Source: Coriobacteriia bacterium
Lineage (GTDB): Bacteria; Actinomycetota; Coriobacteriia; Anaerosomatales; Kmv31
DNA length: 61,474 nt
Assembly: GCA_014859305.1 (NCBI GenBank)
Contig: JACUUM010000005.1
Span: 1 to 61,474 of the forward strand
Direction: 5' to 3'
Shown: one piece after another, positions 1 to 61,474 of the stretch
How positions within the stretch are numbered: the first letter of the stretch is position 1
How the letters are laid out: every line of letters begins with the position of its first letter
The notes under the pieces: model-generated
The model's database searches: none
What the model was told of the DNA's origin: nothing
The model's input: only the letters and a program-made list of their open reading frames with translations
Position numbers and translations under genes: made by a program

Positions 1-354
1 CGCGGGTTCCGCCAGCTCCGGCTCCGGCGCGGGCGCGGGTTCCGCCAGCTCCGGCGCGCCCTCCGCCGGCAGCTCGCCGAGGCCCAGGGCCATCAGGTCG
101 CGCTCGTAGTCGCCGGTAGGCGCGAAACCGGGCCCCTCAGGCTCGGCCTCCGGCGGCGACTCCGACATCGGTTCGTACACCGCGCCGAAAGGCTTCGGCG
201 CGGGTTCCGGAGAAGGCTCCGGGCCCGGTTCCGGCTCCGGCGCCGGCTCGGGCTCCGGGACCGGCGCCGGCTCGGGCTCGGGTTCGGGCTCGGGCTCCGG
301 TGCGGGCTCGGGCGCCGGCTCGGGCTCGGGCTCCGGCTCGGGCTCCCGCTCCGG
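1..354 (-). other. In-frame, coding-like continuation of the Glu-Pro repeat ORF downstream of the TAG at 355-357; open to the window edge
   Basis: Manual translation in the frame of 355..1494 gives [25 protein letters not shown]...[46 protein letters not shown] with no stop down to position 1. Third codon positions stay almost all G/C, as in real genes here. Confidence 0.5.
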
Positions 355-494
355 CTAGGGCTCGGGCTCGGGTTCCGGCGCCGGGACCGGCACCGGCTCG
401 GGCTCCGGCTCGGGCTCCGGCTCCGGTTCCGGCTCGGGTTCGGGCTCCGGGACCGGCGCCGGCTCGGGCTCCGGCTCCGGCTCGGGCTCCGGTG
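217..494 (-). repeat. Imperfect GGCTCS/GGTTCS hexanucleotide tandem array encoding (Glu-Pro)n
   Basis: There is visible 6-nt periodicity (ggctcgggctccggctcg...) over about 280 nt. It lies inside the C-terminal tail of the DUF4388 ORF and continues past its stop codon. Confidence 0.85.
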
Positions 495-1494
495 CGTGCA
501 GTATCCCGAGCATCTCCTCGAAGGCGGCGACGTCTTGTGCGGTCGCCTCCTGGGGGGTGCCCGCGAGGAACTCCGGCTCCTCCCGCGGACCCTCGACCCG
601 CTCCTCGACACCGCGCGCCGGAGCCCCCGGCTCCGCCGCGGCCGCTCCACGTGCCTCGGCCCGCTCCGCGGCCCTGCGCGTCCGGGCGGCGGCGGCCTCC
701 TCCATCTCCCTGCGTAGCGCCTCGTGCCGCGCCTCGCGCTCCGCGCGCTCGGCCCGGAGCCGTTCCACCTCGTCGTCGGCGGCCATCTCCAGCAGGCCCG
801 CCGAGAAGAGACCGTAGATGACGCGCGCCACCTCGAAATCCGTCCGTCCCGTTTGCGACGCGAGTTCGGAGACGCTCCGCGTCCCGTCCACCAGGAGCAG
901 GAGGTTCCACTCGACGGGCTTGAGCGAGATCTCGAACGTCCCCTCGCCGGGAGCGGTCGCCATCTTGTAGACGACGTCCATCGAGGGGACCTTCTTCTTG
1001 ATCCGCGTCCACTCCTCGAGTCGGCGACTGCCTTCCATGATCACGTTCTCGATCGAGACCGAAAGCCCGATGTCCTCGTCGACCGTCTCGGGGAGCACCT
1101 CGAAGTCGAACTCCCCCTCGTCCCAGCGCATCAGGTCGAAGATCGTGTCCTGGATCTGCTCCTGGACGAATGCCTCGAGCACCTTGTCGCTGATGTAGCC
1201 CTCGTCCACGAGGATCTGTCCCAGACGCCTGCCGCCCCGAGGTTCCGAGGAGCGGGCCTCCAGTGCGCGCTGCAGCGCCTGGGACGTGATCTTGTTCGCT
1301 CTGACGAGTCGCTGCCCGAGCGGCTCGTGCTGCCAGTTGCTCTGCGCGAAGAAGACGTCGCCCTCGCGGAACCACACGCTGCCCTCCGCCTCGTCGACAC
1401 GGCGGATCCGCAACACGCCGGTCTTCCGGCTGAACGTGACCAGCTGGAAGACGTCAGGGAGGCTGAAGTCCTTGAGGTTCCCTCGTAGCGCCAT
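355..1494 (-). CDS. DUF4388/PATAN-domain protein with an Arg/Glu-rich coiled-coil segment and a (Glu-Pro)n tail
   Basis: The N-terminus MALRGNLKDFSLPDVFQLVTFSRKTGVLRI...GDVFFA is the typical DUF4388/PATAN start. A second DUF4388-like half follows (GTFEISLKPVEWNLLLLVDGTRSVSELA). The ORF ends at a TAG inside the EP repeat. Confidence 0.8.
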   Translation of the reverse strand: MALRGNLKDFSLPDVFQLVTFSRKTGVLRIRRVDEAEGSVWFREGDVFFAQSNWQHEPLGQRLVRANKITSQALQRALEARSSEPRGGRRLGQILVDEGYISDKVLEAFVQEQIQDTIFDLMRWDEGEFDFEVLPETVDEDIGLSVSIENVIMEGSRRLEEWTRIKKKVPSMDVVYKMATAPGEGTFEISLKPVEWNLLLLVDGTRSVSELASQTGRTDFEVARVIYGLFSAGLLEMAADDEVERLRAERAEREARHEALRREMEEAAAARTRRAAERAEARGAAAAEPGAPARGVEERVEGPREEPEFLAGTPQEATAQDVAAFEEMLGILHAPEPEPEPEPEPAPVPEPEPEPEPEPEPEPEPEPVPVPAPEPEPEP

Positions 1495-1524
1495 GGGTGA
1501 AGCGGTCTCCTTATCCCCGCAGTC

Positions 1525-2193
1525 CTAGCCGAGGATCTCGGCGACGGAACGGGCGGCGTTGCGCATGTCGTAGATGATGAGCCCGAGTCTGGACTCGGCG
1601 CTCGCCAGCACCGTCAGGACGGCCCTCTCCCCCGCCGACATCAGAAGGACGTAGCCGTCGTCGCCCTCGATGAAGACCTGCGAGAGGCGGCCTCGACCCA
1701 GTTCCGTCGCAGCTCGCTCACCCAGCCCGAGGATCGCCGCGGCCATGGCGCCGACCCGGTCCTCCTGCATGGCCGGCGGCAGCGCGGCCGCCATCGTAAA
1801 GCCGTCCATGCTCACGAGCGCGGCTGCCTGGACGTCGGGGGAGTCGGCGATCAAGGCGTCCAGCGCATCCGCGAGGCGCTCCTCGCGGCTCCGAGGACGC
1901 ACCGCGGCCGCGGGACGCTGTGGCACCGGCTCCGCGGGGGCCTGTGAGACCGGGGCGCTCAATGGCGGCGCCGGGCGCGACGCGGGTTGCGGCGGCGCGG
2001 GTTGCGGCGGCGCGGGTTGCGGCGGCGCGGGCTTCGGAGCGGCCTGCGGCGAAGCCGGCTGCGGCGCCGGCTTCGGAGCGGCAGCAGCAGCGACCGGGAC
2101 CACGACCGGCGGGACGATCGTCTCTTCCTCCTCGTCGAGGACCTCGTCGTCCACGTCGCTGATGAAGTAGTCGCCGATGCCGTTGTCTGACAT
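1525..2193 (-). CDS. Roadblock/LC7 (MglB-like) domain protein with an acidic N-terminus and a Pro-rich linker
   Basis: The C-terminal ~120 aa (VQAAALVSMDGFTMAA...AAAILGLGERAATELGRGRLSQVFIEGDDGYVLLMSAGERAVLTVLA) match the Roadblock/LC7 pattern. An RBS-like GGGAGGTG lies upstream. Confidence 0.8.
   Translation of the reverse strand: MSDNGIGDYFISDVDDEVLDEEEETIVPPVVVPVAAAAAPKPAPQPASPQAAPKPAPPQPAPPQPAPPQPASRPAPPLSAPVSQAPAEPVPQRPAAAVRPRSREERLADALDALIADSPDVQAAALVSMDGFTMAAALPPAMQEDRVGAMAAAILGLGERAATELGRGRLSQVFIEGDDGYVLLMSAGERAVLTVLASAESRLGLIIYDMRNAARSVAEILG
1982..2026 (-). repeat. Three perfect tandem copies of a 15-bp unit (gcgggttgcggcggc) encoding PPQPA x3
   Basis: Read directly from the sequence: units at 1982-1996, 1997-2011 and 2012-2026, inside the Roadblock gene linker. 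Confidence 0.9.
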
Positions 2194-2325
2194 GCGAAAG
2201 CACCTCCCACTCCCGGCGCTCGGCCGGGGGCCGGAAGGCGCCGGATTCTTCGAGGGGCGGGTCGGGCTGGACAGCCGTCAACCAGTCTCTCACGAAGCCG
2301 GGAAACGGCACAACACGCCCCCGCC

Positions 2326-3999
2326 CTATACCACGACCCTCAGGATCTCCTCTATCGAGGTGAGTCCCGTCCTCACCTTCTCGAAACCGTCGTCGCGGAG
2401 CGTCATCATCCCCTCGGCCACGGCCTGACGCTTGATCTCGTCGGCGGAGGCGTTCTCCACGGCGAGCTTCTCGATGGTCTCGGATATCGTCAGCACCTCG
2501 TGCACGCCCATCCGGCCCTTGTATCCGAGCCCGCCGCACTTCTTACAGCCCACGGCCCGGTAGAGCTTCGGCGGCTTGCCCGGCTCGAAGGGGAACGCGG
2601 CCCGCTGGAGCGACTCCTCGGGGGGAGTGTAGGCCTCCTTGCATTCGCACAGCCGCCGCGCGAGGCGTTGCGCCAGCACGCAGTTGACCGCGGAGGCGGT
2701 CAGGAAGGGCTCGATGCCCATCTCGGTGAGGCGCGTGACGGCCGAGGGAGCGTCGTTGGTATGCAGGGTGGACAGCACGAGGTGACCCGTCAGGGCGGCC
2801 TCGATGGCGATCGTGCCCGTCTCCTTGTCGCGGATCTCGCCGATCATCACGGCATCGGGGTCCTGGCGTAGGATCGAGCGGAGCGCCGCGGCGAACGTGA
2901 GCCCGGCCTTCTCGTTCACCTGCACCTGTGAGAGGCCCGCGAGGCGGTACTCCACCGGATCCTCGACGGTGATCAGGTTGGTGCGGATGTCGTTGGTCTT
3001 GTTTATCGCCGCGTACAGCGTCGTCGACTTGCCCGAGCCGGTCGGCCCGGTGACCAGGATGGCGCCGTAGGGCTTGCTGATCGCCTCCATGAGCCGGGAC
3101 ATCGGCTGCTCGAGGAAGCCGAGGTCCTCCAGCGACATCATGATCGAGTCGCGCCGCAGCAGCCGGATGACGGACATCTCGCCGTGGACGACGGGCAGGA
3201 CCGCGACGCGGAAGTCGACCGTATGGCCGTCCAGCACCACCCCGAACCGGCCGTCCTGCGGGACGCGCTTCTCGGCGATGTCCATGCCCGAGGAGATCTT
3301 GAGCCGGCTGATGAGCTGCCGGTGCAGCCTCTTGGGGCTTCGGAGTATCTCGGTGCACACGCCGTCGATGCGGTACCGGACGCGCAGCTCGTTCTCCTGC
3401 GGCTCTATGTAGATGTCCCCCGCACCCTGGCGGATCGCCTCAGTGATGACCAGGTTCATGAGCTTGGCCGCCGGCGCCTCCTCGTCTGAGGCCTCCTCCT
3501 CTTCCTCCTCCTCGGGGGCGGCTCCGCCCATGTCCTCCAGACCGCTGACCATGTCGTCGACGTTCTGGTGCATCGAGGTGTACTTCTCTATGGCGTCGAC
3601 CAGTTCGCTCTCGGCGGCGACCACGGGCTGGACCTCGTAGCCGGTCACGATGCGCAGGTCGTCTATGGCGAAGATGTTCGCCGGGTCGCTCATCGCCACG
3701 AAGAGCTCGTCCTCGTCGACGCGCAGGGGCAGGACGTTGTAGCGCTTGGCCAGGTCGGCGGAGAGCACGGAGGCGGCGTTCGGGTCGAGCTCGACGGCTC
3801 CCAGATCCACGAAGGCGAGCCCCATCTGCTCGGCCACGGCCTGCGCGATCTGTCTCTCTTGCGCGAAGCCCTTCTCGACGAGCGCAGCGGTGAGGCTGCG
3901 CCGGCCGTTCTCGGAGAGCGCGTCCTCCAGCTGCTCGTCGGTGATCAGGCCCGCGGTGACCAGCATCTTGCCGAGCCGCTTGCCGCTCGCCGCGATCAC
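2326..3999 (-). CDS. pilB: Type IV pilus / type II secretion assembly ATPase (PilB/GspE family) with an MshEN-like N-terminal domain
   Basis: Walker A GPTGSGKST, a GspE-type core (VEDPVEY, RQDPDAVMIGEIRD, TGHLVLSTLHTND), Cys motifs CECK...CKKCGG, and an N-terminal T2SSE_N-like region. A GTG start at 3999 overlaps the aroE stop (GTGA). The longer 839-aa ORF is a spurious extension over aroE. Confidence 0.9.
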   Translation of the reverse strand: MIAASGKRLGKMLVTAGLITDEQLEDALSENGRRSLTAALVEKGFAQERQIAQAVAEQMGLAFVDLGAVELDPNAASVLSADLAKRYNVLPLRVDEDELFVAMSDPANIFAIDDLRIVTGYEVQPVVAAESELVDAIEKYTSMHQNVDDMVSGLEDMGGAAPEEEEEEEASDEEAPAAKLMNLVITEAIRQGAGDIYIEPQENELRVRYRIDGVCTEILRSPKRLHRQLISRLKISSGMDIAEKRVPQDGRFGVVLDGHTVDFRVAVLPVVHGEMSVIRLLRRDSIMMSLEDLGFLEQPMSRLMEAISKPYGAILVTGPTGSGKSTTLYAAINKTNDIRTNLITVEDPVEYRLAGLSQVQVNEKAGLTFAAALRSILRQDPDAVMIGEIRDKETGTIAIEAALTGHLVLSTLHTNDAPSAVTRLTEMGIEPFLTASAVNCVLAQRLARRLCECKEAYTPPEESLQRAAFPFEPGKPPKLYRAVGCKKCGGLGYKGRMGVHEVLTISETIEKLAVENASADEIKRQAVAEGMMTLRDDGFEKVRTGLTSIEEILRVVV

Positions 4000-4892
4000 T
4001 GCTCGGCCCCACGATCGGAGGAGTCGCCGGCTGCCTCCCGGGCGGCGGCGAGCATGACGTCGCGGGGAGCGGGGGCGGTGGTGTTCTCGCTCCAGATGTC
4101 GATCGCGATCGCGCCCTGCCGCACGAGCATCTGCAGCCCGTCGACGGTCGTCGCGCCGGCCGCCTTCGCCGCGGCGAGGAGCGCGGTGGGCTGCCCCCTG
4201 TAGACGACGTCGCACACCACGTGCCCGGCATGGAGCCACTCGACGGGCACCGGGCTCGGTTCGTCGGCTCGCATCCCCACCGAGGTGGCGTTGACCACCA
4301 GGTCCGCCGTCCGCACCGCCTCCGCCGACGACGGGGCGAGCGGCAGGACCTCGGCCGCGGTGTCCCTCAGGTGAGGCCGCATCCGCTCCACGAGCTCCTC
4401 GGCGCGCCGCACCGAGCGGTTGAGCACGGCGATGCTCGCGGCGCGCGCGAGCACGAAGCCCACGAACGCGGCGCCCGCCGCGCCACCCGCCCCGATCAGC
4501 GCGATCCTCTTGCCCGCGACCTCCACGCCTGCGTCGGACAGCGCCTCCAGGAGGCCGCGCCCGTCGGTGTTGTAGCCGATCAGACGGCCCTCCGAGACGT
4601 GCACGGTGTTCACCGCGCCCGCCATCTGGGCCTGCATCGCCACCTCGTCGCACAGGACCAGGGCCGCCTGCTTGTAGGGCATCGTCACGTTGACGCCCAC
4701 GAAGGGCAGGACCTTCAGGCATCCGAAGACCCGGATGAGATGGCCCTCCTCGGGAACGGGCAGGGACAGGTAGACCCAGTCGAGCCCGAGGGCCTCGTAG
4801 GCGGCGTTGTGCATGGCGGGCGAGAGCGTGTGGCCCAGTGGCCACCCGACCACCCCGGCGAGCTTGGTTCGCGCTCCTATCCTACGGCTCAA
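3996..4892 (-). CDS. aroE: Shikimate dehydrogenase
   Basis: Motifs GVVGWPLGHTLSPAMHNAA, NVTMPYKQ, NTVH...GYNTDG and the Rossmann motif LIGAGGAAGA. Confidence 0.9.
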   Translation of the reverse strand: MSRRIGARTKLAGVVGWPLGHTLSPAMHNAAYEALGLDWVYLSLPVPEEGHLIRVFGCLKVLPFVGVNVTMPYKQAALVLCDEVAMQAQMAGAVNTVHVSEGRLIGYNTDGRGLLEALSDAGVEVAGKRIALIGAGGAAGAAFVGFVLARAASIAVLNRSVRRAEELVERMRPHLRDTAAEVLPLAPSSAEAVRTADLVVNATSVGMRADEPSPVPVEWLHAGHVVCDVVYRGQPTALLAAAKAAGATTVDGLQMLVRQGAIAIDIWSENTTAPAPRDVMLAAAREAAGDSSDRGAEQ

Positions 4893-5433
4893 CGCCCGGA
4901 CCCTCCTCGGACGGTTCCGCGTGCGGGGGTAGACTCGGCGCCCCCGTCGGTTTCCTATCGGCCAGAAGCCGCTGCTCTATGAGGCGCAGGGCCAGCGTGT
5001 GAGGCAGGTCGGTGCTCGACAGCGGCTGCACGAGCACGGTCAGCAGACCCAGCGCGTTGCCCCCGAGGATGTCGGTGAAGAGCTGGTCGCCCACGACCGC
5101 GGTCTCTGCGGGACTCGCGTCGAGCAGCGTCATCGCGCGGCGGAACGCGAAGGGCAGCGGCTTGAGCGCCTTCGGGACGATCTCGAACCCGAGCTCGGCG
5201 GCGACGGCGCTGACGCGTCCGTGCCAGTTGTTCGAGACCAGGCATACCCGGAAGCCCTCCGCGTCCAGCCGGCGCGCCCACGCGCGCAGCTCGGCGGTCA
5301 TCGCGTTGCTGTCCCTCGGCAGCAGCGTGTTGTCGAGGTCCACCAGCAGCGCGCGCACGCCGCGCGACTTCAGATCGTCGAGGTCGACGGCGTGGACGTC
5401 GGTGTAGTAGAGGTCCGGGATGAACGGTCGCAT
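4882..5433 (-). CDS. YqeG-family HAD superfamily phosphatase
   Basis: LVDLDNTLLP (HAD motif I), VSNN, GDQLFTDILGGN. The ATG at 5433 was chosen; the upstream part of the 347-aa ORF is Arg/Gly-rich and not protein-like. Confidence 0.8.
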   Translation of the reverse strand: MRPFIPDLYYTDVHAVDLDDLKSRGVRALLVDLDNTLLPRDSNAMTAELRAWARRLDAEGFRVCLVSNNWHGRVSAVAAELGFEIVPKALKPLPFAFRRAMTLLDASPAETAVVGDQLFTDILGGNALGLLTVLVQPLSSTDLPHTLALRLIEQRLLADRKPTGAPSLPPHAEPSEEGPGVEP

Positions 5434-5439
5434 CGCCAC

Positions 5440-5445
5440 AGTATG
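5440..5445 (-). promoter_or_regulatory. Candidate -10 box CATACT, 6 nt upstream of the yqeG-like ATG (leaderless candidate)
   Basis: The minus strand reads GACGCATACTGTGGCGATG. There is no SD between the box and the start. Confidence 0.35.
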
Positions 5446-5513
5446 CGTCGGCGTCGCTCTCGCCGCCAGTGCCGGCAACCGACGCACGCCGGCCGGCGGC
5501 CGACTCCCCGCTC

Positions 5514-6191
5514 CTAGTGGTCGGGCACGCCGTCGCCGTCGTGGTCGTGGGCCTCGGGAGCCGCGGCTTCGGGGTGCTCCTCGGCGATGCGGTCGAGCTC
5601 GGCCTGCAGCCGCTCCGCCCTCTCCTCGAGCCCGGCGTGGCGGTAGATGTCCCGCATCACGGCGTAGCCCTCGTACCGCCACTCCTCGTCGCGCCACGTC
5701 CCGATGGCCAGGGCCTCGTCCGCCTGCTCGACGGCGCGGTCGCGCCGCCCCGCGAAGAGCAGGAGCTGCGCATAGTTGGCGCGCATCGTGCCGGAGCGCG
5801 GGTTCTCGCGCACGCCGGCTTCCGCGAGCTCCAGTCCCTCCTGGGCCCGTCCCCGCTTCGAGAGGAGGTACCCGGTCACGTAGTAGGCCTCCTCGAACTG
5901 CGGGTCCAGCGTGACGACCATCCACGTCGTCGGCAGCAGGTGCGTCTGCTCCGCCAGCGGCCTGTACTCATAGTATTCGTGGAACAGCGGCTCCATCCGG
6001 TTCCAGAGGACGGCGGCGGCGAACCGCCGCAGGCCCGTCATGTAGGCCCAACCCGCGCGCCCGACAGCGTCGCCTCCAGCGGATGCGGACGCCGAGAGCA
6101 CCGCCGCGGGGGTCTGCATGAGCAGCGCGACGGCCAGCAGCGCGGCGACGGCCGCCGGCGCGAAGCGCGCGCGCAGGAGCTCGTCGGTCAC
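5514..6191 (-). CDS. Membrane-anchored TPR-like repeat protein
   Basis: An N-terminal hydrophobic segment (FAPAAVAALLAVALLM) is followed by TPR-like helices (EEAYYVTGYLLSKRGRAQEGLELAEAGV...). The GTG start overlaps the permease stop (GTGA). Confidence 0.6.
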   Translation of the reverse strand: MTDELLRARFAPAAVAALLAVALLMQTPAAVLSASASAGGDAVGRAGWAYMTGLRRFAAAVLWNRMEPLFHEYYEYRPLAEQTHLLPTTWMVVTLDPQFEEAYYVTGYLLSKRGRAQEGLELAEAGVRENPRSGTMRANYAQLLLFAGRRDRAVEQADEALAIGTWRDEEWRYEGYAVMRDIYRHAGLEERAERLQAELDRIAEEHPEAAAPEAHDHDGDGVPDH

Positions 6192-6931
6192 AGGTCCCTC
6201 CTGTTGAACAGCAGCGCCGCCAGCGCGAGGAGCGCGATGACCCAGGCGGCGAACGCCAGCACCATCGTGACCACGTAGGCCGGCTGCACTCCCGCGCCGT
6301 GCGCCACCGGGTCTATGACGTTGAACGCCTCGAGCGAGGGGTACACGAGCGCGAGCGGGGAGCCCTCCGACAACAGCGCCGAGCGGGAGTGTCCCACGAA
6401 GAGCAGAGTGAGGGAGCCCGCGGCGGCCGCGACAGCGCCGGTCGCGGCGGAGAGCGCCAGGGCGAACGCCGAGAGCACGCAGACCTCCATCCAGACGCCC
6501 AGCGCCCCCTGCCAGAGCCGCCACATCGGATCCCCGTAGACCGCCAGCCCCAACGCCTGCTCGAGGAGGGTGAACGCCCCGATGAGCCCGCCCATCACGA
6601 CCGCGACCCCCGCCCACGTGCCCACGACGTACTCGGTCCTGGAGGCGGGACGTGCCAGCACCGAGTAGACCACGCGGCGCTCGATCTCGGACGGCACCCT
6701 GTTGACCGTCAGGGACAGCGTCACGACGAGCGCGGCGACGAACGTGAGGGCCAACGCCACCTCACGGTACACGGCCGCGTCGACGCCCTCGTTGTAGCTG
6801 GGCAGGGACGGGATCGCCACCGCCAGGAGCCCCGCGAACGCCAGCACCACGTACGGCACGCGGCGCCGCAGGGCGTCGGCCACGACGCCCTGGGCGATCG
6901 CGGCGACGCGCGCCCACGACGTCCCCCTCAT
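6188..6931 (-). CDS. ABC-2 type transporter permease
   Basis: A polytopic hydrophobic protein about 247 aa long. Its ATG overlaps the stop of the upstream ABC ATPase (ATGA). Confidence 0.7.
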   Translation of the reverse strand: MRGTSWARVAAIAQGVVADALRRRVPYVVLAFAGLLAVAIPSLPSYNEGVDAAVYREVALALTFVAALVVTLSLTVNRVPSEIERRVVYSVLARPASRTEYVVGTWAGVAVVMGGLIGAFTLLEQALGLAVYGDPMWRLWQGALGVWMEVCVLSAFALALSAATGAVAAAAGSLTLLFVGHSRSALLSEGSPLALVYPSLEAFNVIDPVAHGAGVQPAYVVTMVLAFAAWVIALLALAALLFNRRDL

Positions 6932-7899
6932 GCCGCCTCCTCCTCCGCCGGCCCCTCGCCCCGGTCCCGCTGCTCCAGCAGGCCGGCGAAGTACTCCTCG
7001 AGGCTCGCGCGCTTGGGTGCCACGGCGACCACCCGTCCGCCCGCATCGTCTATCGCATCGATGACGCCACGCACCTGCGAGTCGGGGACCGAGAAGATCC
7101 ACGTCCCCGACGACAGGGCGACGTCCTCGACGACCCGCCGGATCCCCGGCGGCAACTCCTCTCCAAGCCCATCGGCCCGTATCGAGGTCCTGCCGACGAA
7201 GTTCAGGAGGTCGTCGAGCCGGCCCTCGGCAGCGACCGTTCCCGCCTTCAGCACCGTCACGCGGTCGCACACCGCCTCGACCTCCGAGAGCTGGTGCGAG
7301 CTGAGCAGGACCGTGACGCCCTCCGAGCGCAGCTCGAGCATCAGGTTCCGGACGTCGCGCTGACCGACCGGGTCGAGCCCCCCGGCCGGCTCGTCGAGCA
7401 GCACCACCCGCGGACGGCCGATGAGCGCCTGCGCGAGACCGAGCCTCTGGAGCATCCCGCGCGAGAACCTCGAGAGTTGCTCCCGCCCCTTCCCCTCGAG
7501 CCCCACCGTCTCCAGCAGCGTCCCGGTGCGTTCTCGGATCTCCGGCGCCGATAGCCCGCACAGGCGCCCGTGCAGGCGCATCACACCGGCCGCTGTGAGC
7601 TGCATCGGGAAGTAGGGCTGCTCGGGCAGGAAGCCCAGCGGAGCCCTCCCCGCGGGCTTCCGCGGGTCCCGCCCGAGCACGGAGAACGTGCCGGAGGTGG
7701 GGCGGACCAGCCCGACGAGCATCTTCAGGGTCGTCGTCTTGCCGGCCCCGTTCGGGCCGAGCAGCCCGTGGATCGTGCCGGGCTCGACGTTGAGCGAGAC
7801 GTCGGCGACGGCCTCCTTGGCGGGGACGCCGATCTGCCCGGGATAGACCTTACGGGCGTGCTCGATGCGCACGGCAGGGACGGCCGGCGTTGGATCCAT
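6928..7899 (-). CDS. ABC transporter ATP-binding protein
   Basis: Walker A GPNGAGKTT, signature FSRGMLQRL, Walker B VVLLDEP, H-loop SSHQL. Confidence 0.9.
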   Translation of the reverse strand: MDPTPAVPAVRIEHARKVYPGQIGVPAKEAVADVSLNVEPGTIHGLLGPNGAGKTTTLKMLVGLVRPTSGTFSVLGRDPRKPAGRAPLGFLPEQPYFPMQLTAAGVMRLHGRLCGLSAPEIRERTGTLLETVGLEGKGREQLSRFSRGMLQRLGLAQALIGRPRVVLLDEPAGGLDPVGQRDVRNLMLELRSEGVTVLLSSHQLSEVEAVCDRVTVLKAGTVAAEGRLDDLLNFVGRTSIRADGLGEELPPGIRRVVEDVALSSGTWIFSVPDSQVRGVIDAIDDAGGRVVAVAPKRASLEEYFAGLLEQRDRGEGPAEEEAA

Positions 7900-7900
7900 G

Positions 7901-8962
7901 CTACCTCCCGAAGACCCGCTTCGACTCTCGTTTCGCGGCGAGGAACTCGTCCCAGGTCCTTGCGAACGTGTGCGATCCGTCCTTGCCGGTGAGCACGTAA
8001 TAGATGTAGTCCGTGTCGGCAGGCTCGCAGGCCGCCTTTAGGCACTCGAGACCCGGGTTGCCGATGGCTCCCGGCGGCAGGCCGTCGTGACGGTATGTGT
8101 TGTACGGGCTGTCCGTCTCAAGGTCGCTGTTGCGCAGGCGGAAGCGGTTGCCGGGCAGGACGTACTCGATGGTGGCGTCGATCTCGAGGCGCATCCCCTT
8201 GCGCAGCCGGTTGTAGATGACCGACGAGACCAGCGCCCGCTCCTCGGCGACGCTCGTCTCGCGCTCGATCATCGAAGCCAGCGTCACGACATCGTGCAGG
8301 TTCATCCCTCTGCTCTCCGGGACGCGGAGGTCAAGCGACGCGGTCTCCTTGTCGAACTGCTCGAGCAGCATGCCGATCACGTCTTCGGCGCCGGCCCCCT
8401 GCGGCACGCGGTACGTCTTGGGGAACAGGTAGCCCTCCAGCGAGCCCTGGTAGGCGTCCGCGAGGTAGGGGTGACCGGCCTCGAACCGGCCGCCGCCGCC
8501 TTTGGCCAGCGCCAGGAACTCCGCCGCCGGTATCCCGCAGACCGTCTCGACCCGGGAGGCGACCTGCTCGACGGTGAAGCCCTCGGGCACGGCGAGCGTG
8601 ACGTGAACGACCGGCGGCCCGGAGCGCAGCCGCTCGATCACAGCGTCGTAGGACATCCCGGTGGTCAGCTCGTACACGCCGGCCCTGAGTCCGGAACCCG
8701 CTCCGGCACGCCGGACCTCGAGCCGGAAGCGCACGGCGCTGCGCACGACGCCTCGCTCCGCGAGCAGCTCGCCGATCTCGGCCGCGCCCGCTCCGGACGG
8801 GATCTCGACCTGAACCGGCTTGCCCGGCTCGACGCGGTGCTCGGACCGCTCCATGACGTACCACCATCCCACCGCGGCCGCCACCAGCGCGACGACCGCC
8901 GCGAGGCCGGCGACGCGCAGCAGTACTCCCGCGGCGCCCATGCGCGCTCTCACCCTAGGCAT
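7901..8962 (-). CDS. mltG: Endolytic murein transglycosylase MltG (YceG family)
   Basis: An N-terminal TM segment, the YceG pattern (EGYLFPKTY, ASMIERE, VIYNRL) and PGAIGNPG near the C-terminus. It sits in the conserved position after ruvX. Confidence 0.9.
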   Translation of the reverse strand: MPRVRARMGAAGVLLRVAGLAAVVALVAAAVGWWYVMERSEHRVEPGKPVQVEIPSGAGAAEIGELLAERGVVRSAVRFRLEVRRAGAGSGLRAGVYELTTGMSYDAVIERLRSGPPVVHVTLAVPEGFTVEQVASRVETVCGIPAAEFLALAKGGGGRFEAGHPYLADAYQGSLEGYLFPKTYRVPQGAGAEDVIGMLLEQFDKETASLDLRVPESRGMNLHDVVTLASMIERETSVAEERALVSSVIYNRLRKGMRLEIDATIEYVLPGNRFRLRNSDLETDSPYNTYRHDGLPPGAIGNPGLECLKAACEPADTDYIYYVLTGKDGSHTFARTWDEFLAAKRESKRVFGR

Positions 8963-9377
8963 CCTCGGCGTCCTTCATCGCGTCCAGCCAGCCTTGCAGC
9001 ACCAGCGCGGCGGCGACCATGTCCACCGAGCCGCGCGCGTCGCGCGCGCCCGCTCCGGCGTCGGCCATCGCCTTGCGCGCCTCGGCCGAGGAGAGCCGCT
9101 CGTCGCGATAGCGTACCGGGACGGGGAGCGCGGCGGAGAGCCTCTCCCCCGCTTCGCGGACGCGCCGGGCCTGAGGCCCCTCCTCGCCAGCCAGTGTGAG
9201 GGGCAACCCGATCAGCACGAGATCGGCGTCGTAGTCCTCCACGAGTCGCCGCAACGGCCGAGGATCGGCGACGACCGAGGCGTCGAGCACCTTCAGCGGG
9301 GTGGCGACGCGGCCCTCGGGGTCGGAGACGGCGACCCCGACCCGGCGCTCACCGATGTCAAGCGCCAGCACGCGCAC
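8955..9377 (-). CDS. ruvX: Holliday junction resolvase-like nuclease RuvX/YqgF
   Basis: MRVLALDIGERRVGVAVSD start and DERLSSAEA motif. It lies immediately downstream of alaS. Confidence 0.9.
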   Translation of the reverse strand: MRVLALDIGERRVGVAVSDPEGRVATPLKVLDASVVADPRPLRRLVEDYDADLVLIGLPLTLAGEEGPQARRVREAGERLSAALPVPVRYRDERLSSAEARKAMADAGAGARDARGSVDMVAAALVLQGWLDAMKDAEDA

Positions 9378-9383
9378 CCGCGC

Positions 9384-12008
9384 TCATCCCCCCCCGAGCG
9401 CTTCTCGCGCTATGCGGAGCGCCTCCTCGATCCCCGCGGGGTCCTTCCCGCCCGCCTGCGCCATCGCCGGCTTGCCGCCGCCTCCGCCCCCCACCGCCGG
9501 CGCCATCGCGCGGATCACCGCACCTGCGTCGAAGCCCGCGCCGACGGCGTCGTCGGACCCGGCGGCCAGCAGCAGCGCGCCGCCGTCGGACTCGGAGGCC
9601 AGCACGACCGCTCCTCCGCCGAGCCGGGCTCGGATCTGGTCGGAGAGGTCGCGCAGCTCCCTGGCGCCCGCGGCCGATACTCGGGCCACCACCACGGGGT
9701 AACCGGCGTCGAGCGCCCCTGCGGCCAACTCGTCGACCTCGCCGCTGGCCCCGCGGCGCTTCGCCTCCGTCAGCGCCGCTTCGGCCTCCTTGGCCCGGCG
9801 CAGGACGGCTTCCACCCGGTCGGCGACCTCCTGCGGCCGGCAACGCAACTCCTCGGCGGCACGGCGGAGCACGTCCTCCTCGGCGCGCATCGCCTCCAGC
9901 GCGTCGAAGCTCGTGACGGCCTCGATGCGGCGGGTGTTCGCGCCGATCGAGCTCTCGGAGACGATCTTGAGCAACCCGATCTCGGTCGTGGCGGCGACGT
10001 GAGTGCCGCCGCACAGCTCCTTGGAGAAGGAGCCTATCTCCAGCACCCGCACGAACTCCCCGTACTTCTCGCCGAAGAGCGCCGTCACGCCCGCCTCCTT
10101 CGCGGAGCGCAGCGAGGTCTCGTACGCGCGCACGGGGTGCGCCTCCATGATCTTGGCGTTCACGAGCCGCTCGACCTTGTCGAGCTGCTCGCGGGTGGGC
10201 GCCTCGAAGTGGGTGTAGTCGAAGCGCATCCTCTCCGGGCCCACGTGGGAGCCCGCCTGCCGGACGTGCTCGCCGAGCACCAGGCGCAGCGCCCAATGCA
10301 GCAGGTGGGTGGCGGTGTGGTTGCGCCTGATGCGCTCGCGGCGCAGCACGTCGATCCCGGCGTGCACGCGGTCGCCGACCGCCAGCTCGCCTTCGACCGC
10401 CTTGCCTACGTGCGCCGTCACCCCTTCCACGGGCAGACGGGCGTCTCCGACCTCGAAGCGCGAGCCCTCGCCGGCGAGGTATCCGCTGTCCCCCACCTGA
10501 CCGCCCTGCTCGCCGTAGAACGGCGTCACGTCGAGCACGACCTCGGCGGCGGTCCCCGCCCCGATACGCTCGACAGGGCGGCCTTCGGCCACGATGCCTA
10601 TCACCGTCGCTTCCGCCTCGTCGGCCTCGTACCCGACGAACTGCAGCGGTTCGGGCGCGGCCGCGGCTATGCCGGCGAAGACGCTGCCGAACCCGGTCCA
10701 GCCCTCGTCGCGCACGGCCGCCCTGCCGCGCTCGCGCTGCGCCGTCATCTCGGCGTCGAACGCCTCCATGTCGATCTGCAGGCCCGCCTCGGCGACGATC
10801 TCGGCGGTGAGCTCGACGGGGAAGCCGTACGTGTCGTGCAGGGCGAACGCCACGCGCCCGTCGAACGTCCAGCTCCCCGCCTCCTTGGCTCGGGCTATCG
10901 CGTCCTCCAGGAAGGCCATCCCCTGCCGCAGCGTGGAGCCGAACCGCGTCTCCTCGCTCTCGACGATCCGCGATATCAGCGCGTGCTGCTCCACGATCTC
11001 GGGGTACGCGTCGCCCATGAGCTCGACGACCTTGTCCGTCAGCCCGCCGAGGAACTCCTCCTCGACCCCCAGCAGCCGCCCATGGCGCACCGCCCTGCGC
11101 AGCAGGCGCCGGAGCACGTAGCCGCGTCCCTCGTTGGCGGGCAGCACCCCGTCGGCGATCAGGAACGTCACGGCGCGGGCGTGATCGGTGATGATGCGCA
11201 GCGAGACGTCAGAGCGCTCGCCCGCGCCGTAGGCCGTGCCCGACACGTCCTCGGCCACCCGCATCACCGCCCGCAGGACGTCGGTCTCGAAGTTCGAGGT
11301 GACGCCCTGCAGTATGGAGGCGAGCCGCTCCAGGCCCATGCCGGTGTCGATGTTCTTCTTGGGCAGCGGCTCCAGCGTGCCGTCCTCGGTGCGGTCGTAC
11401 TGCATGAACACGAGGTTCCAGTACTCGAGGAACCGGTCGCAGTCGCAGCCCGGCCCGCACGTGTCCAGCCCGCACCCGACCTCCTCACCCTGATCGTAGT
11501 AGAGCTCCGAGCATGGGCCGCAGGGCCCCGTCGGTCCGGCGGACCAGAAGTTGTCCTTGGCTCCCATGCGCACCACGCGCTCGGGAGGCACACCGACCTC
11601 CCGGACCCAGACCCCCTCGGCCTCGTCGTCCTCCTCGAAGATCGAGTACCACAGCCGCTCCGGGTCGAGCCCCAGCACGTCCACGCTGTACTCGTAGGCC
11701 CAGGCGCACGCCTCGCTCTTGAAGTAGTCGCCGAAGCTGAAGTTGCCGAGCATCTCGAAGAAGCTGTGGTGGCGCCCGGTGGTACCGATGATGTCGATGT
11801 CGGTGGTGCGCACGCACTTCTGCACGGTGGCGGCGCGGCCGAAACCCAGCTCGCGCAAGCCGAGGAAGACCGGCTTGAACTGCACCATGCCGGCGGTGGT
11901 CAGCAGCAGCGAAGCGTCGTCGGGCACGAGCGAGGAGCTCGGCAGCCGCCGCGCGCCCTTGCCCTCGAAGAAGCTCAGGAAGCTCTCACGGATGCGGGAG
12001 GAATCCAC
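9384..12008 (-). CDS. alaS: Alanine--tRNA ligase
   Basis: 874 aa with class II AlaRS motifs (FTTAGM-like LTTAGMVQFKP, FEMLGNFSFGDYFK), the editing-domain motif HTATHLLH and a C-terminal DHHA1-like GGGGGKP. Confidence 0.97.
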   Translation of the reverse strand: MDSSRIRESFLSFFEGKGARRLPSSSLVPDDASLLLTTAGMVQFKPVFLGLRELGFGRAATVQKCVRTTDIDIIGTTGRHHSFFEMLGNFSFGDYFKSEACAWAYEYSVDVLGLDPERLWYSIFEEDDEAEGVWVREVGVPPERVVRMGAKDNFWSAGPTGPCGPCSELYYDQGEEVGCGLDTCGPGCDCDRFLEYWNLVFMQYDRTEDGTLEPLPKKNIDTGMGLERLASILQGVTSNFETDVLRAVMRVAEDVSGTAYGAGERSDVSLRIITDHARAVTFLIADGVLPANEGRGYVLRRLLRRAVRHGRLLGVEEEFLGGLTDKVVELMGDAYPEIVEQHALISRIVESEETRFGSTLRQGMAFLEDAIARAKEAGSWTFDGRVAFALHDTYGFPVELTAEIVAEAGLQIDMEAFDAEMTAQRERGRAAVRDEGWTGFGSVFAGIAAAAPEPLQFVGYEADEAEATVIGIVAEGRPVERIGAGTAAEVVLDVTPFYGEQGGQVGDSGYLAGEGSRFEVGDARLPVEGVTAHVGKAVEGELAVGDRVHAGIDVLRRERIRRNHTATHLLHWALRLVLGEHVRQAGSHVGPERMRFDYTHFEAPTREQLDKVERLVNAKIMEAHPVRAYETSLRSAKEAGVTALFGEKYGEFVRVLEIGSFSKELCGGTHVAATTEIGLLKIVSESSIGANTRRIEAVTSFDALEAMRAEEDVLRRAAEELRCRPQEVADRVEAVLRRAKEAEAALTEAKRRGASGEVDELAAGALDAGYPVVVARVSAAGARELRDLSDQIRARLGGGAVVLASESDGGALLLAAGSDDAVGAGFDAGAVIRAMAPAVGGGGGGKPAMAQAGGKDPAGIEEALRIAREALGGG

Positions 12009-13303
12009 TACTCGCTCTCCTCGTCGGCGCTCGGCCCGTCCCGGCGGGTCTCGCTGTCGGCCTCCGCGCCGTGGATCGCGGGTCCGGCGTCGGGCCCGCC
12101 CCGAGACCCGGCGGACTCACCCTCGGGGCCGTCGACGGGGGGCGCCTCACCCCGCTCGCCGGCGCGGGACCTCCTGCCCTGACCGAAGATGGCGCCCCGT
12201 TCCGTGATGAGGGTCTCGCTCGTGTGCTTCTCGAAGTAGTAGACGAACAGCCCCTTGGCCACAGCCGCGACCGGGATGGCCAGCAGCAGGCCCACGAAGC
12301 CGAAGAGCGTCCCACCGACGAGCAAGGAGAATATCACGAGGACCGGATGGAGGTCGACCTGCTCGGACATTATGCGCGGGGCCAGGAAGGTGCTCTCCAG
12401 CTGCTGAACGACGAACACCACCACGACAGCCCAGAACAGCAGCCACGGCGACGCTCCCGCGGCGATCGCGAACCCGGACGAGATGGCGGCCAGCACGCCT
12501 CCGACGATCGGGCCGAAGTACGGGATGATGTTGAACACGCCGGCGACGATGCCTATCACGAGCGCGTACGGCACGCCGACGATCCACAGGCCGAGCGTGG
12601 TCAGCACCCCGACGATCGACGCGATGATGAGCTGCCCGCGGAGGTACCCGCCCAGGACGGTGATGACCCGGACGTACACCGTCTGTGCCTCGACTCGCCG
12701 CCGCTTCCCGAAGAGGTTGAGCAGCTCCTCGCGCATCGAGGGCAGGTCCCGCAGCAGGAAGAAGCCGACGACCAGGGCGAGCACGAGGTTGAACAGGAAG
12801 CCGACGGTCCCGCTGCCTGCGGCCAGCAGGAAGTTCGCCAGCGACGAGGACCACGCCACGAGCTGGTTCCCCACGGTACGGGTCGCGTTCTCCACGAACG
12901 GCTCGACCCAGTCGGGCATCGCGAGCGCCTGGTACCTGTCGAACAGCCCGCTCACGAACTCCTGGAGGGCGGTGTAGTAGGACGGCGCCTCGGCGGCGAA
13001 CTGGCTGAGCTGGGAGACCAGCGGCGGGAAGATCAGCGCGCCGAAGAGCGCCAGCACCGTGGCGCCGAGCAGGTAGCACACGGCCACCGCGACGACGCGG
13101 GGCATCCCCGACGCCTGCAGCCGGTTGACCGGAGCGCGCAGCACGAGCACGAACACGAACGCGATGACGAAGGGCGTGAGCGCGCCGGAGATGCGCCAGA
13201 CGAGCCAGAAGGCGGCGGACAGGATGAGACCGAGCCCGATGAGGGCCCACGTCGCGACCAACAGCCCGCGCCAACGGTCCTCGGCCGTCACCGGGAGCGC
13301 CAT
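12008..13303 (-). CDS. AI-2E family transporter (PerM/YhhT-like permease)
   Basis: About 8 TM segments with the typical AI-2E C-terminal half (NIIPYFGPIVG...LLAIP) and an acidic soluble tail. Confidence 0.85.
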   Translation of the reverse strand: MALPVTAEDRWRGLLVATWALIGLGLILSAAFWLVWRISGALTPFVIAFVFVLVLRAPVNRLQASGMPRVVAVAVCYLLGATVLALFGALIFPPLVSQLSQFAAEAPSYYTALQEFVSGLFDRYQALAMPDWVEPFVENATRTVGNQLVAWSSSLANFLLAAGSGTVGFLFNLVLALVVGFFLLRDLPSMREELLNLFGKRRRVEAQTVYVRVITVLGGYLRGQLIIASIVGVLTTLGLWIVGVPYALVIGIVAGVFNIIPYFGPIVGGVLAAISSGFAIAAGASPWLLFWAVVVVFVVQQLESTFLAPRIMSEQVDLHPVLVIFSLLVGGTLFGFVGLLLAIPVAAVAKGLFVYYFEKHTSETLITERGAIFGQGRRSRAGERGEAPPVDGPEGESAGSRGGPDAGPAIHGAEADSETRRDGPSADEESE

Positions 13304-13328
13304 CGAAGCTCCTTCCGCCCTCGTCGCC

Positions 13329-14111
13329 TCACGCCTCGTGCACGATGTTCTCTCGCAGCACCCGCAGCGTCCGGCGCAGAAGCCGTGAGACCTGCATCTG
13401 GGAGATGTCGAGCTGCTTCGCTATCTCGGTCTGGGTGAGGCCTTGGAAGAAACGCAGGTAGAGCACGCGCTGCTCCTGCGCGGTGAGGTCCTTGAGCGCT
13501 GCTGCGAGCGTCGTGCGGTCGTCCACCACCGCCATCAGGTGGTCGTCCTTGCCGATGTACTCCAGGATGCTGAACGAGTCGGCGCCGTCGGTGTTGCGGT
13601 CGCCCTCCAGCGAGACGAAATTGTACGCCTCGGACGTCTCGAGCGCCTCCAGGACCTCCTCGGAGCTGACCTCCAGATGCTCGGCGATCTCCTCGATCGT
13701 CGGGGAGCGCTGCTCACGCTGTGTGAGCTGGTCCATCGCCTGGTTCACGCGGAAGGACAGCTCCTGCAGCCGCCGCGGCACCTTGATCGCCCAGCCCTTG
13801 TCGCGGAAGTATCGCTTCAGCTCGCCGATGATCGTCGGCGTCGCGTACGTAGTGAACTCGACCTCGCGGTCGATGTCGAACCGGTCGATCGCCTTGATGA
13901 GCCCGATCGTGCCGACCTGCACCAGGTCCTCGATCGGCTCCCCGCGGTTGCGGAAGCGGCTGGCGAGGTACTTCACGAGGTTGAGGTACATCGTGATCAG
14001 CTCGTCGCGTGCGTCCTCGTCGCCATGCAGCCGGTACCGTCTGAACAGCTCCTTGGTATGCGCCTTGTCCCAGGAGAGCTTCCTGGACTGCTGACGGGCG
14101 CGTCTAGCCAC
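13329..14111 (-). CDS. Group 3 (SigB/SigF-like) RNA polymerase sigma factor
   Basis: Region 2 (DLVQVGTIGLIKAIDRFD, FTTYATPTIIGELKRYFRD), region 3 and region 4 (LTQTEIAKQLDISQMQVSRL). Confidence 0.9.
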   Translation of the reverse strand: MARRARQQSRKLSWDKAHTKELFRRYRLHGDEDARDELITMYLNLVKYLASRFRNRGEPIEDLVQVGTIGLIKAIDRFDIDREVEFTTYATPTIIGELKRYFRDKGWAIKVPRRLQELSFRVNQAMDQLTQREQRSPTIEEIAEHLEVSSEEVLEALETSEAYNFVSLEGDRNTDGADSFSILEYIGKDDHLMAVVDDRTTLAAALKDLTAQEQRVLYLRFFQGLTQTEIAKQLDISQMQVSRLLRRTLRVLRENIVHEA

Positions 14112-14499
14112 GTGACCCCTCCGTCCGGCCCGCTCGCTTCACCACCCGAACGTAGCTGCCCACCTCCTCCGCCAGCATCTCGAACTCGTCGGCCACCGAC
14201 TCGAGGATGAACGAGGCGTAGCGGGACCCCTCGCGGTCGTCGCCGTCTCCGGCGCCGGCCGGGATCGGGCCGACGAGCATCTCGAGCGCGTCCGATCCCA
14301 TCTCGAACGCTATGTCGACCGGGACCCCGGCCGAGGCGCGGTCGCAGGCGTACACGAAGGCCTCCTCGGCGGCGATGCGCATGTCGTCCACCTCGTCGAA
14401 GGTCATGCCGATCCTGCTCCCCAGGGCGGCGGCGGTCATGCGCACGGTCTTGGCGAACTCCCCCTTCGGGGGCACTGACAACACGACTCGATCCGACAT
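14104..14499 (-). CDS. RsbW/SpoIIAB-like anti-sigma factor (histidine-kinase-like fold), apparently ATPase-degenerate
   Basis: 131 aa, overlapping the sigma gene start by 8 nt. It begins with an RsbW-like layout (VLSVPPKGEFAKTVRMTAAAL...DDMRIAAEEAF), but the N-box Asn and the DxGxG boxes are not evident. The ATG at 14499 is preceded by GGTGGAGGG. Confidence 0.6.
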   Translation of the reverse strand: MSDRVVLSVPPKGEFAKTVRMTAAALGSRIGMTFDEVDDMRIAAEEAFVYACDRASAGVPVDIAFEMGSDALEMLVGPIPAGAGDGDDREGSRYASFILESVADEFEMLAEEVGSYVRVVKRAGRTEGSRG

Positions 14500-14540
14500 C
14501 CGATCCCTCCACCATCGCGCACGGACGTGTGCAGGACATG

Positions 14541-14546
14541 ATTCTA
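14541..14546 (-). promoter_or_regulatory. Candidate -10 box TAGAAT for the rsbW-like/sigma operon
   Basis: The minus strand reads CATGTAGAATCATG about 41 nt upstream of the ATG. It belongs to a recurrent GTAGAATC motif in this window. Confidence 0.35.
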
Positions 14547-14759
14547 CATGCTGTGGGAAGGGCTCGCGCCTCGTGCGTCCCGCCGGCCGATGAGGGATCC
14601 TGTCCTCCCCGCGGAGGCCGCACGGCGGGCGACGGGGCGGCTCCCGGCCGCGAGGCGCTCCTCCACGGACGCGCCGGCGCCGTCCGGCGCCGTCCCGTAG
14701 GTACCCAAGCGGCTCGACCGGCATAACGCCCGGCAGCCCCGGACGGGACGGTCGGAAGA

Positions 14760-14779
14760 GCTCGGGGCCGGCCCCGAGC
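14760..14779 (-). terminator. GC-rich hairpin (GCTCGGGGCC/GGCCCCGAGC) just downstream of the rarA stop
   Basis: A perfect 20-nt palindrome 4 nt after the stop codon, followed on the minus strand by TCTTCC. Confidence 0.5.
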
Positions 14780-14782
14780 GGC

Positions 14783-16129
14783 TCAGACCCCGCCGTCGTC
14801 GACGCGCCCGCCGCCAGGCGGAGCCGGCCGGCTCCCGCCGCCGGGCTCCTCGGCCCGCCGGGCCTCCCAGCCGCGTTCGCCGGACCGCCAGAAGCGCCGC
14901 CCCACGAGCCCGTCGGGCAGGTACTGCTGCTCGACGCGGGCATCCGGACAGTCGTGCGGGTAACGGTACGCGGGGTACCGGTCCGCTCCCGGGCGGTGAC
15001 GGTCGCGCAGGTGGTCCGGCACGGGCCTCGCGGGCCCCTCCCGCACCTCGGCGAGCGCCGAGTCTATCGCCACGATGGCCGCGTTGCTCTTGGGCGCCAG
15101 CGCGAGGTAGGCGGCGGCTTGAGCCAGGTTGATACGCGCCTCGGGCCAGCCGATGAACTCGGCCGCCTTCACCGCCGCATGGGCCACCAGCACCGCCCGC
15201 GGGTCCGCGTTGCCCACGTCCTCGGCGGCGAAGATCAGCATCCGGCGGGCGATGAACTTGGGGTCCTCGCCCCCGTGCACCATACGGGCGAGCCAGTACA
15301 CCGCCGCGTCGGGGTCGCTCCCGCGCATCGACTTGATGAAGGCGGAGACGACGTCGTAGTGGACGTCCCCGGTCTTGTCGTACGTGAGCGTACGGGTCGC
15401 GGTGGCCTCGGCCACCTCCTCGATCCCGACCTCCCGCGCGCCGTCCGCTCCCGCCGGGGCGATCGCCCCGGCGAGCTCCAGCGAGGTGAGCGCGATGCGG
15501 GCGTCCCCTCCCGCGGTCACGACCAGCCGTTCCACGGCCTCCGGCGTCGCGCGGACCGTCCCCGCGAGCCCCCGCTCGTCGGTGAGCGCGCGCAGCACGA
15601 TCGCGCGCACCTCGTCGTCGGACAAGGCGCGCAACTCGACGATCCGGGAGCGGCTGATCAGGGGGGAGTTCACCTCGAAGAACGGGTTCTCGGTGGTGGC
15701 GCCGACGAGCACGACGATGCCGTCCTCCACGGCATGCAGCAGCGCGTCTTGCTGGGAACGCGAGAAGCGGTGGATCTCGTCGATGAACAGGATCGTCCGC
15801 TGACCCGTCATCCCCAGCCGCTCGCGGGCCTCATCTATCGCGCGGCGCACGTCGGCCACGCCGGAGGAGACCGCGGTCAGTTCCGTGAAGCTCGCCCGGG
15901 TGGTCGCGGCGATGACCCGAGCGAGGCTCGTCTTGCCCGACCCGGGAGGTCCGTACAGGATGAGCGAGGTCAGGGTGTCGGACTCGATGGCGCTGCGGAG
16001 CCAGGTGCCGGGCCCCAGCACGTCGTCCTGCCCCACGAACTCGGCGAGCGAGGCGGGGCGCATGCGCACGGCCAGCGGCGCGTTGCGCCGCGCTGCTTCG
16101 TCCACTGCATCCGAGAAGAGGTCGTCCAT
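14783..16129 (-). CDS. rarA: Replication-associated recombination protein A (AAA+ ATPase RarA/MgsA)
   Basis: PLAVRMRP, Walker A GPPGSGKTS, Walker B LFIDEIHRF, GATTENP, and a MgsA C-terminal domain (HYDVVSAFIKSMRGSDPDAA, YLA.APKSNA). Confidence 0.92.
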   Translation of the reverse strand: MDDLFSDAVDEAARRNAPLAVRMRPASLAEFVGQDDVLGPGTWLRSAIESDTLTSLILYGPPGSGKTSLARVIAATTRASFTELTAVSSGVADVRRAIDEARERLGMTGQRTILFIDEIHRFSRSQQDALLHAVEDGIVVLVGATTENPFFEVNSPLISRSRIVELRALSDDEVRAIVLRALTDERGLAGTVRATPEAVERLVVTAGGDARIALTSLELAGAIAPAGADGAREVGIEEVAEATATRTLTYDKTGDVHYDVVSAFIKSMRGSDPDAAVYWLARMVHGGEDPKFIARRMLIFAAEDVGNADPRAVLVAHAAVKAAEFIGWPEARINLAQAAAYLALAPKSNAAIVAIDSALAEVREGPARPVPDHLRDRHRPGADRYPAYRYPHDCPDARVEQQYLPDGLVGRRFWRSGERGWEARRAEEPGGGSRPAPPGGGRVDDGGV

Positions 16130-16169
16130 GCCCGGGAGTTTACCCGAGGGACGCGGACGTACGAGCGGG

Positions 16170-16748
16170 TTACTGGGTGGCGCGCAGCACCTCGCGCTCG
16201 ATCACGCCGCGGTCCACGAAGCCGCGGTACCGCCAGGTGATGAGCCCCTGCCCGTCCACGACCACGATGTAGGGCGTGAAGCTGACCTCGACCGCGCGAG
16301 CCAGTGCGACCGCTTGAGCGTCCGTGTCGTCGTGCTTACCGTCGTCGAGGTCCTGCCCGACGTCGAAGGAGAGCTTGTCGATCGTGCCCCGGTACGACTT
16401 CATCACGGCGTCGATCTCGACCCGCTGATCGTCCGTGGTCTTCTGCGCCTTGTCGAAGAAGAACAGCAGCATCGGCTGCTCGGCCTCCAGCCTCTCCGTC
16501 ACGGCTTCGGGCACATCGGTGGCGATCATGGAACGGCCGTCGCCGGAGGGGAAGCGGGAGAAGAGCACGGCCTCCAGAGGCGTCCTGTCGATGAGGGCCT
16601 CCCCGGCCGGCGCGGAGGGAGGAGGAGCCGGAGCCGCCTGGTTCCCCGGTTCGGGCTGTTGAGCTTGCTCGGCGTCCCCGCCACCGCCACAGCCGGCGAG
16701 AGAGGCGGCGAACACTACCACGACGAGTGCTACGACGAGTCTGCGCAT
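16170..16748 (-). CDS. Lipoprotein with a thioredoxin-like fold and no CxxC motif
   Basis: Lipobox LAGC after a signal peptide (MRRLVVALVVVVFAASLAGCGG). The C-terminal pattern is thioredoxin-like (PMLLFFFD...TPYIVVVDGQG), but no redox cysteines are present. Confidence 0.6.
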   Translation of the reverse strand: MRRLVVALVVVVFAASLAGCGGGGDAEQAQQPEPGNQAAPAPPPSAPAGEALIDRTPLEAVLFSRFPSGDGRSMIATDVPEAVTERLEAEQPMLLFFFDKAQKTTDDQRVEIDAVMKSYRGTIDKLSFDVGQDLDDGKHDDTDAQAVALARAVEVSFTPYIVVVDGQGLITWRYRGFVDRGVIEREVLRATQ

Positions 16749-16914
16749 GGCTGCATCCTTAGCTACGTCTGCGTCTGAACCCCGCCTTGACGTGCTCCGG
16801 CCCGGGTGAACCTGCCCTCAGCAGGTGGGTGCCCGCACGCCGGTTTCTCGCTTCCCCCCAGAGGGGGGATTCCGTTCCGCCGGGCGATGTAGGGCTCCCG
16901 TTCACATCGCGTTG

Positions 16915-16920
16915 GTTCTA
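16915..16920 (-). promoter_or_regulatory. Candidate -10 box TAGAAC upstream of the lipoprotein gene
   Basis: The minus strand reads GCGGTAGAACCAAC about 165 nt upstream of the ATG at 16748. Confidence 0.3.
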
Positions 16921-17053
16921 CCGCGCATGGCCGAAGGCACGTGCAAGGCGAAGCTCATCCGCAAGTCTACCTTCTCCCCGTGAGGAGCGACAACCGGGAC
17001 GGCACGCCGCCGAGCGCCTGCCGGCCCGGGCGCCGTCGCCGCGGGACACCCCA

Positions 17054-18823
17054 TCAATCGACGCGGATGTGCGCTTCCTTTAGCTGCCGTCTCGAGACCG
17101 AGTCGGGCGCGCCGGTCATCGGGTCCGCTCCCGAGGAGGTCTTGGGGAAGGCGATGACGTCGCGGATCGAACGTGCGCCCGCCAGCAGCATCACCAGCCG
17201 GTCGAAACCGAGGGCGATCCCCCCGTGGGGCGGCGCGCCCGCCGAGAGCGCCTCGAGCAGGAAGCCGAACTTGTCCTCGGCCTCCTCGGGATCCAGGCCG
17301 AGGACCGACAGCACGCGGCGCTGCAGCTCCGGATCGTGGATGCGAATCGTGCCCCCACCGATCTCCACCCCGTCGATGACGAGGTCGTAGCTGTGCGAGA
17401 GCACGTCGCCGGGGCTCTCCTCGAGCCTGTCCAGGTGGGACTCGAACGGCATCGTGAACGGATGGTGGCTGGCGTCCCAGCGCTCCTCCTCGGAGTCCCA
17501 GACGAACATCGGGAAGTCGACGACCCACAGCGCGTGGAAGCCCGTCCCGCGCAGGCCGAGCTCGTCGGCGACGTGCAGCCGGAGCACGCCGAGGACCTCG
17601 TTGGCCGTGTCGTGCGCGCCGGCGACCATCAGGAGCAGGTCGCCGGCGCCGGCGCCGGCCTTCTCACGCAACGCCGCCATCTCGTCGTCGGTGAGGAACT
17701 TGGCGATGGGCGACCTCACCTCTCCCCCGCTGGTCAGCGCCACCCACGCGAGCCCGGCGGCGCCGGCCTCGACGGCCAGCGTGTTGAGCGCGTCGATGCG
17801 CGAGCGCGGCCAGTCCCCGGCCCCCGGTGCCACGATCGCCTTCACGCGGCCACCCGCGTCCAGCGCGCTCCGGAAGACCTTGAACCCGGTGGAGCCGAAG
17901 ACCTGCGTGACGCACGCGAGCTCCACATCGAAGCTGGTGTCTGGCCGGTCGGAGCCGTACCGGTCCATCGCCTCGGCGTGCGTGAGCCGCGGAAGCGGCA
18001 TCGGCACGGCCGCGCCGGCCTCGGCGAGCACCTCGTGCAGCACGTCCTCGGTCAGCGCGATCACGTCGTCCGCCGTCACGAAGGACATCTCGAGGTCGAC
18101 CTGCGTGAACTCGGGCTGCCGGTCCGCGCGCAGGTCCTCGTCCCGGAAGCAGCGCGCGATCTGGTAGTAGCGCTCCATCCCGCCGACCATCAGCACCTGT
18201 TTGAACAGCTGCGGCGACTGCGGAAGGGCGTAGAACCGGCCGGGGCTGAGGCGGGAGGGCACGATGAAGTCGCGCGCGCCCTCCGGCGTGGACTTGCCGA
18301 GCATCGGCGTCTCGACCTCCACGAAGCCGCGCCGCTCCAACTCCTTGCGGAACCGCTGGGCGACGCGGTCGCGCAGCAGCAGCGCGCTCGCGACCTCGGG
18401 GCGGCGCATGTCGACGTACCGGTATCGCAGGCGCGTCGTCTCGTCCGTATCGATGCCGGCCTCGACCTCGAACGGAGGCGTCTCGGCCGTGTTGAGCACG
18501 CGCGCCGAGGAGACGAGCACCTCCACCTCGCCGGTGGGCATACCCGGGTTCTCCGTGCCCTCGGGCCGGCGCCTGACCGTGCCCGTGAGCTCGACGACCC
18601 ACTCGGGCCGCACGCGCTCGGCGGTGACGAACGCCTGGCCCGAGTCGACCGGATCGAAGACGCACTGGACGACGCCCGTTCGGTCCCGCAGGTCGACGAA
18701 GACCAGCCCTCCGTGGTCGCGACGGCGGTGCACCCAACCCGCGAGCACCACCCTCTCGCCCACGTGCTCGGGGCGCATCGGCCCCGCCAGGTGGCTGCGC
18801 GTCGAATACCGTGCGTCCAGCAT
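17054..18823 (-). CDS. aspS: Aspartate--tRNA ligase
   Basis: 589 aa with an OB anticodon-binding start (GWVHRRRDHGGLVFVDLRD), class II motifs (FRDEDLRADRQPEFTQ, GGGTIRIH, GIALGFDRL) and a GAD insertion. Confidence 0.97.
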   Translation of the reverse strand: MLDARYSTRSHLAGPMRPEHVGERVVLAGWVHRRRDHGGLVFVDLRDRTGVVQCVFDPVDSGQAFVTAERVRPEWVVELTGTVRRRPEGTENPGMPTGEVEVLVSSARVLNTAETPPFEVEAGIDTDETTRLRYRYVDMRRPEVASALLLRDRVAQRFRKELERRGFVEVETPMLGKSTPEGARDFIVPSRLSPGRFYALPQSPQLFKQVLMVGGMERYYQIARCFRDEDLRADRQPEFTQVDLEMSFVTADDVIALTEDVLHEVLAEAGAAVPMPLPRLTHAEAMDRYGSDRPDTSFDVELACVTQVFGSTGFKVFRSALDAGGRVKAIVAPGAGDWPRSRIDALNTLAVEAGAAGLAWVALTSGGEVRSPIAKFLTDDEMAALREKAGAGAGDLLLMVAGAHDTANEVLGVLRLHVADELGLRGTGFHALWVVDFPMFVWDSEEERWDASHHPFTMPFESHLDRLEESPGDVLSHSYDLVIDGVEIGGGTIRIHDPELQRRVLSVLGLDPEEAEDKFGFLLEALSAGAPPHGGIALGFDRLVMLLAGARSIRDVIAFPKTSSGADPMTGAPDSVSRRQLKEAHIRVD

Positions 18824-18826
18824 CCG

Positions 18827-20155
18827 CTACCGCTCCCCTTCCGGCATGAGCTGCCTCATCAGTGCGAAGAACCGCGGGACACCCTCGGTCGCGGTCTCCT
18901 CGGCGGTCTCGGCCGCGCGGAGGTCCTCCATGCGCACCCTGCGCTCGGCGCGCGTCGCCATGTCCCTCACCGTGACCTCTCCCGCGGCGAGCTCCTCGGG
19001 CGCCACCACGACGACGTATCGCGCCCCCAACCGGTCGGCTTGCTTGAACTGCGCCTTCAGGCTCCTGCCCTGGTGGTCGGCCTCCGCCGCGACCCCCGCC
19101 TCGCGCAGCCGCATGGCCAGCAGGAACGCCTCTCGACGGGAGTCGGGGTGCGCCGCCACGTACGCCTCCGCGCGCGGCGGGGCCGGGACCTCCACGCCGG
19201 CGGCCTGAAGGGCCAGCGCGGTGCGCTCGAACCCCAGCGCGAAACCGAGCCCGGGAGTGGGCGGCCCGCCGTACTCCTCCATGAGGCGGTCGTAGCGCCC
19301 TCCGCCGCCGATGGCGTTCTGGGCGCCCAACCCCTCGGCCTGTATCTCGAAGACGGTGCGCGTGTAGTAGTCGAGCCCGCGCACGAGCGTCGGGTCCTCC
19401 GCGTACGGTATCGCGAGGGCCTCCAGGTGCGCCTTGACGACCTCCATGTGCTCCCGGCACTCGGGGCACAGCTCGTCGCGCAGTCGAGGAGCCGCCGCCA
19501 TCGCCTCCCGGCACCCGGGGTTCTTGCAGTCGAACGCCCGCAACGGGTTGGCTTCGGCCCTGCGGAGGCACTCCTCGCACAGCTCCTCGGCGTGCGCCCG
19601 GATGAACCCGGCGACGCGGTCCCTGTAGACCGGCCGGCAGATCGCGTCCCCCATCGAGTTCACCAGCAACCGCATTCGCCCCGCGGGCAGCCCGAGCATC
19701 TCGAAGTAGCGCCACAGCAGCGCTATGACCTCGGCGTCAGCGGTCGCCTCGGCCATCCCGAGGGCCTCGACGCCGATCTGCCAGAACTGGCGCATGCGGC
19801 CCTTCTGAGGGCGCTCGTAGCGGAACATCGGGCCGATGTAGTAGAGCTTGGCCCCGGCGCCACGCGGCACGAGGTCGTGCTCGAGCGCGGCTCGGACGAC
19901 CGGCGCGGTCCCCTCCGGGCGCAGGGTGATGCTGCGGCCGCCCTTGTCCGTGAAGGTGTACATCTCCTTGGCCACGATGTCGGTCCCCTCGCCGATGCCG
20001 CGCACGAACACGTCGGTGTGCTCGAACAGCGGCGTGTAGACCGGCTCGTAGCCGTAGCGGGCGAACATACGCTGCGCCGTGCCCACCATGTGCTCCCACA
20101 CGCGCGCCTCGCGCGGGAGCAGGTCGGCCGTGCCCTTGGGTGCGCGGTACTCCAT
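18827..20155 (-). CDS. hisS: Histidine--tRNA ligase
   Basis: PKGTADLLP, MYTFTDKGGRSITLRPEGT, FRYERPQKGRMRQFWQ, GGGRYD. The ATG at 20155 was chosen; the upstream part of the ORF is not protein-like. Confidence 0.95.
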   Translation of the reverse strand: MEYRAPKGTADLLPREARVWEHMVGTAQRMFARYGYEPVYTPLFEHTDVFVRGIGEGTDIVAKEMYTFTDKGGRSITLRPEGTAPVVRAALEHDLVPRGAGAKLYYIGPMFRYERPQKGRMRQFWQIGVEALGMAEATADAEVIALLWRYFEMLGLPAGRMRLLVNSMGDAICRPVYRDRVAGFIRAHAEELCEECLRRAEANPLRAFDCKNPGCREAMAAAPRLRDELCPECREHMEVVKAHLEALAIPYAEDPTLVRGLDYYTRTVFEIQAEGLGAQNAIGGGGRYDRLMEEYGGPPTPGLGFALGFERTALALQAAGVEVPAPPRAEAYVAAHPDSRREAFLLAMRLREAGVAAEADHQGRSLKAQFKQADRLGARYVVVVAPEELAAGEVTVRDMATRAERRVRMEDLRAAETAEETATEGVPRFFALMRQLMPEGER

Positions 20156-20463
20156 CTCCGGGTGCCTTCCGGGCTCTACGTTCGGAACGGGTCGGACCGG
20201 CCGGGCGGTGAGCGCCGGGGCGGCCGGTGCGGCGGCCACCCGATTATGAGGCAAGGCCGGGCGGGGGACCAGGACCGAGCCGCCGGCTCGCCCGGGTTCC
20301 CGGATCCGGCCGGAAGGCGGATCCCGCGTGCTCGAAGGGCGCGAACGAGCGTATACTTGGCACTCCCGAGGCAGCGACAGCCGCGGCTCGGGCGCCACCG
20401 GGACTTCGGCACGGCCGGTGTGAGCGCGCGAGCAGCCGGATCGAGAGATGGGAGACGGCGCCG

Positions 20464-20940
20464 ATGTCTTCGAACCTCCGCACCAGCGGTCTCCCTCCGC
20501 TGGACGACATCCCGTGGGGAACGCACCTGTGCTCGTTCTACGAGACGCCGGCGGACCTGAAGGACCTCCTCGTCCCCTACTTCGTGGCCGGCCTGGAGGC
20601 GAACGAGCGCTGCGTGTGGGTGACGTCCCCCCCGCTCACGTTGGACGACGCGGCCGAGGCCATGCGCGAGCGCGTCGAGGGATTCGATCGGATGGTGGCC
20701 GAGGGGCGCATCACCATCATCCCTCACGACGAGTGGTACCTCGAGAGCGGCAGCTTCGACATGCACAGGGTCTTCGCCTCCTGGGCCGCCGAGGTGGAGG
20801 CAGCGGTGCGGGCGGGATTCGACGGGGCGCGCGTGACGGGCAACACGGCCTGGCTCGATCGCGAGCACTGGGACGCCTTCGCGGAGTACGAGCGGGCCAT
20901 CGACGGCGCCGTGGAGGATCTCCCGATCCTGGTCCTTTGA
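20464..20940 (+). CDS. MEDS-domain segment ending at an in-frame TGA (N-terminal part of a MEDS-PAS-PP2C phosphatase)
   Basis: The WGTHLCSFYETPADLKDLLVPYFVAGLEANERCVWV pattern is typical of MEDS. The TGA at 20938-20940 interrupts the motif ...PILVL*TYSVDRCGASEII, and the same frame continues into the next ORF. Confidence 0.65.
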   Translation: MSSNLRTSGLPPLDDIPWGTHLCSFYETPADLKDLLVPYFVAGLEANERCVWVTSPPLTLDDAAEAMRERVEGFDRMVAEGRITIIPHDEWYLESGSFDMHRVFASWAAEVEAAVRAGFDGARVTGNTAWLDREHWDAFAEYERAIDGAVEDLPILVL

Positions 20941-20982
20941 ACGTACTCCGTCGACAGATGCGGGGCATCTGAGATCATCGAA

Positions 20983-22206
20983 GTGGTCGGGTGCCACGAG
21001 TCCTCCCTCATCAGGCAGGGTGGGACGTGGACCCTCATAGAGAGCGCCGAGGTGACGCGCGCCAGGACCGCCCTCGCCGCCGAGTCACGCTTCACCTCGG
21101 CCCTGCTGGACGCGACGAGCGCGTTCGTCGTGACGATCGACCCCGAGGGGCGGGTCGTCAGGTGCAACCGCACCTGCGAGGACATCGCTGGGCGCCCTCG
21201 GAACGAGATCGAGGGACGTTACCTGTGGGAGTCCTTCGGCGTCTCTCGCTCGGAAGTCCTGGAGAGGCTGGCGCGGGTGTGGGAGGCCGGCGACACCGTC
21301 GCGTTCGACGCGAAGCTCCCCTGCCACGACGGCCGCGAACTCATCGTGGCATGGTCGGTCGTCGCCGTCACGAACGGCCACGGAGGCGGCAGGTACATCG
21401 TGGCGACCGGTCAGGACGTGACCTCGGAGAGACGGGCCCACGAGAGGCTGCAGGACGCGTACGAGGCGGAGCATCGGATCGCGTGCACGCTCCAGGAGAG
21501 CCTCTTGCGGCCCGTGCCCGTCGTCGAGAAGCTCGACATCGGCGTCGTGTACCGGACCGCATTCGAGACCGCGCAGGTGGGCGGCGACTTCTACGACGTG
21601 TTCGAGCTGACCGAGGACGACGTAGTCTTCATGGTCGGGGACGTCAGCGGCAAGGGCGTCGACGCGGCGGGGTTCACCGAGACGGTGCGGAGCACGCTGA
21701 GGACGCTCGTGCACGTCGGCCTCGGACCTGCCGAGGCGCTCAGCAGAGGTGCCCGGATCCTGCTCCAGGAGGGGCTCGGAGACCAGTTCGCGACCGTCGG
21801 CATCGGCACCCTGGATGCCGCGACCGGCGTCGTGAGGTACTCGAGCGCCGGCCATCCCGCGCCTGCGATCGCAGCGATGTCGGCCAGCACGCTGATCGAC
21901 GTCCCGACCGGTCCGCCCCTCGGCACGTATCCGTACACGTACGAAGAGACCGTGTTCGGCCTCGGTGCGGGCGAATGCCTCGTGCTGTACACGGACGGGG
22001 TCACCGAGGCGCGACACGGCTCCGACCTCCTCGGCGCGGAGGGTCTGCTGGACCACCTGTCCCGAGCCCCCGCGGACCCGACTGCGCTCGCCGACGGGCT
22101 CCTCGAAGCGGCGGAGCGGCACGCCAGGGGTCGGTTGAGCGACGACGTCGCGATCGTCGCTCTCTCCCTGAAGCGCGAGGCGGCGTCCGAGCGGACGACG
22201 GCCTAG
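20983..22206 (+). CDS. PAS-domain PP2C (SpoIIE/RsbU-type) serine phosphatase; the real N-terminus is probably upstream (see findings)
   Basis: PAS (FVVTIDPEGRVVRCNRTCEDIAGR...), then PP2C/SpoIIE motifs (GGDFYDVF, VGDVSGKG, YSSAGHP, LYTDGVTEA, DDVAIVAL). It is in the same frame as 20464..20940. Confidence 0.8.
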   Translation: MVGCHESSLIRQGGTWTLIESAEVTRARTALAAESRFTSALLDATSAFVVTIDPEGRVVRCNRTCEDIAGRPRNEIEGRYLWESFGVSRSEVLERLARVWEAGDTVAFDAKLPCHDGRELIVAWSVVAVTNGHGGGRYIVATGQDVTSERRAHERLQDAYEAEHRIACTLQESLLRPVPVVEKLDIGVVYRTAFETAQVGGDFYDVFELTEDDVVFMVGDVSGKGVDAAGFTETVRSTLRTLVHVGLGPAEALSRGARILLQEGLGDQFATVGIGTLDAATGVVRYSSAGHPAPAIAAMSASTLIDVPTGPPLGTYPYTYEETVFGLGAGECLVLYTDGVTEARHGSDLLGAEGLLDHLSRAPADPTALADGLLEAAERHARGRLSDDVAIVALSLKREAASERTTA

Positions 22207-22427
22207 CCTAGGACGCGCGCAGCGGCGAGCAGGAGCGCGCCGAGCGCGAGACATCCGGCCGAGGATACCTCCACCATCCGCCGCGAGCGCCGTTCGTCGG
22301 TCATGTGCGAGAACGGGAACGGCAGGCGAGCGTCCAGCCGGGCGAGCGGCTCGGCGAAGAGCAGCGCGATCGTCCCCGCTAAGGCGAGGACGAATCCCGC
22401 GTCGGCCGGCGTCAGGGCGCTGTGCAC
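22203..22427 (-). CDS. Small two-TM membrane protein (hypothetical)
   Basis: 74 codons with high third-position GC, a GTG start preceded by GGGGGAGG, and two hydrophobic segments (GFVLALAGTIALLF, AGCLALGALLLAAA). Confidence 0.4.
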   Translation of the reverse strand: MHSALTPADAGFVLALAGTIALLFAEPLARLDARLPFPFSHMTDERRSRRMVEVSSAGCLALGALLLAAARVLG

Positions 22428-22569
22428 GATGGGCCTCCCCCGACGGAAGCGTTCCCCGTGGTCCCGGATGCCGCGGCTGCACGCGAGAAGCGTGCCGGAT
22501 GCGGCTTCTCCAGATCGTGAGGCGACGAGCGGCGGCATCCGAACGGCGAGCGGACGCCGGGGACCGCGT

Positions 22570-23208
22570 TCAGGCGCGCGGGAAGAACGGGTTGACGAGG
22601 CGCTCGCGGCCGATGGTGGTGTCCGGACCGTGCCCGGGGTGCACGACGGTCTCGTCGGGCAGCGGCGCCAGCCGCTCGGTGATGGAGCGCGCCAGTGCCC
22701 GGCTGTCGCCGCGCGGGAAGTCGGTGCGCCCGACGGAGCCGGCGAAGAGCGTGTCGCCGGAGAACAGACGGCTCTCACCCTGGGCCAGCAGGCAGATGCC
22801 TCCGCTCGTGTGCCCCGGTGTGTGCAGCACGCGCAGCAGCAGCTTGCCGGCCTCGATCGCGTCGCCGTCGTCCAGCAGGCGCTGCGGCGCGGGCGCCGTG
22901 TGCGCGAACCCGAACAGCAGCGCGCCGGTTCCGCCCGCGTCGGTGACGTACGGAGCGTCCTCGGCGTGTATCGCGAGTGGCGCCCCGGTGGAGGAGCAGA
23001 CGGCCTCGGCGGCGCCGAGGTGGTCGAAGTGGCTGTGCGTGAGCACGACGACCGCCACGGGCCGGCCGTCTATGGCCTCGAGCAGGTCCGGCGCCCCGCC
23101 GGCCGGGTCGATCACCACGAGCGGGCCGCCGGCCCCGTCGCCGACGAGGAAGCAGTTCGTCCCCAGCTCGCCCAGCACGAGCCGCTCGACGCTCACGCCC
23201 GGGCTCAC
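22570..23208 (-). CDS. MBL-fold metallo-hydrolase (glyoxalase II-like)
   Basis: THSHFDH motif, HTPGHTSG, FSGDTLF, HPGHG. The GTG start overlaps the relA stop (GTGA). Confidence 0.85.
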   Translation of the reverse strand: MSPGVSVERLVLGELGTNCFLVGDGAGGPLVVIDPAGGAPDLLEAIDGRPVAVVVLTHSHFDHLGAAEAVCSSTGAPLAIHAEDAPYVTDAGGTGALLFGFAHTAPAPQRLLDDGDAIEAGKLLLRVLHTPGHTSGGICLLAQGESRLFSGDTLFAGSVGRTDFPRGDSRALARSITERLAPLPDETVVHPGHGPDTTIGRERLVNPFFPRA

Positions 23209-25415
23209 GCTCTGTCGTCCTTGCGCCTGGAACCCTCGGCCATGCTGCGGGTGGCCTCGAAGACGCCCTCGACCTTGCGGACGTTGGCGAGCACGGTCTT
23301 CAGCTGCTCCATGTCCGAGAGTTCGAAGAGGAAGCGCATGTTCGAGATGCCCTGGCGGTCCGTGGTCACGGAGGCCGAGAGGATGTTGACGCCGGCCTCC
23401 GCCATGGCTGTCGAGATGTCCTGCAGCAGCCGCATCCTGTCGCGCGCCTCGACGACGATCTCCACCTGGTAGCTCGCCGCGGAGCCCGTATCCCACTCGA
23501 CGTCCAGTATCCGCTCCGGCGACCGCAGCAGCTCGGCGCAGTTCGGGCAGTCGCGGCGGTGCACGGACACGCCGCGGCCGCGCGTGACGAACCCGACGAT
23601 GTCGTCGCCGGGAACGGCGTTGCAGCAGCGCGCCATGCGAACAAGCACGTCGTCGATGCCGCGCACGCGCACACCCGCGCCCACGCGCCGCCGCTTCTCC
23701 CGTGGCGGCATCATCGGCACCGTCGGCGGCAGCGGCGGCGCTTCGGGCTCGGCTGCCCTGCCTTCGGCTCGCGCCATCACCTTGAGCACCTTGGTGCCGA
23801 TCTGCTTGGGCGACACCTTGCCCGCCCCGACGTGGGCCAGAAGGTCGTCCGCGGCCTGGAGGTTCATCTCCTCGGCGACGGCTTCCAGCGCGCGGGTCGT
23901 CACCGAGTTGTTCATCCCGATGCCGTGCTTGCGCAGGACCTTGCTCATCTCGTCGCGGCCGCGCTGCAGGTCGTCGGTGCGGGACTCCTTGCTGAAGTAC
24001 GTCCGGATCTTGGAGCGGGCGCGCGAGGACTTGACGAGGTTGAGCCAGTCGCGGGACGGTGAGGCGCTCTTCTGCGTGAGGATCTCGACCCGGTCGCCCA
24101 TCTGCAGCTCGTAGGACAGAGGCACGATGGACCCGTTCACCTTCGCCCCGACGGTGTGGTTGCCGACCTCGGAGTGGATGCCGTACGCGAAGTCCAGCGG
24201 CGTGGAGCCGCGGCGCAGCGAGACGACGTCGCCTTTGGGCGTGAAGACGAAGACCTCGTCCTCGAACAGGTCGATCTTGAGCGCCTCCATGAACTCCCGC
24301 GGGTCCTTGAGCTCGGTCTGCCACTCGAGCATCTGCCGCAGCCACGCCAGCCGCTCGTCGAAGGTCTCGTCGCCGCGCACGCCCTCCTTGTAGCGCCAGT
24401 GCGCCGCGATGCCGTACTCAGCCGTGCGGTGCATGTCCTCGGTGCGGATCTGGATCTCGAGCGGACGGCCTGCCGGGCCTATGACGGTGGTGTGCAGGGA
24501 CTGGTACATGTTGAACTTGGGCATCGCGACGTAGTCCTTGAAGCGCCCCGGGACCGGCTTCCAGATCGAGTGCACCGTTCCCAGCGCGCCGTAAGCGTCC
24601 TTGACCGAGTCCACGATCACCCGCAGCGCGATCAGGTCGTAGATCTCCGAGAAGTCCTTACCTTTCTGCGACATCTTCTGATAGATGCTGTAGAGGTGCT
24701 TGGGGCGGCCCGAGATGCGGGCCTCCACGCCGATCGCGCCCAGCTCGCGAAGGAGCTGGTCGGTGACCTGCCCGAGGTACTCCTCGCGGGCGGCGCGGCT
24801 CTCCGCGACCATCTTCTGTATGCGGTGGTACGTCCGCGGGTCCAGGTAGTAGAAGGCGAGGTCCTCGAGCTCCCACTTGATCGACGAGATGCCCAGCCGA
24901 TGGGCCAGCGGGGAGTAGATCTCCATCGTCTCGATGGCCTTCTGGCGGCGTTTCTCGGGCGGCAGGCTGGCCAGCGTCCGCATGTTGTGCACCCGGTCCG
25001 CGAGCTTGATGAGGATGACCCGGATGTCCTTGGCCATGGCGATGAGCATCTTGCGCATGTTCTGGCTCTGCGCCTCGGCCAGGGAGGAGAACTTGATCTT
25101 GCCCAGCTTGGTCACGCCGTCGACCAGATCGGTGACCTCCTCGCCGAAACGCTCCCGGAGCTCCTTCAGGCCCACCCCTGAGTCCTCGACCACGTCGTGC
25201 AGGAGCGCCGCCTTCAGCGTGGCTGTGTCCAGGTTCAGCTCCGCGAGGATGAGGGCGACCTCGACCGGGTGGTTGATGAACGGCTCGCCGCTCCTGCGGG
25301 CCTGCCCGGTGTGCGCGGACACGGCGAAGTCGTACGCCTCGTCCAGACCGGTGAGGTCCGCCTCGGGGTTGTACGTCTTGACCTGCTCTTCTATCTGTTC
25401 CAGCGTTGCGGGCAC
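23205..25415 (-). CDS. relA: Bifunctional (p)ppGpp synthetase/hydrolase (RelA/SpoT homologue)
   Basis: 736 aa with an HD hydrolase domain (HPVEVALIL...LHDVVED), a synthetase domain (DLIALRVIV, YQSLHTTV), TGS, and a C-terminal ACT-like domain. Confidence 0.95.
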   Translation of the reverse strand: MPATLEQIEEQVKTYNPEADLTGLDEAYDFAVSAHTGQARRSGEPFINHPVEVALILAELNLDTATLKAALLHDVVEDSGVGLKELRERFGEEVTDLVDGVTKLGKIKFSSLAEAQSQNMRKMLIAMAKDIRVILIKLADRVHNMRTLASLPPEKRRQKAIETMEIYSPLAHRLGISSIKWELEDLAFYYLDPRTYHRIQKMVAESRAAREEYLGQVTDQLLRELGAIGVEARISGRPKHLYSIYQKMSQKGKDFSEIYDLIALRVIVDSVKDAYGALGTVHSIWKPVPGRFKDYVAMPKFNMYQSLHTTVIGPAGRPLEIQIRTEDMHRTAEYGIAAHWRYKEGVRGDETFDERLAWLRQMLEWQTELKDPREFMEALKIDLFEDEVFVFTPKGDVVSLRRGSTPLDFAYGIHSEVGNHTVGAKVNGSIVPLSYELQMGDRVEILTQKSASPSRDWLNLVKSSRARSKIRTYFSKESRTDDLQRGRDEMSKVLRKHGIGMNNSVTTRALEAVAEEMNLQAADDLLAHVGAGKVSPKQIGTKVLKVMARAEGRAAEPEAPPLPPTVPMMPPREKRRRVGAGVRVRGIDDVLVRMARCCNAVPGDDIVGFVTRGRGVSVHRRDCPNCAELLRSPERILDVEWDTGSAASYQVEIVVEARDRMRLLQDISTAMAEAGVNILSASVTTDRQGISNMRFLFELSDMEQLKTVLANVRKVEGVFEATRSMAEGSRRKDDRA

Positions 25416-25434
25416 CTTGATGGCTCGCGTCCTC

Positions 25435-28400
25435 TCAGGCGACGGGTGATGGCAGGATAGGGCGGTTGAGGTGTGCTAGCAACTCCTCGGCCGGTGCGCC
25501 GAGCACCCAGGCGCGGAACGACTCGAACGCCTCGATCTCCCGCAGCCCCTCCGCGTAGCGCACCGACGACGTCAGGTCGACCCTGCGCTGCGCGTCGGGC
25601 ACCCGCAGGCGCCGGTACGACCCGCTCCCCTCTCCCGTGGCGAGCCCGAGCTCTCGGAAGACGCCGATGCCGGCGGAGACGCCGCGGTCGGTCAGCCTGC
25701 TCCGGCGGTCCCGCCGCCGGACCCGCTCGGCGAGCTCGGCGTTGGTGACCTCGAACGGCCCTCCCTCGCTCCCGGCCTGCATCTCCCTCAAGGTCAGGTA
25801 GAGCGCGCCGAGATCCTCGCGCGAGGGCGCCGACGAGGAGAGGATCATCTCGTTGAGCCTGGCGTCGTTCGGCCCGAACAGCAGGTGGACCGCGGCGGGG
25901 GCGCCGTCGCGTCCCGCCCGTCCGCACGTCTGGTTGAACTCGACGTCGTTGAAAGGCAGGTGGTAGAGGACGACGTGCCGCACGTCCGCGACGTTGACGC
26001 CCTCGCCGAAGGCGCTGGTCGCGACGACCACCGTGATCTCGCCGTCTCGGAACGCCCGTTCGACGGCGTGCCGGGCGGATCGCGTCAGGCCGCCGTTGTA
26101 GTAGGCCACCCGCCAGGCCACTCCGGGCACGCGACCGCGCAGCGTGCGAGCGATGCGCACCGACTGCTCGCGGCTGTTCACGTACGCGATCAGCTTCTCG
26201 CCCCTCGCCGCCAGCGCGGCCAGGTAGACGTCCTTCTCCTCGGCGCGCCCGGCGGCTCCGCGCCGGTCCTCCAGCGACAGGTTCTCGCGTACCGTCGGGT
26301 CCGCGACGACGGTCTCGATGCCGAGGACCTCGCGCACCGCGCCGGCGGCGGCGTCCCCGGCGGTCGCTGTGACGGCGCACACGACCGGACCGCCGAGGAC
26401 CTCCAGCACGCGGCCGAGCCGCCCGTATGCCGGACGGTGGCCGCCCGCCGTCCGGCCGACGTGGTGGGCCTCGTCCACCACGAGGAAGCGGACCCGCCCG
26501 CTCTCGGCGAAGCGGGCGGAGTCGAGTTCGAGGAACTCCGGCGTGGTGAGCACCACGTCGGCGCGGCCCTCGGCGAGCTGCGAGAACAGCGCGTCCCGTT
26601 CGGTCAGCGTGGACTCGCCCGTGACCGTGCGGCAGGACACGCCGATCGCCGCGAGCGATTCCTCGAGGTGGAACGCCTGGTCCGCGACGAGCGCGCGCAG
26701 CGGGTACACGAAGACGGACGCCTCCGCACACGCGATCGCGCGGCGCGCCGCGTGCACGTGGAAGATGAGCGACTTGCCCCGGCCCGTCGCCATCACCGTC
26801 AGGCAGCTGCGTCCTCGGTCCAGGTGGGCGAGAGCCTCGCGCTGAGCGGAGTGCGGTTCGCGCTCCCCGATGAAGTGGCGCAGGAGCGCCGCCTCCAGCG
26901 CGTCCGGGGCGAGCCCCGCCAGCGCAGCGCGCCGCTCCAGCGCCGCCTCGACCGCCTCGGACGCCTCGGCGGAGGCGTCGCGCCGCGACAGGAGCACGTT
27001 CACGCCGAGGCTCCGCGGGCCCTCCTCGGCCGCGGATCCGGCCGGCGGCTCGCCGCCGGTCACCTCGGTCACCTCGACGTCGTACTCGACGCCGGCATCC
27101 AGGACGGGCGCCAGCGCCGCGGCGAGGTGCCGGTTGAGGAAGCCGACCTGGTCCCCGGCCGCGTCGAACAGCGCGCAGGCGTTCGGGTCGTGGGAGTTGT
27201 CCGGCTGGCGGTCGAGCCGCAGCGGCGTGCCCGGCCGCAGACGAGCGACGACGTCCTGCCGCCCCTCGAACGTGACGCCGGCGAGCTTGCTGTGGAACGC
27301 GTCGGCCTCTCCGATGCCGGCGTATGCCTCCTCGGCGCGGGCCAGCACCTCCTCGGCGCGGGCGAAGAGGTCCTCGACCAGCTCGGCGGCGGGCGCGTCC
27401 CGCGGAGCGGGCCGCGGGCGCACCTCGCGCACCTGCATCGCGACCCGCCGCCGCCCCCGCCACTCGTCGGCGTTGAGCTGGTATGCGAGGTCGACCGCCT
27501 GGCAGCACTCCGTCAGGCTCTCTATGTCCCGGCAGCGGAACGCGATCGCCCCGACCGAGACGGCTCCGTCGAACGCGTCGAACCGAAGGTGGGTGCCGTC
27601 GCGCCCGACCCGGCGGCGGCCGTTCATGAACACGCCGCGCGTCGCGAGCAGCGGGCGGGGGTTCGCGTGCCCGAACGGCTCCAGCAGCGCGATCTCGGCC
27701 TCGAGCTCGAGCGAGAGCGTCTCCAGCGCGACCTCGGCGTCGACCACGGTCTCGACGGCGAACGCGCTCTCGGGAAGCGTCGCCAGCGTGCCGGCCATCC
27801 GCTCGCGGAACTCGTCCAGGCGATCGGCGGGCAGGCTGAGGCCCACGGCCGCGGCGTGGCCCCCGAAGCGGTCCAGGAGGTCCGCCGCAGCGGACACCGT
27901 CTCGTAGAGGTCGACGCGCCCCCACGTCCGGCCGGAGCCGACGGCCGCCCCGTCCTCGGTGCGGAACAGCAGTGTCGGCACGCCGAAGGCCGAGGCCAGC
28001 CGGGCCGCCACGATCCCCTTGACGCCGTCGTGCCACCCCTCACCGGCGAGCACGAGGGCGCGGTCGCCGGGACGCAGCCCTTCGCGCGCGAGCGCCTCGG
28101 CCTCCTCGAACAGGTCTTGCTCCGCCGCCTGCCGCAGCCGGTTGTGCTCGTCGAGCGTGCGGGCCAGCTCGGCGGCGTGGAGCGGTTCCTCGGCGAGCAG
28201 CAGCTCGAGGGCCAGCGCCGGGTCGGCCATCCTCCCCGCGGCGTTGAGGCGCGGGGCCAGCCAGAACGCCACCTGCTCCGAGACGACGGAGTCGATCTCG
28301 ACGCCCGCGACGTGCGCCAGGGCGGCCACGCCGGCCCGCGGACGGGAGCGCATGCGTGCGAGCCCGTCGGCCACCAGCGCGCGGTTCTCGCCGAGCAGCG

Positions 28401-29121
28401 GCACGACGTCGGCCACCGTGCCCAGCGACGCGAGGTCGGTCAGCTCCCGCCAGCCCTCCGTGTCGCCCAGGGCGCGCCCGACGGCCTGCACGAGCTTCAG
28501 CGCCACGCCCGCGCCGGCGAGGTCGCACCCCGGCGCCTCGCGCCCGGCGAGCTTGGCGTCCACGACCGGCACGCCTCGCGGCACGCCGGCGCCCGGCTCG
28601 TGGTGGTCGGTCACCACCGCCCGGACGCCCGCGGCGAGCAGGCGGTCCACCTCCGCGGCGGAGGAGATCCCGCAGTCCACCGTGACGACGAGCCCCGGGC
28701 GCTCGGCCAGGATCCGCTCGATGGCCGGCTCCGAGAGACCGTACCCCTCCCGGAAACGATGCGGCACCAGCGCCACGGCCTCTCCGCCGAGTGCCCCGAG
28801 ACCGCACGCGCCCACGGCCGCCGCCGAGATGCCGTCGAGATCGAAGTCGCCGAAGACGACAATCCGCTTCCCCTCCCGTACCGCCGCGGCGACCTCGGCG
28901 GCCGCCTCGGGCATGCCGGGCAGCTCCTCGGGCGGCCGCCAGGACAGGTCCAGCGACGGCGCCAGGAACGCCCGGGCCCGGGCCGGTTCCGAGATGCCCC
29001 TGGAGGCGAGCAAGCGAGCCATGACCGGCGAGAAGCCGCCCTCCTCGGCCAGCCGCCGGCAGGCGGCCTCGTCCACGCGCGCGAGGCGCCAGGGGCTGCG
29101 GGGACAAGCGGCTTCCGTCAT
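25435..29121 (-). CDS. recJ: RecJ exonuclease fused to a HIRAN domain and a RecQ-like SF2 helicase
   Basis: RecJ DHH/DHHA1 motifs (GDFDLDG, TVDCGISS, VVTDHHEP, GGHAAAVG). HIRAN-like LRLDRQPDNSHDPNACALF..VGFLNRHLAAALAPVLD. Helicase motifs MATGRGKS, VVDEAHHV, VTATAG, QTCGRAGRDG. The ORF is open from 29151 (GTG); I prefer the ATG at 29121 because a TAGGAT box lies inside the longer version. Confidence 0.85.
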   Translation of the reverse strand: MTEAACPRSPWRLARVDEAACRRLAEEGGFSPVMARLLASRGISEPARARAFLAPSLDLSWRPPEELPGMPEAAAEVAAAVREGKRIVVFGDFDLDGISAAAVGACGLGALGGEAVALVPHRFREGYGLSEPAIERILAERPGLVVTVDCGISSAAEVDRLLAAGVRAVVTDHHEPGAGVPRGVPVVDAKLAGREAPGCDLAGAGVALKLVQAVGRALGDTEGWRELTDLASLGTVADVVPLLGENRALVADGLARMRSRPRAGVAALAHVAGVEIDSVVSEQVAFWLAPRLNAAGRMADPALALELLLAEEPLHAAELARTLDEHNRLRQAAEQDLFEEAEALAREGLRPGDRALVLAGEGWHDGVKGIVAARLASAFGVPTLLFRTEDGAAVGSGRTWGRVDLYETVSAAADLLDRFGGHAAAVGLSLPADRLDEFRERMAGTLATLPESAFAVETVVDAEVALETLSLELEAEIALLEPFGHANPRPLLATRGVFMNGRRRVGRDGTHLRFDAFDGAVSVGAIAFRCRDIESLTECCQAVDLAYQLNADEWRGRRRVAMQVREVRPRPAPRDAPAAELVEDLFARAEEVLARAEEAYAGIGEADAFHSKLAGVTFEGRQDVVARLRPGTPLRLDRQPDNSHDPNACALFDAAGDQVGFLNRHLAAALAPVLDAGVEYDVEVTEVTGGEPPAGSAAEEGPRSLGVNVLLSRRDASAEASEAVEAALERRAALAGLAPDALEAALLRHFIGEREPHSAQREALAHLDRGRSCLTVMATGRGKSLIFHVHAARRAIACAEASVFVYPLRALVADQAFHLEESLAAIGVSCRTVTGESTLTERDALFSQLAEGRADVVLTTPEFLELDSARFAESGRVRFLVVDEAHHVGRTAGGHRPAYGRLGRVLEVLGGPVVCAVTATAGDAAAGAVREVLGIETVVADPTVRENLSLEDRRGAAGRAEEKDVYLAALAARGEKLIAYVNSREQSVRIARTLRGRVPGVAWRVAYYNGGLTRSARHAVERAFRDGEITVVVATSAFGEGVNVADVRHVVLYHLPFNDVEFNQTCGRAGRDGAPAAVHLLFGPNDARLNEMILSSSAPSREDLGALYLTLREMQAGSEGGPFEVTNAELAERVRRRDRRSRLTDRGVSAGIGVFRELGLATGEGSGSYRRLRVPDAQRRVDLTSSVRYAEGLREIEAFESFRAWVLGAPAEELLAHLNRPILPSPVA

Positions 29122-29128
29122 GGTCACG

Positions 29129-29134
29129 ATCCTA
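29129..29134 (-). promoter_or_regulatory. Candidate -10 box TAGGAT, 7 nt upstream of the recJ-fusion ATG (leaderless candidate)
   Basis: The minus strand reads GAGTAGGATCGTGACCATG. Confidence 0.35.
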
Positions 29135-29214
29135 CTCGACGCCTCCGACACGGGACGGGGGGCGCGGCCGGCGATCGGCCGCTCCCCGCCGCGAGTGACG
29201 GACGGGCCCTCGGG

Positions 29215-30129
29215 CTACGAGGTGCGGCCGGCCCGCTTGGCCAGCGCGCGGTACTTGGGCTCGGTCTCCTTCCACATGACGTACAGGGGCGTGGCGAAAC
29301 CGATCGAGGAGTACACGCCCAGCGCTATCCCTATCATCAGCGCGAACGCGAAGTCCTGCAGGGTCTCCCCGCCGAAGAAGAACAGCACGATGACCGGGAT
29401 GATCGAGGTCACCGACGTGTTGAGCGAGCGTATGAGCACCTGGTTCAAGGAGTCGTTGGCCATGTGCGAGAAGGTCGTCTTCACCAGGTGCTGCGAGTTC
29501 TCGCGGATACGGTGGAAGACCACGACCGTGTCGTACAGCGAGTATCCCAGGATGCTCAGCAGCGCCGCGACGGTGTTGGGCGTGACCGCCCGGGCGGCGA
29601 GCGCGTAGACGCCGAGCACGATGACGATGTCGTGGACCAGCGTGCCCACGGCGATGACGCTCATCTTGTACTCGAAGCGAACGGCGATGTAGAGCAGGAT
29701 CGCCCCGAGCGAGACAGCGAGCGCCAGCAACGCCGCGTTCGTTATGTTGCGGCCCCACCCGGGCCCGATCGTGGTGACGTTCGGCTCCTGCTCCGGCAGC
29801 CCGAGGATCCCGGAGAGCCGGTCGAGCGCCTCCGCGGCCGCGTCCGGGTCCGACTCGGCCGTGCGTACGATGAACTCGCCCTCCTCGGTGCGCTGGATCG
29901 TCGCGTTGGCCGCCTCGGGGACCCCGGCGTCGTCGAGCGCCTGCCGGACGTCCTCGACGCCGGTGTCGTCCGCGCCGATGAAGTGCATCACCGTGCCGCC
30001 CTGGAACTCGATGCCGAAGGTGAGTCCCCGGACCGCGAGAGCCACCACGGAGAACAGCACCAGCGCCGCCGAGAACGCGAGGAGCCAGCGGCTCCTGCCG
30101 ATGAACTCGATCCTAGGCACGGGTCCCAC
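29215..30129 (-). CDS. secF: Protein translocase subunit SecF
   Basis: Typical SecF layout (FIGRSRWLLAFS, GIEFQGGT, six TM segments, LNTSVTSIIPV). It overlaps the secD stop. Confidence 0.93.
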   Translation of the reverse strand: MGPVPRIEFIGRSRWLLAFSAALVLFSVVALAVRGLTFGIEFQGGTVMHFIGADDTGVEDVRQALDDAGVPEAANATIQRTEEGEFIVRTAESDPDAAAEALDRLSGILGLPEQEPNVTTIGPGWGRNITNAALLALAVSLGAILLYIAVRFEYKMSVIAVGTLVHDIVIVLGVYALAARAVTPNTVAALLSILGYSLYDTVVVFHRIRENSQHLVKTTFSHMANDSLNQVLIRSLNTSVTSIIPVIVLFFFGGETLQDFAFALMIGIALGVYSSIGFATPLYVMWKETEPKYRALAKRAGRTS

Positions 30130-31408
30130 CTCCCCTCAGGCCGAGGAGCCAGGGCGTCTTGGACGCCGCCGACTCGGCGATGAGGATCATCGCGGGCCGT
30201 GTCAGGAACCAGGCGACGAACAGGTCGACGGCCAGGCCGATCATCAGCGTGAGCGCGAACCCCCTCACCGGCCCGATCGACAGGACGTACAGCACCAGCG
30301 CGGTGACGAACGTGACGAGGTCGCCGTCGAGGTTCGTCCCGTAGGCGTGCCGGGTGCCGGAGACAGCGGCGCTGCGGGCGGTCTTGCCCAGCCGCACCTC
30401 CTCCTTGAAGCGCTCGAACATCAGGATGGCCGAGTCGGCTGCCAGGCCGACGGTGAGCACGATGCCCGCGATGCCGGGCAGCGTCAGCGTGAACACGCCC
30501 GCTTTCGACATCACGGCCAGGATCCCGAGGAAGATCGAGCCGAAGACGCCCAGGCTGACCCAGCTGAGCACGCCGAGGCCCCGGTAGACCGCCAGCATGT
30601 AGACCGCCACGAGCCCCAGGCCCGCCAGACCCGCCAGCAGGCCCTGGCGAAGCGACTCCTGTCCCAGGGTCGGGCCCACGACGCGCGACTCCGAGAACTC
30701 CAGCGAGACGGGCAGGGCACCCGCTTCCAGCACCGCGGCGAGCCGCCTCGCCTCTTCCGGCGTGAAGTCGCCGGATATCTGCGTCTCGCCCGTGGGGATG
30801 CGCTCCCTGATCTGCGGCGCGGACTGGACGGTGCCGTCGAGCACGATCGCGACGCGCTCGCCCACGTTGGCTCCGGTGTACTGCGCCCAGGCCTCGGCGC
30901 CCCGCCGGTCCATGCTCAGGTTCACGACGATCCTGCCCAGGTCGTCCGTACCCGGGGCCGCCCGCTGTATGACCTCCCCGGTCAGCACGGGCTCGTAGGG
31001 GGTGCCCTCCGGGATCTGCGCCCCCTCCTCGATGCCGGCCTGCACGGTCGCCGGCAGGCTCGCGACGTCCACGAACTCGAGCCGGCCGGTGCTGCCGAGC
31101 GCCTCGAGCGCGCCTTCCACGTCACGGACGCCGGGAAGCTGCACGAGCAGCGACCGGTCGCCCTGGCGCTGCACGGTCGCCTCGGAGACGCCGAGGCCGT
31201 TCACGCGATTGAGCATGACGGTCTCGACACGCGCCATCTGCTGCTGGGTCACACCGACTTCCTCGGCGGTGAGGATGACCGAGACACCGCCTTGGATGTC
31301 GAGCCCCTGCCGTATCTGGGCGCCCGGCGGCCAGAACTGCCACCAGGCCAGCGCGGCCAGGACGACCATGGCCGCGACGAACAGCACGTTGCGTTGCCTG
31401 GGATCCAT
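30113..31408 (-). CDS. secD: Protein translocase subunit SecD
   Basis: GLDIQGGVSV, a periplasmic-type P1 domain, and a C-terminal TM bundle (GIAGIVLTVGLAADSAILMFERFKEE). Confidence 0.93.
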   Translation of the reverse strand: MDPRQRNVLFVAAMVVLAALAWWQFWPPGAQIRQGLDIQGGVSVILTAEEVGVTQQQMARVETVMLNRVNGLGVSEATVQRQGDRSLLVQLPGVRDVEGALEALGSTGRLEFVDVASLPATVQAGIEEGAQIPEGTPYEPVLTGEVIQRAAPGTDDLGRIVVNLSMDRRGAEAWAQYTGANVGERVAIVLDGTVQSAPQIRERIPTGETQISGDFTPEEARRLAAVLEAGALPVSLEFSESRVVGPTLGQESLRQGLLAGLAGLGLVAVYMLAVYRGLGVLSWVSLGVFGSIFLGILAVMSKAGVFTLTLPGIAGIVLTVGLAADSAILMFERFKEEVRLGKTARSAAVSGTRHAYGTNLDGDLVTFVTALVLYVLSIGPVRGFALTLMIGLAVDLFVAWFLTRPAMILIAESAASKTPWLLGLRGGGTRA

Positions 31409-31487
31409 CTCCTGCCTTCCGGTAGTGCGGAAGAACCCTGAGGACGCCGGCGAGGAGTGCCGCGGGCGGCCCCGGCGCCGAAGAAGA

Positions 31488-32168
31488 CTAAAGCAGTTTG
31501 GTGCCGTTTATGACAAGACTGAAGGTCGAGTCGAGCACGACCGCCGCCCTGCGGCACATCTGCATGCGGGACAGGAATATCTCGAAGTACTCCATCACCG
31601 ACACGCTCTCGATATCGATGTCGATCTCCAGGGTGCACAGGCGTGCGTCCGAGTCCACGCGCAGGAACGACCGCTTCGCCGCGTAGTTCACTCGGTCGTG
31701 TATGTCGAACGTCTTGGGGTCGGGATTGCGCACGCGCGTGTGGTGGACGTCGGACTTGTCGGCCATGATGGCGGCCGCGCCGGGGACCGTGGTGGCGATG
31801 CCGAACTCCTCCTCGTGGTTGCCCAGCGCGTTCATGATCACGGCGATCTCGCGCGGGTCCATTCCGAGGCGCCACAGCACGGACTTGGCGAGCAGCGCCG
31901 CGGAGACGCCGTGGTCCTCGCGGGAGATGCAGTTGCCGATGTCGTGCAGGAACCCCGCCATCGCCGCGAGGTCGGCCTGGCGTTCGGCGTAACCGAGCCG
32001 CCGCACGATGTTGCCTGCGATGTGCGCCACGAGGTTCGCGTGGCGCAACCCGTGCTCCGTGTAGCCGATGGCGCCGAGGTAGTCGTCACCCGCTTCGAGG
32101 TAGGCGAGCACGCCCACGTCGGTCTGGATCTCCTCCAGGCTGACCGTCCTGAACTCGGACTGCCCCAT
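31488..32168 (-). CDS. HD-domain phosphohydrolase
   Basis: H...HD metal-binding signature (HGLRHANLVA...AGFLHDIGN), 226 aa, located between yajC and secD. Confidence 0.8.
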   Translation of the reverse strand: MGQSEFRTVSLEEIQTDVGVLAYLEAGDDYLGAIGYTEHGLRHANLVAHIAGNIVRRLGYAERQADLAAMAGFLHDIGNCISREDHGVSAALLAKSVLWRLGMDPREIAVIMNALGNHEEEFGIATTVPGAAAIMADKSDVHHTRVRNPDPKTFDIHDRVNYAAKRSFLRVDSDARLCTLEIDIDIESVSVMEYFEIFLSRMQMCRRAAVVLDSTFSLVINGTKLL

Positions 32169-32450
32169 CTACTCCCCCACCGCGCCGGCCACGAACTCGG
32201 CGCGCTGCACCACGGCGCCCTTCGCCACCTCGACCACGACGCCGTCGGCCACCTGGAGGCGCAGGCTCTCCTCCCCGAGGCTCACGACCACGCCGTAGAC
32301 GCCCCCGGCCGTCAGCACGCGGTCGCCCTCGCGCAACGAGGCGGTGAGCGCGGCCTGCTGGCGCTGGCGTTGCGTCTGCGGACGGATGACGAGGAAGTAG
32401 AAGGCCGCGACGATGACGGCGAGATAGACGATCGTGAACGTCTGGTTCAT
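32169..32450 (-). CDS. yajC: Preprotein translocase subunit YajC
   Basis: A single TM segment followed by IRPQTQRQRQ...LREGDRVLTAGGVYGVV, the classical YajC pattern. The ATG at 32450 was chosen. Confidence 0.85.
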   Translation of the reverse strand: MNQTFTIVYLAVIVAAFYFLVIRPQTQRQRQQAALTASLREGDRVLTAGGVYGVVVSLGEESLRLQVADGVVVEVAKGAVVQRAEFVAGAVGE

Positions 32451-32544
32451 TGCACCTCCCGGGATCCGCGCTCCCGAAGCCGGACGGCCCCGCGGGCGAA
32501 CCGCAATCATACACCACCGCCTGGCCGCGCTCCCTCCGTCCGCC

Positions 32545-33663
32545 TCAGAAATCCTCGGCGCCCGGCCCCTCGAGCCACTCGCGCAGGAACACCCCGTACC
32601 TACCCCCGAGGACCGCCTCGCGCGCCCGCTCCATGAGGTGCGACAGGAACCATAGGTTGTGAGTGGTGAGCAGGATCGCGCCCAGCATCTCCTTGGCGTT
32701 CACGAGGTGGCGTATGTAGGCGCGGCTGAACCCCGCGCACGCCGGGCAGGAGCACGCCACGTCGAGCGGCGCGAGGTCGTCGGCCCAGCGCGCGTTGCGC
32801 ATGTTCATCCGGCCGCGTGAGGTCAGTGCCGTGCCCAGCCGCGCCGTGCGCGTGGGCAGCACGCTGTCGAACAGGTCGACGCCCAGCGCGGCCGCGCGGA
32901 GCATGGTGGTGGGGCTGCCGACCCCCATCAGGTACCGCGGCGCGTCGGAGGGCAGCGCCGCGGCCACGGGCTCCAAGCTCTCGAGCATCCGATCGTGGGG
33001 CTCTCCCACCGAGTAGCCTCCGATGCCGTAGCCGGAGAAGCCGATCCCGGCGGTCCTCTCGACGCTCTCGGCGCGCAGGTGCGGGTAGAGCCCTCCCTGC
33101 ACGATGCCGAAGAGGAGCTGGTCCGGCGAGGCGTGCGCGGCCTTGCACCGCGCGGCCCACGAGGCGGAGCGCCTCACGGCTCGAGCGACCACGCTCTCCT
33201 CGGCAGGGTACGGCGGGCACACGTCCAGCACCATCGCCACGTCCGCGCCGAGCGCCTCTTGGATCGCCATGTTCTCCTCGGGCGTCCACGCGTGCGTGGT
33301 CCCGTCCACGACGGAGCGGAACTCGACGCCCTCGTCGCTCACCCTCAACGTGTCCGAGAGGCTGAAGATCTGGAACCCGCCGGAATCGGTCAGCACCGGC
33401 CGGTCCCAGTTCATGAACGCGTGGAGCCCTCCGGCCCGGTCCACGAGCCCGTGTCCGGGGCGCAGGAAGAGGTGGTACGCGTTGGCGAGCACGATGCTCG
33501 CTCCGATACCGGCCAACGTCTCGGGCGTCATCCCCTTGACGGTCGCGCGTGTGCCCACCGGCATGAACGCGGGCGTGCGCACCTCCCCGTGGGCGGTGAC
33601 GAGCACGCCGGCTCGAGCCGCGGTGCGCGGATCGCGCGCGTCTATGTGGAAGGTCGACGTCAC
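32545..33663 (-). CDS. tgt: Queuine tRNA-ribosyltransferase
   Basis: TPAFMPVGT, LANAYHL, TDSGGFQ, GIGGYSVGE, and the zinc site CSCPAC...H. Confidence 0.95.
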   Translation of the reverse strand: MTSTFHIDARDPRTAARAGVLVTAHGEVRTPAFMPVGTRATVKGMTPETLAGIGASIVLANAYHLFLRPGHGLVDRAGGLHAFMNWDRPVLTDSGGFQIFSLSDTLRVSDEGVEFRSVVDGTTHAWTPEENMAIQEALGADVAMVLDVCPPYPAEESVVARAVRRSASWAARCKAAHASPDQLLFGIVQGGLYPHLRAESVERTAGIGFSGYGIGGYSVGEPHDRMLESLEPVAAALPSDAPRYLMGVGSPTTMLRAAALGVDLFDSVLPTRTARLGTALTSRGRMNMRNARWADDLAPLDVACSCPACAGFSRAYIRHLVNAKEMLGAILLTTHNLWFLSHLMERAREAVLGGRYGVFLREWLEGPGAEDF

Positions 33664-33671
33664 GGGGGCTG

Positions 33672-33677
33672 ATTCTA
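33672..33677 (-). promoter_or_regulatory. Candidate -10 box TAGAAT, 8 nt upstream of the tgt GTG (leaderless candidate)
   Basis: The minus strand reads CCGGTAGAATCAGCCCCCGTG. There is no SD. Confidence 0.4.
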
Positions 33678-33800
33678 CCGGTCGGGCGAGGCCGGCGCGA
33701 GAACGCCCGGCGGGCGCCGCTCGCGCAGCCGGGGAGCCGCCCGGTGGCCGGGGCGGTGCTATGCTTCTCGGAGCGCGCGGCGTTTGTACGGGCTCGCGCG

Positions 33801-33828
33801 TGAACCGGACGGCCGCCCGGGACGTCTA
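33801..33828 (+). promoter_or_regulatory. ECF-type promoter: TGAACC - 16 nt - CGTCTA
   Basis: A -35-like GAAC motif and a -10-like CGTC motif with 16-nt spacing lie about 30 nt upstream of the ECF sigma ATG at 33859. The SD GAAGGGG follows. Confidence 0.5.
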
Positions 33829-33858
33829 GACGGAAGCGGCCCGTGACTGAAGGGGCGC

Positions 33859-34413
33859 ATGCGGCGCGACGGTGACCACACCGCCGACGTGGAAGCGGCG
33901 AGACTCGGCGACACGGACGCGTTCGAGCGGCTCGTTCGGGCGCACGCGGATGCCGTGTACGGTCACGCCCTGCGCTTCTTCGGCGATCCCCACGCGGCCG
34001 AGGACGCGGCCCAGGAGGTGTTCGTCAAGGTGTACCGTTCGCTGGCGACCTTCGACGGGCGCTCGTCGTTCTCCACGTGGCTCTACACCGTCACCCGCCG
34101 CGTCTGCCTCGACATGTTCCGCGCGGGCAAGCGCCGGCCGCTGCCCGTCGACCCGCTGACGGCCCCCGAGCGCGCCACGCCGGATTTCGCCGAGGGCGTG
34201 ACCGAGGCGCGCGCGCTGGAGTCCGCGATGTCGGCGCTGGCTCCGGAGGACCGCGACGCGCTCGGGGCGGTGACGCTCTTCGGGCTGAGCTACGCGGAGG
34301 CCGCCGAAGCGCTCGCCGTGCCGGTGGGCACCGTGAAGTCCCGCGTGTTCCGCGCGCGGCGGACGCTGCTGCACGTACTGGGTGAGGCCGAGGCGAAGGG
34401 GGGTGCCGCATAG
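33859..34413 (+). CDS. ECF (group 4) RNA polymerase sigma factor
   Basis: Region 2 (FERLVRAHADAVYGHALRF..AEDAAQEVFVKVY, FSTWLYTVTRR) and region 4 (LSYAEAAEALAVPVGTVKSRVFRAR). Confidence 0.9.
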   Translation: MRRDGDHTADVEAARLGDTDAFERLVRAHADAVYGHALRFFGDPHAAEDAAQEVFVKVYRSLATFDGRSSFSTWLYTVTRRVCLDMFRAGKRRPLPVDPLTAPERATPDFAEGVTEARALESAMSALAPEDRDALGAVTLFGLSYAEAAEALAVPVGTVKSRVFRARRTLLHVLGEAEAKGGAA

Positions 34414-35463
34414 GTGGACTGCCTGAGCGCGCAGCAGACCCTCTCCGAGGCCTTCGACGCCGAGGCCGTCGAGGCACGGCGACTCGCCGAGGTCCAGCGT
34501 CACTGCGCGGCGTGCGCGCCCTGCCGCGCGTTCGCCGCGGGCCTCGAGTCGCTGCGTGTGCCCGGACCCGTCGCCCCCGCGTCCCTCGCGCCCTCCGTCA
34601 TGCGCCGCGTCGCCGAGGACGATGCCGCCCTCGCGGCGGCGGCCGTGGCGACGGCGAGGTGGACGAAGGGCGCCGCGGGACGGGTGGAGGAGGTGCCCGC
34701 CGAGGACGGGCCCGAAGCCGAGCCGGCCCCTCGCCCGCGGCCGCCGCCGTGGCGCTCGCCCGGCCGCCTCGCGGCCGCCGCCGCGCTGATCGTCGGCTTC
34801 GGGCTCCTCACCCACTACGGCATCACGCTCATGACGACGCCGATGATCCGCGACGGCTCCTCCGGCGCCCCGGCGGCCCTGGACGCCGAGTCTCCCTTCG
34901 ACACCGCCGGCGAGCAGGGCTACCCCGGCGACGCGGAGAGCGCGACCGGGGGACGTTCGCGGCAGGGGGACGTCGCGTCGCCGGCCCCCCAGATGGTCGC
35001 GTTCGAGGGCCGCGCGTACCGCGTGCTGGGCTCGCGCGAGACGACGCAGCCGCCGGAGCTGGCCGGCAGCGCCAGGACGGCCCGCGACGGGTCGGGGCCG
35101 GCGGAGAGCGTCGCCGTGCACCGCGACCCGGACGACGCGGAGACGATCCTCATAGCCGACGAGGCGGGGCGGTGGACTGCGTTCCGGCTCGTGAAGCGGA
35201 CGCTGGGAGGCCGCGACTACGCCTTGGCGTCCGATACGATCGAACGTTTCGGCGACTGGCCGAGGCTGCCCGGGAGCCTACCGGAGCCCGCGTCTCCGGA
35301 CGGCTCGCCCACGTTCTCCCCCGCCGGTGCCGACGACGCGGGGGTGACCGTGTTCACCCCGCCCGGCCGCAGTGCCGAGGAGGGCTTCGCCGTGGCTCCC
35401 GATACCGCCGCGGGGGACCCCGCGGCCGGCAACCCCTTCTGGACGTGGTGGGAGCCTCTCTGA
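34414..35463 (+). CDS. Anti-sigma factor (zf-HC2 type) with one TM segment and an uncharacterised extracytoplasmic domain
   Basis: It starts immediately after the sigma stop codon. HCAACAPC is the H-x3-C-x2-C motif, and a TM segment (LAAAAALIVGFGLL) lies mid-protein. Confidence 0.7.
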   Translation: MDCLSAQQTLSEAFDAEAVEARRLAEVQRHCAACAPCRAFAAGLESLRVPGPVAPASLAPSVMRRVAEDDAALAAAAVATARWTKGAAGRVEEVPAEDGPEAEPAPRPRPPPWRSPGRLAAAAALIVGFGLLTHYGITLMTTPMIRDGSSGAPAALDAESPFDTAGEQGYPGDAESATGGRSRQGDVASPAPQMVAFEGRAYRVLGSRETTQPPELAGSARTARDGSGPAESVAVHRDPDDAETILIADEAGRWTAFRLVKRTLGGRDYALASDTIERFGDWPRLPGSLPEPASPDGSPTFSPAGADDAGVTVFTPPGRSAEEGFAVAPDTAAGDPAAGNPFWTWWEPL

Positions 35464-35491
35464 AGGCGGCGCGACGGCGCAGCGCCGGCTT

Positions 35492-36565
35492 CTACAGGAT
35501 GAGCATGGCGTCGCCGAAGGACAGGAAGCGGTAGCCCTCCCGCATGGCCGTGCGGTACGCCCCCATCACGTTCTCGCGTCCCGCGAATGCGCTCACCATC
35601 ATCAGCAGGGTGGACCGCGGCGCATGGAAGTTCGTCACCAGGGCGTCCACGACGTTGAAACGGAAACCGGCCAGGATGAAGAGGTCCGTGCGCCCCTCGG
35701 CGGGAACCACCTCTCCGCTCTCGTGGTCGTAGGCGGACTCGAGAGCGCGCACGACCGTCGTCCCGACCGCGACGACCCGGCCACCGCGCCTGCCGGCCTC
35801 GGCGGTCTCGCGCGCAGCGGCCTCGCTCAGGTGGAAGCGCTCGGCGTGGATCCGGTGGTCCTCGGCGTTCTCCTCGGTGACGGGGAGGAACGTGTCGATG
35901 CCGACGTCGAGTCCTATGCGCGCCACGCGCACTCCCCCGCGGCCGAGGCGCTCCAGCAGCCCGGGGGTGAAGTGCAGGCCCGCGGTCGGGGCGGCCGCCG
36001 AGCGCTCCTCCCGGGCGAAGACGGTCTGGTAGAGCTCCGGGTCCTCCAGGGGCTCGGTGACGTACGGCGGGAGCGGGATCTCGCCCAGCTCGTGGACGGC
36101 ATCCATCAGGGTGGGCGTCGAGTAGGCGAGATGCAGCAGCCGCCCGCCCCCCTCGAGCTGGTCCACGACGAGCGCGGTGAGGCCGCCGTCGCCGAACACG
36201 ATCCGCGCGCCGGGCTTCAGCCGCCTCCCCGGCCGGACGAGGCACTCCCAGGTGTCCTCGTAGCGCTCCCGGAGGAGCAACACCTCGACCGCGCCGCCGG
36301 TGGCGTCCTTGGCGCCCTTGAGCCGCGCGGGCATGACTCGCGTCTCGTTGACCACCAGCAGATCGCCCTCGGACAGCAGCTCGGGCAGGTCGGCGAAGAC
36401 GCGGTGGTCGACCTGGCCGCTGACGCGGTCCAGCACGAGCAGCCGGCACGAGTCCCGTGGCTGGGCGGGGTGCTGCGCGACGAGCCCGCTGGGAAGGTCG
36501 TAGTCGAAGTCCTCGGTGAGCACGGCGTGCCTCTCATCGGGGCGGCCGAAGGGAGTATACGCCAT
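35492..36565 (-). CDS. queA: S-adenosylmethionine:tRNA ribosyltransferase-isomerase
   Basis: FDYDLPSGLVAQHPA, LLVVNETRV, PLPPYV, TAGLHFT, VGTT..RALES. Confidence 0.95.
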   Translation of the reverse strand: MAYTPFGRPDERHAVLTEDFDYDLPSGLVAQHPAQPRDSCRLLVLDRVSGQVDHRVFADLPELLSEGDLLVVNETRVMPARLKGAKDATGGAVEVLLLRERYEDTWECLVRPGRRLKPGARIVFGDGGLTALVVDQLEGGGRLLHLAYSTPTLMDAVHELGEIPLPPYVTEPLEDPELYQTVFAREERSAAAPTAGLHFTPGLLERLGRGGVRVARIGLDVGIDTFLPVTEENAEDHRIHAERFHLSEAAARETAEAGRRGGRVVAVGTTVVRALESAYDHESGEVVPAEGRTDLFILAGFRFNVVDALVTNFHAPRSTLLMMVSAFAGRENVMGAYRTAMREGYRFLSFGDAMLIL

Positions 36566-36757
36566 GAGGCCGAGGGACTTCGCCTCCTGTCGGCCACTCG
36601 GCCGTCCAATGGGTACTAACAGTGTCGTGAAAGGCGGATGCAGGCTTCAGCGCATGCTTACGCTAAGTCGACGGTCATTCCTTGGGCTTGCATTCCGCTC
36701 ATCGTTGCGTCATCGTTCCCTGCGCGGATAGGGGAGTGGTCACGGAAGGAGGTATGC

Positions 36758-36994
36758 ATGGACGCCAAGTACAAGCTGATACCGGAGGATATCCCGCCTA
36801 TCTCCAAGGCGACGGTGTACGAGAAGGTGCTCGACGACTTCCTCGGCAGCAAGAACGCATCCGTGCGCGTAGAGGTGCCGAAGAAGAAGCCCGCGACGAT
36901 CCACCAGGGCCTCCTGAAGGCCAAGCGGATGAACGGCAGGTTCGCGCAGGTCTCCGTCGTCCGCCGCGGCGAGACGATCTACCTCAAGAAGTAG
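36758..36994 (+). CDS. Small basic hypothetical protein (78 aa)
   Basis: The ATG is preceded by a strong SD (GGAAGGAGG, 4-5 nt spacing). The ORF is clean but matches no family I recognise. It sits at the edge of a visibly less GC-rich spacer. Confidence 0.55.
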   Translation: MDAKYKLIPEDIPPISKATVYEKVLDDFLGSKNASVRVEVPKKKPATIHQGLLKAKRMNGRFAQVSVVRRGETIYLKK

Positions 36995-37000
36995 CTCGCC

Positions 37001-37033
37001 GAGGAGCAGCGCCGCAGTTGCGCCTCGCTCCTC
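37001..37033 (+). terminator. Hairpin (GAGGAGC...GCTCCTC with an inner GCGC/GCGC stem), 7 nt after the small-gene stop
   Basis: The inverted repeat was read directly from the sequence. There is no clear U-tract, and it lies between convergent genes. Confidence 0.3.
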
Positions 37034-37102
37034 CGATACGCACGGACCCGGCCTTCCGGCGATGCCCGTCGCGGAGGTGCCGGGTCCTCTCCTTCCCGCC
37101 CG

Positions 37103-37672
37103 TCAGCGCGCCCCGCGGCTTCGGCTTGCGGCTGCGGCCTCGGCTTCGCTCAGTATGCAGCCGCAGTAGCGTTGACGGTACATGCCGAGCTCCCTGGAGC
37201 GCCGGACGGCTTCCGGGTACCGGGAGCGGAAATCGGTCGCCAGGAAACGCACCCCGTGCTCGGCGCATGCTTCCTCACCTGCGCGGGCGATCGCCTCGGG
37301 GTCCTGGTGCGGGCTGACAGTCAGCGTCGTCGCCACCGCCTCGGCACCGGTGCGCGCGGCCTCCCGGGCGGCCATGCCCAGACGCAGCCTGAAGCAGCGC
37401 TCGCATCGCCGGCCCGGGTCCCCCGCGGCACCGGCGACCGCCTCCACCCAGGCCGAGGGGTCGTAGGCCGCCTCCACGACCTCCAGTCCCCGATCCTCGG
37501 CGTAGGACGTCAGCGTGTCCCGCCTGCGCTCGTACTCCCGCAGGGGGTGGATGTTCGGGTTGGCGTACACCACCAGCACTTCGTGCTCGGACAGAAGCGC
37601 GGCCAGGGGCTCGAGCAGACAGGGCCCGCAGCACGCGTGCAGCGCTATCCTCACGGTGCCCCCTTTCCGCAT
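37103..37672 (-). CDS. queH: Epoxyqueuosine reductase QueH (DUF208)
   Basis: LHACCGPC near the N-terminus, CERCFRLR, and the C-terminal YRQRYCGC, which are characteristic DUF208/QueH Cys motifs. Confidence 0.85.
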   Translation of the reverse strand: MRKGGTVRIALHACCGPCLLEPLAALLSEHEVLVVYANPNIHPLREYERRRDTLTSYAEDRGLEVVEAAYDPSAWVEAVAGAAGDPGRRCERCFRLRLGMAAREAARTGAEAVATTLTVSPHQDPEAIARAGEEACAEHGVRFLATDFRSRYPEAVRRSRELGMYRQRYCGCILSEAEAAAASRSRGAR

Positions 37673-37743
37673 CCGTTCGCCCACGCCCGCCTCCGTGCCC
37701 CGAAGGCGGCCCGCCCTCCGGGACACCGACCGCCCCAACGACA

Positions 37744-37768
37744 ACGGGCGGCCCGCCGGGCCGCCCGT
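37744..37768 (-). terminator. Intrinsic terminator-like hairpin downstream of the cold-shock gene
   Basis: A 10-bp GC stem (ACGGGCGGCC / GGCCGCCCGT), followed on the minus strand by TTGTCGTTGG. Confidence 0.55.
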
Positions 37769-37789
37769 GTGGTTCCCGCGATCCGCGGA

Positions 37790-37993
37790 CTAGAGCTTGC
37801 GGACGTTGCTCGCCTGCAGTTTACCGTTCTGCCCGGTGGTGACCTCGAAAGACACCGCCTGACCCTCGTCGAGGGTCTTGAACCCCTCGCCTTGGATCTC
37901 GGAGTAGTGGACGAACAGGTCGTCCCCGTCCTCCCGCGAGATGAACCCGTAACCCTTGTCCGGATTGAACCACTTGACAGTACCCTCAGCCAT
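37790..37993 (-). CDS. cspA: Cold-shock protein (CspA family)
   Basis: [15 protein letters not shown] (RNP1) and DLFVHYS (RNP2), 67 aa. Confidence 0.95.
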
Positions 37994-38140
37994 GCAAGCC
38001 GTCCTTCCGCCCCCGCCTCTGCTCGGGGTCACGCTCGTGCGAGTGCGACATCCGCGCGGCTTGCCCGGCCGCGTCACCGGTGGCTCGGTGACCCTCGCGA
38101 TCCGATACCGGGCTCCTGCGCCCGGCTGACACGGATTCTC
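37994..38140 (-). promoter_or_regulatory. Long 5' leader of the csp gene with a candidate -10 box GAGAAT at 38135-38140
   Basis: About 135 nt lie between the GAGAATC box and the ATG. Long structured leaders are typical of csp genes. Confidence 0.4.
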
Positions 38141-38202
38141 GCACAAGCCCGGGACCGACGGCAAGGAGCCTCCCGACCCCGTTCCCGCACGTCAGGCACA
38201 CA

Positions 38203-38952
38203 TCACGGCTGCGCCTGCTCCGCGGTGGAGCGACGATGCACCATGAGCGCCAGCGCTCCGGCGGCGGCCGCCACCGCACCGAGCACCACTATGAGCACGG
38301 TGGAACCGCCCCCCGCACCACCACCCTGCCCGCTGCCGCTTGCGGGTAGCACAGCGGCCGCGCGACGGTACGACACGTCGACGCTCACCTCGTCCCCCGG
38401 CTCGATCTCCCGGTCCGGCAGCGTGTAGAGCAGCTCGCCCGCTCTGTTGCGCCGCGGGTCGAGAACGGCGGCCGGACGGACGCTGATCTCACGCGCCCCC
38501 GAGGGCAGCCGCACCGAGAACCGGGTCACGGGAGTCCGCACGCTCTGCAGCCACCTCACCGTCCCCGACACCTCGTCGCCGTCTACGGCCAGACGGCCCG
38601 TCACCGCCTCGTACTGTGCGACGCGGCCCGACTCCAACCCTATCCTGAGCGCTTGCCCGCCCGTCGCCTCCACGAGGGTCCCCTCGCGCTCGATGTCGGC
38701 GTTCGGGTCTCCCCCGAGGACCTCCCCCGACCACAGGAGCTCCGCCCCCTCGATCAGCGGCAGGTCCACTGCTGCGGGAAGCTCGGCACCGGGCGGGATC
38801 TCCGCCGAGACGACGACGAGCATCTGCCCCGGCTCGCCCTCCGGCCAGACCTGCACCGCCATGGCGGGGACCTGGACGCTCTCCGCGGCGAGGACGGGCG
38901 TCGAGCCGACGATCACGGCCAGGATGGTCGACAGCAGCAGGGTCCGCTTCAT
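38203..38952 (-). CDS. Secreted protein with a C-terminal membrane anchor (possible LPxSG-type sorting signal)
   Basis: Signal peptide MKRTLLLSTILAVIVGSTPVLAAE. The C-terminus has LPASG, a Gly-rich spacer, a hydrophobic helix and HRRS. Confidence 0.6.
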   Translation of the reverse strand: MKRTLLLSTILAVIVGSTPVLAAESVQVPAMAVQVWPEGEPGQMLVVVSAEIPPGAELPAAVDLPLIEGAELLWSGEVLGGDPNADIEREGTLVEATGGQALRIGLESGRVAQYEAVTGRLAVDGDEVSGTVRWLQSVRTPVTRFSVRLPSGAREISVRPAAVLDPRRNRAGELLYTLPDREIEPGDEVSVDVSYRRAAAVLPASGSGQGGGAGGGSTVLIVVLGAVAAAAGALALMVHRRSTAEQAQP

Positions 38953-39011
38953 GAGCGCCTCGTTCCGGTCCGGTACCTGACTCCGCCGGCATGGCGGCCG
39001 GCCGCCCGGGC

Positions 39012-39857
39012 TCATAGCGAAAGCCGCGCCGCCGCGACCGTGTTGAGCATCAGCATCGCCCGCGTCATCGGGCCGACGCCGCCCGGCACGGGCGTGAGCG
39101 CCGAGGCGATCTCGGAGACCTCTTCGAAGGCCACGTCGCCGATCAGCCCCTTCTCCGTGCGGTTCATCCCGACGTCGACCACGACCGCCCCGGGCTTCAC
39201 GTAGCCCGCGTCCACCATCGCTGCTCGGCCCATCGCCACCACCAGGATGTCCGCCTCGCGGCACACGGCCGGCAGGTCGCGGGTGCGCGAGTGCGCCACA
39301 GTCACGGTCGCGTTGGCCTCCAGCAGCATGAGGGCCATCGGCTTGCCCACGATCGTCGAGCGGCCGACGACCACGGCGCGCCTGCCGACCGGGTCGATGT
39401 CGTATGCCTCGAGCATGCGCATCACACCCGCGGGGGTGTTGGCGCGTCGCGCGGGCAGCCCCCGGAGCAGCTTGCCGAGGTTGGTCGGATGGAACCCGTC
39501 TATGTCCTTCGGCGGGGAGATCGTCTCGATGACGCGTTCGGCGTCGAGATGGGCCGGCAGCGGCAGCTGCACGAGGATGCCGTGGACGGCCGGGTCGGCG
39601 TTGAGCCGCTCTACCTCGGCCTGAAGCTCGGCTTGCGAGGTCCCCTCCGGAAGGCGCGTGTCGAACGAGCGGATGCCGAGCCTCTCGCAGTCGCGCTCCT
39701 TCAGGTCCACGTACGTCTTCGAGCCCGGGTCCTCCCCAACCAGAACGACCGCCAGGCCCGGCGTCACGCCGAAGCCGGCGAGCCACTCCATCTCCGCTCG
39801 CGCCTCGGCCTCCACCTGCGCCGCCACGGCCTTGCCGTCGATGATCGTCGCCGCCAT
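39012..39857 (-). CDS. folD: Bifunctional methylenetetrahydrofolate dehydrogenase/cyclohydrolase
   Basis: IIDGKAVA, VGEDPGS.TYV, ILVQLPLP, DGFHP.N.G, GRS.IVGKP, TPVPGGVGPMT. Confidence 0.95.
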   Translation of the reverse strand: MAATIIDGKAVAAQVEAEARAEMEWLAGFGVTPGLAVVLVGEDPGSKTYVDLKERDCERLGIRSFDTRLPEGTSQAELQAEVERLNADPAVHGILVQLPLPAHLDAERVIETISPPKDIDGFHPTNLGKLLRGLPARRANTPAGVMRMLEAYDIDPVGRRAVVVGRSTIVGKPMALMLLEANATVTVAHSRTRDLPAVCREADILVVAMGRAAMVDAGYVKPGAVVVDVGMNRTEKGLIGDVAFEEVSEIASALTPVPGGVGPMTRAMLMLNTVAAARLSL

Positions 39858-39959
39858 CTCAGAACGACCTCCGCACCGACCGGCGGACGTCGGCGCCGGC
39901 GGCGCCGCCCGCCGTCTCCGAGGTGCCGCCCCTCCGCGCATCCGACGGCCCCTTGGCGG

Positions 39960-40547
39960 TCATGACGCCTCCTTCACGATCCGCAGCAGCTCGCGGAACT
40001 CGTCGGTGGCCGCGCGACCCACCGCCTCGTACATCACCGACTCCGAGACGGTCACCGTGACGCCGGCGGCGCGCAGCCTGTCGAGCGTCACGGCGTGGTC
40101 GCGCTCGGCGCGAGAACAGGTCGCGTCCGCAGCCACCTGGACGTCGGCGCCGGCGAAGGCAAGCGCGAGCGCGGCCTGGGCGACACAGATGTGCGTCTCC
40201 ATGCCCGCGAGCACGACCTGGGTCCGTCCCGTCTCGCGCAGGGCCGCGTCGAAGGCGTCCTCGGACGTGCAGCAGAACGCCGTCTTGTCGACGACCCGGA
40301 CGGTCGCGCCCTCTGCCGCGAGCCTTCCGAGGACCTCCTCGAGCTCGCCCACGGTCCCGCCGAGCCGCTCGGGGTTCTGCCGCGTGACCAGGATGGGCGC
40401 GCCCACGAGCGCCGCCGAGCGCGCGAGCTTGGACGCCGCGCGCACGACCTCGTCGCGCCGCCGCATCGCTGCGGCGAGGCGCTCCTGGACGTCCACGATC
40501 ACGACCACGAAGCGGTCGCGGACGACGAGCGGCTGACGTGTGCTCAA
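39960..40547 (-). CDS. Isochorismatase-family hydrolase
   Basis: VVIVDVQ, the KTAFCC-like K, and G.ETHICV (catalytic Cys). I prefer the TTG at 40547 with SD GAGGAGG; an alternative TTG at 40604 lies 6 nt after a TAGAAT box. Confidence 0.8.
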   Translation of the reverse strand: MSTRQPLVVRDRFVVVIVDVQERLAAAMRRRDEVVRAASKLARSAALVGAPILVTRQNPERLGGTVGELEEVLGRLAAEGATVRVVDKTAFCCTSEDAFDAALRETGRTQVVLAGMETHICVAQAALALAFAGADVQVAADATCSRAERDHAVTLDRLRAAGVTVTVSESVMYEAVGRAATDEFRELLRIVKEAS

Positions 40548-40610
40548 CGGGACCTCCTCGTCGGGCGCCGGCGCGGTCCGTCCCCCTCCGCACCCGGACG
40601 GCAAGCTCCG

Positions 40611-40616
40611 ATTCTA
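40611..40616 (-). promoter_or_regulatory. Candidate -10 box TAGAAT upstream of the isochorismatase-family gene
   Basis: The minus strand reads GCGGTAGAATCGGAGC. Confidence 0.35.
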
Positions 40617-40696
40617 CCGCAGCCCCGACCCCGGGTATCAACAAGGCTGGGCGCGCGGGTAGCGCCCGTGTTGCCGGACCTGCTGGAGGAGGAGCC

Positions 40697-41047
40697 ATGG
40701 CGAACGCACCTATCATGGGGCCGATGAACCACATCACCGACATAGACGCCGCGAACGACTTCGAGAAGAAGCACACGCCGCACATCGACCTGCAACGCAC
40801 AGAGGACGGCAAGCTTCGCGTGGACGTGAAGGTCGGGTACTACTTCCCGCACCCGAACCAGCCCGACCACTTCATCGACTGGCTGCACGTGTACGTCGAC
40901 CACGCCAACGTGGCCCAGTTCGACCTGGCCGCGGGCGTCGCGTGGCCGAACGTCTCGGTGGTCGTGGAAGCCGACGACGGTGCGTTGATCACGGCGGTCG
41001 AGAACTGCAACCTGCACGGACTGTGGAAGGCCGAGGCCAGGGCATAG
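40697..41047 (+). CDS. Superoxide reductase (1Fe-SOR / neelaredoxin-type desulfoferrodoxin ferrous-iron-binding domain)
   Basis: EKKHTPHI (the EKHxP loop), HPNQPDHFIDW and CNLHGLW iron ligand motifs. The SD GGAGGAGG lies upstream. Confidence 0.85.
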   Translation: MANAPIMGPMNHITDIDAANDFEKKHTPHIDLQRTEDGKLRVDVKVGYYFPHPNQPDHFIDWLHVYVDHANVAQFDLAAGVAWPNVSVVVEADDGALITAVENCNLHGLWKAEARA

Positions 41048-41125
41048 TGCCGCCGAGCCCGGCACCCGCGGGAGCGCGGATGGGTACGTACTGCTCGTCC
41101 GGGGTGCGGACCGAGGAGGCGGCCG

Positions 41126-41620
41126 ATGGGTGAGGCGCGGGAGCCGGGCGCGGGGCGGCCGGCGACCTGGGGGCGTGGCCTGCTGATCTGGCTCGGCGTG
41201 GGAGTGCTGCTCATCGCCTTGGTGGGCGGCGGCTTCTACGTGACCGAGCAGCCCCGGTTCTGCAGCGGTCGCGTCTGTCACGAGATGGGACCGTCCTACG
41301 ACGCGTGGGCGAGGTCGCCGCACCCCGAGGTCGGGTGCACCGAATGCCATGCCGCGCCGGGCCCGGTCGGCTTCCTGAAGGCCCACGTCGTGGACGGGCT
41401 GCGCGACGTGTGGGTGCACGTCACCGAGCGGCCGGACCGCATCACCGAGGCGAGCCCGGTGCCCGGATCCAGGTGTCTGCACCGGTGCCACCGCGAGCAG
41501 TTCGAAGCGTTCGAGCGCGGCGCCCGGCGGGCCGTCGAGAACCCGCTGCCGGCCAGACACCCCGACCGGGGATCCGACTGCGCGGAGTGCCACTACGACG
41601 AGATCCACGACCGGGGGTGA
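41126..41620 (+). CDS. Membrane-anchored NapC/NirT-like tetrahaem cytochrome c with atypical haem motifs
   Basis: An N-terminal TM segment (LLIWLGVGVLLIALVGGGF), then EQPRFCSGRVCHEM...Y..W..SPH...CTECH...K as in NapC/NirT/NrfH. Four candidate haem sites: CSGRVCH, CTECH, CLHRCH, CAECH. Confidence 0.7.
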   Translation: MGEAREPGAGRPATWGRGLLIWLGVGVLLIALVGGGFYVTEQPRFCSGRVCHEMGPSYDAWARSPHPEVGCTECHAAPGPVGFLKAHVVDGLRDVWVHVTERPDRITEASPVPGSRCLHRCHREQFEAFERGARRAVENPLPARHPDRGSDCAECHYDEIHDRG

Positions 41621-41676
41621 CGGCACGCGACGCCGCTTCCGCAGCCTTCCGTCAGCGGCGGGCGGTCCCCGTCACG

Positions 41677-42756
41677 TCAGAACAGCCCCCCCTGCCCGCT
41701 CGCGTCACCCGACCCCTCCGGCGCGCGCAACCCGAGGTGTTCGTAGGCGCGCGGGGTGACCTGACGCCCCTTGGGCGTGCGCATCAGGAAGCCGAGTTGC
41801 AGCAGGTACGGCTCGTACACGTCCTCCAGCGTGTCCGGCTCCTCGCCCACCGCCGCGGCGAGCGTGCCCAAGCCGACGGGCTTCCCTGAGAACTTGTGGG
41901 CGAGCGTCCCCAGGATGGTGAGATCCATCCGGTCCAGCCCCACGTGATCGACCTCGAAGAACGCGAGCGCCTCGGCGGCGACATCCTCGTCCACCGCCCC
42001 CTCGCGGCGCACCTCCGCGTAGTCGCGCACCCGCTTGAGCAGCCGGTTCGCCAGCCGCGGCGTGCCTCGCGACCGCCTGGCGATCTCGGCGGCGCCCTCC
42101 TCGTCGGCCTGGACGCCCAGGATCCCCGCCGACCGCCGCACGATCGCCTGCAGCTCCTCGGGTGTGTAGTAGTCGAGCCGCAGCGACATGCCGAACCGGT
42201 CGCGGAGCGGCCCCGTGAGAAGGCCGGTCCGCGTGGTCGCGCCCACCAGCGTGAAGCGCGGCAGGTCGAGCCTCAGGCTGCGCGCGGCGGGACCCTTGCC
42301 GATGACGACATCGATCGAGTAGTCCTCCATCGCGGGGTAGAGGACCTCCTCCACGGCGCGGTTGAGCCGGTGCACCTCATCGATGAAGAGCACGTCGCGC
42401 TCCTCCAGGTTCGTCAGGATGGCCGCGAGGTCCCCGGCGCGCTCGACGGCGGGTCCGGACGTCGTGCGGAGGTGCACGCCGAGCTCGTTGGCGATGACGC
42501 CGGCCAGCGTGGTCTTTCCGAGTCCCGGCGGACCGGACAGCAGCACGTGGTCAAGCGCTTCGCCGCGCGCCTTGGCGGCCTGGAGCAGGACGCGCAGGTT
42601 CTCCTTCACGCGGCCCTGGCCGAGGTACTCGTCGAGCGTACGCGGACGCAGACTGCGATCGATCTCGACGTCGTCCTCGGTGAACCCCGCCGACACGAGC
42701 CGCTCGGAGTCCTCCTCCGACCGGCCTCCGGGGTCGCGCAGGTCCTCGGCGCCCAC
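41677..42756 (-). CDS. ruvB: Holliday junction branch migration ATPase RuvB
   Basis: [11 protein letters not shown], Walker [34 protein letters not shown]. Confidence 0.95.
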
Positions 42757-43347
42757 CTACGCCGCACCCCCCAGGCGCCTCAGCCCGCGGCGCAGCAGCG
42801 CCGCGGCGTCGGCTCCGGCGGGCCCACCCTTGAGCGCGGCGCCAACCTCGGCCGGTGAGAAGCCCATCGACAACAGCGCCTCCCGCGCCTCCGCGGCCGC
42901 GCCGAGCGCTGCCCCGCGCGTCCCGCCCGCACCGAGGTCCTCGGGGGCGCCGAGCTTGTCCTTCAGCTCCAGCACCACACGCTGCGCCGTCTTCTTCCCG
43001 ATGCCGGGGACGGCGGCGACGGCGGCGGCGTCCTCCCGCACGATCGCCTCGACGAGCGCCGCCGGCGGCATCGCCGACAGCGCGGCGAGGGCGACCTTCG
43101 GCCCGACGCCCGAAACCGTGATGAGCTGCTCGAACAGCGTCTTCTCCTCGGCGGTGGCGAAGCCGAAGAGCGACATCTCGTCCGCGCGGACGTGCAGGTG
43201 CGTCAGCACCGTGGCCTCCCCGCCCTCGGAAGGCAGCGCGGCGAGCGAGGCGGTGGACATGGCCAAGCGGTACCCCACCCCGCCCACGTCGATGACGCAG
43301 CCGGCGAGCGAGCGGGCGGTCACACGGCCGCGGAGGAAGGCGATCAT
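42757..43347 (-). CDS. ruvA: Holliday junction DNA helicase subunit RuvA
   Basis: MIAFLRGRV start and HhH motifs (VSGVGPKVALA, VPGIGKKTAQR). The ATG overlaps the ruvC stop (ATGA). Confidence 0.93.
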   Translation of the reverse strand: MIAFLRGRVTARSLAGCVIDVGGVGYRLAMSTASLAALPSEGGEATVLTHLHVRADEMSLFGFATAEEKTLFEQLITVSGVGPKVALAALSAMPPAALVEAIVREDAAAVAAVPGIGKKTAQRVVLELKDKLGAPEDLGAGGTRGAALGAAAEAREALLSMGFSPAEVGAALKGGPAGADAAALLRRGLRRLGGAA

Positions 43348-43928
43348 CGCCCGCCTCCCGCCGCCTTGCTCTCGGCCCGCTCGACGGCCGCCGCCCAGCC
43401 TCGGCCCGCCCGGCCCGCTGCGGACTGCCGCGCGCCGGCAGCCCCGCGCCGGGCCGTTCCCGCTCGTCCGTTCGCGTGGCAGACGGCGATGGCCAGGGCG
43501 TCGGCGGCGTGGTCGGGGCGAGGCTCCTCGGCCAGGCCTAGGATGGCGCGCACCATGTACGCGACCTGCCGCTTGTCGGCCGACCCCGTGCCCGTGACGG
43601 CCAGCTTCACCTCGCCCGGGCCGTACTCGCCCACCGGGACCCCGGCGGACGCCACCGCCACGAGCGCGGCTCCCCGGGCCTGGCCGGTCGCGAACGCCGT
43701 GCGGGCGTTGGCGGAGAAGTAGACGTTCTCGACGGCGCATTCGTCGGGCGCGTGCTCGTGCAGGAGCTCGGCGAGGCCGTCGTGAAGCGCGCGCAGCCGC
43801 TCGGCGAGGCCCGCGGCGGTGTCGGTGACGAGGCATCCGTACCCCAGGCAACCGAAGCGGTCCCCCGCGCGCTCGACGACGCCCCATCCCGTGTTGGCCA
43901 GCCCGGGGTCGATGCCGAGGATGATCAC
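43344..43928 (-). CDS. ruvC: Crossover junction endodeoxyribonuclease RuvC
   Basis: MIILGIDPGLANTGWGVV, the catalytic E (VENVYF), and DAADALAIAVCH. Confidence 0.93.
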   Translation of the reverse strand: MIILGIDPGLANTGWGVVERAGDRFGCLGYGCLVTDTAAGLAERLRALHDGLAELLHEHAPDECAVENVYFSANARTAFATGQARGAALVAVASAGVPVGEYGPGEVKLAVTGTGSADKRQVAYMVRAILGLAEEPRPDHAADALAIAVCHANGRAGTARRGAAGARQSAAGRAGRGWAAAVERAESKAAGGGR

Positions 43929-44018
43929 GCGCTCCCCTCGCGATCGCGGGAATCGAACGTATGTTCAGTGTAGGCGAACGGCTGCGAGGAGTCCACGCCG
44001 GCGCCGAGGAGCGCCTCC

Positions 44019-44777
44019 CTAACCCGCCTGCAACTGCTGCGCGAGCTCCTCGGTCATCTCCATGTTGTGGTAGACGTCCTGGATGTCGTCGTTGTCCTCC
44101 AGCGCGTCGACCAGGCGCATGACCTTCTTCGCCGTCTCCAGGTCGGGCACGGCCGGGGTCGTGGGGCGCATGGCCAGCTCCGCGCCCTTCACGGGCACGC
44201 CGGCGGCTTCCAGCGCGTCCTTGACCGCGCCGAGGTCCGCTGGGACCGTCAGCGCCACGTACTCCTCGCCGTTGTCCTCGAGGTCCTCGCCCCCGGCGTC
44301 GGCCACGAGCAGCAGCAGCTCGTCGGGGTCGACGCCGGCACCCTTCTCGATCACGACCTCGCCCACGCGGGCGAACTGGAACGCGACCGACCCCGCCGCG
44401 CCCAACGACCCGCCGGCGCGAGTGAAGGCGGAACGCACGTCGGCGGCGGTGCGGTTCCGGTTGTCGGTGAGGGCCTCCACGTAGAGGGCCACGCCGCCGG
44501 GTCCGTACCCCTCGTAGACGACCTCCTCGAAGTCGGCCGCCTCCCCCGCTCCGAACGCCTTGTTGATCGCGGTCTCGATCCTGTCCTTGGGCAGGGAGTA
44601 GCTCTTCGCCTTGGCGATCGCGGCGGCCAGAGCCGCGTTGTTCTCCGGGTTGGGGTCGCCGCCGGTCTTGGCGGCGACCGTGACCATGCGCGAGAGCTTG
44701 CTGAACAGCGCGGAGCGCTTCGCGTCCTGGGCCGCCTTGCGGTGCTTCGTAGTGGCCCATTTGGAGTGTCCGGACAT
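44019..44777 (-). CDS. yebC: YebC/PmpR-family DNA-binding transcriptional regulator
   Basis: MSGHSKWATTKHRKAAQDAKR start; 252 aa. Confidence 0.93.
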   Translation of the reverse strand: MSGHSKWATTKHRKAAQDAKRSALFSKLSRMVTVAAKTGGDPNPENNAALAAAIAKAKSYSLPKDRIETAINKAFGAGEAADFEEVVYEGYGPGGVALYVEALTDNRNRTAADVRSAFTRAGGSLGAAGSVAFQFARVGEVVIEKGAGVDPDELLLLVADAGGEDLEDNGEEYVALTVPADLGAVKDALEAAGVPVKGAELAMRPTTPAVPDLETAKKVMRLVDALEDNDDIQDVYHNMEMTEELAQQLQAG

Positions 44778-44903
44778 CCCGGTCGTCCCTTTCCAGGTTC
44801 TTCAGCGGGCGCGCCGCGGCGGGCGCGCAAGAGGGGTCCGGCGCCAGGATAGCGAATCCCGCACCGGGCGCACCAGCAGCCGCGAGACGGCATGGGACGT
44901 CGC

Positions 44904-45485
44904 CTACGCTCGCATGACCTGCTCGAGGAAGTAGCGGTGCACGCGGGGGTCGCCGGTGAGCTCGGGGTGGAACGTGGTCGCCAGAAGGTCGCACTGGCGC
45001 GCGGCGACGACCACGCCGTCGTGGACGGCGAGCGGCTCCACGCCCTCGCCGAGCCGCTCTATCCACGGCGCCCTGATGAAGACGCCCCGGAAGGTGTCGG
45101 GCCCCTCGAGCCCGCTGAAGGCGATGTCGGCCTCGAAGCTGTCGATCTGGCGGCCGTAGGCGTTGCGCCGCACGGTCACGTCCATCAGCCCGAGCGGCCG
45201 CTGACCCCGGGCGGGGTCCACGATCTCGCACGCGATGAGGATCGCACCCGCGCACGTCCCCCATACCGACATCCCCTCGGCGTGCCGCGCGCGGATCGCC
45301 TCGCAGAAGCCGTACGCCTCCATGAGCTTGCCGATGGCCGTCGACTCCCCGCCGGGCATCACGAGACCGTCGAGGCCTTCGAGCTGGTCGGGCAGCCTCA
45401 CCGCCTCCACGCGCGCGCCGAGGGCCTCCAGCGCCAGGATGTGCTCGCGGAACGCTCCCTGCAGTGCGAGCACGCCTACCCGCAA
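44904..45485 (-). CDS. pdxT: Pyridoxal 5'-phosphate synthase glutaminase subunit PdxT
   Basis: VGVLALQG, GLVMPGGEST, GTCAG (catalytic Cys), FHPE. Confidence 0.93.
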   Translation of the reverse strand: MRVGVLALQGAFREHILALEALGARVEAVRLPDQLEGLDGLVMPGGESTAIGKLMEAYGFCEAIRARHAEGMSVWGTCAGAILIACEIVDPARGQRPLGLMDVTVRRNAYGRQIDSFEADIAFSGLEGPDTFRGVFIRAPWIERLGEGVEPLAVHDGVVVAARQCDLLATTFHPELTGDPRVHRYFLEQVMRA

Positions 45486-45487
45486 CG

Positions 45488-46537
45488 CTACCAGCCTCTC
45501 GTCTGCATGATCTCGGCCTCGGGGATCTCGGAGATGTTGATGCCGACCATCGGCTCGCCCAGGTCGCGAGAGACCCGCGCGACGATCCCGGCGTCCTCGA
45601 AGTGGGTGGTCGCCTCAACGATCGCCCGGGCACGCTTGGCCGGGTCGCCGCTCTTGAAGATGCCGCTCCCCACGAAGACACCGTCGCAGCCGAGCTGCAT
45701 CATCATCGCCGCGTCCGCCGGCGTGGCGATGCCTCCGGCCGAGAAGTTGACCACCGGCAGACTCCCGTTCTCCGCTACCCACTTCACCAGGTCGTAGGGG
45801 GCCTGCAGGTCCTTCGCCGCGGTGAAGAGCTGCTCGCCCCGAAGGCCGTGGAGCCACGAGATGTCGTCGAGCATCGCCCGCATGTGGCGCACCGCTTCCA
45901 CGACGTTGCCGGTCCCGGGCTCGCCCTTGGTGCGGATCATCGCGGCGCCCTCGGCGATCCTGCGGAGCGCTTCGCCGAGGTTCCGCGCGCCGCATACGAA
46001 CGGGACGGTGAAGTCCCACTTGTCGACGTGGTGCTCCTCGTCGGCCGGGGTCAGCACCTCCGACTCGTCGACGTAGTCCACGCCGAGCGACTGGAGGACC
46101 TGGGCCTCGACGAAGTGGCCGATGCGGCACTTGGCCATGACCGGGACGGAGACGGCGGCGATGATCCCTTCGATCTTGCCGGGGTCCGCCATGCGCGCCA
46201 CCCCGCCGGCGGCCCGGATGTCGGCGGGCACACGCTCCAGCGCCATCACGGCGACGGCGCCGGCGTCCTCTGCGATCTTGGCCTGCTCTGCGTCGACGAC
46301 GTCCATTATCACGCCGCCCTTGAGCATCTCGGCGAGCCCCGTCTTCACACGAGGGGTGCCGGTGGCCCGGATGTCGGCGGGCACACGCTCCAGCGCCATC
46401 ACGGCGACGGCGCCGGCGTCCTCTGCGATCTTGGCCTGCTCTGCGTCGACGACGTCCATTATCACGCCGCCCTTGAGCATCTCGGCGAGCCCCGTCTTCA
46501 CACGAGGGGTGCCGGTGGCTTTGGCGTTCTCAGACAC
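45488..46537 (-). CDS. pdxS: Pyridoxal 5'-phosphate synthase lyase subunit PdxS, carrying a 51-aa in-frame tandem duplication near the N-terminus
   Basis: [60 protein letters not shown]. The segment ATGTPRVK...VPADIR occurs twice back to back. Confidence 0.9.
46213..46518. repeat. Perfect direct tandem duplication, 2 x 153 bp, inside pdxS
   Basis: Copy 1 (46213-46365) and copy 2 (46366-46518) are identical by eye. The junctions share the microhomology GCCGG(C/T)GGC. Confidence 0.95.
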
Positions 46538-46612
46538 GGTATCAGGGCTCCTTCGAGGGACCGGAGGGACGACCCGCCGGCGTCCGGGTCAGACGGGCCT
46601 TGTGACCATGCG

Positions 46613-46618
46613 ATTCTA
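46613..46618 (-). promoter_or_regulatory. Candidate -10 box TAGAAT upstream of pdxS-pdxT
   Basis: The minus strand reads CAGGTAGAATCGCATGG about 75 nt upstream of the GTG start. The SD GAAGGAG lies before the start. Confidence 0.4.
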
Positions 46619-46671
46619 CCTGGCGCGCCCCCGTGCGTACAAGGAAAGCGCACTCCCCGGGGGAACATCGT

Positions 46672-46709
46672 CCCCCGTCGCGACCGCCCGTTCGGTTCCG
46701 CGACGGGGG
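46672..46709 (-). terminator. Hairpin (11-bp stem CCCCCGTCGCG/CGCGACGGGGG), 4 nt after the DUF3048 gene stop
   Basis: The inverted repeat was read directly from the sequence. A second short G5/C5 hairpin follows on the minus strand. Confidence 0.5.
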
Positions 46710-46713
46710 CGCG

Positions 46714-47775
46714 CTAGTCGAACGCGATGTTGACCGAGGTCGGGACGACCTGGAACCAGGTGTTGCCGGGTCGCAGCGTGATCAGGGTCCCGTCGGTTGC
46801 GCGGAAGGCCGGAGGGGCGTCCTCCTTCGCCTCCCACGTCCCGTCCATACGGACCCCGTCACGGAAGACCGCCGCGCGGTTCTTGCCCACCAGCTCCATG
46901 TCCAGCGTCGGCGACCCCGTGGAGTCGCGGAGCCTCAGCTTCTTGGTCTTGGCCCACAGCACCACCACGTTCGTCGCGGTGATCTGCTTGCCGCTGCCGG
47001 CATCGGTGTGCGCCTTCCCGTTGTTGACCCGGGCGTAGGCGCTCGACGGCGCGTCGTAGGTCCACTCGACGCGGTTCGCGGGAGAGAATGGGATGACGAT
47101 GCGCGAGGCCGCTGCGCTCGTCTCCACGCTGGGTGAGAAGGTCAGCCCTCTCACCTCGGTCTTCTCGGCGAACTTGCGCTTGGCCACCGCCTGCTCGCGG
47201 AGCTTCGCTATGTCCAGGAAGAGGTTGTGGGGCGCCCGGCGGCCCGCTCCCCGGTAGTAACCGACCGGGTTGACACCGAACTCCATCTCGTCGATGCCCG
47301 AGGACTTGATCCGTCTCAGGACGTCCCCGTTCGCGCCCGAGTAGGCGAAGACCGCCTTGTACTGCGGCACGATCTGCAGGTCCGGCATCCGGGCGCTGCG
47401 GACGGGGGCGACCGCCTCCGGTATGCGCGAGTGGAACATCGCGTTGAAGCGCGAGATCCCGCCCTCGGACAGCATCTCGTAGACCACGTCGGCATCCCGC
47501 AGGCCGAGCTGCGGGCGCGCCTCCGCCGAGTTCTCGATCTTCACCGAGACCACGCGCGAGCGCACGGACACCACGTCGGGCGCGTCCAGGCCCGTCAGCG
47601 GCCACCGCGGGGGCTCGGCCGGCTTGTCGAGCACGCGCTCGGCATCGGCCCACGGCCACTTCGACGTGACCTCGGGCTCCTTCTTCCTCCACGCGGGGAC
47701 GATCGCGACCGCGAGTGCGACGACGAGCGGGACACCGACGAGGAGTGCCGTCTTCGCCGGCCGGGGGAGCGTCAT
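46714..47775 (-). CDS. DUF3048-domain (YerB-like) membrane-anchored protein
   Basis: An N-terminal TM segment, then PLTGL...VVSVKIENSAEARPQLGLRDADVVYEMLSEGGISRFNAMF, which is typical of DUF3048. Confidence 0.8.
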   Translation of the reverse strand: MTLPRPAKTALLVGVPLVVALAVAIVPAWRKKEPEVTSKWPWADAERVLDKPAEPPRWPLTGLDAPDVVSVRSRVVSVKIENSAEARPQLGLRDADVVYEMLSEGGISRFNAMFHSRIPEAVAPVRSARMPDLQIVPQYKAVFAYSGANGDVLRRIKSSGIDEMEFGVNPVGYYRGAGRRAPHNLFLDIAKLREQAVAKRKFAEKTEVRGLTFSPSVETSAAASRIVIPFSPANRVEWTYDAPSSAYARVNNGKAHTDAGSGKQITATNVVVLWAKTKKLRLRDSTGSPTLDMELVGKNRAAVFRDGVRMDGTWEAKEDAPPAFRATDGTLITLRPGNTWFQVVPTSVNIAFD

Positions 47776-47908
47776 CGAGGGCTTCTCCTTCGAGAGGTAC
47801 CGCCGGAAGGATACGGTCTGCCGAAGACGCGGGTCAAACGACGCCTCGTTGCGCCGCCCGCCCCCCGGGCGCTACAGTCATCCCGTATCCTGCCGATAAG
47901 GACCGCAG

Positions 47909-48112
47909 ATGGCGTGCCAACTCCTCCACATCGTCGAGCAGCCGGATCCGGCGGCATATTCGGACCCCGACCTGAAGGATCTCGTCGGGGCGTTCCCTCG
48001 CTTCTTCTGCGCGCACTGCGACCCGCTCGAGTCGCTCGCGCCGAGCGAGGCCGTCAGGTGCCTCGACCGCCGTGAGCCGTGCTGGAAGGCCCCTGGCTCG
48101 ATCCGCGCCTGA
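47909..48112 (+). CDS. Small hypothetical protein (67 aa), converging on and overlapping the lgt 3' end
   Basis: Very high third-position GC in this frame, much lower in the opposite-strand ORF 47834..48016. SD AAGGA lies 6 nt before the ATG, and a TACAGT box lies upstream. I recognise no family. Confidence 0.4.
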   Translation: MACQLLHIVEQPDPAAYSDPDLKDLVGAFPRFFCAHCDPLESLAPSEAVRCLDRREPCWKAPGSIRA

Positions 48113-48902
48113 CCCATACCAGCAGCGCCACGCCTGCGAGCAGCATCGGGACGCTCAGGATCTGACCGGTCGTGAACGGGCCGAGGACGAGCCCCAGGTG
48201 CGGATCGGGCTCCCGCACGAACTCCACCGCGAACCGGAAGGCGCCGTACATCACGAGCAGCCACCCGAGCAGCGTCCCGCGCGGGCGCTCACGCCGCGAG
48301 AGGCTCCACAACACGACGAAGATGACCGCCCCTTCCAGCAGCGCCTCGTACAGTTGGCTGGGGTGGCGCGGTCGCGGCCCCGCTCCGGGGAAGACGACCG
48401 CCCATGGCAGGTCCGTCGGCCGTCCCCACAGCTCCGCGTTCACGAAGTTCGCGATCCTGCCCAGGAAGAAGCCCACGGGCGCCCCGACCGCGGCGGCATC
48501 GGCCATCCGCAGGAACGGCACCTTCAGCCGTCTCGCCACGAGCAGTCCGGCGGCGACGATGCCGACGAGCCCGCCGTGGAACGACATCCCTCCGTCCCAC
48601 ACCTCCAGGACCGAGAGCGGATCGCGCCAGTACTGCCCCCCGCCGTAGACGACCACGTAGCCCAGGCGCGCGCCGATCAGCACGCCGGCGATCGAGAACA
48701 CGACGACCTCCATGACGTCGTCGTCGCTCAGGCCTACGTTCCAGCGCCGTACGAGGTGCCGGAAGAGCAAGCCGGCGATCGCGAACGCCGCCACGTAAGC
48801 CAGTCCGTACCAGTGCAGGCTCAAGGGGCCGATCCTGACCGCGACGGGGTCGATGTCCGGGAAGGGCAGCGCGGCGACGGCGTGCAGCGCGGCGGCGGCC
48901 AC
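48054..48902 (-). CDS. lgt: Prolipoprotein diacylglyceryl transferase
   Basis: HWYGLAYV, GGMSFHGG, GRIANFVNAELWGRPT, HPSQLYEALLEG. Confidence 0.92.
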   Translation of the reverse strand: MAAAALHAVAALPFPDIDPVAVRIGPLSLHWYGLAYVAAFAIAGLLFRHLVRRWNVGLSDDDVMEVVVFSIAGVLIGARLGYVVVYGGGQYWRDPLSVLEVWDGGMSFHGGLVGIVAAGLLVARRLKVPFLRMADAAAVGAPVGFFLGRIANFVNAELWGRPTDLPWAVVFPGAGPRPRHPSQLYEALLEGAVIFVVLWSLSRRERPRGTLLGWLLVMYGAFRFAVEFVREPDPHLGLVLGPFTTGQILSVPMLLAGVALLVWVRRGSSQGPSSTAHGGRGT

Positions 48903-49787
48903 CTACATCGCCTCCAGACGCCGGATGCGCTCCTCGATGGGAGGGTGCGTCTCGAACATCGCGTTCACGCGGCCGCCGTAGTCGCGGAGAGGGTTGGCGA
49001 TCCACAGCGGAGCCGTGGCCTTGTTGGCCACCCGGAGCCGGTTGGGGTCCTCGGCGATCTTGCGCAGCGCGCCCGCCAGCCCGGGGGGGTACCGGGTGAG
49101 CAGGGCGCCGTCGGCGTCGGCCAGGAACTCGCGTCTCCGCGATATGGCCGAGTGGATGGCGAGCGCCGCCAGAGGGGCGAGGATCGCCGAGACGAGGCCG
49201 AGGACGAGGAAGGCGATGCCCGCGCCCGACTCGCCGCGCCTGCGTCCGCGGCCGCCCCACCACATCCAGCGGCGCATCCAGTCCGCCATCAGGACGACGG
49301 TCCCCGCCAGCACCGCGGTGAGCGTCTGCAGCCGGACGTCGTAGTTGCGCACGTGGGCGAGTTCGTGAGCGACCACGCCCTCGAGCTCCAGCCGGTCGAG
49401 CTTCTCGACCAGCCCCGTCGTGACCGCTATCGCAGCGTGCTCCGGATCCCTGCCCGTGGCGAAGGCGTTCGGCGCGGGGTCCTCGACCACGTAGGCGGCG
49501 GGCTTGGGGACGCCCGCCGCGATCGCCAGACCCTCCACCGTGTTCACGAGGTACTGGTCGGCACGAGGGTCGGCGGGGCGAGCACGGCTCATCGAGAGCA
49601 CGATGCGGTCGGAATACCGGTAGGAGCCCCATGCCATGGCCGCGGCGACCCCCGACGCGAGCAGCGGCGCCACGTACCCGTACCCCGTCAGCTCGCCGAA
49701 GACCCAGCCCAGGAGCACGATGAGCGCCACGAAGACACCGATCAGCAGCGCGCTTCGACGCTTGTTGGATGCTATCTGATCGTACAC
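48903..49787 (-). CDS. htpX: M48-family zinc metalloprotease HtpX
   Basis: The HELAHV zinc motif, TM segments on both sides, and the C-terminal FETHPPIEERI. Confidence 0.9.
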   Translation of the reverse strand: MYDQIASNKRRSALLIGVFVALIVLLGWVFGELTGYGYVAPLLASGVAAAMAWGSYRYSDRIVLSMSRARPADPRADQYLVNTVEGLAIAAGVPKPAAYVVEDPAPNAFATGRDPEHAAIAVTTGLVEKLDRLELEGVVAHELAHVRNYDVRLQTLTAVLAGTVVLMADWMRRWMWWGGRGRRRGESGAGIAFLVLGLVSAILAPLAALAIHSAISRRREFLADADGALLTRYPPGLAGALRKIAEDPNRLRVANKATAPLWIANPLRDYGGRVNAMFETHPPIEERIRRLEAM

Positions 49788-49796
49788 GCCTACCGA

Positions 49797-50372
49797 CTAG
49801 AACGAGACCTGCGGGGCCTCTCGGGCCGCCACCTCGATCTCGAAGTATTCCCTCGGCGAGAACCCCATCGGCCCCGCGACCATGTTCGCCGGGAAGCTCT
49901 GCATCGCCGTGTTCAACGTCATGACGGAGTCGTTGTAGAACTGACGGGCGTAGGCGATCTTGCTCTCGGTGCCGGAGAGCTCCTCCTGCAGGTGCAGGAA
50001 GTTCTGGTTCGCTTTGAGGTCCGGGTAGGCCTCCGCGACGGCGAACAGGCTGCGCAAGGTGCTCGTCAGCATGTTCTCGGCCTGGCCCTGTTCCGCCACC
50101 GACTTCGCGTCGATGGCCATCTGCCGCGCCTGGACGACCTTCTCGAGCGTCTCGCGTTCGTGCGCGGCGTAGCCCTTGACGGTCTCGACCAGGTTGGGGA
50201 TCAGGTCGTAGCGGCGCTTGAGCTGGACGTCTATCTGCGACCACGCGTTGTCCACGCGGTTCCTCAGCGTGACGAGCCGGTTGTACAGCGCGATGAGGAA
50301 CACCGCGATCGCCACCACGACGAGCGCGATACCGCTGCACACGAAGAGCCCTACCCCACCGAGGACGCTCAT
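49797..50372 (-). CDS. lemA: LemA family protein
   Basis: An N-terminal TM segment, then YNRLVTLRNRVDNAWSQIDVQLKRRYDLIPNLVETVKGYA. Confidence 0.9.
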   Translation of the reverse strand: MSVLGGVGLFVCSGIALVVVAIAVFLIALYNRLVTLRNRVDNAWSQIDVQLKRRYDLIPNLVETVKGYAAHERETLEKVVQARQMAIDAKSVAEQGQAENMLTSTLRSLFAVAEAYPDLKANQNFLHLQEELSGTESKIAYARQFYNDSVMTLNTAMQSFPANMVAGPMGFSPREYFEIEVAAREAPQVSF

Positions 50373-50469
50373 TCCGGCCTCCCTGCCTCCGCGCCCCGCC
50401 AGGGACGGGGGCCCAGCTCGGGTACACTCACAACGCTACATGCGATGTTAGCAAAAGGAGGAGGGGCGG

Positions 50470-51159
50470 ATGATCCCGCTGCGCGACGAGAACCCGACCC
50501 GCCGGTTCCCATGGGTCACCGTGGCGCTCATCGCGGCGAACGTCGCGATGTTCGCCTATCAGGTCTCGCTGGGGCCGGGGATCGTCGAGTTCGTCACGCG
50601 CTGGGCGTTCGTGCCCGCCCGGTTCTTCGGCGCACCCTGGGACCCGCGGCAGTGGCTGACCGTGTTCGCCGCCATGTTCATGCACGCAGGCCTGCTGCAC
50701 ATCGGGGGGAACATGCTCTACCTCTGGATCTTCGGCAACAACGTCGAGGACCGCCTCGGCCGGCCCCGCTTCATCGGCTTCTACCTGCTCGCTGGCGTGG
50801 CTGCCACCCTGGCCCAGGGCCTGGTGGACACCGGCAGCGTCATCCCCAACCTCGGCGCGAGCGGCGCGGTGGCCGGCGTGCTCGGCGGCTACCTGCTCCT
50901 CTACCCCGGCGCGGCGGTCCTCACCGTGATACCGATCTTCTTCTTCATCGAGGTGGCGCGCGTGCCGGCGGCCTTCGTGATCGGGTTCTGGTTCGTGCTG
51001 CAGCTCGCCAACGGGCTCATCGCCCTGGCGCCCGGCACGGCCCAGGTCGGAGGTGTCGCGTGGTTCGCCCACCTGGGAGGGTTCGCCGCCGGGGCGCTGA
51101 TGATGCTGCCTGTGTGGCTCTCGCAGAGGCGACGGACGGGATTCCGGGCATACGGGTGA
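50470..51159 (+). CDS. Rhomboid family intramembrane serine protease
   Basis: FMHAGLLHIGGNMLYLWIFG, GASGAVAGVLG (catalytic Ser), and AHLGGFAAG (catalytic His). Confidence 0.88.
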   Translation: MIPLRDENPTRRFPWVTVALIAANVAMFAYQVSLGPGIVEFVTRWAFVPARFFGAPWDPRQWLTVFAAMFMHAGLLHIGGNMLYLWIFGNNVEDRLGRPRFIGFYLLAGVAATLAQGLVDTGSVIPNLGASGAVAGVLGGYLLLYPGAAVLTVIPIFFFIEVARVPAAFVIGFWFVLQLANGLIALAPGTAQVGGVAWFAHLGGFAAGALMMLPVWLSQRRRTGFRAYG

Positions 51160-51193
51160 GCGGCGGGGGGGACGCAGGGACGCCGTGGGCCGG

Positions 51194-51556
51194 TCAGCCG
51201 TCGATCTCGTGCAGCATGTCCTGCACGCAGTTGACCCGCGAGAGCTGACGCCGGAAGTACTCGCAGTACGCGCGCACCCTCGGGTCGTCCTCGCCCTCGA
51301 GCGCTGCGACCTCGGGGGTGCCTTCCGAGACGGGCACGGCGACCGAGGCCGCCAGCGCCTCGGCATCGTCCTCGGCGGATTCTATGGCAGCCATCAGCAG
51401 GTTCGGGACGCGGAGGGTGAGCGGGATCGACGCCCCGCAGAGGGGGCAGCAGAACACGATCTCGACGCGGTCGGCGTCGCGGAGCACGACGCGGGAGACG
51501 TCCTCGAGAGAGACCTCTACTTGCCCGTCGTGGGGACAGTTGACCGTGAACTCCAT
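51194..51556 (-). CDS. Hypothetical protein with a zinc-ribbon-like CPH...CPLC pairing
   Basis: A 120-aa ORF with a protein-like composition, MEFTVNCPHDG...FCCPLCG. I recognise no family. Confidence 0.55.
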   Translation of the reverse strand: MEFTVNCPHDGQVEVSLEDVSRVVLRDADRVEIVFCCPLCGASIPLTLRVPNLLMAAIESAEDDAEALAASVAVPVSEGTPEVAALEGEDDPRVRAYCEYFRRQLSRVNCVQDMLHEIDG

Positions 51557-51723
51557 CGCCAGCCTCCGGTGCGTCGATCGCGTGCTTTCCGGAGCCGCCG
51601 GCTTCCCGGATGCGAGCTGGAAGCCCTTGTCTGATTGTATCGGCTCCCCATACCCACTCGTCCAGTCCCCTCATGTTAGGATTCGTCGGGTCAGTCCGGC
51701 GGGCACGCGATGGCTTGGAGAGG

Positions 51724-52404
51724 ATGCAAACGCCGTACCGAGAGAGCTTCCTTCGAGGCATGCGCCTCGGATCCCCCATCTTCCTCGGCTACTTCCCGGT
51801 GGGCGCGGCCTTCGGCGTTCTGGCGACGACCATCGGCTTCACGGCGGGCCAGGCGGTGGCATGCAGCGCCACGGCGCTGGCCGGAGCCGGCCAGTTCGTC
51901 GCGCTCGAACTGCTGCGGGGGGGAGCGGGAGCGGTCGCGGTGGTCGCCGCCACGACCGTCGTGAACCTCCGCTACGTGCTGTTCGGGGCGACGTTGTCGC
52001 CCTACCTCGCGGGCGCGTCGGCGCCCCTGCAGTCCTCCCTCGCCTTCACGCTCACCGACGAGACGTTCGCCGTCAACGTCACCGACGCCCGCCGGGGGCT
52101 CGCCACCAGCGCCTCGATGCTCGGCGTGGGCGTGGTCGCCTGGACCGGATGGGTGAGCGGTACGGCACTGGGCGCGGTGACCGCGGCTTCTCTGGGCGAC
52201 GCCGGCGCCTGGGGGGTCCAGTTCGCGATGCCGGCGATGTTCACGGCGCTGCTGGTCGCGCAGGTCGAGTCCCGGCGTCACCTGTGGGTCGCGGCGCTGG
52301 CCGCCGCCGTCGCGCTCACCGCCTCCGCCGCCTTGCCGGGGGCGTGGTACATCCTGCTGGCCACCGCGCTCGCCGCTACGGCGGGGGCGGTGACGTCCCG
52401 ATGA
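51724..52404 (+). CDS. azlC: AzlC-family branched-chain amino acid exporter subunit
   Basis: FLRGMRLGSPIFLGYFPVGAAFGVLA, GAGQF, NLRYVLFGATL. The protein is polytopic. Confidence 0.8.
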   Translation: MQTPYRESFLRGMRLGSPIFLGYFPVGAAFGVLATTIGFTAGQAVACSATALAGAGQFVALELLRGGAGAVAVVAATTVVNLRYVLFGATLSPYLAGASAPLQSSLAFTLTDETFAVNVTDARRGLATSASMLGVGVVAWTGWVSGTALGAVTAASLGDAGAWGVQFAMPAMFTALLVAQVESRRHLWVAALAAAVALTASAALPGAWYILLATALAATAGAVTSR

Positions 52405-52727
52405 GCGAGCGCGTCGCCTGGGCCGTGATCGTCGGGATGGCCCTGGCGAACTTCGGCGTGCGGTTCCTGCCCATCGCCGTCGTCTCCCGGCTCCGGCTGC
52501 CGGAGCCGGTCCACAGGTGGCTCTCGTTCGTGCCTGTCTCGGTGATGGCCTCGCTGGTCGCGGTCGCGGTGCTTCGTCCCGAGGGCGGATGGGCCCTCTC
52601 GCCCGCGAACCCCTACGTGCTCGCCGCCGTGCCCACCGCGGCGGTCTACGCGCGGACCCGCAGCTTCCTCGGGGCGACGCTGGCAGGTGTCGTGCTGTTC
52701 GTCATCGCGCGCGCCGCGCTCGCGTGA
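52401..52727 (+). CDS. azlD: AzlD-family small membrane subunit
   Basis: 108 aa, hydrophobic, with ANFGVRFLP. The ATG overlaps the azlC stop (ATGA). Confidence 0.75.
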   Translation: MSERVAWAVIVGMALANFGVRFLPIAVVSRLRLPEPVHRWLSFVPVSVMASLVAVAVLRPEGGWALSPANPYVLAAVPTAAVYARTRSFLGATLAGVVLFVIARAALA

Positions 52728-52867
52728 GGATCCGGTGGCCCCCGGGGCGGCCGCGCGGACGGTGGGCGCCGCTGCCCCGGGCTCTCCTAGGGGAGGCTGT
52801 GGCCCCCGCCCCTCGCGTCGGCTAGACTGGACGCTCGTACCGCCAGCCGAACGAGGAGAGACCGCCC

Positions 52868-54193
52868 GTGGCCGACGTCCGCCCCTTCCGCGCCGTCACC
52901 TACGCCCGCACCGGGGACGTCACGCCGCTGACCGCGCCGCCGTACGACGTGATCACGCCGGCACTGCGCGAGGAGCTCCTCTCGCGCGACCCGCGCAACG
53001 TCGTCGCCCTCGAACTCCCCGAAGGACCGCTCGATCCCGAGGCGCCCGGTAACCGCTACGCGAGAGGTGCGGCCCGGTGGCGCGAGTGGCTGGAGGGCGG
53101 AGTGCTGGCCGAGGACGCCTCACCGGCGGTCTACGTTCTCGAGCAACGCTTCGACCGCGACGGGCACGAGGTCCGGCGTCGCGGTCTCGTGGCGGCGGTC
53201 GCGCTGGAACCGTTCGAGGCCGGAGTGATCCTGCCCCACGAGCGCACGCTCCCCAAGGCGCTGTCGGACCGTCTCGAGCTCCTGCGAGCGACGCGCGCGA
53301 ACCTCAGCTCCGTCTTCGGCCTCTACCACGACCCCGCCGGCGTCATGGACGCGGTCATCGACGCGGCGCAGAACGGCGAGACGCTGCTCACCGCCACCGA
53401 CGAGGACGGCGTCACGAGCCGCGCCTGGGCCATGCGCGAGCCCGAGGACCTCCGAGCGCTCGCCGCCGCATTCGCCGGCGAGCGCGTCTTCATCGCCGAC
53501 GGCCACCACCGCTACACCGTGGCGCTGGCCTACCGCGACGAGCGGCGCGCGGAGCAGCCGCAACGGCCGGGGCCTCGACTTCCTGGCCCCGGCCGCGGGC
53601 GAACGGACGAGCCCGACGCTCCACGCTACGACTTCGTGATGATGACGCTGACGAACATGGAGGACCCCGGCCTTGCCGTGCTCCCGACCCATCGGGTGGC
53701 CGACGCCGCGGGACGCTTCGACCCGGCGGCGTTCCGGGCCTCTCTCGAGGAGAGCTTCGAGGTCACCGAGGCACCCGAGGACCGGGCCGCCGACGCGCTC
53801 CTGACCGCGGAACGACCGGCGTTCCTCCTGAAGGCTCGGGGAGACGAGCGGGTCAGGCTCGCGGTGGCGCGCGAAGGGTGGGCGGACTCGATGACCGGCT
53901 CGCGCTCTCACGCCTGGAAGACGCTCGATGTGGCGGTGCTGCAAGAGCTCGTGCTCGACCCGCTCCTCGGGATACACCCGGACCGTCCGGAGACGCTTGA
54001 TCGCCTGGAGTTCGCGAAGGATGCCGACGAGGCGCTGCAGGCCGCGGCCGTGCACGACGTGGCGTTCCTGCTGCGGCCGATCCCCATGGAGCAGATGCGC
54101 CGGGTGGCCCTCGCCGGCGAGACCATGCCGCAGAAGTCGACCTACTTCCACCCGAAGCTCCGTTCGGGCCTGCTCTTCCGGAGGGCGGATTAG
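52868..54193 (+). CDS. DUF1015-domain protein
   Basis: VRPFRAVTY...PPYDVI start, FIADGHHRY and VLPTHR motifs; 441 aa. Confidence 0.85.
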   Translation: MADVRPFRAVTYARTGDVTPLTAPPYDVITPALREELLSRDPRNVVALELPEGPLDPEAPGNRYARGAARWREWLEGGVLAEDASPAVYVLEQRFDRDGHEVRRRGLVAAVALEPFEAGVILPHERTLPKALSDRLELLRATRANLSSVFGLYHDPAGVMDAVIDAAQNGETLLTATDEDGVTSRAWAMREPEDLRALAAAFAGERVFIADGHHRYTVALAYRDERRAEQPQRPGPRLPGPGRGRTDEPDAPRYDFVMMTLTNMEDPGLAVLPTHRVADAAGRFDPAAFRASLEESFEVTEAPEDRAADALLTAERPAFLLKARGDERVRLAVAREGWADSMTGSRSHAWKTLDVAVLQELVLDPLLGIHPDRPETLDRLEFAKDADEALQAAAVHDVAFLLRPIPMEQMRRVALAGETMPQKSTYFHPKLRSGLLFRRAD

Positions 54194-55059
54194 CGCTCGC
54201 GCCGGCGGGCCCCGACGCCCTCGGGGCGAAGCCATACCCGGCGGGGGCACGCGGCGGCGAGGCGGCACGCCTCGCAGGCCGGCCGGTTCGGCCGGCACCA
54301 CTGCCGCCCCACCAGCCATGCCGGCAGGTCCATCAGCCCCGGCTCCGCCGGACTCGCGGTGCGCGCGGCCGCCTCGACGTCCTCCGGCGAGTCGCGCTCC
54401 ACGAGCCCGGAACGCAGGAAGACGCGACGCACGTGGACGTCGTAGGCCACCTGCCCGCACTCGACTCCGGCCAGCGACACACCGAGGCATCGCACCAGCA
54501 TCTCGGCGCCCATGACCGCCTTCTTGCGCCCGATGCCCTGGAAGGCCTGAAGCCGCTCGACGACGTCCAGCACCCGGGAACCGGGCGTCCAGATGCGCGA
54601 GGCGTCGCCGTCGTACTCGTCGAGCACCTTGCGCGCCGCGGCAACGACCCAGCGAGGTAAGGTCTCCTTGAAGCGATGGAGCATCGGCGAGCGCTGGAGC
54701 GCCGCGCGAACGGCCTCCGGCTCGTCGGCCATGCGCGCGAGGTCGAGGTGGCCGAGCCGCCGCATCAGCAGCCACGGACCCGCCCAGGCCCTCTCCGCCG
54801 GGATCCCTTGCGTGAACAGCAGCCCGATGAGGAACGCCTCAGGCCGCGACTTCACGAGAGCGTCGGCCTCCGGGATGTCGGTGAACGCGCCGCCGACCTG
54901 TATGACGCCCGCCGCCGCGAGCTCCTCGCCGAAGCGCCGCAACTCCCCGGCCGCCAGGCTCGCTCCGCCGTCCGACCCCTCGTGGGCGCGACGGTGGACA
55001 CCGGCGGGCCGCGGGTCCCGGCGAGGCGCGGCGCGAGGAGGCTCTTCATCCGACCTCAC
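54190..55059 (-). CDS. HhH-GPD superfamily (endonuclease III-related) protein with an Fe-S cluster loop
   Basis: A helix-hairpin-helix (FQGIGRKKA) and the C-terminal C-x6-C-x2-C-x5-C motif (CRPNRPACEACRLAAAC). Confidence 0.75.
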   Translation of the reverse strand: MRSDEEPPRAAPRRDPRPAGVHRRAHEGSDGGASLAAGELRRFGEELAAAGVIQVGGAFTDIPEADALVKSRPEAFLIGLLFTQGIPAERAWAGPWLLMRRLGHLDLARMADEPEAVRAALQRSPMLHRFKETLPRWVVAAARKVLDEYDGDASRIWTPGSRVLDVVERLQAFQGIGRKKAVMGAEMLVRCLGVSLAGVECGQVAYDVHVRRVFLRSGLVERDSPEDVEAAARTASPAEPGLMDLPAWLVGRQWCRPNRPACEACRLAAACPRRVWLRPEGVGARRRER

Positions 55060-55066
55060 GGGCGGC

Positions 55067-55291
55067 CTAGAGATGGAGGGAGCGTGAACGGATCTTCTCG
55101 ATCAGTGCCTCACGCTCCTCGGCCGTGAAGGCGTCTCCGACCTGGTCGAGAGCACGAAGCCGCGCATCGGTCTTCAGCGAGGTGCCGATGCGATGCACGC
55201 CCCACAGGAAGCACGTGACCGCGGCGCCGCAGAAGACGTCGCGCAGCAGAGCGTAGAGGTCGTCCCAGCCCGAACCGCGGCGCTTCCACAC
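55067..55291 (-). CDS. Small hypothetical protein (74 aa) with one hydrophobic segment
   Basis: The GTG start is preceded by GGAAGGGGGAGG. The sequence reads VWKRRGSGWDDLYALLRDVFCGAAVTCFLWGV.... It lies between the Cys-rich gene and the HhH-GPD gene. Confidence 0.35.
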   Translation of the reverse strand: MWKRRGSGWDDLYALLRDVFCGAAVTCFLWGVHRIGTSLKTDARLRALDQVGDAFTAEEREALIEKIRSRSLHL

Positions 55292-55320
55292 GTGGTCCTC
55301 CCCCTTCCAGCTCCGAGCGC

Positions 55321-55563
55321 CTACCCGGCACGCGGCCCGTACCTCAGGAAGAACGCGCAGAAGACGCACTCCTCGCGGATCGCGGCGCTCCTGTCCACAG
55401 CCGGATCGAACACCAGCTCCGGCTCGATGGTCAGTTCGTGGGCGGCACTGTCGCAGTTGGCGAAGGCGCACTTCGCGGGGCATCTGTCGCGCAGCTCGTT
55501 CGGATGCGGGCACGCCGACTGCATCTCGTCGTCGCAGCCGCGCCGCTCCCAACATCTCGCCAT
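55321..55563 (-). CDS. Small cysteine-rich protein (80 aa, 8 Cys) with an N-terminal CWExxxC motif (two-CW-domain-like)
   Basis: MARCWERRGCDDEMQSACPHPNELRDRCPAKCAFANCD...EECVFCAFF. SD GGAAGGG lies before the ATG at 55563. Confidence 0.5.
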   Translation of the reverse strand: MARCWERRGCDDEMQSACPHPNELRDRCPAKCAFANCDSAAHELTIEPELVFDPAVDRSAAIREECVFCAFFLRYGPRAG

Positions 55564-55598
55564 CGGCCGCCCTTCCGCACGTGAACCGTACGGGGCCG

Positions 55599-55604
55599 AT
55601 TCTA
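55599..55604 (-). promoter_or_regulatory. Candidate -10 box TAGAAT upstream of the Cys-rich small gene
   Basis: The minus strand reads CATAGTAGAATCGGCCCC, 35 nt upstream of the ATG. Confidence 0.35.
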
Positions 55605-55645
55605 CTATGCCCGCCCCCTTTGCGCCGAGCAGCGTCTGTGCCCCG

Positions 55646-56101
55646 TCACACCCCACGCGCCGAGGAGGCCACCAGCATCACCAGCCGGTCGACGGCCCAA
55701 GCCGCCACCGCGTAGACCGCCATCGCGAGCAGCGTGCCGGGCTCGAAGGCCGCCCCGTCGGCGGCGAAACCCCTGAAGACCCCGGCGAACGGGAAGACGA
55801 GCGGAGCCGTGACACCGTAGACGAAGGCCACGAACGGGGCGGCCGGGTTGGCTGCGAAGAGCCTGAGCAGGAACCTGAAGACGAGCAGTACCTCCACGAT
55901 GCCGAGCACGTAGTAGACTCCGCGCCGGACGATCACCGTCCATCCCGGGACGACATCACCGTAGACGGGCTCCACGTAGCCGGGCTCCGGGTTCGCGGGC
56001 CGGACCTCCGCTTCCGGGGGCTCCCGGGTCCTACCCGGCTCCTCGGAGCGCTCGTCCTGCACGCGCGTCCTGCGCCTGCCCTCTCCCGTTCTCACCGTCA
56101 C
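55646..56101 (-). CDS. YggT-family-like membrane protein with a charged N-terminal extension
   Basis: The hydrophobic core YYVLGIVEVLLVFRFLLRLF...FVYGVTAPLVFPF resembles YggT repeats. The start (GTG at 56101 or 56095) is uncertain. Confidence 0.5.
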   Translation of the reverse strand: MTVRTGEGRRRTRVQDERSEEPGRTREPPEAEVRPANPEPGYVEPVYGDVVPGWTVIVRRGVYYVLGIVEVLLVFRFLLRLFAANPAAPFVAFVYGVTAPLVFPFAGVFRGFAADGAAFEPGTLLAMAVYAVAAWAVDRLVMLVASSARGV

Positions 56102-56291
56102 CCTCCTCCTCTCTCGGCGCCTCGCTCCTCCCGCCGCCGGCCGTCCGAGCGTCCGCCGTCGTCAGGAGTCTTTTCCCGCAGGCGCGAGTCACCTCCGACC
56201 CCGCAGTGTGGAAGGAACCGAAGGGATCGGGTCGAATGACTCATACGTCCCCGCCGGCACGGGGCGTCGCCCGCGACGGAGAGGTGGACGA

Positions 56292-57365
56292 ATGCGCGAT
56301 TCCTACGACGCCGTCATCGTCGGCGCCGGACCCGCAGGCGTGATGGCGGCCGTCCAGGCGGCCAAGGCCGGCAGCGTGCTGGTGGTCGATTCCTCCCGTT
56401 TCCCTCGCGACAAGAGCTGCGGGGGGATGCTGCACGAAGACAGCCAGACGTTCCTGGAATCCATCGCGCCGATACCCCGGGAGACGGTGCTGCAGCCCGC
56501 CCACGTCTGCTTCCGCTACGTGGACTGGGACCGGGGCATCCGCAAGAGCACCGATCTGCGCTTCTTGAACGTCGACCGCCGCGCGTTCGACGTGTGGCTG
56601 CTGGGCCTTCTGCCGCAAGGGGTCGACGTCGAGCAGCGCACGACGCTGGAGGGCCTCGAGCAGCACAACGGCCACGTGCGACTGCGCCTCCAGACGCCCG
56701 ATGGCGGTCGCACCGTCACGTGCACGTCGGTCGTGGGCGCCGACGGGGCACGTTCGAGGACGCGGCGCGCGCTGGGGAACGGCTCGGTCGAGACGTACGT
56801 CACCCTCCAGGACTTCGTCCGGTTGGACGGGGAGCTGGAGCCCTACTTCGACTGCATCTACATGCGGGGCATCGGCGACTGCTTCGCGTACTCCTACGTC
56901 GTGCCGAAGGGCGAGACGGCGATCGTCGGCTCGGTCTACTACCCGAAGACCCGGCGCCCCCATGAGAAGCAGGACCAGACGCTCGGCATCCTGCGCGAAG
57001 CGATGCCGCAGCTCGGCGAGACCGTGCGGCGGGAGGCATGCACGGCGCTGTCCGTGAGGACGCCTGCCGACATCTCTCCCGGCTCCGGGCGAGTCCTCTT
57101 GGCCGGCGAGGCCGGCGGCTTCATGTCGCCCACGTCCGGCGAGGGGATCTCGTATGCCCTGCGCACGGGGCTGCTGGCAGGAAGGGCCGTCGCCGAGAGC
57201 GCACCCGGCGAGGCGCTGGCCGACTACGCGCGCGCCACCGCGTCCATCTCCGCCGACATCCGCCGGCGCCTCAGATGGCTGCCGGTGATGGAGTCGACGA
57301 TCGGGAAGTACCTTGCCGGTCTCGTCCCCGCCCCGATCGTCAGCCGGGTGACCCGCGGCCTCTAG
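56292..57365 (+). CDS. FAD-dependent oxidoreductase (geranylgeranyl reductase-like family)
   Basis: YDAVIVGAGPAGVMAA (dinucleotide fold), KSCGG, VGADGARS, GEAGGF.SP.SGEGI. Confidence 0.8.
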   Translation: MRDSYDAVIVGAGPAGVMAAVQAAKAGSVLVVDSSRFPRDKSCGGMLHEDSQTFLESIAPIPRETVLQPAHVCFRYVDWDRGIRKSTDLRFLNVDRRAFDVWLLGLLPQGVDVEQRTTLEGLEQHNGHVRLRLQTPDGGRTVTCTSVVGADGARSRTRRALGNGSVETYVTLQDFVRLDGELEPYFDCIYMRGIGDCFAYSYVVPKGETAIVGSVYYPKTRRPHEKQDQTLGILREAMPQLGETVRREACTALSVRTPADISPGSGRVLLAGEAGGFMSPTSGEGISYALRTGLLAGRAVAESAPGEALADYARATASISADIRRRLRWLPVMESTIGKYLAGLVPAPIVSRVTRGL

Positions 57366-57411
57366 ACCTGCCCGGCCCGCCGCGGACACCGCCCGCCGCT
57401 GCCGGCCGTCG

Positions 57412-57975
57412 TCATCCGCGTGGCTTGAAGGCCTTGCTGGGCATGGGATCGGTCTGGCCCTGGTACTTGCTCCCCAGGCCGGGAGTACCGTAGGGGCGCT
57501 CCACAGGGGTGGTCATCTGCATGAAGGAAACCTGGCCGATGGCGATGCCCGGGGTGAGTACGATGGGCAGGTTCGCCACGTTGGAGAGCTCCAGCGTCAG
57601 ATGCCCCTCCCACCCCGGATCCACGTACCCGGCCGTGGAGTGGATGAGCAGGCCGAGCCGCCCGAGGGATGACTTCCCCTCCAGCCGCGCGACCACGTCC
57701 TCGGGCAGCCCGATCCGCTCCACGGTCGTGCCGAGCGCGAACTCGCCGGGATGCAGGACGAACGGCTCCTCGGCGCTCGCCTCGACCATCTCCATGAGCC
57801 CCGCCTGCTCCCGCATCGGGTCGATGTAGGGGTAGCGCGAGTTGCGGAAGACCTGGAACCTCGCCCCGAGGTGCAGGTCCACGCTGGACGGCTGGATGTC
57901 CTGCGGGTCGCACGGGTCGATCCGGATGCGGCCGGCCCTCAGCTGCTCCTTGATCGTCCGGTCCGAGAGCACCAT
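57412..57975 (-). CDS. dcd: dCTP deaminase
   Basis: MVLSDRTI start, QPSSVDL, HSTAGYVDPGW.G..TLE, Y.G.KYQGQ. Confidence 0.95.
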   Translation of the reverse strand: MVLSDRTIKEQLRAGRIRIDPCDPQDIQPSSVDLHLGARFQVFRNSRYPYIDPMREQAGLMEMVEASAEEPFVLHPGEFALGTTVERIGLPEDVVARLEGKSSLGRLGLLIHSTAGYVDPGWEGHLTLELSNVANLPIVLTPGIAIGQVSFMQMTTPVERPYGTPGLGSKYQGQTDPMPSKAFKPRG

Positions 57976-57993
57976 CGCGTCACCCGCCGCCCT

Positions 57994-60270
57994 CTACGCG
58001 CACTTGCTGAAGCCGCAAGCCCGGCAGACCATGCACCCCGACTCGTGCTCGACCGCCCCGCCGCACTCCGGGCAGGCGCCGGAGAGGTAGTCGAGGCTGT
58101 CCGAGGACTTGCGCACTCCCACGGCCGCCTCACCGGTCTCGCGGAAGTCGATCATGTGCTCGACCACGATGCCGACGGCGTCCGCGCAGGACAGGACCTT
58201 CCCGCCCTCCGCCCACGCGGGACTGGGACAGCGGATACCTCGGAGCTGCTTCACGATCGCCCTCGGGTCGATCCCGGCCCGAAGCGCCATCGAGACCATG
58301 CGGGAGAGCGCCTCGGACTGCGACGCCGCGCAGCCGCCCGACTTGCCCATGGAGGTGAAGACCTCGCACAGGCCCTCGTCATCCCAGTTGATCGTGACGT
58401 AGAGGTTGCCGCAGCCGGTCTGGATCTTCTCGGTCCGCCCGTGTGTGACGTCGGGGCGCGGGCGGGGCTCGATCGGACCGGGGACCCCGGGTCCCGCGGC
58501 CCCATCCCTGGACGCCTTGCCGGTGGAGAGGACCTGCCCGGCCTTGGAGCCGTCGCGGTAGATCGTGACGCCCTTGACCCCGAGCTCGTGTGCGAGGTCG
58601 TACACCTCGCGCACGTCCTCCGGCGTGGCGTCGCCGGGGAAGTTGACCGTCTTGGATACCGCATTGTCGGTGTGCTTCTGGAAGGCGGCCTGCATCCGCA
58701 CGTGCCAGACGGGCTCGATGTCGTGAGCGGCGACGAACACCCGCCGCAGGTCCTCGGGCACGTCGTCGACCCCGACCACGGAGCCGTGCTCGGCGATCGC
58801 CGCCATGAGCTCACGGCCGTAGAAGCCCCTCTTCACTGCGACGTCCTCGAAGTGCGGGTTCACCTCGACCAGCCGCTCGTCGTCCAGGACGTTCCGCACG
58901 TAGCTCACCGCGAAGAGCGGCTCGATGCCCGAGGAGCAGTTGGCGATGATGGACAGCGTGCCGGTAGGGGCGATCGTCGTGACGGTGGCGTTCCGCACGC
59001 GCATCCCACCAGGCATGTCGTGCACCGAGCCGGGCAGGTTCGGGAACGGGCCCCTCTCCTCGGCGAGCTTCACGGAGGCGGCCCGTCCCTCCGCAGCGAT
59101 GAACCCCATCACCTTCTCGCCGAGAGAGACCGCCTCGTCCGAATCGTACGGCACGCCCATCAGTATCAGCATGTCGGCCCAACCCATCACGCCCAGCCCG
59201 ATCTTGCGGTTGGCGCGCGCCAGGTCGCCGATCCTTTCCAGCGGGTAGTTGTTCACCTCGATGACGTCGTCCAGGAAGCGCACGGCCCGACGCACGACGT
59301 CGCCCAGCCGGTCCCAGTCCACGTCGGGCTGACCGTCTCCGTACGTGACGAACCTGCACAGGTTCACGGAGCCGAGGTTGCACGCCTCGTAAGGCAGCAG
59401 CGGCTGCTCCCCACACGGATTCGTCGACTCGATCTCGCCCAGGGCAGGCGTCGGGTTGTCCCTGTTGATGCGGTCGATGAAGATGATGCCCGGGTCCCCG
59501 GTCGCCCAGGCCATCTCGACGATCAGGTCGTAGACCTCTCGAGCCGGCAGGGTGCCGATGACCGCTCCGTCACGCGGGTTGCGAAGCTCGTACGTGGAGT
59601 CGTCGGCGACCGCAGTCATGAACTCCTCCGTGAGCGCCACCGAGATGTTGAAGTTACTGAAGTCGCCGCCGGCCTTGCAGCGGATGAAGGCCAGGATATC
59701 GGGATGGTCCACGCGAAGCACGCCCATGTTCGCGCCGCGCCTGGTGCCGCCCTGCTTGACCGCCTCCGTCGCCTGGTTGAAGACGCGCATGAACGAGACC
59801 GGGCCCGACGAGACGCCCTGGGTGGAGCGGACCTGATCCCCGCTCGGGCGCAACCGGGAGAATGAGAAGCCCGTCCCTCCGCCCGACTTGTGGATCAACG
59901 CGGTGTCGCGCACCGCGTCGAAGATCGACTCCATCGAGTCCTCGACGGGAAGCACGAAACACGCCGAGAGCTGCTGCAGCTCGCGTCCGGCGTTCATGAG
60001 CGTGGGCGAGTTCGGCAGGAACTCCAGCGAGGTCATCAGGTCGTAGAAGTCGCCCGCGACCTCCGCGATCTCCTCTTCCGTCGCTCCGAACGCGGCCTCC
60101 GCCGAAGCGATGTTCTCCGCGACGCGCACGAACATGTCCGAGGGCGCCTCCACCGGGTTCCCCTCGTCATCCTTGCGCAGGTAACGCCTCTGCAGCACCT
60201 TCAGGGAGTTCGGCGACAACGTCTCGTCTATGGCTCTGGAGTATGTCGTCCGGCCAGTGGTGTCGGCCAT
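57994..60270 (-). CDS. nrdJ: Adenosylcobalamin-dependent (class II) ribonucleoside-diphosphate reductase
   Basis: SPNSLKVLQRRYL, NSPTLMNAG, LSACFVLP, NPCGEQPLLPYEACNLGS, and a C-terminal Cys cluster (CPECGG...CMVCRACGFSKC). The ATG at 60270 was chosen. Confidence 0.95.
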   Translation of the reverse strand: MADTTGRTTYSRAIDETLSPNSLKVLQRRYLRKDDEGNPVEAPSDMFVRVAENIASAEAAFGATEEEIAEVAGDFYDLMTSLEFLPNSPTLMNAGRELQQLSACFVLPVEDSMESIFDAVRDTALIHKSGGGTGFSFSRLRPSGDQVRSTQGVSSGPVSFMRVFNQATEAVKQGGTRRGANMGVLRVDHPDILAFIRCKAGGDFSNFNISVALTEEFMTAVADDSTYELRNPRDGAVIGTLPAREVYDLIVEMAWATGDPGIIFIDRINRDNPTPALGEIESTNPCGEQPLLPYEACNLGSVNLCRFVTYGDGQPDVDWDRLGDVVRRAVRFLDDVIEVNNYPLERIGDLARANRKIGLGVMGWADMLILMGVPYDSDEAVSLGEKVMGFIAAEGRAASVKLAEERGPFPNLPGSVHDMPGGMRVRNATVTTIAPTGTLSIIANCSSGIEPLFAVSYVRNVLDDERLVEVNPHFEDVAVKRGFYGRELMAAIAEHGSVVGVDDVPEDLRRVFVAAHDIEPVWHVRMQAAFQKHTDNAVSKTVNFPGDATPEDVREVYDLAHELGVKGVTIYRDGSKAGQVLSTGKASRDGAAGPGVPGPIEPRPRPDVTHGRTEKIQTGCGNLYVTINWDDEGLCEVFTSMGKSGGCAASQSEALSRMVSMALRAGIDPRAIVKQLRGIRCPSPAWAEGGKVLSCADAVGIVVEHMIDFRETGEAAVGVRKSSDSLDYLSGACPECGGAVEHESGCMVCRACGFSKCA

Positions 60271-60345
60271 GAGTCCTCCCCTTCGCATGCTCGGTGCAGG
60301 AACGCCTCGCCGGGCGGCCCGCGCCGGGCCTCGCAGGTACCAGGT

Positions 60346-60396
60346 GCACCAGATATTGCGCCTGCTCAGTGTACCTTACGCCACATGTAGTGCCAA
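60346..60396 (-). promoter_or_regulatory. nrdJ promoter (-35 TTGGCA, 17 nt, -10 TACACT) overlapped by two NrdR-box-like AT-cored palindromes
   Basis: The minus strand reads TTGGCACTACATGTGGCGTAAGGTACACT. The boxes are CACTACATGTG (about 60382-60392) and GCGCAATATCTGGTGC (60346-60361), about 3 helical turns apart. They are imperfect matches to the acaCwAtATaTwGtgt consensus as I remember it. Confidence 0.45.
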
Positions 60397-60539
60397 TGGC
60401 CAGGAGACGAACGGCTGCTCCGGCGAGCCGCGCGGCACCCCTCGGTCCCCCGAAGGGCCGAGAACGCCGACAGGCGCCGAACGCGGCGCCCATCCGAGGC
60501 GTACCCGCACCACCAGCCTGCGGGGTCGTGTCCGCCGTC

Positions 60540-60761
60540 CTACTCGACGGGCTCCACGCGCTGGACCTCCGGGATCCGCTCCTTCAGGACCCGCTCGACC
60601 CCGTTGGCCAGCGTCAACTGCGACATCGGGCAGCCGGCGCACGCCCCCACGAGGCGGACCTTCACGACGCCGTCCTCGACGTCGACCAGCTCGACATCCC
60701 CGCCGTCGGCCTGCAGCGCCGGCCGGATCGTATCCAGTACCTCCCGAACGCGCTCCTTCAT
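60540..60761 (-). CDS. NifU C-terminal domain-like (Nfu-type) Fe-S cluster assembly protein
   Basis: VREVLDTIRPALQADGGDVELVDV..GVVKVRL.GACAGCPMS..TL; 73 aa. SD GGGAGGTG lies before the ATG. Confidence 0.8.
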   Translation of the reverse strand: MKERVREVLDTIRPALQADGGDVELVDVEDGVVKVRLVGACAGCPMSQLTLANGVERVLKERIPEVQRVEPVE

Positions 60762-60862
60762 CCGGGACACCTCCCTTTCACCTCCCGCGAGCGCGGGCTT
60801 CGCCCCCGCCTGACCATTCCCTGGTGCGCCGCCCGAGCACCGGGCGCCGAGACGGCGAGGCG

Positions 60863-60868
60863 ATTCTA
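60863..60868 (-). promoter_or_regulatory. Candidate extended -10 (TGGTAGAAT) upstream of the nifU-like gene
   Basis: The minus strand reads TTTGTGGTAGAATCGCC about 100 nt upstream of the ATG. Confidence 0.35.
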
Positions 60869-60994
60869 CCACAAATCCTGACTAACCTACTCAAGTATCC
60901 TCGGAAGGAGGACCGGCGGCCGACGACGGGCCGCGGACCCCCGATCCCGGCACGACCCGGTCGGCGGCCGTGACGCCGAAGAGAGCCGCCGGGT

Positions 60995-61114
60995 GTGTTC
61001 AGCAGTGTCCTACTCTCCCACGGCCTACGCCGCAGTACCATCGGCGCTGGAGGGCTTAACTGCCGGGTTCGGAATGGGACCGGGTGTACCCCCTCCGCCA
61101 TGACCACTGAACAC
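60995..61114 (-). rRNA. rrf: 5S ribosomal RNA
   Basis: The reverse complement reads ...GGTCATGGCGGAGGGGGTACACCCGGTCCCATTCCGAACCCGGCAGTTAAGCCC...GGGAGAGTAGGACACTGCTGAAC, a typical bacterial 5S. The ends are approximate (+/- 3 nt). Confidence 0.9.
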
Positions 61115-61221
61115 ACCCGGCGGCTCTCGCCGAGCGTCACGTATTCGGTTGTCAGCGCGCCTCGCCGACGCGTCCACACCCTGAGAGCTGCATAGCGCGC
61201 AAAAGAGAGATCGAATAGAAA

Positions 61222-61474
<253 letters not shown>

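Follow-up and report, generated by a model that had tools for sequence, protein, structure and literature searches.

A RecJ-type exonuclease core joined to a HIRAN domain and a RecQ-like helicase in a predicted single chain from Coriobacteriia

In textbook bacteria a step of DNA repair is split between two proteins, RecQ and RecJ. RecJ alone copes with 5' overhangs, whilst blunt or 3'-tailed ends require the 3'-5' helicase RecQ, and in Deinococcus radiodurans no evidence was found for a direct interaction of drRecJ with drRecQ (PMC4846377). The locus described here lies in a 61,474 nucleotide stretch of DNA from a Coriobacteriia bacterium (contig JACUUM010000005.1, hereafter the window) and raises the question of whether both tasks could be carried out by one polypeptide, which is probably the case here. 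The reading preferred, with a probability of roughly 0.6, is that the fusion would be a single-chain, ATP-driven enzyme for 5'-strand resection or gap widening that is guided by a 3'-end sensor. The gene and its neighbours are as follows.

30113-31408, minus strand: secD, upstream neighbour of the fusion gene
29215-30129, minus strand: secF, upstream neighbour; the secD/secF block is 29215..31408
25435..29151, minus strand: whole fusion ORF, 1238 codons plus stop, likely true start the ATG at 29121 (M11)
23205..25415, minus strand: relA/spoT, downstream neighbour, starting 19 nt past the fusion-gene stop

An uninterrupted minus-strand ORF of 1238 codons had been described in the initial annotation, and this stands, the frame having no internal stop and a codon-position GC content that fits coding. 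Its length is weak proof of coding because the DNA here is 72% GC and the antisense plus-strand ORF is even longer (1432 aa, 25885-30183), it is the GC content by codon position that decides the frame. In the minus frame this is 0.79/0.52/0.94, with GC3 at 0.90-0.98 in each 60-codon window, both junctions included; the plus-strand ORF has the mirrored pattern (0.94/0.51/0.76) and is therefore a shadow ORF. The minus-strand ORF is thus genuinely coding, but the extent first given to it needs correcting at the start, which is probably the ATG at 29121 (1228 aa) and not the GTG at 29151; the database entry for the protein (P0001) is also of 1228 aa. As long chance ORFs do exist here, and frameshifts are found in six related loci, it could be argued that the fusion ORF is itself a product of chance in GC-rich sequence, or that an error of sequencing or assembly has merged two to three adjacent genes. 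This is scarcely credible and, so far as sequence evidence allows, is refuted by the continuity of GC3 over the junctions, by recurrence of the fusion in hundreds of independent assemblies, isolate genomes among them, and by the junction linker, which ranks among the best-conserved segments of the fusion proteins; the six frameshifted copies are confined to a single MAG series ('MFD...').

Pfam domains were judged against their gathering cut-offs and NCBIfam models against their own cut-offs. All six Pfam domains that had been predicted (DHH, DHHA1, RecJ_OB, HIRAN, DEAD and Helicase_C) are above cut-off and at the positions expected. All of the segments below are on the minus strand.

28417..28866, minus strand: RecJ DHH domain, aa 96-245 (Pfam)
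27787..28062, minus strand: RecJ DHHA1 domain, aa 364-455 (Pfam), GGH motif including H432
27427..27744, minus strand: RecJ OB-fold domain, aa 470-575 (Pfam RecJ_OB, E 1.5e-22)
27289..27426, minus strand: conserved linker, aa 576-621 (conservation and predicted helices)
27082..27288, minus strand: HIRAN domain, aa 622-690 (Pfam match, 40.9 bits against a cut-off of 24.7)
26356..26847, minus strand: helicase lobe 1 (DEAD), aa 769-932 (Pfam), motif I GRGK793S, motif Ia, motif II D893-E894-A-H
25903..26211, minus strand: helicase lobe 2 (Helicase_C), aa 981-1083 (Pfam), motifs IV, V and VI (GR1078AGR1081DG)
25438..25902, minus strand: C-terminal tail, aa 1084-1238, no Pfam match, high-confidence model

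It is apparent that the N-terminal half is a complete RecJ, as its DHH/DHHA1 and OB-like signatures had suggested. The NCBIfam recJ equivalog model TIGR00644 spans aa 41-575 (442.7 against a cut-off of 396.9), the DHH residues of motif I (D102/D104/D106), motif II (D159) and motif III (D182-H183-H184) are invariant across the family, and the half superposes on the solved RecJ structures drRecJ and SaRecJ. The match to structure 5f54 stops at chain residue 532 of 705, and the linker that follows occupies the site where the RecJs of D. radiodurans and T. thermophilus have their own C-terminal domain. The linker opens with a stretch that varies, continues as two short helices (predicted, ~aa 589-605) and ends in a conserved run into HIRAN, with L595, F596, Y610, I613 and F619 as its conserved residues.

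The HIRAN domain that had been claimed from its pattern is confirmed by the Pfam match and by the HIRAN structures of HLTF, which a profile search matches at E 4e-12, its predicted fold extending to ~aa 723 and its signatures being GVTF(628)EGRQ and N652-x-x-D655-x-N-A658. HIRAN recognises 3' ends at stalled forks (PMC6222260), and its pocket, flanked in HLTF by Y72 and Y93, accepts single-stranded DNA (PMC4666394). The conserved pocket aspartate is retained in the window's protein; the position of Y93 is H654, where the family consensus is Y.

The claim of a RecQ-type helicase stands in part. The SF2 motifs are present, and the best matches in both sequence and fold are the catalytic cores of RecQ, RECQ5, WRN, RECQ1 and BLM, but the score of 162 bits against the RecQ family model TIGR00614 (recQ_fam) is below its cut-off of 219.8 and the zinc-binding cysteines and the HRDC domain are missing. 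The aromatic-rich loop, which in RecQ links DNA binding to ATP hydrolysis, has lost its W and F. The helicase is therefore best described from these profiles as RecQ-like and not as a canonical RecQ, and with the loop altered and these parts missing, its polarity and coupling are assumptions.

The tail has no cysteines and is predicted to fold as helix-helix-helix-strand-strand, a winged-helix-like arrangement, followed by two helices. AF2 models, with pLDDT 92.6 and pTM 0.75 for the near-full-length chain and pLDDT 94.5 and pTM 0.91 for the C-terminal half, support all three modules that had been proposed. In the predicted polypeptide a complete RecJ 5'-3' exonuclease core with intact motifs is followed by a HIRAN domain, an SF2 core that is RecQ-like and equally intact in its motifs, and a winged-helix-like tail. 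Similarity of the tail to PF10141 and to ArsR-type winged-helix domains is weak, and the former bears on a different origin for the architecture, whereby a HIRAN-helicase was inserted into a long-form RecJ, the tail would be the ancestral RecJ C-terminal domain (PF10141) rather than RecQ-derived, and standalone HIRAN-helicase-tail proteins would be secondary truncations. In keeping with this, PF10141 is matched by 14 of 29 tails (positions ~97-186 of 202), one of them at 33.7 bits and so past the gathering cut-off of 26.4, the standalone forms nest among the fusions in a distance tree, and one of these, P0168, directly follows a SecF-like ORF (E 5e-8, 45 residues), which is the recJ slot. However, the window's own tail has no PF10141 match, a profile search found no PF10141 signal in the post-OB linker, the solved long S. 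aureus RecJ 8y30 is matched neither by the tail profile nor by the best-scoring tail, and in Foldseek the helicase and tail align along the full length of bacterial RecQ catalytic cores, all of which makes such an insertion quite improbable.

How might such a chain work? The RecQ-like motor would travel 3'-to-5' on one strand and strip off its complement, the 5' end of the displaced strand would enter the covalently attached RecJ, and 5'-to-3' degradation would follow. Both activities would share one direction of travel on the duplex, therefore a single chain could act on blunt or 3'-tailed ends by resection, or on single-strand gaps by widening them, tasks for which the RecF pathway of E. coli and D. 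radiodurans depends on RecQ and RecJ as separate proteins. HIRAN would bind a free 3'-OH, which at a break belongs to the 3' strand, at a gap to the primer that ends on its upstream side and at a stalled fork to the nascent leading strand; such recognition would load and orient the motor.

It is also conceivable, if unlikely, that the HIRAN-helicase-tail half is mainly a DNA-binding platform by which RecJ is recruited to 3' ends, to junctions or to DNA coated with SSB, with unwinding secondary or dispensable, and that it replaces the SSB-binding C-terminal domain of long RecJs. The fusion point does coincide with the C-terminal domain of drRecJ and ttRecJ, and drRecJ uses this domain to bind SSB-Ct and to help orient its OB fold (PMC4846377). 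The altered aromatic-rich loop points the same way. Further, in a deep lineage within the housekeeping slot, likewise newly recognised here (P0241-P0245) helicase motifs I, II, III and VI are lost whilst the RecJ DHH and the HIRAN signature are retained, and in P0264 the ATPase motifs are partly degenerate; the C-terminal half of P0241-P0245 would therefore be useful without motor activity. Set against this, the window's protein keeps every ATPase/helicase motif, as do the great majority of 175 full-length relatives, which implies that motor activity has been under selection in most lineages.

The large majority of those 175 fusions retain motifs I-VII of RecJ, motifs 0-VI of the helicase and the signature of HIRAN, with key catalytic residues conserved in ~90% or more and motif 0 weaker; in an alignment of 104 members the key catalytic residues do not vary, or hardly do. 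The architecture cannot be called rare, a survey of its spread having found it in more than 120 protein clusters, with all modules within one ORF in ~60 species-representative genomes. The RecJ-helicase fusion is class-wide in Coriobacteriia, is also found in some Clostridia and is newly recognised here. Gut Eggerthellaceae and Atopobiaceae have the fusion with HIRAN lost, and HIRAN is a variable part of a wider RecJ-helicase family; as it has been lost repeatedly it is non-essential to the function of the fusion, and relatives lacking it would do the same job minus the 3'-end sensor. The annotated "RecJ" of cultured Thermincola (Clostridia) is, as noted here for the first time, the full three-module form. 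It had been remarked that no biochemical description of this architecture was known, and literature searches indeed found no description of a RecJ-HIRAN-helicase fusion, although public databases already hold it from cultured Thermincola potens (D5XEJ8) and Kribbibacterium absianum, named only 'RecJ'.

The local gene order is secD, secF, fusion gene, relA, as first reported, with no terminator-like site found between the fusion gene and relA/spoT. The order tgt-secD-secF-[fusion gene]-relA-hisS is kept across Coriobacteriia and is also seen in distant Bacillota-type loci, and the window is a core housekeeping block that includes ruvB, queA, rarA and alaS. The best explanation is that the fusion gene is the resident recJ of this organism. 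A different role is suggested by the helicase core, for which the PADLOC models DpdF (196 bits) and PsyrT (175 bits) give scores as high as RecQ does, and by the view that HIRAN has its origin in selfish elements and in the replication modules of phages (PMC6222260): the HIRAN-helicase may have come from mobile elements, and the fusion may act chiefly on DNA that is foreign or mobile, in defence, anti-defence or the replication or recombination of elements, rather than in host repair. Divergent full fusions do sit, as is also first noted here, in plasmid-like neighbourhoods (P0215 and P0203, amid ParM/ParA, RadC, MazE, topoisomerase, an intein-carrying methylase and RecD2), and standalone HIRAN-helicases (P0158, P0160) lie amid small ORFs with HTH_3 regulators. 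Yet the window's gene and most of its relatives belong to the vertically conserved core block, no dpd or toxin-antitoxin partner genes are found beside it in the window, and a search of GenBank phages, BFVD and IMG/VR returned distant helicase cores only and no HIRAN-helicase relative, so that a role in such conflicts is very unlikely.

Amongst the closest known systems is the RecF-pathway pair of RecQ and RecJ in E. coli and D. radiodurans, which likewise combines a 3'-5' SF2 RecQ-type helicase with a DHH 5'-3' ssDNA exonuclease and has the joint role in end resection and in gap and fork processing that is predicted for the fusion. Unlike that pair the two parts are here covalently joined, with HIRAN between them and a helicase that is not a canonical RecQ. 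WRN too is a single natural chain, its exonuclease lying N-terminal to a RecQ-type helicase core, and WRN helicase structures are among the best fold matches. This eukaryotic protein has a DEDD-type 3'-5' exonuclease, lacks HIRAN and possesses zinc-binding, RQC and HRDC domains, whereas the fusion is bacterial, has HIRAN and a DHH 5'-3' nuclease, and does not have the zinc-binding and HRDC domains. AddAB, RecBCD, AdnAB and the eukaryotic Dna2/Sgs1-Dna2 also couple a motor physically to a nuclease for DNA-end resection. Machines of the AddAB, RecBCD and AdnAB type are heteromeric and use SF1 motors with RecB-family PD-(D/E)XK nucleases; the fusion differs in having an SF2 motor and a DHH nuclease in a single chain.

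HLTF/Rad5 shares with the fusion a HIRAN joined to an SF2 ATPase motor, a DNA-damage-tolerance setting and the signature N-x-x-D-x-N-A, but HLTF reverses forks and ubiquitinates PCNA by means of a SNF2-type translocase on dsDNA in which a RING domain is embedded (PMC4666394), whilst the motor of the fusion is RecQ-like and linked to a nuclease. Nuclease-fused DinG helicases, such as S. aureus DinG with its 3'-5' exonuclease and EndoDinG (PMC12345164, PMC13650095), again pair a bacterial SF2 helicase with a nuclease N-terminal to it in one chain, though the helicases belong to the XPD family and run 5'-3', the nucleases are of DEDD or PD-(D/E)XK type, and these proteins are unrelated to RecJ, RecQ or HIRAN. 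Long-form RecJs (D. radiodurans, T. thermophilus, S. aureus, B. alcalophilus) similarly carry an accessory module after the OB fold of the RecJ core, this being a small protein-interaction domain or, in B. alcalophilus, a PIWI-like domain (bioRxiv 10.1101/2020.02.19.956169), whereas in the fusion it is a 660-residue HIRAN-helicase-winged-helix unit.

The minus-strand frame at 25435-29151 is free of stops over all of its 1238 codons in the ORF scan of the window. ORF length alone is little evidence for coding here, as the G+C content of the window is ~72% and an antisense ORF of 1432 codons at 25885-30183 on the plus strand exceeds the fusion gene in length. The G+C content at codon positions 1/2/3 of the minus frame is 0.79/0.52/0.94, with GC3 at 0.90-0.98 in each 60-codon window of the gene, both inter-module junctions included. 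The plus-strand ORF gives 0.94/0.51/0.76, the mirror image of the minus frame, and it is for this reason a shadow ORF of the type common in GC-rich DNA, one which a naive longest-ORF gene caller could choose. A missed stop or frameshift between the modules, which the initial annotation had wanted excluded, is absent: GC3 is continuous over both junctions, the fusion recurs across assemblies, and the codon-position G+C together with this conservation rules out a frameshift, a misassembly or a chance ORF. The frame opens with GTG at 29151, with an in-frame ATG at 29121 (M11); the latter is probably the start, giving a protein 10 residues shorter than the ORF, since AGGA lies ~9 nt upstream of it and the database entry for the protein (P0001, 1228 aa) begins at M11.

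All six Pfam domains found in the product score above their gathering cut-offs.

Domains in the product of 25435-29151, minus strand (residues of the 1238-codon ORF)
aa 96-245: DHH
aa 364-455: DHHA1
aa 470-575: RecJ_OB, E 1.5e-22
aa 622-690: HIRAN (PF08797), 40.9 bits against a cut-off of 24.7, E 1.9e-10
aa 769-932: DEAD
aa 981-1083: Helicase_C

The RecJ half, first recognised by its DHH/DHHA1 signatures and OB-like tail, bears these out in Pfam and also passes the RecJ equivalog model TIGR00644 (442.7 bits against a cut-off of 396.9), with aa 41-575 covering positions 2-544 of the 546 in the model. The metal ligands D102/D104/D106, D159, D182-H183-H184, D248 and H432 (the GGH of DHHA1) are present and are invariant family-wide. 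Deinococcus radiodurans RecJ (5f54) is matched at E 3e-88, and in Foldseek the predicted RecJ half superposes on RecJ of Staphylococcus aureus (8y30) with an rmsd of 2.3 A over 548 columns and on that of D. radiodurans (5f55) with 3.6 A over 559 columns. By equivalog score, motifs, OB fold and overall fold this half belongs to the RecJ family, and 5'-3' ssDNA exonuclease activity is predicted for it.

The HIRAN domain had been placed by eye at aa ~619-700 and the Pfam match falls within that stretch. A profile of the region built from 30 diverse members of the fusion family matches the HIRAN structures of human HLTF (2mzn, 4xzf, 5bnh, 4s0n) at E ~4e-12 and the bacterial HIRAN lp_0118 (3k2y) at E 1e-8. 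The signature N-x-x-D-x-N-A, aligned with NPYDKNA of HLTF, has N652, D655 and A658 invariant in the same 30 members; its Asp in HLTF, D94, contacts the 3'-OH in the HLTF structures. The nucleotide pocket of HLTF HIRAN, which takes single-stranded DNA, is edged by the aromatics Y72 and Y93 (PMC4666394). The position of Y93 is H654 in the window's protein and is Y, H or F across the family, and F628 (GVTFEG), which is conserved in the family in a stretch that falls outside the HMMER alignment to HLTF, probably matches Y72. HIRAN is reported to recognise 3' ends at stalled forks (PMC6222260). The Pfam score, the similarity to solved domains and the signature all identify the domain as HIRAN, for which binding of 3'-OH ends is predicted. 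A Pro/Ala/Glu-rich insertion, EPPAGSAAEEGP, occupies aa 701-712 (27043-27078, minus strand) within one of the loops of the HIRAN fold; about a third of close relatives lack it, and its pLDDT of ~77 is below that of the rest of the model.

The helicase was initially annotated as RecQ-type, which stands as far as the SF2 core is concerned. Motifs I-VI are well conserved, with motif 0 more variable, the best PDB sequence matches are the bacterial RecQ structures 4tmu (5e-33) and 1oyw (1e-31) followed by RECQ4, WRN, RECQ5 and BLM, and the best fold matches are RecQ-family cores. What does not stand is membership of the RecQ family proper. The scores of 162.1 bits on recQ_fam (TIGR00614, cut-off 219.8) and 169.3 bits on the recQ equivalog (TIGR01389, cut-off 640.2) both fall short. 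There is no cysteine in the tail (aa 1084-1238) of the window's protein or in the family tail consensus, so that the four-Cys zinc-binding subdomain is lacking, and RecQ_Zn_bind has no Pfam match in the protein. Pfam likewise gives no HRDC match, the chain stopping ~55 residues past a winged-helix-like unit. The aromatic-rich loop that follows motif II in RecQ, DEAHCISQWGHDFRPEY, reads DEAHHVGRTAGGHRPAY in the window's protein, with the W and F gone and only HRPxY kept. On score, zinc, HRDC and loop, the helicase is best described from its sequence as RecQ-like and not as RecQ.

The same helicase core scores as high on the PADLOC models of the defence-system helicases DpdF and PsyrT as on RecQ. 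These matches are confined to the core (positions ~10-370 of models 534-689 long), and no Dpd or PsyrTA partner genes lie beside the fusion gene, whose neighbours are secDF, relA, tgt and hisS; membership of either system was rejected on core-only coverage and gene context.

In the model the tail is well ordered, two long helices following a helix-helix-helix-strand-strand unit of the kind found in winged helices, and in Foldseek the helicase and tail together align with bacterial RecQ catalytic cores over 505-517 columns of targets of 511-516 residues. Pfam finds no RQC winged-helix domain in the tail, a PDB profile search gives weak matches only, to ArsR-type winged helices, and a further homology search returned only fragments from the same fusion family. 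The family tails (alignment A4; 25438-25902, minus strand, in the window) are weakly similar to ArsR/MarR-type winged helices. PF10141 (ssDNA-exonuc_C), the C-terminal domain of long-form RecJ, weakly matches 14 of 29 family tails over the winged-helix part at E up to 1, with one tail, at 33.7 bits, exceeding the gathering cut-off of 26.4. The fusion could therefore have arisen by insertion of the HIRAN-helicase unit into a long RecJ, and not by its addition to the end of a short one, although the match is missing in the window's own tail, the solved long RecJ of S. aureus (8y30) is matched in the PDB by neither the tail profile nor the one tail tested, and a profile scan gives no PF10141 signal in the linkers that follow the OB fold.

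In the first homology search the best 120 protein clusters (at the 90% identity level, with members from NCBI, ENA, JGI and Logan assemblies) all have the same architecture at 1160-1245 aa and 60-73% identity. RecJ, HIRAN, helicase and tail lie in one frame at ~60 loci in 78 species-representative genomes. Frameshifted copies occur at six of the 78 loci (L047, L052, L054, L062, L070, L077), and all six belong to a single MAG series ('MFD...bin'), which makes assembly indels their most likely cause, in preference to real pseudogenes. Conservation is even over the whole chain, with the linker leading into HIRAN among the best-conserved parts. Of 175 full-length fusions the great majority retain RecJ motifs I-VII, the HIRAN signature and helicase motifs 0-VI, among which motif 0 is the more weakly conserved; for the key catalytic residues the proportion is ~90% or more. 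An alignment of 104 sequences, reaching down to ~29% identity, has the RecJ metal ligands invariant or nearly so, as it does the Walker-A K793, D893-E894 and motif VI R1078 and R1081 of the helicase and the three HIRAN signature residues. Judged on these sequences the fusion is genuine and is maintained by selection.

The structure prediction proposed in the initial annotation gives a RecJ half that superposes on solved RecJ and a helicase of RecQ-family fold. The model of the C-terminal half (aa 581-1238) has a mean pLDDT of 94.5 and a pTM of 0.91, and on this basis the half, from HIRAN through both helicase lobes to the tail, appears to be a single defined unit. The near-full-length model (aa 39-1238) has a pLDDT of 92.6 and a pTM of 0.75, and the linker between RecJ and HIRAN is modelled as two short helices, not as a disordered tether. 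A structure search found no solved chain that spans both the RecJ and the C-terminal halves.

The fusion gene lies within a core Gram-positive gene block in which all genes are on the minus strand.

The fusion gene and its surroundings in the window
upstream side, minus strand: yebC, ruvB (41677-42756), queA (35492-36565), tgt, a gene for an HD protein, secD and secF
25435-29151, minus strand: fusion gene
downstream side, minus strand: relA/spoT, hisS, aspS, rarA/mgsA (14783-16129), alaS and mltG
20983-22206, plus strand: PAS-SpoIIE (PP2C-type phosphatase) gene between relA and hisS

The order tgt-secD-secF-[fusion]-relA-hisS recurs across related loci, with RelA adjacent at 69 of 78 and SecF at 58 of 78, and this recurrence supports the proposal, made when the gene was first read, that it is the resident, housekeeping recJ locus. 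The stop of the fusion gene is 19 nt from the start of relA. A scan of the stretch from secD to relA gave neither a promoter-like nor a terminator-like site, and this weakly suggests that the genes in it, the fusion gene included, are co-transcribed. The conserved block seems to have gained the PAS-SpoIIE gene by a lineage-specific insertion, because the spacing of relA and hisS is only ~0.7-1.1 kb in many related loci. Two genes of recombination and replication restart, rarA/mgsA and ruvB, are also carried in the 61-kb window, and among the ORFs scanned there are no homologues of recQ, addAB or recBCD.

With the C-terminal half as query, 681 of 1.84 billion representatives (50% identity) were matched at E<=1e-30 in an exhaustive search, and Pfam on sampled members confirmed the architecture classes among the best 150.

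Architectures among the best 150 of 681 representatives
RecJ-HIRAN-helicase: 45
RecJ-helicase without HIRAN: 25
HIRAN-helicase without full RecJ: ~12
fragments: the remainder

Within the Coriobacteriia the HIRAN-bearing fusion is found in Anaerosomatales, in many unclassified MAGs and in the cultured Kribbibacterium absianum. A form without HIRAN (~1110-1135 aa) is the annotated 'RecJ' of Atopobiaceae/Olsenella and of cultured Eggerthellaceae (Curtanaerobium, Slackia piriformis, Gordonibacter, Paraeggerthella, Enteroscipio, Adlercreutzia, Raoultibacter), being represented by loci L060, L066, L067, L069, L071, L072 and L078 and proteins P0279-P0398. The two forms are interleaved in a rough neighbour-joining tree of helicase and tail, which suggests several independent losses of HIRAN. 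Outside the class, Thermincola potens JR (ADG82069.1, UniProt D5XEJ8), T. ferriacetica and Clostridia MAGs have the three-module protein as their annotated RecJ, and distant members of the fusion family occupy the same secDF-[fusion]-(apt)-relA-dtd slot.

Some members have lost the helicase motifs. In the deepest housekeeping lineage (P0241-P0245; L086 6001-9570, 64% GC) helicase motifs I, II, III and VI, Walker A and DEAH among them, are decayed while the RecJ DHH and the HIRAN signature are intact, and in P0264 from Bacillota (L084 6001-9234), which has no HIRAN, the ATPase motifs are partly degenerate and the RecJ DHH is intact. From sequence these are pseudo-helicases, that of P0264 partly so, and with RecJ and HIRAN kept beside decayed ATPase motifs, loss of motor activity evidently need not entail loss of the C-terminal half. 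This lineage is the main support for the view that the C-terminal half serves RecJ as a DNA-binding, recruiting platform rather than as a motor, a role that is nevertheless rather unlikely for the family. Standalone HIRAN-helicase-tail proteins of ~630-680 aa also exist (L079 6001-7974, L080 265-2193, L081 632-2533; 633-657 aa). Two sit amid small ORFs with HTH_3 regulators, and one (63% GC) directly follows an ORF that ends like the C-terminus of SecF (38% identity over 45 residues, E 5e-8), this last lying in the recJ slot without a RecJ domain.

Prokaryotic HIRAN has so far been discussed mainly within selfish elements and phages (PMC6222260), and the present fusion provides a chromosomal, housekeeping setting for a bacterial HIRAN, where, as in HLTF/Rad5, its partner is an SF2 motor. 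Two full fusions of very divergent sequence, L083 6001-9702 and L085 6001-9633 (26% and 47% GC), lie away from secDF-relA, with neighbours that include ParM/ParA, RadC, MazE, a Toprim topoisomerase, an intein-carrying DNA methylase and RecD2, surroundings which are plasmid- or ICE-like. A role in conflict, acting on foreign or mobile DNA, is nonetheless highly improbable for the window's chromosomal copy. No HIRAN-helicase relative was found in the viral collections: BFVD held generic RecQ-like helicases only, the GenBank phages gave helicase-core matches only (~28% identity, coverage at most 65%), and the IMG/VR scans gave no HIRAN-containing relative. A phage origin of the HIRAN-helicase unit is thus unsupported by all three, with two anecdotal mobile-looking contexts left, those of the two standalone proteins near HTH_3 regulators.

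In the bacterial RecF pathway the textbook pair of helicase and nuclease is RecQ with RecJ. The present protein is a natural fusion of such partners that is real, conserved and accessible to experiment, and since the evidence consists of anatomy, conservation and genomic setting, its mechanism is inferred from the established properties of the parts. According to PMC4846377, citing Morimatsu and Kowalczykowski 2014, RecJ degrades single-stranded DNA 5'-3' and can start alone on 5' overhangs, with a 3'-5' RecQ helicase needed on blunt or 3'-tailed ends. A RecQ-like motor moving 3'-5' on one strand and RecJ moving 5'-3' on the other would advance along the duplex in a common direction, which makes their covalent linkage geometrically sensible. 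At a single-strand gap HIRAN would have as its substrate the primer 3'-OH at the upstream edge, the motor the template single strand and RecJ the 5' end at the downstream edge, and at a break, or a fork with a leading-strand gap, each module would likewise have a natural substrate. Because of this fit of module to substrate, the reading that ranks first, at a probability of roughly 0.6, is that of a single-chain, 3'-end-guided enzyme of resection or gap widening, with the platform role ranking next.

A more far-reaching version of resection by the fusion is tentative and rather doubtful. HIRAN would capture the 3'-OH end of a gap, a break or a stalled fork and retain it, the motor and RecJ would move off jointly, degrading the 5'-ended strand, and the 3' strand would be looped out and protected for RecA loading, so that a self-sufficient presynaptic enzyme would replace a separate RecQ and RecJ. 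If this were true, separate RecQ/RecJ, and perhaps machines of the AddAB/RecBCD type, would have been replaced throughout Coriobacteriia and some Clostridia, and in the fusion the HIRAN-plus-SF2-motor design of eukaryotic HLTF/Rad5 would have a counterpart on bacterial chromosomes.

Known systems resemble the fusion in part. AddAB, RecBCD and AdnAB join an SF1 motor to a RecB-family PD-(D/E)XK nuclease, whereas the fusion has only SF2 (DEAD, Helicase_C) and DHH/DHHA1 domains, and the likeness is functional only. WRN, with a DEDD exonuclease and a RecQ helicase, HLTF/Rad5, with HIRAN and an SNF2 motor, and the nuclease-fused DinG proteins are relatives in design, but none of these unites HIRAN and a RecQ-like motor with a DHH nuclease. 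The fusion sequences are public under the name 'single-stranded-DNA-specific exonuclease RecJ', hence the architecture is already recorded in databases; in the open-access literature no paper was found that describes or tests it, in line with the initial annotation, which knew of no biochemical description.

For RecJ and RecQ of D. radiodurans, no evidence of direct interaction is reported to have emerged in the study of PMC4846377. A natural covalent RecQ-like/RecJ fusion, for which a defined assembly is predicted with high confidence, would offer a handle on RecQ-RecJ coordination, and is a ready-made object for structural and single-molecule study of how unwinding couples to degradation of the 5' strand. 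Its family includes natural controls in the variants without HIRAN and those with a decayed helicase, and its carriers include the culturable Thermincola potens, Kribbibacterium absianum and gut Eggerthellaceae such as Gordonibacter and Slackia, in which the plain annotation 'RecJ' conceals half of the protein.
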